Below, one piece after another: positions 1 to 64,000 of a stretch of DNA of 64,000 nucleotides. Both the position numbers and the translations under genes were made by a program. Below the pieces are notes generated by a model. That model made no database searches. It was not told the origin of the DNA and worked only from the letters and a program-made list of their open reading frames with translations. The stretch is from positions 930,001 to 994,000 of the forward strand of contig NW_025766237.1 in NCBI RefSeq assembly GCF_003918875.1, written 5' to 3'. Source of the DNA: Haliotis rubra (lineage: Eukaryota). Numbering within the stretch: position 1 is the first letter of the stretch; each line of letters begins with the position of its first letter.

Positions 1-1059
1 CTCTGTGTTATGATACGGAGACATTGTCATTGTGTGATGGTTATACCGTGTGTGGAGCTCTGACATTGTCTCTGTGTAATAATACGGAGACATTGTCTTT
101 GTGTGATGGTTACCTTGTGTGGAGCTCTGACATTGTCTTTGTGTGATGGTTATACCATGTGTGGAGCTCTGACATTGTGTCTGTGTAATGATACGGAGAC
201 ATTGTCTTTGTGTGATGGTTACCTTGTGTGGAGCTCTGACATTGTCTCTGTATGATGATACGGAGACATCGTCTTTGTGTGATGGTTATACCTTGTGTGG
301 AGCTCTGACATTGTCTCTGTGTAATTATACGGAGACATTGTCTTTGTGTGATGATTATACCTTGTGTGGAGCTCTGACATTGTGTCTGTGTTATGATACG
401 GAGACATTTTCATTGTGTGATGGTTATACCGTGTGTGGAGCTCTGACATTGTCTCTGTGTAATGATACGGAGACATTGTCTTTGTGTGATGGTTACCTTG
501 TGTGGAGCTCTGACATTGTCTCTGTATGATGATACGGAGACATCGTCTTTGTGTGATGGTTATACCTTGTGTGGAGCTCTGACATTGTCTCTGTGTAATT
601 ATACGGAGACATTGTCTTTGTGTGATGATTATACCTTGTGTGGAGCTCTGACATTGTCTCTGTGTTATGATACGGAGACGTTGTCAGTGTGTGATGGTTA
701 TACCGTGTCTGGAGCTCTGACATTGTCTGTGTGTAATGATACGGAGACATTGTCTTTGTGTGATGGTTATACCTTGTGTTGAGCTCTGACATTGTCTCTG
801 TGTAATTATACGGAGACATTGTCTTTGAGTGATGGTTATACCTTGTGTGTAGCTCTCACATTGTCTCTGTATGATGATACGGAGACACTGTGTGATGGTT
901 ACCTTGTGTGTAGCTCTCACATTGTCTCTGTATGATGATACGGAGACACTGTGTGATGGTTACCTTGTGTGTAGCTCTCACATTGTCTCTGTATGATGAT
1001 ACGGAGACACTGTATGATGGTTACCTTGTGTGTAGCTCTCACATTGTCTCTGTATGATG
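1..1059. repeat. 69-bp minisatellite array downstream of SQSTM1 copy A (truncated by window start)
   Basis: Tandem unit gagctctgacattgtctctgtgtaatgatacggagacattgtctttgtgtgatggttataccttgtgtg with 67-70 bp variants. It shortens to ~61-bp units near 850-1040. Confidence 0.97.
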
Positions 1060-2187
1060 AAGGTAATCACTGACTGCTAGACTGACACACATCTCACATT
1101 AAGAGTGTACTAACAAGGAGTTGGTTTTGGATGACTGAGAATGGGAACTGATCTGGGCCTAGTCCACTATATATTTTCAGAATGGTACTTTTACATGTGC
1201 AGGGTGGGAGATGTGGGTTGTTTGTTGATATTATTATTATTCCAGCAATATTATGGTGGGAGACACGAATCTACTACAGCTTTACTTCTGTACCCATGTC
1301 GAGAATAGAACTGACCTTGTGAACTTGTGTCATCACTTTACTAATATAGGCTAACCCATTCACTCACACAGGCGGTAATGTTATTAATACGTATACTTAA
1401 CTGAAATTGAAGTTCATACCAGGTCTGTATTGAAATGTGAGTAACGAACCACTGCATTCAACAACACAAATATTATTTGTGATAAGACAAATATTTATTG
1501 CATTTTATCAAAGTGAAAAACATAATGTCTGATGGTTATCGAGTACAAAACGGTTTCTATATACACATTATACAGGGTGTTACTCCATCTTCCATTTGTA
1601 CCAAAACAAAATAAGATCACTGACAGACATACAGATGTATTCTCTCCACTATTATATACAGAGATAGCAGATAGTCATGACATCAAGTCAAACCAGGTGA
1701 GCTTCATGTGCCTGGTTGTGACTAAAACACAACCTGTCTAGAACATATCCTGAACCTTCCCTACCAAGTCTGCATTCTCATCGCTTCCTGCATCTGTTCA
1801 GACCTTACTGACGACACAGATTTGTGAAGAGACGACAGAAATATTGAAAACATGTTTAACCACTCAAGGTAAAAATACACATCACTCATGCTTTGTGAAT
1901 CTGAATGATTAACTGAGTACAGTACAGTTCTGATTAATGAGGCTTTAGTGTAGTCCACTGACGGCAAGAAATCATAACATATCAGTAGGCAGTCACAGGT
2001 AGTTCTATATGTACAGCACTTGTGAGATTACATCACTATTAGGAATTAGGTATTCCTATCTATCACAAATATCACACTTTCAACAGTTCAAATCACACAC
2101 ATACTCCTATTAATCACTCATATCACTCTTACAACAGTTTATATCACACATGTATTCCCTTCTGTTGTGACCCTGCAGCCAATGCGT

Positions 2188-6797
<4,610 letters not shown>

Positions 6798-7507
6798 GAC
6801 AGCGGGTTTACTTTGGGAAATGCAGCGACGAAGTGTTGACGGCAGGCCTACACAGTAGTATTCAAGCAGACGATAAGGTGACAGTTGTTGTCAGTTGCGC
6901 TTCCGTGTGTTCAGCGTCGTATGGCGTTGTCAGCGGGATATATGCCCGCCTCACATCTACCCAGACTTTTATATAGACCAAGGCGCACTGACAATGTCAA
7001 AATTTATCAAAATTGCAAGTAACGCTGATTTAGATTTGTTCAAATGTTGGTTCACTACGCAGCTTCCGGCGGAACATAAACAAGATTTTCCTTTGTAATC
7101 GCTATAAATAGCTCCACCTAACAGTGAATCCTTCCCTGTGGATTGTAAAAGAACAGTCTAGATAAATTTCATCAGAAAATCAATTGAAATAAACGACTGA
7201 AGTAAACTGTTGGCTTATGTGTCATCCGGAAATACTGTTATTTATTTTACCGGAAACCTTTCATTGATAATGAACATCACGCGACAATTTCGTTTTACAA
7301 GTACTTAACGCGTACCTGTAACCAGAGACCGCATTCTTATTACACGGTCTCTGCTGTTCTACAGTGATTGTTTTATTATCCGACATTTTCCCATTTGATA
7401 AAACAGTTATGTGTATTTCAGAATACCACTCACCCCACCATCCAAAAGGAGACAGTTTATAAATTATGCCCTGGAATGGAATGATTTAAGGACTATGAGT
7501 GTTATGT

Positions 7508-7668
7508 NNNNNNNNNNNNNNNNNNNNNNNNNNNNNNNNNNNNNNNNNNNNNNNNNNNNNNNNNNNNNNNNNNNNNNNNNNNNNNNNNNNNNNNNNNNNN
7601 NNNNNNNNNNNNNNNNNNNNNNNNNNNNNNNNNNNNNNNNNNNNNNNNNNNNNNNNNNNNNNNNNNNN
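7508..7668. other. Assembly gap (161 N)
   Basis: Run of N between the two SQSTM1 units. Confidence 1.
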
Positions 7669-9366
7669 TTTTAGCAATGTTTTAGCAATATCACGGCGGG
7701 GAACACCAGAAATGGGCTTCACACATCGTACCCATGTGGGGAATGGAACCCGGGACTTAGGCGTGACCACTAGCTAGGCTACCCCACCGCTCCCTTGTTA
7801 TTATCTCCCTTGGACCACAGATTCCACTTCGGGTCTGATCAGATAACTCTGGATAGGTATAGGTTAAGGTGTAAGGTTATGGGGGATATATTTCTGTATG
7901 TCCTTGGAGGTGTTATGTCTCTGGGGTGTGGTACACGTAAGCATGGTGAAAACACCCGGTGTTTTTATTTGACTGTGCAGAACTGCGTTTCTCAGCGTGT
8001 CAGAATTATGTTTCCAATATCTACACGTTTCACCATTTGTAAAAGTCCGAGACGTGCATGTCCGAGACGCCATGTTATAACTAAGATACAATTCAAAGTG
8101 TCACTCTGAACTTACTCACTCACTCTGTTAACATCAAAATATATCCTCTTGTTGTTTCCGTCAGTTTCGGAGTTTTATGTAAATATCGGTGATATTTGAT
8201 TGATATATTTTGGCCTTGATTGGTTTTCAGCAGAACATGCTTGTCGTAAGAGGCGACTATCGGGTTCGGGCTACATGTCATCGTATCCCAATTGCATAGA
8301 TCGATGCTCATGCTGTTGATCACTGATTTACAGACCACCGTCATATCGTGGGAATGTTGCTGATTTAGGCGTTACACAACAAACAAACTAGTTATGGTTT
8401 GGATTCAAATGACTTAAAATAATACTGTTTGGTGAATGCATTATAATAAACAGGGACATATTCAATGGTTTGATCCCTGGATTGTCTGGCCCAGACTCGA
8501 TTGTTTACAGACCAAGTCTCACAGGTGAAATACGGCGAACTGCGGCCTGAATTGTACAGAGTTGCCAGAATATCCAGAATTGTACAATCGACTCGAGATT
8601 TCTTCCGGATGGTGAAAAAGTTTGGTCGATTGTTTCTTAACGAAAACTATAATATGGTTAATAATTATTATATGTGCATCACGTCATACTATGGGTGATC
8701 ATTCGATTTGTTGTTTATTGAAGACACGGGGGTTATCGATTATCCGGCGTATAATATACCATTAAAAACAGTCAAGGAGGAAAGAGATGATGAAGAGAAA
8801 TTAAGGGACAATGTGACAATTTATTCCATTCCTTTGGAAATGTTTCATCTCTCTCCATATATATTACTTTTTCTCATATGCATTGGCATTGGCTAGTGGT
8901 ATGCTCGCAAAATGGAATATCCCCTACTTTGTTTGAATGGTATGTTTCCATTACAATATGTAAAGAGTAATGGAATGGAGATAAAGGATGGTAATCTTTA
9001 TGCTCAGAGGGAAGAAATAAAACAATATGAGCGACGTTTGTGTAGCTACTAACACCGTTATTGATCAAGTGATGTACAATTATTGGGAGGAAGCCAGTGA
9101 TATGACAGACAGGAGAATAATGGGATTAAGATTGCTTGGTGATGAGTTGGTTGCAGGCAGTGGTAATGTAATACTTGTATATCCATAGAACACTCCTCGT
9201 TGTTCATCACACCAACATCTAAATGCCACTCAAACAAGTTAATCTTTAAGTACTCAAAAAGGCCAGTAGATGTTTAGGGAAGCTCGTTTTGATATTGCTG
9301 GCTGCCGTATCATCCCGGTACCTCAAGGGTCCAACCAGGAAGTCAGGATATCAACGTGTTGGAATA

Positions 9367-10960
9367 CTTTGTGTGATGGTTACCTTGTGTGGAGCTCTGA
9401 CATTGTTTCTGGTGTAATGATACGGAGACATTGTCTTTGTGTGATGGTTATACCTTGTGTGGAGCTCTGACATTGTCAATGTGTAATGATACGGAGACAT
9501 CGTCTCTGTGTGATGGTTACCTTGTGTGGAACCCTGACATTGTCTCTGTGTAATGATAGGGAGACATTGTCTTTGTGTGATGGTTACCTTGTGTGGAGCT
9601 CTGACATTGTCTCTGGGTAATGATACGGAGACATTGTCTTTGTGTGATGGTTATACCTTGTGTGGAGCTCTGACATTGTTTCTGGTGTAATGATACGGAG
9701 ACATTGTCTTTGTGTGATGGTTATACCTTGTGTGGAGCTGTGAAATTGTCTCTGTGTAATGATACGGAGACATTGTCTTTGTGTGATTGTTATACCTTGT
9801 GTGGAGCTCTGACATTGTGTCTGTGTAATGATACGGAGACATTGTCTTTGTGTGATGGTTATACCTTGTGTGGAGCTCTGACATTGTGTCTGTGTAATGA
9901 TACGGAGACATTGTCTTTGTGTGATGGTTACCTTGTGTGGAGCTCTGACATTGTCTCTGTGTAATGATACGTAGACATTGTCTTTGTGTGATGGTTATAC
10001 CTTGTGTGGAGCTGTGAAATTGTCTCTGTGTAATGATACGGAGACATTGTCTTTGTGTGATTGTTATACCTTGTGTGGAGCTCTGACATTGTGTCTGTGT
10101 AATGATACGGAGACATTGTCTTTGTGTGATGGTTATACCTTGTGTGGAGCTCTGACATTGTGTCTGTGTAATGATACGGAGACATTGTCTTTGTGTGATG
10201 GTTATACCTTGTGTGGAGCTCTTACATTGTGTCTGGCGTAATGATACGGAGACATTGTCTTTGTGTGATGGTTATACCTTGTGTGGAGCTCTGACATTGT
10301 GTCTGTGTAATGATACGGAGACATTGTCTTTGTGTGATGGTTATACCTTGTGTGGAGCTCTGACATTGTTTCTGGTGTAATGATACGGAGACATTGTCTT
10401 TGTGTGATGGTTATACCTTGTGTGGAGCTCTGACATTGTGTCTGTGTAATGATACGGAGACATTGTCTTTGTGTGATGGTTATACCTTGTGTGGAGCTCT
10501 GACATTGTCTCTGTGTAATGATACGTAGACATTGTCTTTGTGTGATGGTTATACCTTGTGTGGAGCTGTGAAATTGTCTCTGTGTAATGATACGGAGACA
10601 TTGTCTTTGTGTGATTGTTATACCTTGTGTGGAGCTCTGACATTGTGTCTGTGTAATGATACGGAGACATTGTCTTTGTGTGATGGTTATACCTTGTGTG
10701 GAGCTCTGACATTGTGTCTGTGTAATGATACGGAGACATTGTCTTTGTGTGATGGTTATACCTTGTGTGGAGCTCTTACATTGTGTCTGGCGTAATGATA
10801 CGGAGACATTGTCTTTGTGTGATGGTTATACCTTGTGTGGAGCTCTGACATTGTGTCTGTGTAATGATACGGAGACATTGTCTTTGTGTGATGGTTATAC
10901 CTTGTGTGGAGCTCTGACATTGTGTCTGTTTGATGATATGGAGACACTGGGTGATGAAGG
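9367..10960. repeat. 69-bp minisatellite array downstream of SQSTM1 copy B
   Basis: Same unit as 1-1059, ~23 copies. Ends in the same junction (gatgaaggtaatcactgactgctagact) as copy A. Confidence 0.97.
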
Positions 10961-11751
10961 TAATCACTGACTGCTAGACTGGCATACGTCTCACATTTAG
11001 AGTGTATTGACAAGGAGTTGGTTTTGGATGACTAACTGGGAATGGGAACTGATCTGGGCCTAGTCCACTATATATTTTCAGAATGCACTTTACTTCTGTA
11101 CCCATGTCGAGAATAGAACTGACCTTGTGAACTTAATTGTGTCATCAATAGGCTAACCCATTCACTCACACAGGCGGTAACGTCATTAATACGTATACTT
11201 AACTGAAATTGAAGTTCATACCAGGTCTGTATATAAATGTGAGTAACCAACCACTGCATTCAACAACACAAATATTATTTGTGATAAGACAAATATTTAT
11301 TGCATTTTATCAAAGTGAAAAATCTAATGTCTCATGGTTATCGAGTACAAAACGGTTTCTATATACAGATTATACAGGGTGTTACTCCATCTTCCATTTG
11401 TACCAAAACAAGATAAGATCACTGACAGACATGCAGCTGTATTCTCTCCACTATTATATACAGAGAGAGCAGAGAGTCATGACATCAAGTCAAACCAGGT
11501 GAGCTTCTTGTGTCTGAAACACAACCTGTCTAGAACATATCCTGAACTTCTCAATCAAGTCTGCATTCTCATCGCTTCCTGCATCTGTTCAAACCTTACT
11601 GACGACACTGATTTGTGAAGAGATGACAGAAATACTGAAAACATTTTTAACCACGTAAGGTAAAAATACACATCACTCATGCTTTGTGAATCCGTACAGC
11701 ACTTGTGAGATTGTACATCACTATTAGGAATTAGGTATTCCTATCTATAAA

Positions 11752-11940
11752 AAATATCACACTTTCAACAGTTCATATCCCATACATAACCTATATCAAT
11801 CAGGCATATCACACTTTCAGCAGTTCATATCCCATACATAACCTATATCAATCAGGCATATCACACTTTCAAGAGTTCATATCCCATACATAACCTATAT
11901 CAATCAGGCATATCACACTTTCAACAGTTTATATCACACA
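11752..11940. repeat. 52-bp tandem repeat (~3.5 copies) in copy B 3' UTR
   Basis: actttca..gttcatatcccatacataacctatatcaatcaggcatatcac recurs at 11761, 11813, 11865 and 11917. Copy A has only ~2 diverged units (2066-2150). Confidence 0.9.
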
Positions 11941-11977
11941 TGTATTTCCTTCTGTTGTGATCCTTCAGCCAATGAGT

Positions 11978-17065
<5,088 letters not shown>

Positions 17066-19682
17066 GACAGCGGGTTTACTTTGGGAAGTGCAGCGGCGAA
17101 GTGTTGACGGCAGGCGTACACAGTAGTATTCAAGCAGACGATAAGGTGACAGTTGTTGTCAGTTGCGCTTCCGTGTGTTCAGCGTCGTATGGCGTTGTCA
17201 GCGGGATATATGCCCGCCTCACATCTACCCAGACTTTTATATAGACCAAGGCGCACTGACAATGTCAAAATTTATCAAAATTGCAAGTAACGCTGATTTA
17301 GATTTGTTCAAATGTTGGTTCACTACGCAGCTTCCGGCGGAACATAAACAAGATTTTTGTTTGTAATCGCTATAAATAGCTCCACCTAACAGTGAATCCA
17401 TTCCTGTGGATTGTAAAAGAACAGTCTAGATGAATTTCATCAGAAAATCAATTACCCGTATTATACATTTCCAACATGTATTCATTTTACATTCAACATT
17501 AATTGATTGCACGTTTCCAACATTTATACATGATGCATTTCCAATATTTATTAATTTCATATTTAAACCTTCACTTCAAATAATATATATTTTCATTGGG
17601 TAAGGAATCGCATTTTTGTGTACGTGTCCTACAGATGTGTTTAGGTTCGAGTTGATGCGGGGCGTCAAAAAGTTGATTACAAGCCCTCCAAATCAGTTGA
17701 GACAAGATTGTCTAGTTCCCAGTGTAAGAACGATCATCTTGGATGAATGGAACATATCCTTGTGTATTCGAGCTGAATTCGACGTTCTGGTGATTTCGAC
17801 GATTGCATTGCACGCGTTATATCGGGGGAGTACGCGTGCGATCGGAGTGCACAAACAGTTTCACTGGTAGGGCGGGTGCCAAGTCGCTGTCGTGAGAAGT
17901 TTTATTGACAATGGAAATCGGGAAGTAAAGTTATGTAAAAAGCAAACAAACATCAATATTATTTACCCGAGATCGTTAATACCACTTACGATGCAAAATC
18001 AGTTCCCATTATAACAAAAAATATCAAGCGAAAATTCAGTTAGATCAGTCGTCTGCTGGTGACAGGCAACATATAAATAGGAAGCCACGTGATCACAACA
18101 CTCCCTTGCTGTGCGGAGCAAAAAGTATTGCTCATCGTCGAAAACCCATACAAAATACCCGGATGTTACCAGCGGCACAGTTTTGCCGATACGATTTCAT
18201 CAACGCTATTTTTGTAGGGAACACTTGATATTTTTGTGTGAAATAGATGAATATATCCTTTATCACTCGAGGTTAGTAAAATAAAAACTTTAGATGATAT
18301 TACAGATAAAAAATACGTTTTTGTCTTACATCGTCGAAAACCCCTGACACCGGGATAATATAGTCTCCCTGGCACAGTCAACTGAGGTCGGCTATGTGTA
18401 CGTTCATGATTTATGGCTTGGGGGTGATGGTAAGTTTTACGGAGAAGCATGTCCAAAATCAATGACCACGCCCTAGAACATGTGTACAAAATTGATGACC
18501 ACCCACCCCACTTAAAATCATTATACCCCACCTCCCCAACCCATATATTACATGAACGGTCCCTAATTGTGTACAAGTAAATATCGGCTTGGACAGACAA
18601 TGCCTGATAACCTAGTAAACAGTTTACTCAATGGTTTAACTTAAAATCACACAAAACACCCTTGTCAGAACATACACAAAGGGAGGTAATTGCGTCTGCT
18701 CAAGATCCTAACTCACAATCCTGTAACACAGGCCAATGTTTTGCTTCCATAGAGCCACGGTTGTTTTTTATATGTTTTTATATCTTAATCATTAACTGTC
18801 CCTTTTATGGTTTTGTGACGACCAGTTCTAACTCGGATGTTTCCTACTCACAGTTTTATGAAGAAATATTAACAGTCTATGGGTAATGTGGAGGATACGA
18901 ACCCTTCCATTATTTGAAGGAAATTTAATTTGCCACTAAAACGCCAAAAAATCCATATATATAAGAAGTCGCTTGTTAGTGAGTCAGTTGAGTTTTACGC
19001 CGCTTTTATTGACATTCCAGTAATATTATGAAATTACACCAAAAATGGGGTTCACACATTGTACACACAGGGAATCGAGCCGGGCATTCTGCGTCACGAA
19101 CGAACACTTTAACCACAAGGCCACCTGACCAATCTGTCTCACAGTCCCTGAACGTCATTATTTCCCATTCCGACCAGCCCTCCCTGCAATACTAAAGCTC
19201 TAAATGAAGCAAGTCTAGATTTCCTCAGGTTCTGAATCTCCCATATTACTGGTCTCGTTTTCATTTTAAAAGGAACTACATGTATTTGTTTCTATCAAAA
19301 TTATATTTATTCAGAGACTAAGCGTCTGTCTAGGACACTGGTCAGACAGACCTGTGACGACTGCTCCCGAGATCTCGAGCTTTGCTAACCTTTACCCAAC
19401 AACTAGGAGAAAGTAGCTTTAAAACTGTATGCCCATGGTACAATAACTCTGTCTTTAAAATGGCCACATCTGTATCAGAACGGGTTAGTGGCTACTGTTT
19501 ATGGAGGCGACATGTGATGTTTCTAAATAGTTATAAATTCCTCTGATTTTAAACACTTATAGTTAATGTATGTGTGCCGAGTTAAATTTAACCAGTCGTG
19601 ATATCCCAGCCCTTTAAACATGTGCATAAATTCATAAACAGTATGTCGTATACCCCATTATACCACAAAATATTAACCATAA

Positions 19683-20070
19683 GGCCACACTTTTTTATTA
19701 CTTTGTTTACGGATTCTTTACAGCAATATTCCTGTCGGTAGGTGGTAAGAAAAAAAAGTCTGTTTCCGATTTTTTCTTGATGGCAGTCAAAAGAAAGAGT
19801 AACCTCCCTTTACCTATCGTTTTGTTTCAGCATTTTCACTTAGTAACGTCAATTCGACGATTTTATTTGTTTCAATATTTGAAATTTTGTTTTGCAACGA
19901 TGCCAAATTCGTAAGAGAAAGTCGATTTCAATAAAGCGGATTTTAAAATCATTTATTTGGATTTTATTTAACGGCGGTATTTCAAAAATGGAAAATTTGA
20001 TTTTTTTTCCCACTTTAGCAAAAGTTGCGGTCTGTGGATCTGTAAACCAAGTAATAAAACAAGTGTGTCC
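19683..20070. mobile_element. PIF/Harbinger-like MITE
   Basis: Imperfect TIRs ggccacac..ttattactttgtttacggat / atctgtaaaccaagtaataa..gtgtgtcc, flanked by TAA on both sides. Confidence 0.7.
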
Positions 20071-20150
20071 TAAAGCTTGTGAATAACACTGACAACATGA
20101 TGAATGACTAAACTAAAAACATCCCGCTCTTCTTCTGGTGTGTTATAATA

Positions 20151-20477
20151 TACTCATGCCAATAATGGTTGTCACCCCCTTCAATTCCTTTAATTGGAGA
20201 GGGGTGTGGGGTGGGGGTGTGAGGTGTGTGTGGGATTGGGGTGGGGAGGGGAAGTCGCTTGTTAGTGAGTCAGTTGCGTTTTACGCCGCTTTTATTGATA
20301 TTCCAGTAATATTATGAAATTACACCAAAAATGGTGTTCACACATTGTACACATAGGGAATCGAACCGGGCATTCGGCGTGATGAACGAACGAACACTTT
20401 AACCACAAGGCCACCTGACCAATCTGTCTCACAGTCCCTGGGTGGGGAGGGGGTGACAACCATTATTGGCATGAGTA
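20151..20477. mobile_element. Tc1/mariner-like MITE carrying a 190-bp locally copied insert
   Basis: Perfect ~30-bp TIRs tactcatgccaataatggttgtcaccccct with TA on each side. Insert at 20251-20440. Confidence 0.8.
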
Positions 20478-20738
20478 TACTTTCCACGAAACCTGAGCAA
20501 TGCGGCTTATGCTACTTTCATAACTCATAAATTATTCCATTACCAAACTTGTAAATCATTTTTCAATTTCCTGAATTGATGTATGCTCTTTTTTCATACA
20601 TACGTGTATTGTGCCCAGTGCAGTGTATTCGAAACAGGTGTCACCAAGTCACGAAAACTTCCGCCCACTTATGAATTTTAACACACTTGATTCCACTGTA
20701 GGTTTAAGGTCTCTACAAGTGTGCCTCCTTATCAGGGA

Positions 20739-20983
20739 ACCCGTGAAGATCCGGGTTAGATTTGATCTTCAGTAACCAATGCTTGTCGTAAGAGGCGATC
20801 AACAAGATCGGGTGGTCAGGCTCGCTGACTTGGTTGACACATGTCATCGGTTCCCAATTGCGCAGATCGATGCTCATGCTGTTGATCACTGGATTGTCTG
20901 GTCCAGACTCGATTATTTACAGACCGCCGCCATATAGCTGGAATATTGCTGAGTGCGGCGTAAAACTCAATTCACTCACTCAC
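20739..20983 (+). mobile_element. Short retroposon family C (no recognisable tRNA head; shares its 3' tail with SINE A)
   Basis: acccgtgaagatccgggttaga...gctggaatattgctgagtgcggcgtaaaac-(ctca)n. Other copies or fragments at ~8220-8388, 21020-21150, 22137-22320, 41736-41980 (-), 44550-44710 and 63933-64000. Confidence 0.85.
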
Positions 20984-21499
20984 TTCTCATCCATGCACCA
21001 CACGCATACACCAACGTCGTATCCGAATTGCTTAGATCGATGCTGATGCTGTTGATCACTGGATTGTCTAGTGCAGATTCGATTATTTACAACCACCGCC
21101 ATATAGCTGGAATATTGCTGAGTGCGGCGTTGAACAACAAACCAACCAACCCTGTCAGGGTACGATGCCATACAATCGACCCAGTCACCAACAGGCCTGA
21201 CCACACCATCCATTAAGTTACCTTTAGGGGCGGTCGGGTAGCCTAATGGTTAAAGCGTCCGCTCGTCACGCTGTATACCCGGCTTCGATTCCCCACATGA
21301 GTACAATGTGTGAAGCCCATTTCTGGTGTTCCCCGCTGTTGTATTGCTGGAATATTGCTAAACGCGGCATTAAACCTTCTCGTTTAACGGCATCATACTG
21401 AAAACATTGTCAAAAGATATCGAAAATGATTGGAGCATTTCAGAAATGAAAGTTCCTACTAAATAGAACAACACCAATTTTTCTTCAGGATTTACTCAC

Positions 21500-21930
21500 A
21501 CCTGTAGTAAGCAACCGGACAAAACTATATGACTTAAGAAACTCCAATAATTTTAGCGAACCATGTACAAGACTGAGGTACTCAACATCATCTTTTATTC
21601 CATCAGCAGTTAAAATGTGGAATAATATTCCCTAAGCTATTAGAAATTGCGACTCTGTTGCATCATTTAAATTTTATATCTACGTGAAAGAAAAATGTGC
21701 ACCTTAATATTATTCATATGGAATAAAGGGGTTAAATGTTTTGCACACAAGATTAAGATATATGATGAGCACACTTAATTATCATATATTTAGAATAAAT
21801 TTAAAAAATGACGCATCATGTCAATGTGGCCATGGATGTGAGAATGTTTTCCATTACTTCCTTGAATGTCCATTGTATACTATTCAAAGACATAAGCTGT
21901 TACACTCTTTAGAAGATTACACTCTTTAGA
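21500..21930 (+). mobile_element. Degraded 3' end of a non-LTR retrotransposon ORF2 (CR1/L2-group style)
   Basis: Translates to YDLRN..SSFIPSAVKMWNNIP* and HTRLR..LNYHIFRINL..CQCG..ENVFHYFLECPLY, a C-terminal zinc-knuckle region typical of these LINEs. Contains stops and frameshifts. Confidence 0.75.
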
Positions 21931-22006
21931 TATGGGTGTCTGTCAATTTGGAGATAACCTACTACATATACGACTTTGTGCATAACATCTTCTTGTTTAT
22001 TGCACA

Positions 22007-22048
22007 GAGCAACGTTTCGGTGTAGATTCTTACACCTTCATCAAGCTA
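22007..22048 (-). ncRNA. Minimal hammerhead-ribozyme-like motif (Penelope pLTR type)
   Basis: Minus strand reads AGC-UUGAUGA-A-GGUGUA-agaauc-UACACC-GAAAC-GUU-GCU, followed by AATAAA. The core has U instead of C at position 3. Confidence 0.55.
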
Positions 22049-23059
22049 AAAGTGATACAACCAAGAAGTGAGAAGTATATACACACAGTAAGCTACGACA
22101 TTCAGCAGATTACAATTACCAACAGTAGCAGTGATTGTCGTAAGGGATCGGGTGGTCAGGCTCGCTAAATTAGGTGACACATGTCATCGTATCCCAACTG
22201 CGTAGATCGATGCTCATGCTGCTGATCACTGGATTGTCTGGTCCAGACTCGATTATTAACAGACCGCCGCCATATAGCTGGAATATTGCTGAGTGCGGCG
22301 TTAAACAACAAACCATCCAGCCAATATAGCAGCAAGTAATTGATAACAAGTGGCACATGATTGTGTGCAATGATTTTCAGCTGTGACTATAAACATCATC
22401 ATTATTGGTGGGTCATGACAAAACAGGCTTTTGTCGACTTTACACTTTTGTTTTACTTGGTATAGTGGTGGGTAAAGTCAGGGAGTTGGAAGAATGGCCA
22501 TTTTAAGCTTTGGTGGTCTTTAGTTTTCTCAATTTGCATTTAGGAGCCATTGCTTTAAGGAGAGACTATAAATATTATTCCATATGAATAATATTTAAGA
22601 TATTAATGAAAAAGGGGATTTGGGGTGATGTATTGTGTAGTTTTAACGGTTCTATGTACTGTAAAACGGACTTGTATAAATAATGTTGGTAAAGCGCGCG
22701 AGTGCACCTTCCGTCTCTGTCCACACACACACACACACAGCTATTTATTAGTGAGGGTGTAAACAGTTTCATTTTGAAATCCTTGTTCTAACACATAGTA
22801 TCACGAACAAATGTATGTCAAGGCAAATCTTTGTACTACGACATATACAGCCGCGATCGTTTCGGCGTATTCAAAATCAATTTATGGGTAAATATTTTGT
22901 GAGAAAGACATATCAACAACCTAGATCTAAATTTCATTTATTTCTTATCTATAAAGTTTACTTAACATCCATTAATGCTCATCGTAAGTTTGAAATGGAA
23001 AAATACGGGCAGCTACGAGGTAGTGAAACGGGCACCTGCACGAGTAATTTATGTATGGA

Positions 23060-23338
23060 TAACGTCACGTGACACAAGCAAAGACGGTAAACAATCAGCA
23101 AGTGACCTCAGTGTGGCGCGTTGTGATGCTGTAACTGTTTTGACTCTTTACGCATGAGGTGTGACCGGCCAGCGTTCCCAACATGCGAGGGAAAATCTAT
23201 ATATAGCGTGACCTACCTAATGTGAATACGTCGGGTCATCAGCATAATGATTGAAAGTGGGTGATGACGTAAAATCACCCGATCGGCTGCTCGCTGTCGA
23301 TTGGCTAAAGTCTCGTGGTGAGATTCAGTCACAACAAA
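23060..23338 (+). promoter_or_regulatory. SREBP promoter region with E-box/CLEAR-like, SRE-like and CCAAT motifs
   Basis: GTCACGTGAC (23064-23073); inverted pair GTGGGTGAT (23257-23265) / ATCACCCGAT (23274-23283); ATTGG (23300-23304); CTCGTGGTGAG (23312-23322). Confidence 0.6.
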
Positions 23339-24670
23339 ATGGCCGACAACCTGAACTGGCCGATCGGTCTGGATAATTTGCCTGATCTAGGACCAGACTT
23401 ATTGGCAACAAATGATCTTGAAAGTGGCGGACTTGGTAGCGTTGATGGTAAAGTATATTTTGACCAAATTTGAACTTTCTGCCGTATTTCATTCCAAAGA
23501 TACCAAACATGTACCATCACGCCTGAACGCGGCGAAATCCCTGAAATTTTACTACGAGAGAGTGGTTAGCGTAGCTTGGTATTTGTATGTATGGTTGCAA
23601 TTGGCATATGTCAACGACACACGTTGATGGTCTGCTACAGAAACTCTCATTACAATTAATTATGAAGCTATATTTTATCCTCCCACACGCCTGTCATGTA
23701 TAGAGTGAAGCGTTAGAAACACCGGGCTTTCGGCACTGGCTCAAACAACCCCAACCCTCCAACCTGTATGTTCAAGGGGAAAAGGAAAATAAATTGGAAG
23801 TGTTTTTTCTTTTATATCGCCAGAATGTCTGTTGACAAAAAGGAGGGGTTTGATTTACTACTGATTTCGAATTCTATTAATGAAGTATTTCTGTCTGTCC
23901 ACCATTATTTCTAGTCCGCCTTCGGAAGACACTTGCGAGTAAGGCTCATATACACGTCTAGGGCGAATATTGTCCCGAGAATCAGGAAAACTACTTAATC
24001 GCCCGATTTCCAAAGAGAAATATGATAGACGTATTTCATCATTTGGATTATGTAACAAGTTCATACTACCTATTCATGGGAAAAATAGCGTACAGCTCTT
24101 TCCCCAAAGATACTATCCATGGCGATGCTTGGTATACTATATTTTACAAAGGTGGGTAACCCCTCCCACTCATATTATTACCACAATACTATTATGCCGC
24201 TGGGGAACCTTCTCAAAACATGTATGAATGTTTCCATCTTTGTTAGCTTTACTGTAGAAATGCATCAGACTTACTTTTAGTGAACATATTTGGAAATCTT
24301 GATTGCTCACATTTCAGATATTCTGAAATATATCAATGGGGATAATCCAACTGGTGACCTCTTTGACCTGCCTTTGGTGAAACAGGAGCCGGATACATTG
24401 ACAGCTGAACCGCAGCCAGTGTATGTAGAAGCAACCTCAACAGCAGCACCAACAACACCAACAATACCAACAATAGAATTGGTACAGCCTGTACAAGCTG
24501 TTAAAACTGAAACCCAGCTTGAATCAATTAGTGAATTGTTGAATCAAAATGCACTCAAAACATTGCTTGAGATTAACATTGACAACACATCATTTGGCAG
24601 TCAACTGCAGCAGGTTGCTGCTCGCATGCAGGCCGTGCAAAAAGTTCAGAGACTTGCACAGCAGCAGCGC

Positions 24671-24703
<33 letters not shown>

Positions 24704-27700
24704 ACAACAACTTCAGCAACTGCAGGCACAGACTGTACAGATACAGCCACAAGTGCAAATACAAACTCAGCCACAGGTGCAAATACAAACTCAGCCACAG
24801 GTGCAACAGCGCTCTCCTCAGCAGCAGCTGAAACTGATTTTGCAACAGCCTTTGGTTACGACGACGACAACCCAGGCTCAGCCTCGTACCCAGGTGCAAC
24901 AGTTAATACAACAAGCAGTGTCTTTGCAGTCTGCAGCACCGGCTGCAGCCCCAGCTCCGACACCGGCACCTGCACCCACACCAGTACAGCAGACGACAAC
25001 AAATGTCAGTCAGCTTAGTTTGCAGCAACTACAACAGGTTTGATATGCCCCCTCCTTCATATGTCAGTCTTTGTGTTGAACGACATTGAACCAATGAAAG
25101 CACAAAATCAACTTACTTTTAAGATATTTGTTCTCAAACATATCAAACAAGATTGGAGTCTCTGAGACAACTTTGTTTTTGCTTAAAACCATATGTAATT
25201 ATATTAATGCAGAACATTTTGATTTGGTTCGATATCATTTTTGATGTACAAAAAATCGAACATATTTTCAAAAGGTCAGCATACATGTAAGCTAATTGCA
25301 AGTTTAGTAAGAAACATATTTCCTGGTTTGTAATATTACAAGTGGGTATGCTGATTAAATGAAACACCGAGAACAAGAATGGATGGTTTCTACGGTAGTC
25401 TATGTTAACGCTCATCACGGACCACGCATGCATTTGTTTCACTATTCCAACTACTGCGCGTACCCCCTTGTATTACAAACCAATAATAGCGATTTGAAAC
25501 TATGATGGCAAGGTAAAATCATGAGGATTCACAATCTTAATTTCACTTTATGTGATTTACTTTTTGGTTTAAATTGAATTTCATCGGTACGTTTTCACTG
25601 CAAACAGACTATAGTTGTTGTTCAGTAATGTTGTTAACCATGGTAATAATGAAAGTATTACTTATATTATTTCACCTCACTCATATGAAATATTTGTGTC
25701 TTTTCCAAAGTTGTTCACGTCGGCCTTTTCTGTTTTAGTTGCTGCTTCAGTCCCAAGTTTTGAAGACCACCACTGTGAGTGAACCAACACCAACTGTTGT
25801 GTCAATTTCTTCTCCAGTCACTACAGTCAATAATGCGAACACTACTGTTAGCAGTGTGACATCATCACCGGTGCAGACAATTGTTGCTGGGGGCAACACC
25901 ATACTCACGAGTATTCCTATCCAAGTTGTAGATGGTGACAAGGTACCCATCAACAGACTCAATACCATGCCCAAAAAAGCACACAAAGGGGAAAAACGCA
26001 CAGCACACAATGCCATTGAGAAACGTTACAGGCTCAGTATCAATGACAAGATTGTGGAGTTAAAAGATCTTGTAGCAGGAACAGAAGCAAAGGTAAGGCA
26101 AATTGAGATGCAGAATTTCCTTGTACTCTGGTGAACATTGCTGTGATCCGTGTGTCTCACGACATCTCTGCAGGATTTACATAGATGTTAAAACGAGTCC
26201 GATAACTCAAAGTAAAAATGTTTTTGGGAGTCTTTTTCTATGTATGGGAGTCTTGAAAATATTTTGTTAAATGATTCCATTATTCATTCTAAAACAAGTA
26301 AAGCGAGGGTTGGGATCTTGTGATATTTTCTTTCCTGGATCATCTTGGCATGGTTAGTAAGTAGTAGAAGATCAAAGACTTTGTATAAGAAATGGTTAAA
26401 CTTGAAGTCAGTACTTGATTTTCAAGTATTGTAATTTGCAGTCCAAATTGCATTTATGACTTACTTATTCCAAGAACTAATATCTGATGAAGAACTGAAA
26501 TGCATCTTCAGAACTTGGAATTCAAGGTAGTTCCTTGAATTCCAAGTTCTGAAAAGTTCTGTTCCTATTAATGACCACTAGATGCCAACTTGGCAGTGTT
26601 GTCTGATTACATGATGCATCAATGTGAAATGTCTGTTGTAATATTACTTTGACCTCAGATTTTCAATTGTTTGTATGGTTTCTTTGCTTCAGCTGAACAA
26701 ATCTGCAATTTTACGGAAAGCGATCGATTACATCAGATATCTGCAAAACAGCAACAACCGCCTGAAACAGGAGAATATGGCTCTCAGGATGGCAACCAGC
26801 AAGCAAAGTAAGGAGTTCACTGAATATTACCAACTAAAGTTGCATGGGTTCATTTTGGAAGGTTATTCTTAACTGACTCAGGGGTGGAAATAACTTTAAA
26901 ATTGCTAGTGTACACCGGTACAGTGGCACATGTAACATCACTTGCCCTGATAATTTTTCCACTATACTGGCCGTTTTCTTGTTGATTTTTTAAATAAACA
27001 ATATAATAAACATTGGAAAGTCAACTGGACACCGGTACAGTGTAATATACAAATTTGCTTGCCCGACAGAAAAAAACACTGGACTCGGACGTCGGGCAAT
27101 GGGTTATTTCCACCCCTTTGACTAGGTCCTATTACCATGATTACCTATATTTTTGTTGTTTCAGATCTGGAGGAGTTACTGACATGTAAAAAGGAAGCAG
27201 GTGCATTCCCAATGACACCTCCAGTGTCTGACAACTCAGAGCCTGATAGTCCTCTCTCCAATGACAGTATGATGGGTAAGGGATTTGAAATTCAGTGTGA
27301 ATATGATTATCATGAAACGATAATATGTATGGTCATGTTTTTGTGATTGATGCCAGAATCCCTATTCTTTGATTGTTGGTATTATCACTTGACTTAAGAC
27401 ATGATAGGACAGACTTGAATGGTGCTTTTCTGTAGGGTCAATATTTGATGGTTTTTCTTTTATTTTGCAGATGATTCTGGTGATGAAGAGGATAGTCAGT
27501 TTGATATCACAAGTGGTATGCTGGATCGATCTCGTATGGTCCTGTGTGTGTTCATGCTTGGTATTCTGGCATTCAACCCATTCAATTCAATACTTGGTGG
27601 TAGCAGTAAAGTCGGTATGGAGGCACAAGTCGGGCTTGGACATGGAGCTAGTAGACATCTCAATTCGCTTGGAAACTTCTCACAAGAAGCCACCAGTGAG

Positions 27701-30700
27701 TTTTCAAAATTAAGTTTATCATAAGATGTAGCTTTTCACCCAGAAGTTTGTGTTGCTAACTAGAGTATTAAGTAGGTACATTGAAAGTATATATGCCCTT
27801 TATAAACAGATTTTCAGTCCTCTTAAACGGCGAATAAATGTTTTCATATGTGACTTAATTTTAACATTGGTGTCCTTATTTTAAGTTTTGTTGCTGATTC
27901 TCCTTTTTAGTTATTTCCATCTGTACTGTAGAATAATCTGATGCATAGATGGTATTTTTTTGCAAGACCCGCTTTAGCAAACAATGTCTTTTTTCCATAG
28001 AACATGTTAAGCATCATCCTCGATAATCTCCAGAGTATATGTTACGATAACTCTCCACTATACCCTGGACACATCTACAGTTCCGCCGGATAATTTTATT
28101 ACCTCCCTTGGCTGGCATTTTATCCAATCAGGTGTCTACGCTGGGAAGTTGAGCGGACCGATCACAACTCACTTTTGCTTCTTGAATTATCTAACCGATT
28201 AAACTTGGCAACACAATTGATGCAGAGGTACTCTGAAAGAGGTTGAAGAAGTTTTTGCATATGTTTTTTTAAAGTTTCAGACCTGTAAATTTGTCTATGA
28301 TTTCCCCCCAAATCTGAGTCGCACTGCGAATAAACCTTCGCGGCAGCGACCACTATCTTTGTTGACACTGGCAAGCTCGGTTGTAACGGCGTCTTAGCTG
28401 ATTGGCTACTGTGAGAATGGGGAGCCAGCCAAGGGAGGTAATATAATCATCGGGCCAAGCCGTAAATGCGTCTAGGGTATAAAGGAGAATTATCGTAACA
28501 CATACCCTGGAGATTATCGAGGATGGTTAAGCATGTGGAGAGGTACTTTTTAACTGATATATTTTCACATGCCTGAATTTAATGTATTGCAGGTGGTTAC
28601 CAAGGCTGGTTTAACTGGATGTTTCCGACACTCTTCCTGTGGCTGATGAATGGTGTTATTGTTGCTGGTGTACTTGCGAAGTTATTGATCTACGGTGAAC
28701 CTGTCACTTGCAAGAACTCAAATGCATCAGTGTCATTCTGGCGCCATCGGAAACAAGCTGATACTGACATCATGAGGGTAAGTAAGAGCTTTGGTTATTC
28801 ATTTCAATGGTGATAGTGATGGCTAAGTCAACGGGGAAATTTTCATGAAAGTATGTTGTGCAATAAGTAATTATTCCTCTGATGAAAAGGGGGCGTTGGG
28901 GTAGCCTAGTGGTTAAAGCTTTGGCTTGTCACGCCGAAGACCTGGGTTCGATTCCCCACATGGGCACAATGTGTTAAGCCCATTTCTGGTGTCCTCCGCC
29001 GTGATATTGCTGGAATATTGCTAAAAGCGGCGTAAAACTAAACTCAGTCAGTCAGTCTGATGAAAAGAACTTGTTCTCAATTACCAATTTTGACTGGTGG
29101 ATTGTTTAGAAATAATATGACTAGATTTTTATCTAAAACAAGTAGTCCTTCCAGATTTAAATTGTCTGTGGAATTTTAAGCAGTTTTGGTAAGTCTTCTT
29201 TACTGACTTACGGGGTGGTGGGGTAGCCTCGTGATTAAAGCATTCGTTCATCATGCCGAAGACCCGGGTTCGCCCATTTCGGGTGTCCCGTGCCGTGATA
29301 TTGCTGGAATATTGCTAGAAGCAGCGTAAAACCAAACTCACTCACTTATTGATTTACCTCATCTTCCAGGGAAGCTTTTCGGCTGCATCTAACCAGTTGC
29401 GACAATGTCTACAAGCTCTCGGTCGTCCCCTTCCTACTTCCAAGTTGGACATGCTTTCTGGTGTTGCTTGGCAGTTGGTACGCCAGGGACTTCACCGTGT
29501 TTACCTAGGTCGATGGTTGTCCAGCAAAGCAGCAGGTTGGAGGAACAACATCAAGAGCAGTGATGTGAAGGAATCTGCTCGGGATGCTGCTATTGTCTTC
29601 CACAATCTGAACCAGCTTCATCTGTCAGGTTTGTTCTTTAACTGTGTTAACAATGCAGCTTGAAAGTGTAACGTGATAAAACACTGCCTTTTCATGTCAT
29701 ACATAGAACAACTCTTCTCTGTATCTTGTACCATGCGTAATGTAGGGCCATAATTTTGATTATTGGTATTTGTTGGTAAACTGTACAAATAACTAGATAT
29801 GTGTCCAATAAAACTATGTGCTATAAGAGATGCCAAAAGACTATATAATGTGCTTAATGTGCTTGACAGTTTGTTGATGAAATATTTGCTCTTCAGGTGA
29901 GTTGAGTGGTGGATCTCTCTGGGGTTTGAACCTGGCTCTGAGTGCAGTCAACACAGCAGAAGCTGCCCGAGAAGCTATGTCACGGACTAATCTGGTGGAG
30001 ATATATGCCACGGCTGCTCTACAAGTCAAGACTTCCCTCCCAGAGAAACTGCATTTTCTTGCTGTGAGTGTTGTAGCAAGTTTATGTTAATGTTCTCTTT
30101 TCAAGTGTAAGCATGATGTAGTCTTCTATTCTTTATCCGTAGTATTGCAATTGATGACCCATCTTGATATTGATTAATAGAATTGAGGAGTCCTGATAGT
30201 CTATCTGCTAGTTAAATCAGTATGAGAAGTAAAGGCCGTCATGGGGTAGAATTAATTTCTTTGGGTGTATTTTATTTATCATTATTTGATTCTTTCGCTG
30301 AGTGAAAGGAACCAAGTTGTCTCATTCACCATATTTCGCTCAGTTGCCTCACTTGAAGCCTATGGCCTTGGGGTTGACAACATTTTGTTCCTTGTGAATG
30401 ATGTTTCTTCTCTGAATTACAGCGCTACTTCCTCAGTCGGGCCAGGAGAGTGTGCTTGAAGTATGGAGATAGAGTTGGACCTCATGTTCAGTGGTTGGCT
30501 CAACCCGAGGGACACCGTTTCTTTGTGGACTCCAAACTGAAAGTTGAATCAAAGGACACATTTCTCTCTGCTCTTGACAGCCAAGGTAATTAATTTAAAT
30601 GTTAATTTGCAAGATTTTTCCTTATCCTGACTCATGCTCTTTTTGCTTGTCTTCTTCTTCTTGCGAACATAGTGGAACACTTGTATCTCCCTAATTGAAG

Positions 30701-33700
30701 CTCCCTTCAATTTAAAATCACTAATTAGTATTCACCACGAGTTACCTCCTTTCCACAAGCCGGGGAACGAGGGAGCCACCTCTACCCATGTGCCTCACTC
30801 TCTCTCCTTCTTAAGCCCAGTGAGCTGGGCGTGAGGCGCCTGTGTCTCCGACACACTATATCCTTTGATTTATATTTAGTTAGTTACCTCGTTATAGACA
30901 TCTATAGAGGTTTAGCTAGTATCCTTCAGCGATTATATATTGATATTTAGTCGTTTTCTACAGTTTATTCACGGGGCGCCGTGTTTGTTTCAGTGGATTA
31001 CGTTGATGAAAATTCTGTACTATTGCAGATTCGTTTTTATGCTGCTGCTGATCCGCCTTTAATATGATGTAATGCAGAGCCATTTTATTATATTCACACT
31101 GCAGTTGCGGTACTAATTTATCAATTCTACCTTTTTATTAATATTTACTGCGTTTGTACGCACAGCAGATAGGTCAGCGTATGCAGAGTCTAGTATGACT
31201 GATACGGAACCCCTCGCCAGTCTACTGCTGTTGGCCGACTCCCCTCCGTGTGGTGTTCCGCTAGAGTGGTGGAGAGGTGTGGGGCGTAGTCCGCCATCTC
31301 CAAGAAGCATCCTGCTTCCCCAGACATCCCATCGTCGCAGCAGAAGACTAGAGGTTTTCTACTACATCTCAACAGCGAGACCGTTCCCATCCGAAGTTTT
31401 GGGCCTGTATGATGATCAGCCGGTCATCATACGGTTGTACATCAAAGATTGACCGATGTCGGCACAGATCAGCATGCAGCCTGATGTACCAACGCCAGAT
31501 ATCGATGATGCGTCCTGAGGGTCCCATCATTACCAACACTCAGCGCCAGGCGTCGCACCCAGGGCAGCGTCGACCTCTGAGGGAAAATCAGCGAAGTCTA
31601 CTAGGACTTTCTCAGCGAGATTGTTCCAACCGATGACCTGGACCTCTACGATGATCAGCTGATCATCATCCCGGCGTCTCGCCACAAGAAGCGACCGGTG
31701 ACAGCTACAGCGACATCAGCAGAGATCACCATGCAGCCTGATGCCTCTACACTGATGTCGGACGATTTTCCGGTGGACCCCTCCATTAACACCGCAGATA
31801 AAGCACCGGCGACCTGCGTCGCAGACCATCCCAGAAGACATGATCGACAAATTATGAACATCATGGAGGACCAATATCTCGCGTGTAGCAGGGTCGAACG
31901 CCAGCGAAGGCTCCAACGTAGACAACACCCCAGAGGCACCCCGTCAGCGTAGCAGCCAGGGCGATGTCACCTTCGCGAAGGAAGTCACGGACCACCTTGG
32001 CCAGGACCTAGATGTACAGCCTTTCGCGAAGGCCTTCCAGCGAAGGAAAGGACCTAGATGTACAGCCTTCGCGAAGCGGAAAGAACCTAGATGTACAGCC
32101 TCAGCGAAGGACTGCTTGCGAAGGCAGGATAGATCATCACCTTATCGCGGTTTCATCCCTAGATGTGGACTCGGACCATCAGACATCACGGAAGCCTTAG
32201 CGAAGGTCATATCGTCGTTCCCCGGACCGGACGCAGAGGAAGCTTCGGCGAAGGCATCTTCAGCGAAAAGGACACCTGAATCCAGATCATCATCATCTAG
32301 AAGGACATCGAGGGACTATACAAGAGCTTGTGAAAACTATCAACGTTCCCTCACAAGTCTCGAGAAGATCAACCCATAGACAAGTTGATCATCGATATCA
32401 AGTATAAGAACTACAATCATTATATTGGTTCTGTTGAATCCATGGCGAGGCGGTATGTTAAGCTGGCCTAAATAGATCTAGAGCGATCAATTAGACACTT
32501 ATCACCAGACTTAGTATACACGACTTACAGATATGATAAGATGATCCATGCGCGGCCCTACTTAGGCAAGCAGCCGTGATCCCACATCCTGTTAAACACA
32601 GAGGCTGTTCACGAAGCAAAGCGCTCATATATATATTTATATATATATATATATATATATACTAATCGGGCTTTGACTCTCGACACCTTCGCGATGGTCG
32701 CGAAGGCTAAGTGTCAAGTCTACTTCACCCAGAAGATCTAGAAGGGATACTTCGAGAACTTCGCGAAGTCTCCGGCGTTCACCGAGGAAGTCTCCTCCAA
32801 GGTTTCCATATACTAGCCACTTTCGTCATATATAGCTACTTCGTCAGTCCGTTCAAGGCGTCGCATATAAGTTGATTATCAACTGTATGCCAGATGCCGA
32901 TCTATAAGCCTACTGCGAAGATAATTGCTTAGGCTATTTACAACACAGAACGTCAGCTGTATTATTAGTCAACGACATTTCATAGATCTTCACGAAATCA
33001 ACTATTCGTTATAAATTGCTAATATACAATCCCGGACGGCGATACGATTATCTACATGCGTGACCATTACGCATATCTGCAGACAATTCAATATCGAAAT
33101 TGAACAGCAGCCTTGTTACAGCGGCAGTATAACTCTTAATCGTCAAAGTTTCTGAGAAGAAATATGTACAACAAGTTCAACGTTAATTCTACAATTATGG
33201 CGATACATTCATGTATACAGTCTACAAGCTCACAACTTACAAGTTGTTTATACCCTTATATATAAGGAAGTCGAATTATATTCAAAACTGAAATTATTTT
33301 CCGACAACCAGGAAAATAACCTACCCAGCATAAAATTACAGAGCGAGATATTTCGGCGGAGGTTTCAGCGGTTACCATTAACCCTCGAAACACGTGGTCA
33401 CTCGGATAACCGGAAGCTACGGTGAAGACCGGCGTTTATGCTAATATCAACGGCGACAAGAATTTATTCAAGGTGGGTTTTTTCCCGCTACACGGTGACA
33501 TCACAGCCGGGTATTTATACAGAATCAAAATGCCTTGTTCTGATTGGACCCGCGAGGGACAACGACCTACACAGAGGTCGATCTCTGTTCACAGTTCAAG
33601 ACTTACGTCTGAAGTGACAACTACATATCAGTGAACGAGCAAGCCTCATTTACAGTCCAGTTAACCTGAACATTCATGATTAGACTGCCTTTCTTCAAGT

Positions 33701-36700
33701 TAGAGACCTCCCTGTCAAGTTAAGGCGAGGATCGGGCAGTCGAGGCGATTTTACATAAAGTTCAGCGAGGACAGACACACCTGGTTGTGCACCTACATCG
33801 TCAAAGGACTTAGCAGCGAATTACCTGAGCGAAGATACAAGTGGATCTAAATCCACAAGCGTTTCAGACTACAGCTGAATTTCATCAAGCGACTAACACA
33901 ACTAGATGGTTAGTAAACCTACTAAACTTCTGTTTGGAGAATAAAGCGGAAATTTCCGCTTCAACCTGGGGATATGAATATGGTGCTCCAACACCTCACA
34001 AGTGAGGTTTATGAACACGCCTGGATGACATACTTGGACCCCATGATACGATGATTCTATCAAGATGGCCAGCAAGAGCACTGTAAATTTATCTCCACCA
34101 AACCAAACAGGAGGAAAAATGCAACAGATTATTTCCTCTATCATCAACTTACGCAGAGTGAAGTCTCATGTACTATATCTCCATTTGGATCAGAACTGTC
34201 ATACTACTACGTGCATATGCGGGATGGACCTATTCCGACCCTCCATGAGCTTAATACTCATGATATTATAGCTACTTAACTTCTAGAATTGTTCTACACA
34301 AATGTGATTGAAATAATGGAGGTTTATTTCTGAAAATCCGATATGGTGGTTGCAAACCATTATCTGAGAGATATCACCACGAGGCGTCTCAGGTATACAC
34401 CAATTGATCCCATGGTCCTCGCACAACAGCTGACAGTTCCTCGGAGAAGATAAGTCAATCTAACAGATTTTTACTTATCTTATAACAATACTAAATAGCT
34501 TCATGCTATATATAATTTACTTAAGTTCCTTTTATCATCACAGTACTATGATTATTACATCATACAATATATAAGTTAACAACTCTACAGAGTTTGTTAT
34601 TATATATATTTACCTTAAGTTATTCATATCTTAAGAGTAATACTATGGTTACATGATAAATGCATTAGCTAACAAACTCTACAGAGTTTTTGGCTATTTT
34701 ATACATAGCTTAAGTTAATTAAGCTAACAAACTCTCTGAGTTTTACTATTATATAGGTAACCCAAGCTAATTATACCTTAAGCATAGTACTATACTCATA
34801 TTATTAAAATATATTGGCTAACAAACTCTAAGGAGTTTTGCTATTATATAGGTAGCTTAAGCTTATTCATATCTTAAGCTTAGTACTATGTTTATATCAT
34901 ATAAGTAGATTAGCTAACAAACTCTAAAGAGTTTTTGCTATTTGGCTTAAGTATCATCATATTTCTAAGCAATATGGTTATATTATAACATGTATTAGCT
35001 AACAAACTCTACAGAGTTTTAGCTATTATATATGTAACTTAAGCTTATTCATATCTTAAAGCGCAGTACTATGTTTATATCATATAGGTATATTAGCTAT
35101 CAAAACTCTAAAAGAGGGTTTTGCTATTATATATTTCGCCTAAGTTTCATCATATTTTAAGCTTTATGGTTACATTATAACATATATTAGCTAACAAACT
35201 CTACGGAGTTCTTGCTATTATATATGTAGCTTAAGTTTTCCTTCATAAGCTCAATACTAGGTTTATATCATAGCTAACAAACTCTAAAGGGTTGTTTTCG
35301 CTATTATACAAATAGCTTAAGTTCATTATATCTTAAGCACACTACTATACTCATATTGTAAAATATATTAGCTAACAAACTCTACGGAGTTTTGCTATTA
35401 TATATGTAGCTTAAGTTAATTATATCTTAAGCACACTACTATACTCATATTGTAAAAATATATTAGCTAACAAAACCCTACAGAGTTTTGCTATATATAT
35501 GTAGCTTAAGTTAATTATATCTTAAGCTCAGTACTATACTAATATTATAATATATATTAGCTAACAAACTCTACAGAGTTTGGCTATTATATATGTAGCT
35601 TAAGTTAATTATAGCTTAAGCACAGTACTATACTCATATTATAAAAATATATTAGCTAACAAACTCTACAGAGTTTGGCTATTATATATGTAGCTTAAGT
35701 TAATTATAGCTTAAGCACAGTACTATACTCATATTATAAAATATATTAGCTAACAAACTCTACAGAGTTTTTGCTATTATATATATAGCTAAAGCTTATT
35801 CATATCTTAAGCTCAGCATTATATCTATATCATATAAGTATATTAACTAACAAACTCTAAAGAGTTTGCTATTATATAATTAGCTTAAGTTTAATCATAT
35901 CTTAAGCTTAGTACTATGTTATATCTTAAAGTATTTTAGCTAACAAACTCTAAGGAGTTTATACTAGCATATTAACAAGCTTAAGTCTATTAGTCTTAAG
36001 CATTGTATTAATGTTATATATACTTTATCATAATAAGTACATGGTAATAACCTTTTATATGGCAGCTGATAAGTTAGCAGCAGGAATTCATCAGTTCAGT
36101 GCCTTTATGAAGTTCCCATAGGGTTATTACAATCATCACAGTTCAAATCACTAATTATTAAAAATCCAAAGTATTAGTATTCCCACCTCCGTTCCGTAGG
36201 ATGCTACAAGCAAAAAGAGCATGAGTCAGGATAAGGAAAATATGTAATTTTTGAGTAAAATTGATATTTTATAAAAAGGAGCATGAGTCAGGATAAGTAT
36301 AAAATATCAATTTTACTCAAAAAATTACATTTTTCTAAAGGTGAGGGACGGTGCCGTCCCGTGGCTACAATGTGTGAAGCCCATTTTTGGTGTCTCCAGC
36401 TGTGATGTTGCTTGAATATTGCCAAAAGTGGCGTAAAACCACACTCACTCACTCTAAAGGCAGTGCCTTCCCAATGTTTAAATGTCACACTTGTTATTTT
36501 CAGTGGACCCACTAGCTAAGGTTACACAAGCCTTCCGAGAGAACCTGTTGTCGCGGGCCTTGTATTCCTTAGTTGCTCCTGAACACCCAAACAGGTGAGA
36601 ATAGAGACGTTAGTGTACTACTTTATACTTACAAGTTGGATGCTACACTGAGCAATGTTCCAGCTATATGATGTTTGCTTGTAGATATGGAACCTGGACC

Positions 36701-39292
36701 AGACACAAATTTAGTGATTGATGAAGTGAACATTGATTCTATCAAAAATTCACTTTTTATGTCATTATGAAGGCAAACTTGGTAAGAAAATATTTTCAAC
36801 GCCATGAAAGTAAGTATGTTCTGAGTTAATGAAATGATAACTTTTAATTCCAGGAATGATTCTGTGTCTGAGACAATGCAGTATGCACAGTTGCTGTGCA
36901 ATTGTTCATGCACAAAAGATGGCCATCCTTCAGCTGCCATTGGAGACTTTGGGGTGAACAATGCAGGTATGGAAACAAGTTTGCTTTATGGCACAAGAAA
37001 GACAAAATGTCAGGGAAGCCCAAAGTTAGTAGGACTACCTGATGTATTTAAGAGTGTTTTTACAATAGTGTGACTAATATCATTGAGATAATTAATTATT
37101 TTTACTTCTAAAGTTATAAAGTAATAAGAATTAAACCTACTTTCAGATGAGGTTTCTCTGTGGTGGGCTGGCATTGTCAGTGTTGCCTATTACTGGCTGA
37201 AGGGAGATGATGACAATGCCAAGGACTACTACAGTGTGCTGGATGTCTTCCCTAAGAAACTGCAGGCAAATGAGTAAGCTATTGCTGTTACATGCCATGA
37301 TATAATTGAAAATTCTGTTCAAAACAGCATTAAACATACTTAACTCTTTACTGTCAGGTTTTGAAAAAAATCTGATGTTATGACATGTTCTGATGACATT
37401 GTCTTGTGAAATAATACTCACATTTAACAAATGTGCTGTATTACAGTGATCCATTGCCAAGAGCTGTGATGTTTGCCTACAAAGCAAGAAAGAGCCTGTT
37501 GGAACATAGGGAGAATTTTAACAGCAAGATGTGCATCAGACAATGTGACCGTGCAGGACGTTCACTGCGGGAGAGTCTGAAACTTGTGTACTCACAACAG
37601 AAAGCTGAAGCTGTGAAGGTAAGCACTACGACCTGCATGTGCACAACAAAGTTTATGTTTATATTTGCTGAAACTTGAAGATTCTGCTGGAGCTGGTTCT
37701 GAAGGAATACAAACATTCTTGTGTCTGTGGTGCATTGTAGTTGCATTGCATTAGCTAACAGTTATGCAATGCATCTGCAGTGCAAGCACAGCTGCAGGTT
37801 CAACATCAGGAGGAAACCACAATATACAGGTTTTTACCTCGATTCACAAACATGGGGATCCCAGAGACTGATTGATGAAATGAAGCACGTGAAAATGACA
37901 GAAACAGCCAAAAGCTTATAGTCATAGATGTGATGTGGGTACAAAGAATAATAATAATAATAATAGAACTTTTTATTTGCATCCATTCTCTTCATGTGTG
38001 TGTACTGGGCACACAAATGCGCTCCCCGTAAATCCCTGAATATAAATGTCTTGTCAGAATTTGAGACCTGCAGTGTAAATATATAATTTATAGTTTATAC
38101 AGTCAATAAAATGTAAAAATGAGTTTTAAAACAAGTAAGATCTGTATTGTTGTAATTTGATATTCAGAGTTTGGATGGCTAAATTTTGTTGCTAAAGAAT
38201 TCTGAGGTCTTTAATTTGTCATTGTCCTGAATACAGATTTTTTTATAAAAAAAATATTGATATGGATTTTATTTATCGTTGCAGGCCATCCAGCTGCTTA
38301 CTTGTGATTGGTTGCTGATGACTCGGTCACAAGTTTGGGAGATGACACATGATTGGCAGGGCACTACCAAGCCTGTCTCTCAGACAGAACTCATTGCCTT
38401 CCAGCAGGATCTGGCCAGTCTCCGCAAACTGTCACAGATCATGAAGACTGCTTTGCCAAAGGTAATATTATGTTTGAATTATGTAGACATGTTATGTAAG
38501 GTAATCAGGTTCAATTTGTTTTAAGGCATGCTTTATGTCATAGCAGCTATTCTATCAGCTGATATTTTGGCTTGATTATTACTGACCATGTACTTGTATC
38601 CAGGTGTTCCTGCATGAAGCCATGGCTCGAGTGATGGCTGGGGCTAGTCCTGCACGTACTCAGCAGCTGCTTGACCGGAGCATCCGGAGACGAAGCACAA
38701 GAACTGAGACATGTAAGTATCAACATTTGGTGTAGCTATGGATAAGTGTAAGTACGTAATTATGTAGGTGTGTGTTGATATCCTCCTAAAAGAAGTTCAC
38801 AAAGTTTTTCAAATTTGATTTTACTTCCTACTCACTTTGGTTTGAGTTTTCATAGCTTGTGCCGTCATTACTTAACGGGCTTACATTGTATTAAACCAAA
38901 ATGGATTCCTGATGTTGTAATTTACGATTTTGATAGTATGGAAGAATCTAGCAAAATATTTCTGTAGTCACTGAAACAACTGAGATTTTTAAAGATTCCC
39001 ATATACTAACTTCACAATACATGAAGTATGTGTGTGTTGTCTTTCAGATCATGAAGAGACTTCATACAGTGACACATCTGAGAGAGAGCAGGCCTCTGCT
39101 CTGTTGTTAGCAGGACGCCACTTACCTGATCCCTTAGTCAGCAGTGTGGGTGCCAGGGTTGGGATGGTCACCCAGGCCAGTCACCTGTATGAAACCATTG
39201 GAGATAAAAAGTCTGTTCTGCTTTGTCGAAAAACACTTCTCCAGATGGAAGAAAGTTCACACAAAAGCACAGATGTTGCAATAGAATGCTGA
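23339..39292 (+). CDS. SREBF: Sterol regulatory element-binding protein (17 exons; apparent +1 frameshift in exon 2 as assembled)
   Basis: Exons 23339-23447, 24318-25037, 25739-26092, 26693-26807, 27165-27275, 27471-27695, 28593-28777, 29370-29628, 29897-30063, 30423-30585, 36504-36594, 36854-36966, 37147-37273, 37447-37618, 38285-38461, 38604-38712, 39048-39292. bHLH-Zip with the diagnostic Tyr ([16 protein letters not shown]), TPPVS degron, DRSR, TM1 with NP, TM2, and C-terminal motifs ([28 protein letters not shown]). Confidence 0.95.
26879..27118. mobile_element. hAT-like MITE with 5-bp TSD (copy 1)
   Basis: TIR caggggtggaaataac / gttatttccacccct, TSD tgact. Near-identical to 61712-61952. 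Confidence 0.85.
28015..28525. mobile_element. Mutator-like MITE with ~100-bp TIRs
   Basis: catcctcgataatctccag...ccttggctggc is mirrored at the right end. Exact 9-bp TSD gttaagcat (28006-28014, 28526-28534). Confidence 0.9.
28890..29055 (+). mobile_element. tRNA-derived SINE family A (representative full copy)
   Basis: A box tagcctagtgg, B box ggttcgattcc, tail gctggaatattgctaaaagcggcgtaaaac-(cagt)n, TSD tctgatgaaaag. Other copies at ~7680-7790 (-), 18975-19125 (-), 21226-21375, 29211-29345, 36345-36452, 41140-41267, 44742-44908 (-), 45630-45780 and 59225-59390. Confidence 0.92.
30615..36334 (+). mobile_element. Decayed DIRS-type (tyrosine recombinase) retrotransposon in SREBP intron 10
   Basis: Left end ttttccttatcctgactcatgctc is complemented at 36217-36240 (internal complementary region, ICR) and again at ~36280-36300. 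YR remnants at ~33940-34440 ([36 protein letters not shown]). Gag-like region at 31190-32400. Most of the right ITR is deleted. Confidence 0.85.
34480..36010. repeat. ~94-bp AT-rich tandem array (~16 units) inside DIRS element 1
   Basis: tagctaacaaactctacagagttt recurs at 35369, 35464, 35558, 35653 and 35747. Units contain palindromes (aactct..agagtt, cttaag). Confidence 0.93.
37725..37791 (+). ncRNA. mir-33: pre-miR-33 hairpin in SREBP intron 14
   Basis: GTGCATTGTAGTTGCATTGCA (37730-37750) is the canonical miR-33-5p. The 3' arm tgcaatgcatctgcagtgca (37765-37784) and the ctgtg/cacag basal stem complete the hairpin. Same strand as the host gene. Confidence 0.97.
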
Positions 39293-42080
39293 AGTCTCCT
39301 TTCATTTCATTGTAAATAATCTCAGAATTTTAACATAACTTCAAACTGCTTTACATATTTAAATTCTGTTTTGTTTTGATTCTTATTTGTTCTGTTTGAA
39401 TTTGCATTTGAGTTTAAGTTTTGATATGTTGACTGTTACTCATTTCTTGTTTATTTGAAATTGTCACGTTGTGCCAATAATCCTGGCAAATAGACCTAAA
39501 CACTTCAATATCATTACTGAGATTTTACTGGACATGTTGCTGAACTTTCTATTTTCTTCATAAACTACTTTCAGATGCACTGGAAATGTCTCATCAATTA
39601 TATATTGTTCAATTTTATAAACATGTCACGAAAAAAGATTGTTGTACATAAGTGTCATAAGTATTATTTAAGATGGGGCAAGAATGATGTGAGAGGTGTG
39701 TGTGACTTCTTTACACTGTCAATAAATATTTTAGTATTTATCATTGTATCTTCTGTTTTATTTCCCAGGTATAGACTGTTTTAATAATGGATATTTCTGA
39801 ATAAAAAACCCTTCAAACCACATTTGCTTTGTCAGATGGCTAAGGTGGTAAAATTGGGTTTAACATTAGTTAACATATATATTTATGGACTTCTAGTGTA
39901 GAAAATAGGATCGACATATACAGTTAGGGTCATTTACTGTCAAACAGTTGAGTTCCCAATATATCGCAATACGGGTACCTGAATCGCAATATATTGCAAT
40001 ACAATTTATTTGCCAATACACAGCCCTACTAAAACTTTACTTTCTTGGTTTGTTTAATGGCCACACATTTTCTATGTTTGTACCCCAATATGTATCGACA
40101 TGTAACCATGGACTGCAGATGAATATCCATTAAAAACTGTTAACCTAGATGTTAAAACAACAAACTACATTTATTTCTCAGTTTATTCCATGAAATGTAA
40201 AGCAAAAGGACATTCCCAGCTAGGCAAAATATATATATTTATTATTCATATGGGGAAACCTAACCAGTGTCATAATTATCATATGTGCACTTATCACTTT
40301 TGCCTAGCAACCATTGTTTCTGAGTTTCATCGTCAGTATGTCATAAAACAATTGAACGTGACGTCAATGAACTGGGCAGTCACACTTGCTTACCGTGTTT
40401 TACTGCACAAATGCACATGAATAAAATGGATAATAAAGAAATTATTACACTTGCAAGTGTGCCACACAGTTGCTCTCGCTGGGGCAATATAAAATTTCGC
40501 ACTCGTTTCGTATAAGTCGTATGACACACTTGCTCGTGTAATAATCTCTCTATATATTATATATATATCCTTCCAGGCAGAAGGATGCATGGGCGATAAA
40601 CAAATGTATGTATGTATATATCATGTCCACCTACGAATTCCTGTAGAAGAGCTAGCACCATATTACAAGATCATTCATAACATATACACAGTGAATTGTA
40701 AATATGGAAGGTAACATTCTCAGTGATACAATCTAGTTCTACATCTACATAAGTGTCTGTGGATTTTTACAACCAAGATTACCAAGTAATGTCATGTTGC
40801 TGTCAGTATCCCTGTGGAGGAAGGCAGGGCTTCTGGACAAAGAATAATTAACTCAGTTGGGCAATGCATTCAGCAGGGAACAGCATCACCCTTGCTTGTA
40901 TTCATACCACTGCCTCGAGTTAGGTTTGTGATATCTACATACTTGTGTTATAACGTCAGTACAATTCAATTGCCATAAGAAATTCATGATACAATACAAC
41001 ACATATGATTCATAACATTACAAATTCCATTCTTCAAGAAACAGCTGATGCAGATATATATATATTTCAGACAGGTTAATTAAAAATATTTATTACAAAA
41101 ATACAAAATCTTTTACCTATGTAGTTTCTTTATTATTAGGAGCTGTGGGGTAGCCTAGTGGTTAAAACGTTTGCTTGACACACCGCAGACCTGGGTCCAA
41201 TTCCCCACATGGGTACAATGCCATGATATCTCAATATAGCTAAAGGCGGTGTAAAACCAAACTCACTCTTTATTGTTATTATCTTAATTTCACATCATAA
41301 ATATTTTGCCTATCAGTAATAAAGCATCCTCAGTCATGTATTATATCTCCATTCTATTTACATACAAAGTACACTACTGTCATGACTGAAACAAACAGCA
41401 GTACTTGACCACGTTGATTGGTCTTGTTGAGTCTGTCTGCATTTCATCTGAAAGACCTGATGACAAATGACCTTCCCTTATCCTATCTCAATCCTTTTGG
41501 TAGTTTTTAACATAACATTTATAACAGTCTGCAGATAATGACATGGTTAAGTGAAATGCATCAGATTTCACTATCTGATGCAACAATTTTGAAATTAGAA
41601 GAGTCCTCTTGATTGGTTGTTGTTTTCAAGGTCATGGTCACGAGAAGATCTAAGTTGAAGATACAAGGGATGCCGATGACGACATTACATGTGAAGCTTT
41701 GGTGGTAACCTGATCAAGGATGTTGATCAAAACAGTGAGTGAGTGAATGAGTGTGTTTAGTTTTACGTGTCACTCAGCAATATTCCAGCTATATGGTGGT
41801 GGTCTGTAAATAATCAGGTCTGGACCAGACAATCTAGTGATCAACAGCATGAGCATCGATCTGCGCAATTGGGATATGACGTGTCAACCCAGTCAGCGAG
41901 CCTGACCACCCGATCCTGTTAGTTGCCTCTTACGACAAGCATGTGTAACTGTACATCAATTCTAACCAATTCTTCATGGGCTTGATCAAAACAGAATAAT
42001 ACAAGAATACACAGGAGAAATGAGGATGCAACGGCAGCTGATACCAGTACATGAAAGTACAATTTTGAAGGGTGCATTGA

Positions 42081-42239
42081 GGTACACATGCATTATACCA
42101 GATACCTGCCTGCCATATTTAATTAGGTCACGTGATAAGAGCTCGGAAAGGTGAAAAAGTATATAACTGAGATGAAAATAACCCTAACTCTAATCCTAAC
42201 CCTAACCCTGCTAGGTATCCGGTATAATGCATTCTTACC
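42081..42239. mobile_element. 159-bp MITE with internal telomere-like repeats
   Basis: TIR ggta..atgcattataccagatacc / ggtatccggtataatgcat..tacc, 8-bp TSD tgcattga, and degenerate (ccctaa)n at 42180-42208. Confidence 0.8.
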
Positions 42240-42648
42240 TGCATTGAGTTCCATACAGCATGATACAGTAAATAGAAGTGATTTACCTAGATCTCATCTG
42301 AGATCAATATTCTCACCATAGCTAGTAGGACCATATCTACAATTTTGTTGAAAAATAGGGGTGAAACGGTAAGTTCGTACGGTACATATTGTGGTACAAG
42401 GTATTTGGTTCAGTCTGTTTCGGTTCGGTATATTATGAGAACTTACTTACAGGAAATAGAGGCTGTCTAGCAAAAAATCCAAAGATACTGACAAATTGAA
42501 TCAATTTCTAGACATTCTAGAAAATGGTTAAAAGGTGAACAAAATGACAGTATGAACACAAATTTTTGGCTTGCATTACGGTATACCGAACTGAAGGTAA
42601 AATACTCCGGTTCTACTAATACTGTGGTATACTGTTTTACCCCTATTG

Positions 42649-43124
42649 AACAAGAGTCATCAGAAGATGACAAATCCCCCTTTCCCCAACTTATTTGAAA
42701 GAGCAAATCATCTGACAGTTACTTTTAAAGACCCACTTGATTTTTTCCCCCAAAGAAATGAAAAGTATAAATACCAAATATGAGCAAATTGCAAAAGGCA
42801 CCGATTCAAGATCTGTTATATATCTGTCACGTCTTGTAGAAAGATATTGCACGGTTTTTGAGTTGTGCTCCAGAAACGAAGCCCACCCAACCCTTTGAGA
42901 CTAAGTCCAAATCGTTTTCATGGAAACTGAGAAAATAAAATGACAAACATCTGTAAATAGCAAAAGGCACCACTTTAGCTTCTGTTTTATTTATCTACCA
43001 ATTTTTTTTAGTTACGCTCAAAACGAAACGCACGAAACAAAATGATTACGAACCGACGGATGGATGCATGGACAGACAGACAAGGCATCGATTATATCCC
43101 CCAGCATTACATCCCGGGCGATAA
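42649..43124 (+). mobile_element. Helentron-associated non-autonomous element (HINE-like)
   Basis: Starts aacaag with a subterminal atccccc. Carries a (ggat/agac)n microsatellite and a 3' atccccc..gggcgataa hairpin. Confidence 0.65.
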
Positions 43125-43934
43125 AAACTATTTGCTAAAATTACTTCAAAATACCAGCAACAGCACTGGTTAGATTGTGCTCAACTGGTGACAAAAAGTA
43201 GCATCAAATCACTTTTGCCCTTCAAGTACAGTATGAGCTGTAGTGAAATGTTTGCTATCAACACTTGATACAACACCCTATGGAGGTATCCCTGATCTTC
43301 ACACAGCATGATATTGTATCTGTGTAAATGATCTGATTTTAAGATTGGAAGACATTTAATTCCCATTTTGAAGAGGAGTAAGTGGAATATTTAATAAATC
43401 AGAAATGACTTCACGCAGGGAAAACTTCAGGAACTCGACTTTAATTATGCTTTTGCCCTACACCAAAGTCATACAACCGTAGCACTATTCAAAACACCAT
43501 TGCTTGTGAAGGAAACATATCCTGCTTTATTTGTCACCAGAAAGATGTCCTGAGGTATCTTCATCTCCCTGTTCGGCAGTGACCTCCTTTCAGGGATCTG
43601 GTGACCCCCTCTCCAGGTTCGGGTGACCTCAACAGGATCTGGTGACCTCAAATCAAGGTGCTGGTTATTCACGGAATGTCTGTCCTATGTCATGAGATCA
43701 GCTTCACTTCATCTTGATACAAGCATATAAATATTGCATCACAGGAATTGGTAGCTGTAGACATAACATGTCAATTTTCATTGGCCACAGGGGTTATGAA
43801 AAGCATATTTTATGAACAGCTACAGAATTCCTGGGGTACTATATATACCAAAAAGGATGTTAACACCTTTAAACAAACATAGCCCTTCAAATGCCACCCT
43901 GACCCACAGAGACAAGACAGTATTTTCCTGAGAA

Positions 43935-46900
43935 TCAAATCTCCTCCATAACATAATCCACTTTTTCTGCTACCCTTTTGCAGCCAGTTACAGAGAAAAC
44001 CTGTTCACTTTCAGGCCAGAATGAGAGTTCCTCAATAACACTTTCAACTCTCTCACTGGTCACTGGGTAACCCTTAACAACCATGCTGTCTTTTATGCAT
44101 TTCCTCACATGGGTCTTCTCCAGGGGAAGGAAGGGGATGTATGCTGTGATCATGTGCTTGGTGATCAACTCACTGTGCCAAAGTCCAGCTGAAACATATT
44201 CCATCAGTCAATACTACTCGTCATATCACCACCGGGACTTCATTAACCATGTTTAATGAACATGTGAAATCATTTGAAGTTTAAGAAGATATGAAGAAAT
44301 GGGAGAGTGGGAGAGAGGGAGGGAGGGAGGGAGGAGGAGAGAGAGAGGTTTAACTCTGCTTTGAGAGTGTGTGTGTGTGAGTTTAGTTTTACACTGAACA
44401 CAGCAATAGTGTGGTGTGCCTAAGGGGGACAACTCTGCATAGTGAATTACAGCGTCTCATACTGAGCCGCCAGTTGTCCCTCATAAACAGAGTAGGCCTG
44501 CAACTTGTATACACTGTGCATCACTCATCATAGATCTCAGGCTTATATACCTGTGAAGATCCGGGTTAGAATTGGTCTTCAGCAACCCATGCCCTAGATT
44601 GATGATCTTGCTGTTGATCAGTGGATCGCATGGTCCAGACTTGATAATTTACAGACTGCCGCCATATAGCTGGAATATTGCTGAGTGTGGTGTTAATAAA
44701 AAAACAACCATCCAAATCTTAGGCAAATAGCAGTTTGTCTTAGTGAGTGAGTGAGTTTAGATTTACGCTGTTTTTAACAATATTCCAGCAATATCACGGC
44801 AGGGGACACCAGAAATGGGCTTCACACATTGTACCCATCTGGGAATCGAACCCGGGACTTCAGCGTGACCAGAGAACGCTTTAACCACTAGGCTACCCCA
44901 TCGCCCCCATAACCCAGAAAGAGCTTCTTGTAAGCCAAATCTCCGCCGTGATGTTGCTGGAATATTGCTAAAAGCGGCGTAAAACCAAACTCAGTCAGTG
45001 TAAGTCAAATCCACCTCTTGACTTTAGATGTGTTGGATACTAAATGTTCAATTAAATCCATAATGAATTTTACTTTTTGAGTTGAGTGCAGCACGGGTAA
45101 TAATCTTTTCAACATCTGCCATTTTGATATCTTCTCTGGGGTAGCCCTGTGACCATTGTTGATACACATACTGTGTTATGTCTTTTCCTGCTGTGTTGCT
45201 GTGAACAGAGAAAAAAACAACATGAACAAGGTGAAGGTGAGAATACAACAATAACTCCCCTTCCTTCTAAGCCCTTGAGGTGAGGTGAGGTGAAATTGGG
45301 TTTAACGTTGTGCTTGAGAATATTTCGCTCATATGATGACGAGCATGCGTGTGTATGTGTGGCTGCTTGTACTAGCCCAGACTGAAGCTGGTTTTATGGT
45401 GCTAGCCCACTGAGATACTATGCCACAGTGAAGCATGAATACCCCACTCAGACACATTATACTGACTCCAAGCTGACCAGTCCTTGATGTACCCATTAAT
45501 GCCGAACGCCAGGCAGGGACCAACAAGTACCATATTTTAACGTCTTTTGGTATGACGCGGTCGGGATTGAACCCGCGACCTTTTGCTCTCCGGGTGGACG
45601 CTCTAGCCACTACACCATGGAGGCGGTCTGAGGGGTGGTTAAAGCATCTGCTCGTCACGCTGAAGACCCAGGTACGATTCCCCACATGGGTACAATGTGT
45701 AAAGCCTGTTTCTGGTGTCCCCCACCGTGATATTGCGGGACTACTGCTAAAAACAGCGTAAAATCATACTCACTCACTCAAGTCCTTGTTATATGTACAG
45801 ATCATAATAAAGGGCTGAACAAGAATATACAAATAGACTTTTCCATGAATCAGTTAAGCATGCGTATCAAATAATGACAGATAAAGACAAAAAAGTATTC
45901 AAAAACCAATATTATTATTATATGTTAGTCTACTAACCATACACTAACTGCCCATCACAAATGAAATTGAACAATCTTAAAATGGCTGCATAATGAGCAG
46001 ATGACAGTCAGTGAACCAGTCAGTGAACCAGGAAATGACGTAACTTGAACCTTGAAAGTATGGATGAGCTAAGAAGTTAGTTAAAATGCATATATTTACA
46101 GAAATATTTACAAAACTTTAATTATTTTGATAATTGCTGACCTCAGGAAAAGGAATATTGCTTTGCGGTAGTTGACACCTCCCAGATTTTCATAGTAGTC
46201 GAGATACGGCTTGATGGTGTCAATGAGACCTGATGGCATCTTGTCCATCTCATCAAATATAAACAATGAGCGAGAACAGTGGGTGATGTTGTGCTCAATC
46301 CAGGATCGCAGCTGGTCCTGTAAGATTGATGTAAACCCATGTCAGCAGTCACCATCATCATGATCAAAATGATCATAATCACAATCAGAATGATCATAAC
46401 AATTCACATACACAATCAATTTATTCTTCGACCAAGATCATTAATGACATGTGGAGGCCCAAGGATGTTAAGCAACATGCAACCTTGTTAAATTGTGTCC
46501 CTTTGCCATTCTTGATCAGCATATTGTGGGTTTAAATATGTAAATGTTATGATAAAACTGATATCTTATACTTATCCTGACTCATGCTTATTGCTTATCT
46601 CCCCTCTCCTTCGACGGTTAAGTGGAAACTTGAATCGCTTTCAATTCCCTGAAACGATCGTAATATCACTCACCCACGAGTAGCCTCCCCTTTCCGCCCA
46701 AACGGTCCCACATGACCTGAGCCCAGTTCTAATCACTCTCTGCGAAATAAGCCCACATTACGACTTACAGTGAAGCCCATAATGCTGAGAGGGGATGGCC
46801 GGGAGGGCTTTAGATCATGAGTCAGGATAAGTATAAAATATCAATTTTATCATAAAAATTACATACTTTTACTTATTGTGACTCATGCTTATTGCTTCCC

Positions 46901-49900
46901 GATTCCGACGGAATAGGTGGTGCCCGTCAGGTCAGCCACCTAACGGGATTCACTGTGGCTGTCAACCAAACAGTCTGATCGCATACCCCCTGGGAAACTA
47001 TTCTTGCGGATTCCTAGTTGTCTAAATTGTATACGAAAGGGGGGACCACTTTCTCTGAATTTATTACAAGAAGTAAATTTTATAGATTTTGTGGATTTTA
47101 GATAATCTAGTACTCTTCAACGAGTTATATTAGAACGATCCATATGTTAAGGTTAGGACTATTACCGAAACTGAATCACAACCCATATGTTAAGGCAAGG
47201 ACTATTACCGAAACTGAATCACAACCCATAAGTTAAGGCAAGGACTATTACCGAAACTGAATCACAACCCATAAGTTAAGGCAAGGACTATTACCGAAAC
47301 TGAATCACAACCCATAAGTTAAGGCAAGGACTATTACCGAAACTGAATCACAACCCATAAGTTAAGGCAAGGACTATTACCGAAACTGAATCACAACCCA
47401 TAAGTTAAGGCAAGGACTATTACCGAAACTGAATCACAACCCATAAGTTAAGGCAAGGACTATTACCGAAACTGAATCACAACCCATAAGTTAAGGCAAG
47501 GACTATTACCGAAACTGAATCACAACCCATAAGTTAAGGCAATTACTATTACCGAAACTGAATCACAACCCATAAGTTAAGGTAAGAACTATTATCCAAC
47601 TGGGTTTATATCACTCATGTGCTGACTTAGTAAGACAGGGGAACACGGGACTCTCTGCTGGTGGCAATGGGTCAGTTGCCTAGCGTCAAGGAGTCAACGT
47701 GGACTGAACTGGTGAACACCTGATACATCCTCTGTAGCAATGTCTCGAAGACAATGATTAGCAAACACTGAGTCGGATCTCCAAAAGCAGCCCTCCATGA
47801 TGGATGACAATGAGCAATTCCCATGTAGTGCGAGTGTCGACGCTAATGCTCTAACTTCATGAGGGTTAGATGCTCTAGGTGGAGCCAGTCCTGCTGTTTT
47901 GTAAGCTCGTAGAATGATAGCTCTGATCCAAATGAGATTGTGGATCGAGAGACGACAATAGTTGTGGCAGGTGACAATGGAATAAAGAGACGTTTACAAT
48001 TTCTCCTTCTTATAGCAGTCAGTTCTAAGTTGATTTTCAAAGCTCTGACTGGGCATTGGGAGAAGTCCTCTGTCTCATTCTCGGATGACTGATGACAATC
48101 CTGGTACGTGGAATTGACAATCTGGTTGACCAGGTAGTTGATTCTTAGCTATATAGTCCCATCTTAGTCCCAGGAGGACTGCAGCATGTTCTCCTGTGTC
48201 GAATTTCATTCGTCCATTGTTGCATGTATTTCTGACATCCTTGCTGCTGTAGCTAAGGTGAGGAGAAATAATGTTTTCTGAGTTAACAACTCAAAAGTGT
48301 CTCTTAAAGGTTCGTAGTCGTCACTGGTGAGATGTTGCAGCACTATATTGAGATCCCAGGCTAGGATTTTAAATTTCTGCTGTTTATCCTCTAGTATAAA
48401 TGACCTCAGTAGAGTGACGAGTTCAGGTACTTTGGTGAGTTTAACTCTGTGTTCATCGTGATAACCGAGCTGATTGCTGCCAAATATGTTGAAAGTGTAG
48501 ATCCTTTCAAGTGTCTAGTCGATCTCAGATCATAGATATTCTGCTACTTGAGGATATGTAGCTTTCGCGGCTAAGAATCCTTTGCGTGTTGCAAAAGTTA
48601 AAAGTTGTTTAACAAACGAATATAGTTTCAAATCACTATTATTGCTTTGTATTACAAAGGGGTAAGTGCAGTAGTTGGAACAGTGAAACAAATGCACGTG
48701 TGGTACGTGATGAGCGTTAACATTTAATTTGCATACCCCCTTGTCATACAAACCATACAAAATCGTTTGTTAAACAACTTTTATCCATGCTGAATAAAAT
48801 TCTCAGATTTAAATGTTCATTTGGCAAGGTAAAATTATGAGGATTTGCAATCTTAATTTCTCTTTATTTGATTTACTTTTTTGTATAAAGCGAAATTCAT
48901 CGGTATGGTATCACAGCAAACAGACCATAGGTTGAAATGCTTCATGTTGTAGATGAGGCGCAACTTCTCATTGGAGTTCTTTTTTGGAAAATCGGAGAGT
49001 AGAATCCTGGTGTGAGACTGTGTTCATCTAGAATGTCTACGGCGTTCTTTACAAATAGTGATTTGATGGCTTCCGTCAGTTTGATGTGTTGAAGTTCTGG
49101 GTAATGATGCACCTAGGGTGTGACAGTGAGGGGTGTCGACGCCTTGAGCTGAATCTCATAGCCTTCGCGTAACACCTATAGAACGTAGTCATCTTGTATG
49201 ATTCTCCAATTTTCCCAGTAGTCATCTAGACACCCCCCCCCACACACACCCTGTTGAAGGTTCTACAGAACACCTGGGAGGGACGACCCAGTAAGTCTGA
49301 ACCTGATCTTCACTGACGAGAGGAGCGGGAGCCTCCTGATGAGTGGCCTCTCCCAGAACGTCCTCTTGAGTTGTCGTATGATCAACGAAAATTCCCTGAT
49401 TTGCCTCCTTGAAAGCTTGAAGCCCTCTTATCCTTGGCCTTCTGTATGCCTGGGAACTTCGATCGGAACAGTCCTCGCCATGACAACTGATGATACATAT
49501 TATCCATCGTCTGCATGGATCTGATGAGCATCTGATCTCTAGAGTCCTGGCATACTTCTCGACGACACGCTGGTCTATGCTGCTGTCAAATAGTGTAGAT
49601 GCTGCCCAAGGTTGACGTAGCAAGGACTTACCATGGTAGTCTGGCCAGTTGCCAGATGAGAAGAGTCCTTGTTGATGCAGTAAAGTCAAGCCCTCCCATG
49701 TAGACGCAAGGTGATCGGACATAAATTCCTGATCTTTCTTTTGCATGACATGTGATGATAATATCTCATCCTCTCTGTCTCGGTTTTCGGATCCTGGAAG
49801 TTGTTGATTAAAGCTTTGTTGATAGCTCAAGATCTAGCTAGTCCAAAGAAGGTATGTCTAGTAGTAGTATCTAGGTTAGCCAACTTCCTATCTTCTACTC

Positions 49901-52900
49901 TGAAGCTATGAGACTTGGAGTCACTGATGATATAGAGGTCGTTGTCAATCTCAGGCCCTCAGAAAACAGTTCCATGCAGTGTAGAGGAAATTTCCTTGCA
50001 TTAAACGCCGGTGTATGACCTTGGTGTCTAGTAGCATTCACGAATGCTGATTGAGGTTCGACGAAACCTGAAATATCGGTTTTATTGGCAGGATCGCCTA
50101 TCGATTCCATTGGCGTAGATTGACTGACAGGTTGTATTTCTGTTGAGCACTGTTGTTGTTTCATGCTAAAACCACTTGTGTAACATTAGCCACAAAATCC
50201 TGGTCTAATGGTAGTGTAGTATTACCCAGAGGGTTTGCGAATGCTTGTGATTTAGTCATATTACTCCATTGATGACATTGAGTGGATGCGTTCGCCATTC
50301 GCAGATGTATTCTCTCTCTGAGCTAGTAGAGATAAAGTTGATTCATTACTAGTCGACTGGTTCGCAATAGTAGAACAAGTTGACTGAGGTGACACCGGTT
50401 GATCGTTAACTGAAGAGTTTTACAAACTCTGATGTTGTAGACGACGATCTACGTTGAGACAAGTGTTTTCATGATTGTTTCTGTTATGATGATCTGCTGT
50501 TTGAGAACCGGGGATGATCAATATAATGTCGTCAAAGCATTCTCGAATGATGTAACTACATTTGTAGACTTTGTTGATCTGGCTGAATGATGTGATGTAG
50601 ATTTTGACGTTGATGCCTTCCTTGATGACGTAGACAATCTCTTTTTCTTAACTAACCTCTGCAGCTCAATTTCTTCCCTAAAAGGGGACTTCATCTTAGG
50701 GCAAGGTGTGTAGCTGTCTCTGTAACAGCGACAGAGACAAGAGAAACCACGGAAGGAATCTCCAAAGATTGCACCAACAACTCACACTCTGATGCTTGAT
50801 AGGCACCCATATCAGCAGCTGCCCTGCTATCACGTTTCTTTGTCTCCATTAGCTTGTGTAAACGTGCTAAGAAATAATTATTAAATTGAAATGATGATTA
50901 TGAGCGTGATATTTACATCGTGATACTAAAGAGCATGAATGAATGGTACAGAAAGAACACACAGGGTGTGGATCAACCGCTGAAAATCATAGCCTGCATT
51001 GTTGACACGCCATCATATGTAAACAGTTACCTGCAATCGAGTGTAAAACACAACAGTTAGTTAAAATTTTCGCCTAAATGTTAACATTGTGAAGATAATA
51101 TATACAGCTTAAATACAATTCACAGCCTTAATTTGGATAAAGAGGCCGAAATATAAAGGATATTAGCTGCAACAGAGACCCATAACGACTGTCCAATCGT
51201 CTGCTTGGGCGATGAAGGAGAGAGTGATGAGAGCTAGGCTGAGGTCACCTGGAACCGTTTGGGCAGGAAAGGGGAGGCTACTCGTGGGTGAGAGATATTA
51301 CGATCGCTTCAGGGAATTGAAAGGGATTCAGGTTTCCACTTAACCATCAAAAGGAGAAGGGAGATAAGCAATAAGCATGAGTCGGGATACGGAAAAACTA
51401 GATTTTTTTTCTGATTATGATTCTGGCTCATCTGGGACATTACATCTTCCTCATGGACGTCACCAAGGACGTAAACATCTTGCCTGCCATGGTCACTTGT
51501 TTTGAATCCTAGATAAATCTCTCATGAAAAACAAATTAAACATATTTAACAGAACAACGGTAAATAAAACAAGTGTAGAAGTGAGCAAAGCTCACATACC
51601 CCCGCTTCCCACTTTGGGACATGGAAATGACTGATATTGATATATAAATGTGACAAGGATCAGCAGCTCACAAGACTTTCTCCTTGACTCTACTAAACTT
51701 TATATACAAGTTAGATAATTGTTTTGCCATGTACTGATTACAGTAATAATTTATGGAAACATTACTTTTTTTGTGTTTTCCGTGGAAACCTGACATACAA
51801 TTGAACTTGTTGCACACAATGAAGTGGACGTAGATGAAGATTGTTATTTTTTAGCACATGGCATATCTGTTGGTCATGATTAACTTGTGTATTATGTTTG
51901 GTGAACCTAGCATGTATAGTTTTGATGATATGCTGTGGCCAGGTAACCATCAAACACATTTTGCACCAAGTCATGTTTCCATGGAAACAACAACAAAACA
52001 AGTTCTGAAAAACATTAAAAAAAATTAAAATAGCAAAAGGCACATCAATGGGTAAATATTAACATGTGTGTGAAGTTTGGTGAACCTAGCATGTAAACTT
52101 TAAGAGATATGCTCCGGACAAAACCATCAAACACATTTGGCACTAAGTCGTGTTTCCATGGAGACAGCAAAAAAAACAATATTCTGAAAAGGCACATCAA
52201 TGGGTAATGATTAACATGTGTGTGAAGTTTGGTGAACCTAGCATGTAAACTTTAAGAGATATGCTCCGGACAAAAAACACCAAACACATTTGGCACTAAG
52301 TCGTGTTTCCATGGAAACAGCAAAAAAACAAAATTCTGGAAAAAAATAAAAATAGCAAAAGGCACATCAATCAACTTTAAGAGATATGCTCCAAACAAAG
52401 TTTCGGGACGGACGGACGGACAGACAGACAGAATGAACGCTATATACCCCCGTTACTTCGTAGCGGGGGTATAATAAGTTACTATTAACAAGATAAAAAT
52501 AAAACACATCAGTTAAAGATATATAAGGGATTTTTATCCACTGAACTGGTATACATATGATAAATGCTACTGTGACAAAGCAAATAACAATGTACCTTAT
52601 AGAATGGCACCATTCCTTCATGTGGAAACTCTTTGGTTGCCGAGATGAGATGGACAAACTTGCTGCGCATCCCTTCTTTATAAAGCTGCTCTGCTACAAT
52701 GCGACTAACATAGTTCTTCCCAGTGCCTGTCCAGCCATGGAAGGAAAGAACAAGCGCCTTGGCAGGCTCAGCAGACTTGATGTGTCCACGGATGTGATTG
52801 GTCACAGCTTTCAGAACAAGGTGTTGGCCATACAGCTTCTCATTAAGCTGCTTTGGGAGACCTGAAGTATGGATTATTTGAATGAAATGGATGTTTACCA

Positions 52901-54644
52901 GTATTTGAGTTGCAAACGCTGCTGCTGTATCCTCATCGTCATTTCGTGAAGGCCTCCAGTGTCATTTTATGCCACTATGCACTCTGTGTCTGATACCATT
53001 TGTGACATGTAAAGTATTGTTTGTTTGTTGTTTAAGAAACTTTAACACATCATTTGGCGAATTCCAGCTATATAATGATGGCTTGTAGTGAGTGAGTCAA
53101 CCAAATTTCAGCCATATTGTGACGAGTGGTGCTCTGTAAACAATTAAGCCTTGTCCAGATAAATCAGTGACTGACATCATGAGCACCGACCTACACAATA
53201 TGGATGACATGCATCAACAAAGACGACAAGACTGATCAGCCTGAGCCCCATTTCACAAAGCGATTGTAGTGTTAAAGTGATTGTAACTCCCATACTTTAA
53301 CATAGACTTACAAAAGTCGTAGTGCTATGATCGCTTTGTGAAACAGGCCCCTGATTATGGCACTATAGAAGTGAATGCATTTTTAAAGGGGGATTTACGG
53401 TAATCTTGGTTAATATCACCTTGCAGAGACTGCTGCCCTTGTTACATTCTTTTCCTTTCATATAGTACTATGACCAGTTTAGTGACAATATATATCTTGA
53501 TTGAGGTATAAGTTTGAAGTCTACAGCCGTCATCATGGTCATACTATGTAAGACCAGAGACCATATATCTATTATATGGTCTCTGGTAAGACAAGTTACT
53601 GTTGTACAAATGACTTCTTTACACTCAATCACAGACAGTGTTGGCTTGCAAACTTGAAACATATCTTTCATAGGACAGGCATGCCGATTCACAATCGAGT
53701 AGCAAACAAATGCACCACAAATGACATAAATAAGGGTTAGAGCCAATTGAATACCACTTCATATCCTGCTGAAAACTAGCCTAACAAGGCTGCTCATAAG
53801 TCATATCTCTATCTGCAGGTTTGGGAAACCTACCAATCGGCCTATAATAGGCCGAACAGGATATTATAGGCCGTTCTGCCTATTTTGCTATAGGCCGATC
53901 CGGCTATATTTGAACATTTTTCTCATTATTTCACAAACTATCAACTTCCACACGAAATGGTTTTATATGATCATAGAGATGAATATTTAATGAACCTCCT
54001 CAGCTTGAAAAACATAAGTTTTTGGACAAAATGGAAATTTATATCATGTTCAGGAAAAGATGTTTCATTAAGAACACAATTTTGCATAGATTTTCCTTTT
54101 GAAAACAAACACTGAATATCTATGTCATTAATTTGCACTGAAAATTGTCAAAAAATATTATAGATTTATATTTCATTAGCAATTTCCAAACTTCTTTATT
54201 ATGTGATGAAAATTCTCAAAAAGGGTTTGAATGAAAACCTTAGGACATCAAACCTTGAATGATGTTAATATCCTCATGCGGAAATGCACCGCTTCAAATT
54301 TATTTGATAAATATCATAATTATAACCTGATCTGAGTTGCACATAATAAAAATATAAATTGTGTAAAGGGTGTGACAACAGATGTAACGGGTATAAAGGC
54401 CAAGGTCAAGTGTGACTGTCTAGAGTAAAGCATCCTCGCCAGTACCTGTGTGGTTGTTGACTATCCAGCGGTCTCCACAGGTTTCAGTAACATAACTCTT
54501 CAAGACATCGAACCCAGAAATGACGGCCGCGGCTACTACTGCAGCGGCAGCGGAAATGCCGGAGATTGGCTCAATACACACAGCCAAATGCAGAAAGCAT
54601 GTACTACTGAGAAAAAATCCCGTAAACAGTACACAGCCTCGCAT
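43935..54644 (-). CDS. TOR1A: Torsin-1-like ER/nuclear-envelope AAA+ ATPase (5 exons)
   Basis: Exons 54644-54446, 52861-52596, 46317-46142, 45198-45074, 44188-43935. Signal peptide plus hydrophobic segment, LYGQHL, non-canonical Walker A GWTGTGKN, Walker B FIFDEMDK, sensor-1 FLSN, sensor-2 GCK, and the conserved EE pair (VIEELSFW). Confidence 0.93.
45276..45628 (-). mobile_element. tRNA-derived SINE family B (~350 bp)
   Basis: Reverse complement of 59405-59751, with A/B boxes and a (cctca)n tail. Confidence 0.9.
46534..51397 (-). mobile_element. Decayed DIRS-type retrotransposon in Torsin intron 2
   Basis: ~200-bp ITRs (46570-46745 vs 51220-51397) and ICR at 46816-46900. RT N-terminus at ~49220-48930 (YWENW..VL*VLREGYEI; PGFYSPIF). 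YR at ~48560-47660 (WDLN, QKTLFLLTLATAARMSEI, CPVRAL, HEVRALAS, WRSDSVFANHCLRD). The central RT/RNase H region is missing. Confidence 0.92.
47139..47597. repeat. 43-bp tandem array (~10.5 near-perfect units) inside DIRS element 2
   Basis: Unit ccataagttaaggcaaggactattaccgaaactgaatcacaac. Confidence 0.97.
51568..52474 (+). mobile_element. HINE-like element with internal ~150-bp tandem core
   Basis: aacaag start with subterminal tacccccg, ~3-4 core repeats (gtgaacctagcatgta), (ggac)n(agac)n, and a 3' hairpin tacccccg..cgggggtataa. This layout is described for molluscan Helentron-associated elements. Confidence 0.75.
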
Positions 54645-56284
54645 TTTTACACATTCATCGGGCGAGCAAGTTTGTTTTCGTTCTTGCCTTTGAGTCCGAG
54701 ATTGACGCGGAAGTGACTTATCTCCCCTTCTTTTGTAGCTCCACACAGAGCGTTAGTGCGCGGAGTTTCATCGATTAGCAGCACGAAGGGGAGCAACTCT
54801 AACAACATAATCACATGACAGCTTTGTGTTGACACCAACTTGTCGAAAAGCTTAAGTCCTGTTTTCTGGAGATGAAATGAAACTATAGCGAGGATCTGAG
54901 GAAAGGTATGTTCATGGATAATGATGCTAGCGTTTCAGGTTCTACTGTGATCCCACCATATATTAGAATTTTATCTTTTTAATTGTAGTAGCAATAATCA
55001 TGTCATTATAAGTTGGTCGCCGCCTGGAGCTGATAGCGGTTGAATGAGCTTGCCAGAAGACAAAACCAGTTCAGTCACGAGATTGGATGTTAGGTTATTT
55101 TAGTAACCAAATCGCAGGGTATGATGTATCATGGGTGTTGATGATGAATAATTGATGAAATTTGGCATTCATAACGGGTGTTGGTGCTGAGAGTTTGAAG
55201 ATACTTCAGTTTTTACACTCAAACGCAAAACTTGTAACAAAGAAGAATAACGATGTATGAACAACTTCGATCTGTATGACTGGAAAGTTTCTATGCAGAT
55301 TCGAACACCTTGCAAATGATGAACAGAAAAGGGATTTAGATACATATACACAAGTGTGAGAAAGAGTTTTTACAGTCAATATGGGGAAGCCAGTTAGCTA
55401 CACAATGCCTAAGGTCAGAGTATAAACACCATTTTCTAAGTGTCTCTCCAAGAAACTACTCACAACAGTTTCATCTCATGGCTATTGTATTAATGGGCTA
55501 CAAATAAAGCGTGACTAACAACCATTATGGATGACACTGAGTCATGTGCAGATGTGGACAACTACTGGTATTCGTACACACAGAGATCTGTACCTTGTAC
55601 ATGTTGTATATGACAGATTCATTCACAAATATTAGATAACATGTAGGTCAGGGATGGGTAAATCTGGGTAGGATGGTTATCATTATTACCCTAGTACCTA
55701 CAGGACTACTCAGACCCAAGGTTAGTCACAGGATATATTCTTCAATGACAGTAAACATTGTTTCACTTCTGTCACACATGTTTTCAGTCTCAATCATGCA
55801 TATTGTAGCCACGTTTTGCATCTGAATTAAATTTGGACCCATCCTAGCAGTATTAGTCACATGCAGATCTAGATGGGATTGCTTGGAGAGCATTTGAAAC
55901 CTATTTCTGATTACATGTGCAAATTTCACAGTTTTCGTTTGGTCTCAACAGGTGGTATGTTTTTAAAGAACGAATAAACTTCGTATTTTTGTACACTTTT
56001 AACCATTACATATGAAAGACTTGTGGTTAGTCTTCAACGGAACACCAAATTCTTTCTTTAAAAAACTTGTGGTTAATTATTTACGAGTGATTAAAAGTTG
56101 CCAAAAAGCCGTCTGCTTCACTCTCGCCTGCCAGCGAAACCACAGAGAGGTTACGTAATTCTGTCACCAGAGCACTGCAGCGAACCGGAAGTGACGTTAT
56201 GGGAGGAAGGATTTGAAGTCAGTTGTCTATAAAGTGTGTAATAAGCTCGTCATTTTGCTGATTTCTCGACGTTTTCATCGAGTA

Positions 56285-56845
56285 AAAAAATCAAAACTAC
56301 TTACCAGTTTTAGTAAAATATGTATATGAATGATGACCAAAAGGATCTTGCATGATACAACTTGTAATATAACAATTTCTTCCTCGGAAGCGAGGTTGTG
56401 GTCAAAGTGACAATAGTATTGTAAGTAGTATTATATTGACACGCACCTTGCTTCCAAGAGAGAAATTGTTATGTTATAAGCTATGTCATGCAAAATCCTA
56501 TTGGCCATCAATCAAATACATATTTTACTACCAGTACAAAGAAACAGTACAAAGTAGTTTTGATTTTGTAACTCGGTGAAAACAAACCTAAATAGCATTT
56601 GTTCTCAGACTGTCGGATGTTCGTGACAGGACGTCGCAATTTTTAAAAATCATAAGTCATGGGCAAAAGTCTGTTCGAGAATAAATGAGATTATGGTTTG
56701 TTTTCATCAAGTCAGAAAATCAAAACTACTTTCTACTCGTAGTTAAATATGTATTTGAATCATGACCAAAAGGATTTTGCATGACACAACTTGTAACATA
56801 ACGATTTCTTCCACGGAAGCGAGGTGGAGGTCGAAGTGACAATAT
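56285..56845. repeat. ~280-bp imperfect palindrome plus a third direct copy of one arm
   Basis: aaatcaaaactact..gaagcgagg (56288-56395) is mirrored at 56445-56567 and repeated directly at 56717-56845. Confidence 0.75.
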
Positions 56846-57739
56846 TGAGAAAGCCACAATAACTCGTTGTGCCTAGTGGCTGCAAGAGTTGTATACTCCC
56901 CCTAGGGAGTTGAGATTGATAACATGATGTGCCTTTGAGATTGACATCCAATGATCGAGGGAAAAAATACCAGCGCCTTGAGCAAGCACTAGTTGCCTAA
57001 ATAAATATTGTATAATAATATTAATAATAATATTGTGCAATAAATTTCTTGCTACATTAACGTCCACTCACCACTATGTAGATACTAGTTGATCGTGATG
57101 AGCGAGGCTGATCATAGTTTTCACTATCACTAGCGTCTGGCTCGAACAATTAAGGCCTAGCGATTGTTTCTTCATTGAAGATTCAATGGAAAGATTGTCG
57201 CTGTCTGAATTACTTCTGGACATGATACAGTCTGCTTTGTACAGAAATGCCAACCCACTGAATTAACCATATTGAAATCACTTGACATAAATGGTAACAA
57301 AAGCCAGAGCTAGCCAACAGGTAACGGGTATGACAAGCGATGTTGACAGAATTGTCTATGAAAACAAGTTGTAATTTGGAAGCTAGGCAAAGCAGGTGAC
57401 AAGATTAAATGACAGTAGATTGTGAAAACATAAAGCTTTCACTTTTCACAACAATTGTCACGATTTCAGGTTTAGACAAACCTGTAAACAAGATAATTTA
57501 TCCCTGGAAATGTACATGAATTCTACAGTGCCCCTCATATTAATACCTCACATTACGTCACGGAGACACGCCCCTTCTGATTGGTTGAAATTTCGTTTGA
57601 GGGAGAGAATTGTGCAGTGTTGTCAGAAAGGTTGATTTAAGTTAATTAAGGGTCGAAATGAGTAGTTTTAATGACGGGGTTTGATTAAAACTATGCCATT
57701 AAAAGATTTATGCATGTGTACCCCCCTAGAGTATATGTG

Positions 57740-58383
57740 ATCTTTAACGGTTATAATTACCAACATTTCTTTTCAGAAAGTTGTTACACTTAGAAAGGTC
57801 TTTCACCTGGTCTGGGAAAAGTTTCATTGCATCATAACTCTCAACAATCTTTAACGGTTATAATTACCAACATTTCTTTTCAGAAAGTTGTTACACTTAG
57901 AAAGGTCTTTCACCTGGTCTGGGAAAAGTTTCATTGCATCATAACTCTCAACAATCTTTAACGGTTATAATTACCAACATTTCTTTTCAGAAAGTTGTTA
58001 CACTTAGAAAGGTCTTTCACCTGGTCTGGGAAAAGTTTCATTGCATCATAACTCTCAACAATCTTTAACGGTTATAATTACCAACATTTCTTTTCAGAAA
58101 GTTGTTACACTTAGAAAGGTCTTTCACCTGGTCTGGGAAAAGTTTCATTGCATCATAACTCTCAACAATCTTTAACGGTTATAATTACCAACATTTCTTT
58201 TCAGAAAGTTGTTACACTTAGAAAGGTCTTTCACCTGGTCTGGGAAAAGTTTCATTGCATCATAACTCTCAACAATCTTTAACGGTTATAATTACCAACA
58301 TTTCTTTTCAGAAAGTTGTTACACTTAGAAAGGTCTTTCACCTGGTCTGGGAAAAGTTTCATTGCATCATAACTCTCAACAAT
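57740..58383. repeat. 107-bp tandem array, 6 identical units
   Basis: tctttaacggttataattacc starts at 57741, 57848, 57955 and so on. I saw no differences between units. Confidence 0.97.
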
Positions 58384-59224
58384 GCTCAATAACATGTTCT
58401 ATTGGAAGGTGTTGTTTTATTTATATGTTCCTGCAGTAATCAAACTAGTAATAGTGGATAATCAGTAATCATACTAATAATAGTGCAACAATACACACAT
58501 GGTGACATAAACCCCTACTGTTTTAATATATATATTTTAAAATAATAATTGTAGTTCATTAAAAGTGTCAGGGAAATATTCATGAATATTGATCTATCTT
58601 TATAAGGAATTAACTGTACACTTTGTAAATGAACAATGGATGTTGTGACACATATTTAAGATAGGTACACATGTGTGATCAAGACCAGTGCAAGATGAAT
58701 GACATGTATGATGGTGGTGATTACCTTGATCTACATACCTACATTAACTAAAACAGGTGATAACAAATACTCCAGCTGATGGCATTGATAACCACCCAGT
58801 TATCTGGTTATCACAGTTATGAAGTCACCTGTATCATATATCCCTATCTTGCCCAGTGGTATTCATATTAGTTTTAATCACCTGTCCATGCATTGTGGGA
58901 GTGAAGTGTGGCAGTTTTAGTGACATCCTTTTGATCTTGATATAGGACATTTACTTTGTATTTCAGAGGTACAGATAAGCTGCGTCAATTATGCAAATGT
59001 TTATGTGAAAACTCAATTCCTATTTCGTCTATTGCATACACGTTCGCTTGAATTTTTGAAAATACTCAATAAATGTGATCTTACATGTGTACACACAAAC
59101 ATGTCAAATCTTAGCTTGTGTACTGGTGGATAGATAAAATAACTCAGGTATATTGAGAGGTTCTATTTCAGGACATGAACTTGGCAACTTGCAGTCTTTC
59201 TTATCGTTTCTCATATTACAGAGA

Positions 59225-59751
59225 GGGGCGGTGGGGTAGCCTAATGGTTAAAGCGTTGGCTCGTCACGCCGAAGACCCGGGTTCGAATCCCCACATGGGC
59301 ACAATGTGTGAAGCCCATTTCAGGTGTCCCCCGCCGTGATGTTGCTGGAATATTGCTAAAAGCGGCGTAAAACCAAACTCAGTCAGTCAGTCATATTACA
59401 GAGACCGCCTCCGTGGTGTAGTGGTTAGAGCGTCAGCCCAGAGAGCAGAAGGTAGCGGGTTCGATCCCCGACCGCGTCATACCAAAAGACGTTTAAATCT
59501 GGTACTTGTTGGTCCCTGCATGGCGTTCGGCATTTATGGGTAAAACAAGGACTGGTCGGCTCGGAGTCAGTATAATGTGTCTGAGTGGGGTATTCATGCT
59601 TCACTGTGGCATGGTATCTCATTGGGCTAGCACTATAAAACCAGCTTCAGTCTGGGCTAGTACAAGCAGCAGCACATACACATGCACGTCGTCATATGAG
59701 CGAAATATTCTCAAGTACGGCGTTGAACCCAATTTCACCTCACCTCACCTC
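59225..59751 (+). mobile_element. Adjacent SINE A (59225-59390) and SINE B (59405-59751)
   Basis: SINE A is flanked by the 14-bp TSD tcatattacagaga. catattac recurs a third time after the SINE B tail. Confidence 0.9.
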
Positions 59752-61711
59752 ACATATTACTGATCAAATATAAATAACTAACATTTAAACTTTATTATAT
59801 TTTTACATTTAATAGAAATGGCAAAATACCCAGTTGAGTTTGAGTGAGGTGAGTACAATGTATTTGGTTACTCAAAGAAAAATTAGGATACCCAGATGAG
59901 ATGAACACAAGCGGGTACATAACTCAATGACCCCAAAAGTTATCTGTAGCTCTGTATTTGTTATAACAAATTAAATATCATGGAGGTTTAGTTTAAATTA
60001 CCCTAATAAACGTATTTACTGTGGAAATTGCTGTGTCTATTTAATATGGTTGCAACAAATACAAGTTTTACAAATATACACTAATGAATGTGGATATTAA
60101 TTCATGAATACTTTGTTTAATAAAAAAACCTAAAAATAATAAAAATACAAATAACAGACTTGTCACATAATTGCTTAAGTTGAAATATATAATGATATTT
60201 TCTGTAAAGCAAAAAAAGCAATGCATTGCGATACCATTATGTTTTACGAATGTATAGTAACGAATATAAATATTTATTCATGAATACTTTGTTTGATATA
60301 AAATAAAAAAAATAACAAACATGTCTTGTAATTGCTTAAGTTGAAACATATGAATAATATTTTGTGTAAAGCGAAAAAAAGAAATACATGTGGAATAATG
60401 CTGCTTATACTTTTTATAGACAAATGACAGTCCTGTAAACTAACGCAAGTTACACTACTGCATGGCTTGGATACGTTCCATTTTGTGTATCTCACTTAGA
60501 TAACAACAAACTAGTAAAAACACTACTCATGTCGACTTTCTGTATCAGAATGACTGATGTCTGTTGATGCTGGGAAAAAACAATGGTATCTGAAAGCTTA
60601 TTCTATTCATACCGCTTAAAAAAAATAGGGTCGGCACCAGAATTATACAGAAGCGTAACCTAAATTCGTGGATAACCTTGATTCGTGGATCGCGGAAATT
60701 ATCATGCTTGCTCGTAAATTTAGTTTTGACTGATGTCACAAAGCGGCACTTTTGATGTACACACAATGCCACGCCTTGCTGACAAAAAAAGTTCCGAATC
60801 TCTGCATTACACACAAGTACACTAAATATAATTGTCCAGCATTGGGATAAATAGCCCCAAATCACTAATACCATCATTACCAAATTTTCTTTTTACAAAA
60901 TGTCAAGTGAAAAGGATACCGTTAGCTCCAACATTCTCACTTCTCGTTGTCTGCTTTCCTTGGTGTCAATACTTACAGCAGTGGGATGTCGTACATAGTG
61001 GTATAAAGTAACCGACTACGTAATCCACGAAACAAGGTGAGGTCACATTTTGTGGGCACACGACTAGGTGATGATTGCAAATGGCTTCCGTAAACAAACG
61101 TTTCATTCATGAGTGGAATATTAGGCATTTTCAATTTGCTGAATCATTGAATAAAATAATCAGTGCATATACAAAATGAAATCATTCATTTAAAATATGA
61201 ATGTCGCCGTACTTCCCGTACATCAACAAATCAAGGTTACGCAAGTGTAATTAATAAATTGATATGGTGCTGCATTATTTCTACTTAGACTTTGCACTCA
61301 GATTTCATTCTCAGCCTCTGGAGTATCCAAAGGTTGTGTGGCTTAAGGAAAATGGGTGTCTGTAATAAGTATGTTGTTGCAGTTTTTAAAGCGGTTGCCA
61401 TGTTTACTTGTGTTATTCTTCATGCTCTCAATGTGTATGTTAGGCCCATCATCCTGCATTCATGCATCCCATTTCACCTGATATAAAGAGACCCCAGGGT
61501 CTTTTATCATGTTTATTTTGTTGAATGTATTATCATGATTATTGTTACTGGACCTCATTTGGACCATAATTGTATTTTGACAACACCATATGTGAGCGTA
61601 GTTACAGGTCTACCAACGTGTTTGACACAACTTCATCGCAGTTCAATTTTTACACGCCTTCTGTTAGTTATTGTTAGTTATTCACTGGTTTGTTGTCGTA
61701 ACCTGTTGTAG

Positions 61712-61952
61712 CAGGGGTGGAAATAACTTTAAAATTGCTAGTGTACTCTGGTACAGTGGCACATGTGAAATCACTTGCCCTGAAAATTTTTCCACTATAC
61801 TGGCCGTTTTCCTGTTGAATTTTTAAAATAAACAACATAATTAACTTTGGAAAGTCAACTGGACGCCGGTACAGTGTGATATACGAATTTGCTTGCCCGA
61901 CAGAAAAAACCACTGGACTCGGACGTCGGGCAATGGGTTATTTCCACCCCTG
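61712..61952. mobile_element. hAT-like MITE with 5-bp TSD (copy 2)
   Basis: caggggtggaaataac...gttatttccacccctg, TSD tgtag. Confidence 0.88.
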
Positions 61953-62040
61953 TGTAGGCTGATTTACATGCATCAAATTAAATTTTATAGAAGTTTGTGA
62001 CTTCATGTTTTTGCTTTTTTTCAGAACAAGATCACTGAAG

Positions 62041-62206
62041 ATGGCTGCCTTGATTGATTTTGACCACGGCCTTCTGTTTGGTAACAACACAAATGGCAGC
62101 AGCATACCCGTGTATCCTCAATACCTGGGTTTCATCAGTTGTGTCGTATCAGCGACATTTTATGGCACAAACTTTATCCCAGTCAAGAAGTTTGAAACAG
62201 GAGATG
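62041..62206 (+). CDS. TMEM144: Transmembrane protein 144, first coding exon (gene continues beyond window)
   Basis: MAALIDFDHG...LGFISCVVSATFYGTNFIPVKKFETGD(G) matches the TMEM144 N-terminal G.NF.P.KK..TGDG motif. Acceptor at 62023-24, donor GTAAG at 62207. Confidence 0.85.
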
Positions 62207-62359
62207 GTAAGAATGGAAACAATTGTTTATCACATTTATCATATGTTCATGATTGTTTATTGACATTTTGTACGTGAAGCATATAATAATACTAATAATA
62301 GTCCATATATATTGCACATTTATCCATGCACATTGCATGCTGAAAGCGCTGACATATTA

Positions 62360-62690
62360 CCCCAGTTAACGAGTACAGAACACTCCCTGTAGAGAATACA
62401 ACCAGTAGCCTGTCAGGCTCTCAAGGTTCAAATTCAGACTACCATCGTATCATACCAGGAGCTCAGTTTTACTGCTGGGTGGATAGAGGCAAGTTGGAAC
62501 AAACTCACTTGCCTAAGGTGAGACCACATGTATCACATGTGTTTCGTTGTGGGGCAGGACTGAAGTCCTAGAAACTCTAAGGAGTCAAGCTGCCACACAT
62601 GGTTACCCATCTGAGGACTGACCGCGACCAATGTTGCTTAACTTCAACTGATTGTGACCTGAGCTCTACGCCCCGGACCACACACCGCAT
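62360..62690 (-). mobile_element. SINE-like element containing a 5S rRNA-derived segment
   Basis: Minus strand of 62645-62601 (gaagttaagcaacattggtcgcggtcagtcctcagatgggtaacc) resembles the 5S box A-box C region. It is followed by a CORE-like ccttaggcaag..ccacccagcagtaaa. Confidence 0.55.
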
Positions 62691-64000
62691 ATGTTTAACT
62701 TGCCATGCTTGCAGGAAGTGTAGGAATTAATTTTGAAAACTCACTGGCCAGGAGGGCTGTTTAAGTAAACATGTTGCTAGCCCACGTCATACTCCACTTA
62801 AAAGCCCTGCTAAATATCAATGTCAAAATGGACATAGGTCAGAACTGGCGTGATGTTTGGTAATTGAAGATGGTAAGTTATTGTTGCCTCTTGGAAACAA
62901 TATAAATCAAACAAACACAATCAAATGTAACGTTACATTTGTATTGTAATGGTTCCTAACCTCTTTTGTGCAATGCTATTAAAAAAATTTATATAGCGAT
63001 CGTGTGACACCTAGATAATGAATATCATGCAACTCTTGCGGGCAGAATGTTAACTCTGTGATAATTTATGAAATAATAAATGAAACAGCTGCAAGACTCA
63101 ATGGTTAGTCAGGTGATATTGTCAGTGCTTGGGGAAATATTATTAAATTAATTTTTAAATATTGTTGGTAGCAATTTGTAAACTGTTACATGTTATCATG
63201 TCTATAACTCAAGGTCTATTAACATTGATGAAGCTGAAACCTTGCAAGTATGTTCCAAGCAGTGTCTGTAAACATGCTAAGACCTAATTGCATAGACCCT
63301 GTGTGATGCAGTTTTAAACATGGCTGAAAGTGAAAGGCAGCCACATTGATTGGTGTTTGCACCTGTTTATAAAAAATATTTTTCTGTATAAAACCCAGAT
63401 GTTTAGTCAGGGTGTTACTTGCTTAATAACTACAAGTGTAATGATAGAACAAATATTACAAACTATTGATGTATTGAAATTGTTTGCCTGACAATAGTAC
63501 TTAATAGATAGGAATTATAATAATTACAGTTGTATTGTTGATAGCATGAATAAGAATCAGGAGTTTTAGTTGTTGCAATAACATATAAATAGATATAAAA
63601 CATGTAATTTTCAAACCTACTGGTGTGTTGGTTAGCAAGGATTATATTTTCATTTTAGAGTTACTTCCCTTTTGTGTGAATTGACAGGGAGGAAAATGGC
63701 TCATATTGACAGTGCTACTTTATCACATTTTAATTATGATGAGTAAAATTGCTTTACAACTTCTGCAGTGGCAATAGAATTGTATTAGGGATATAGCCCC
63801 AATACACAGCCATTTAATAACACATGTTAATTTGCTTGCTCAACTAAGCCAGTTTTTATGGTAAAATGTGAGTGAATGTGTAAGTGAATATTGATGGAAT
63901 TATGATACTGATTGTGTGGAAACAGTTATATGCTGAAGACCCCAGATCTTCAGTAACCCATGCTTGTCATATTAGGCGACTAATGGGATCAGGCTAGCTA

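What the first reader, a model, noticed from the sequence alone, without database searches (positions are those of the whole stretch)
1..17453. Two intact, diverged tandem p62/SQSTM1 genes, each with its own minisatellite and private TE insertions
Seen: a unit made of the minisatellite, 3' flank, 6 exons and ~390 bp upstream occurs twice. Both copies keep open frames and splice sites. They differ by amino-acid substitutions, indels and reciprocal insertions (3669-4120 only in A; 12227-13134 only in B). The upstream homology stops abruptly at aatcaatt (7187 vs 17453). Known: p62 is usually single-copy in animals and polymerises through PB1, so paralogs with identical PB1 domains could co-assemble. 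Inference: this is either a real recent tandem duplication or two alleles of a heterozygous genome placed in tandem across the N gap.
Basis: partly seen in the sequence, partly recalled or inferred. Interest (0 to 1): 0.7.

Follow-up and report, generated by a model that had tools for sequence, protein, structure and literature searches.

The report
Tandem p62 gene array in abalone
The two p62/SQSTM1 autophagy-receptor genes are real, intact neighbours, and they are the last two units of a longer head-to-tail array in the blacklip abalone genome that public annotation already lists as separate genes; this is an ordinary lineage-specific gene-family expansion, and an assembly artefact looks unlikely.

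Summary
Window 1-7185 and 9367-17453 are two copies, 92-96% identical, of one unit: a 69-bp minisatellite, a six-exon p62/SQSTM1 gene on the minus strand, and about 390 bp of upstream DNA. Both genes are intact (393 and 403 aa).

The window is Haliotis rubra scaffold C1347:930001-994000. Just upstream lie a third intact copy (Y, 388 aa), a rearranged copy (Z) and an older diverged copy (W). The order is W-Z-Y-A-B.

- **The gap.** The Y-to-A junction has no gap. The two flanks of the 161-N gap lie 46-49 bp apart, in the same order and orientation, in both gap-free paralogous spacers.
- **The array end.** Y and A run on into spacer DNA, whereas B runs into unique DNA.
- **No allele-like pair.** Private differences are Y 76, A 138, B 138.
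- **Selection.** Exons differ by about 2%, introns by 2-9%, and dN/dS is 0.27-0.46.
- **Annotation.** RefSeq already lists A, B and Y as three "sequestosome-1-like" genes.
- **Relatives.** H. asinina has two genes of the same subfamily.

My estimate is about 80-85% for real paralogs. Interest is modest.

The parts
1..1060 (.). 69-bp minisatellite of unit A (right-hand part; the array starts at genome 928265, left of the window, and is about 2.8 kb in all)
   Evidence: TRF period 69, 13.9 copies inside the window. Self-BLAST places the array at 928265-931060. The repeat occurs at only three places in the whole genome, the Y, A and B units.
2188..6797 (-). p62/SQSTM1 gene A, 393 aa. Exons: 6797-6623, 5866-5771, 4741-4521, 3544-3307, 3090-2779, 2327-2188.
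   Evidence: Exon model with AG/GT sites. It is an exact match to XP_046569068.1. Pfam finds PB1 at 1.2e-10, ZZ at 6.7e-14 and UBA_5 at 1.4e-16. The best PDB hits for each domain are Sequestosome-1.
3669..4122 (.). Dispersed-repeat insertion private to A, in intron 3
   Evidence: B and Y have the empty site. There are at least 158 matches on many scaffolds, the best 99% identical.
7186..7507 (.). Start of the inter-unit spacer A->B, left of the gap. The unit boundary is at 7185|7186.
   Evidence: It matches the Y->A spacer at 925406-925652 and 926234-926308, and the Z->Y spacer at 914312-915231.
7508..7668 (.). 161-N run in the intergenic spacer
   Evidence: Its flanks map 46-49 bp apart, in the same order and strand, in the gap-free Y->A and Z->Y spacers.
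7669..9366 (.). Inter-unit spacer A->B, right of the gap
   Evidence: 92.5% identical to the Y->A spacer at 926361-927698, and 91-96% identical to the Z->Y spacer.
9367..10946 (.). 69-bp minisatellite of unit B (22.9 copies)
   Evidence: TRF; locus-specific.
11978..17065 (-). p62/SQSTM1 gene B, 403 aa. Exons: 17065-16891, 16154-16059, 15023-14803, 14265-14028, 13809-13468, 12117-11978.
   Evidence: Exon model. It is an exact match to XP_046569066.1. Pfam finds PB1, ZZ and UBA_5. It has five GVNPQ repeats against three in A, and four amino-acid changes in the ZZ exon.
12230..13144 (.). Dispersed-repeat insertion private to B, in intron 5 (about 752-bp element, 1.2 units)
   Evidence: A and Y have the empty site. 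There are at least 105 matches that are 90-97% identical, and some form tandem runs elsewhere.
17066..17453 (-). Conserved 388-bp upstream region of gene B. The array ends at 17453.
   Evidence: 97.4-97.9% identical to the same stretch of Y and A. Beyond ...AAAATCAATT, B continues into unrelated DNA.

Best explanation
A and B are two neighbouring, functional members of a tandem array of p62/SQSTM1 paralogs in the blacklip abalone (Haliotis rubra). The array reads W-Z-Y-A-B on one scaffold. Its young part (Y, A, B) consists of units of about 10-12 kb. Each unit holds a spacer, a locus-private 69-bp minisatellite, a six-exon gene and a 390-bp promoter-proximal region. I infer that the units arose by unequal crossing-over and then exchanged segments by gene conversion, which would explain the mosaic similarity between them. 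All three young genes keep the parts that make p62 work. These are a PB1 domain with both its basic surface (K8, R22/R23) and its acidic surface (D59/D61/D63), the zinc ligands of the ZZ finger, a W-T-L-L LIR-like motif, and the UBA domain. They evolve under purifying selection. I therefore infer that they are ubiquitin-binding selective-autophagy receptors. Because their PB1 domains are identical or nearly so, they could join the same filaments. They differ mainly in a GVNPQ repeat (2, 3 or 5 copies) and in a few residues of the ZZ and UBA exons. The N run sits in an intergenic spacer and breaks neither gene. Shown here: the anatomy, the intactness, the array structure, the selection signal and the subfamily relationship. 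Inferred: the origin mechanism, expression, co-assembly and receptor function.
For: - **Duplication and array.**
- **Y->A junction.** There is no N in genome 880-955 kb except 937508-937668.
- **Gap flanks.** They are colinear with two gap-free spacers, 46-49 bp apart.
- **Unit boundary.** Y, A and B share it. Y, A and Z continue into spacer, B into unique DNA.
- **Site patterns.** Over about 5,300 aligned sites, private differences are Y 76, A 138 and B 138. Blocks occur where Y is close to A and others where Y is close to B; in intron 3, Y-B differ by 1.7% against 8.1% and 8.7% for the other pairs.
- **Contested versus certain paralogs.** The contested spacer pair (YA against AB, 92.5% identity) is about as diverged as the certainly paralogous pairs that involve the Z->Y spacer (91-92%).
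- **Heterozygosity.** The published k-mer estimate for this genome is only 1.27-1.44%, and the main animal was inbred (PMC6774278).
- **No leftover copies.** No further near-identical copies occur on other scaffolds.
- **Intact models.** They are identical to RefSeq XP_046569066, 68 and 69.
- **Selection.** dS is about 0.04 and dN/dS is 0.27-0.46, with binomial p of 0.011, 0.011 and 0.061. Exons differ by about 2% and introns by 2-9%.
- **Domains and key residues.**
- **Independent assembly.** The chromosome-level H. asinina assembly has two genes of the same subfamily with consecutive accession numbers on one chromosome.
- **Phylogeny.** The subfamily is sister to canonical Haliotis p62.
Against: - Depth, spanning reads and segregation remain untested.
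- **Assembly method.** The assembly merges Nanopore and Illumina data from two animals with QuickMerge. Haplotigs were purged only at the scaffold level, and this procedure can add or drop a unit inside a tandem array.
- **The 161-N run is unexplained.** The published RNA-guided joins add exactly 100 N each (29,200 bp for 292 joins).
- **No expression evidence.** No transcript-derived fragment of these genes was found in the protein collection.
- **Weak selection test for A-B.** The pairwise tests are not independent, and A-B alone reaches only p = 0.06.
- **Youth.** With dS near 0.04 the copies are young enough that their intactness could partly reflect age.
Confidence: 0.75

Rival explanations
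1. Assembly artefact. The true locus has fewer young copies, and one of Y, A or B is the other haplotype (or the other animal's version) of a neighbouring unit, laid in tandem by the long-read assembler, by QuickMerge or across the N run.
For: The assembly used two animals. The pre-purge assembly was heavily duplicated (1.91 Gb against 1.38 Gb), and purging removes only whole scaffolds. An N run of unexplained origin lies exactly between A and B. Some segments differ by only about 1-2% between Y and A or between Y and B, which is near allelic level.
Against: No pair is consistently closest; private differences are 76, 138 and 138. A and B have different downstream flanks. The Y->A junction has no gap. 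The gap flanks are colinear with two independent gap-free spacers. The contested spacers are as diverged (7.5%) as the certainly paralogous ones (8-9%), which is about five times the genome-wide heterozygosity. Each unit has its own TE insertion, its own minisatellite length with array-specific repeat variants, and its own GVNPQ repeat number. H. asinina also has at least two genes of this subfamily.
Confidence: 0.13
2. The array is real, but the extra copies are redundant and effectively neutral. They look intact only because they are young and are repeatedly overwritten by gene conversion from one functional copy. They add nothing beyond dosage, and some may be silent.
For: dS is only about 0.04. 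There are just 19-25 coding differences per pair. The mosaic similarity blocks point to conversion. The neighbour Z has lost the ZZ exon and is rearranged, which shows that copies in this array do decay. No transcript evidence was found.
Against: Nonsynonymous changes are under-represented in two of three pairs (p about 0.011). All splice sites and frames are kept in three copies despite 2-9% intron divergence and private TE insertions. The 390-bp promoter-proximal region is 97-98% conserved, more than most introns. RefSeq models all three as protein-coding.
Confidence: 0.15

Closest known systems
p62/SQSTM1 (sequestosome-1; Ref(2)P in Drosophila), the metazoan selective-autophagy receptor
   Same: The architecture is the same: PB1, ZZ, a LIR-like motif and UBA_5, with no FW or coiled-coil domain. 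The best solved-structure matches for all three domains are Sequestosome-1. Residues conserved with vertebrate p62 include the PB1 basic K and RR, the acidic DxDGD...FSSDEEL motif, the ZZ Cys/His ligands, the 'GIxVDxDxEH' block and the UBA 'MGF..GGWL' motif.
   Different: Identity to vertebrate p62 is only about 39%. No ETGE/STGE-type KEAP1-binding motif was seen. The proteins carry lineage-specific GVNPQ and GETTPQE repeats. The genes are present as several tandem copies.
Canonical Haliotis p62 (H. rufescens XP_046372018, H. cracherodii XP_071086994, H. asinina XP_067663942, H. rubra XP_046553396 on scaffold C2700)
   Same: The domain order and the exon logic are the same. It is the sister clade of the array-type genes in the tree (support 83/93).
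   Different: Identity to the array-type genes is only 48-54%. It has a Gly/His/Arg-rich insert that the array type lacks. It lies on another scaffold. The stem branch of the array type is twice as long (0.52 against 0.26).
H. asinina sequestosome-1-like genes XP_067663574 and its isoform X2 (P0001; accession not returned), and XP_067663576/578
   Same: They belong to the same subfamily, at 84-90% identity. There are at least two genes on one chromosome, with consecutive accession numbers. One of them carries the same internal exon-4/5 module duplication that is amplified six-fold in H. rubra copy Z.
   Different: The copies group by species rather than by position. This means either independent duplications or concerted evolution.
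Multiple p62-like genes in other molluscs (Mya arenaria x3 on one chromosome; Sinanodonta woodiana ACJMK2_010693/010698/010699; Solemya velum x2)
   Same: These are lineage-specific multiplications of p62. Some have neighbouring locus tags, which suggests tandem arrangement.
   Different: They are independent events at 35-46% identity. I did not examine them further.

Membership tests
p62/SQSTM1 | N-terminal PB1 domain with both the basic surface (K7, R21/R22 in human) and the acidic OPCA surface (D69/D71/D73), which allows head-to-tail polymerisation | tested here: met
   Pfam finds PB1 at E 1.2e-10 to 2.1e-10 in A, B and Y. K8, R22/R23, D59/D61/D63 and FSSDEEL are invariant in the alignment with mammalian and alligator p62. 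Polymerisation itself was not tested.
p62/SQSTM1 | ZZ-type zinc finger after PB1 | tested here: met
   Pfam finds ZZ at E 5e-13 to 7e-14. The Cys/His ligands are invariant. The best PDB hits are p62 ZZ structures 6miu and 6mj7.
p62/SQSTM1 | LIR motif (acidic/Ser run followed by W-x-x-L) that binds Atg8/LC3 | tested here: inconclusive
   The sequence [12 protein letters not shown] is present in A, B and Y, at the position expected before the UBA domain. MAFFT did not align it with the vertebrate DDDWTHL, and binding cannot be tested here.
p62/SQSTM1 | C-terminal UBA domain of the p62 type | tested here: met
   Pfam finds UBA_5 at E 1e-16 to 5e-15. PDB 2rru and 1q02 p62 UBA structures match residues 342-392.
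p62/SQSTM1 | Absence of the FW (NBR1) and coiled-coil domains that define the paralog NBR1 (PMC9582228) | tested here: met
   Only PB1, ZZ and UBA_5 are found at E <= 0.001. The criterion was read.
Tandem gene array formed by unequal crossing-over | Head-to-tail units that share one end-to-start junction, with the last unit running into unique flank | tested here: met
   The junction ...AAAATCAATT|GAAATAAAC... occurs in Y and A (and in Z with one change). B diverges at the same base. Three spacers are colinear.
Tandem gene array formed by unequal crossing-over | Physical reality of every unit in one haplotype (depth, spanning reads) | not testable with these tools

The most novel reading that the evidence does not exclude
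Abalones carry a second, fast-evolving p62 lineage that is kept as a concertedly evolving tandem array. In H. rubra it may have become the main ubiquitin-binding receptor, because both canonical p62 copies on scaffold C2700 carry different 2-bp insertions in the UBA exon that remove the last UBA helices. Under this reading the array would be an adaptive, possibly immunity- or stress-driven, diversification of a polymerising autophagy receptor, with mixed filaments built from variant subunits.
Probability: 0.1. Interest if true: 0.6.

Novelty: new member of a known kind. Interest (0 to 1): 0.3.

Why it matters
p62 works as a polymer, so several near-identical paralogs with the same PB1 surface could form mixed filaments. 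Their cargo-binding parts (ZZ, the repeat region, UBA) differ slightly, which gives a natural system for asking how paralog mixing tunes a polymerising receptor. It also shows that the single-copy expectation for p62 fails in molluscs, where stress and immune gene families often expand. For the scan, the practical point is that the N run does not mark a false haplotype join. The genes are already in RefSeq, however, and tandem duplication is commonplace, so the finding is of modest interest unless the canonical-gene frameshift proves real.

Tried and rejected
- **Transcript fragments.** A word search with exon 5 of A found only one 119-aa Logan fragment from another species, 75% identical and reading through into the intron. 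That gives no expression evidence.
- **Earlier notes of this scan.** Nothing was found for this place or for these words.
- **Literature.** Searches for sequestosome with abalone, tandem duplication or paralogs found no description of this array.
- **Rejected: the gap as an RNA-guided scaffold join.** The published joins add exactly 100 N each, and no gene spans the gap.
- **Rejected: "B is an allele of A".** The downstream flanks differ and A and B are not sister sequences.
- **Rejected: "homology merely interrupted by a TE upstream of B".** Only scattered repeat fragments of about 50-150 bp recur 1.5-4 kb further on, and they are not colinear.
- **Spliced model.** I did not type or send any joined exon model to a search tool. 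Exons were searched by reference, and the full-length proteins used were those returned by the database (P0005, P0124, P0125). dN/dS was summed exon by exon over interior codons, skipping split codons.
Full report
**What is there.**
A BLASTN comparison of window 1-7507 with 7669-20000 shows one colinear duplicated unit. It starts with a 69-bp minisatellite at 1-1060 and at 9367-10946. After that, 1280-7185 matches 11088-17453 at 92-96% identity.

The match is interrupted by a 454-bp insertion found only in copy A (3669-4122) and a 915-bp insertion found only in copy B (12230-13144). Both insertions are dispersed repeats, with at least 158 and at least 105 matches on many scaffolds. The only N run is 7508-7668.

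**The genes.**
Open frames on the minus strand carry PB1, ZZ and UBA_5 signatures. I placed six exons per copy with canonical AG/GT sites; intron 3 is phase 0 and the other introns are phase 1.

- Copy A exons: 6797-6623, 5866-5771, 4741-4521, 3544-3307, 3090-2779, 2327-2188 (393 aa).
- Copy B exons: 17065-16891, 16154-16059, 15023-14803, 14265-14028, 13809-13468, 12117-11978 (403 aa).

I sent no joined exon model to any search tool. A search with exon 5 alone returned a full-length relative. A word search with that relative and a cluster look-up then returned RefSeq proteins named "sequestosome-1-like [Haliotis rubra]". Every one of my exon translations is an exact substring of XP_046569068.1 (A), XP_046569066.1 (B) or XP_046569069.1 (a third copy, Y).

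On the full proteins Pfam finds PB1, ZZ and UBA_5 and nothing else. The best solved-structure matches for each domain are Sequestosome-1. An alignment with mammalian and alligator p62 shows these residues to be invariant: the PB1 basic residues (K8, R22/R23), the acidic DxDGD...FSSDEEL surface, the ZZ ligands and the UBA MGF/GGWL motif. A LIR-like motif, [12 protein letters not shown], precedes the UBA domain. By the criteria of PMC9582228, which are a polymerising PB1 domain and no FW or coiled-coil domain, these are p62 and not NBR1.

**Which genome.**
The window is G000:C1347:930001-994000. G000 has 1,378,282,171 bases in 2,855 records. The published blacklip abalone assembly has 1,378,265,264 bp in 2,854 scaffolds (PMC6774278). 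The RefSeq proteins above lie on a contig of 1,515,414 bp, which is the length of C1347. The genome is therefore Haliotis rubra.

Exon searches of the whole genome and analysis of fetched flanks show five p62 genes head to tail on C1347. All are on the minus strand.

| Copy | Genome position on C1347 | State |
|---|---|---|
| W | 894483-899919 | 44-69% amino-acid identity to A, by exon |
| Z | 906617-911988 | No ZZ exon; a 454-bp module that fuses parts of exons 4 and 5 is repeated six times |
| Y | 920667-925019 | Intact, 388 aa |
| A | window 2188-6797 | Intact, 393 aa |
| B | window 11978-17065 | Intact, 403 aa |

Scaffold C2700 carries the canonical abalone p62 (XP_046553396), which groups with the p62 of H. 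rufescens, H. cracherodii and H. asinina, and a degraded second copy. The 69-bp minisatellite occurs nowhere else in the genome except in units Y, A and B.

**The gap.**
The N run lies in the intergenic spacer, 711 bp upstream of A's start codon, so the question of reading frame does not arise.

Two paralogous spacers, Z->Y and Y->A, contain no N. In both, the sequence that ends at 7507 and the sequence that starts at 7669 lie in the same order and orientation, 49 and 46 bp apart. The letters on the two sides are therefore consistent with continuity.

The origin of the run is unexplained. The published RNA-guided joins add exactly 100 N each (29,200 bp for 292 joins), which does not match 161.

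**Real duplication or haplotype artefact.**
The sequence itself argues against the artefact in six ways.

1. Y and A are joined without any gap.
2. Y, A and B share the unit boundary ...AAAATCAATT. Y, A and Z then continue into spacer DNA, whereas B continues into unrelated DNA. A and B thus have different downstream flanks, which alleles should not have, and A's flank predicts a further unit to its right.
3. Over about 5,300 aligned sites the private differences are Y 76, A 138 and B 138. If two of the three were alleles, the third should carry most of the differences. A and B are in fact the most distant pair.
4. The contested spacers (YA against AB, 92.5% identity) are about as diverged as the pairs that involve the Z->Y spacer (91-92%), which must be paralogous. 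The published heterozygosity is 1.27-1.44% in an inbred animal.
5. Each unit has its own TE insertion, GVNPQ repeat number and minisatellite length, and its minisatellite carries array-specific repeat variants.
6. The independent chromosome-level assembly of H. asinina also has two genes of this subfamily on one chromosome, with consecutive accession numbers.

Three points weigh against. The assembly merged two assemblies from two animals, and haplotigs were purged only as whole scaffolds, so the copy number could be off by one. Some blocks differ by only 1-2% between Y and A or between Y and B. Nothing at read level was seen. I put real paralogy of A and B at about 80-85%.

**Evolution.**
Exons differ by 1.7-2.2% and introns by 1.7-8.7%. 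dS is 0.036-0.043 and dN/dS is 0.27, 0.38 and 0.46. Nonsynonymous changes are fewer than neutral expectation, with p = 0.011, 0.011 and 0.061.

Similarity is mosaic. Around window 5227-4736, Y is close to A. In intron 3, Y is close to B (1.7% against 8.1% and 8.7% for the other pairs). I read this as gene conversion or unequal exchange among the units, which is an inference.

In a protein tree the array-type genes of H. rubra and H. asinina form a clade (100/100). That clade is sister to canonical Haliotis p62 (83/93) and has a long stem. Within it the copies group by species. This means either separate duplications or concerted evolution. The shared exon-4/5 module architecture of H. rubra Z and H. 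asinina gene 1 favours an old array that has been homogenised.

**How it most likely works.**
Shown: three intact genes that keep the PB1 surfaces needed for polymerisation, the ZZ domain, the LIR-like motif and the UBA domain. Their promoter-proximal 390 bp is 97-98% conserved.

Inferred: all three are expressed selective-autophagy receptors. Their PB1 domains are identical in A and B and differ by one substitution in Y, so they could enter the same filaments. That would raise dosage and add small variation in cargo-facing parts. B has four changes in the ZZ exon and five GVNPQ repeats. Y has two changes in the UBA domain.

**Novelty.**
The genes are already annotated, and several other molluscs have multiple p62-like genes. 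I found no paper that describes the abalone array. This is a new member of a known kind and of modest interest.

Noticed in passing
G000:C2700:1312243-1316905 and 1290462-1300746 (loci L006-L009): This is the canonical abalone p62 (XP_046553396, 431 aa) and a degraded second copy. Each carries a different 2-bp insertion within about 15 bp of the other in the UBA exon, just after or within GGWLTRLL. As a result the RefSeq protein loses the last UBA helices that H. asinina, H. rufescens and H. cracherodii keep. This may be a real loss or a polishing error in a duplicated region.
   Followed up: partly
G000:C1347:906617-911988 (loci L003-L004), copy Z: This p62 copy has no ZZ exon. A 454-bp module that fuses the 5' part of exon 5 with the 3' part of exon 4 is repeated six times at 97-99% identity (907346-910050). 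One extra copy of the same module is present in H. asinina XP_067663574.
   Followed up: partly
window 12230-13144, and e.g. G000:C59:272032-274946: The B-private insertion belongs to a young, abundant element of about 752 bp. Its copies are 96-97% identical, and 2,676 first-look candidates were found. It inserts as 1.2 units here and forms head-to-tail runs elsewhere, which resembles a rolling-circle or satellite-forming element.
   Followed up: no
window 13468-13809 / RefSeq XP_046569067.1: RefSeq gives gene B a second isoform (393 aa) that lacks exactly two GVNPQ repeats (30 nt). This may reflect transcripts of A or Y, or a shorter B allele of the second animal, aligned to B rather than true splicing.
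   Followed up: no
window 7669-7767 and genome 926113-926212, 927780-927878, 915281-915379, 913234-913303: A repeat of about 100 bp abuts the right edge of the N run and recurs in both orientations in the paralogous spacers. It could explain why this spot was left unresolved.
   Followed up: no
window 25739-26131 (+) and 52512-52961 (-): These are neighbouring genes. Another exon belongs to torsin (E 1.6e-34). Both would be useful single-copy depth controls.
   Followed up: no
protein P0002 (Logan contig, 1,206 nt): This is a 119-aa fragment, 75% identical to exon 5, that reads through into the intron. It comes from an unnamed sequencing run and suggests that the array-type p62 exists in at least one further species.
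   Followed up: no
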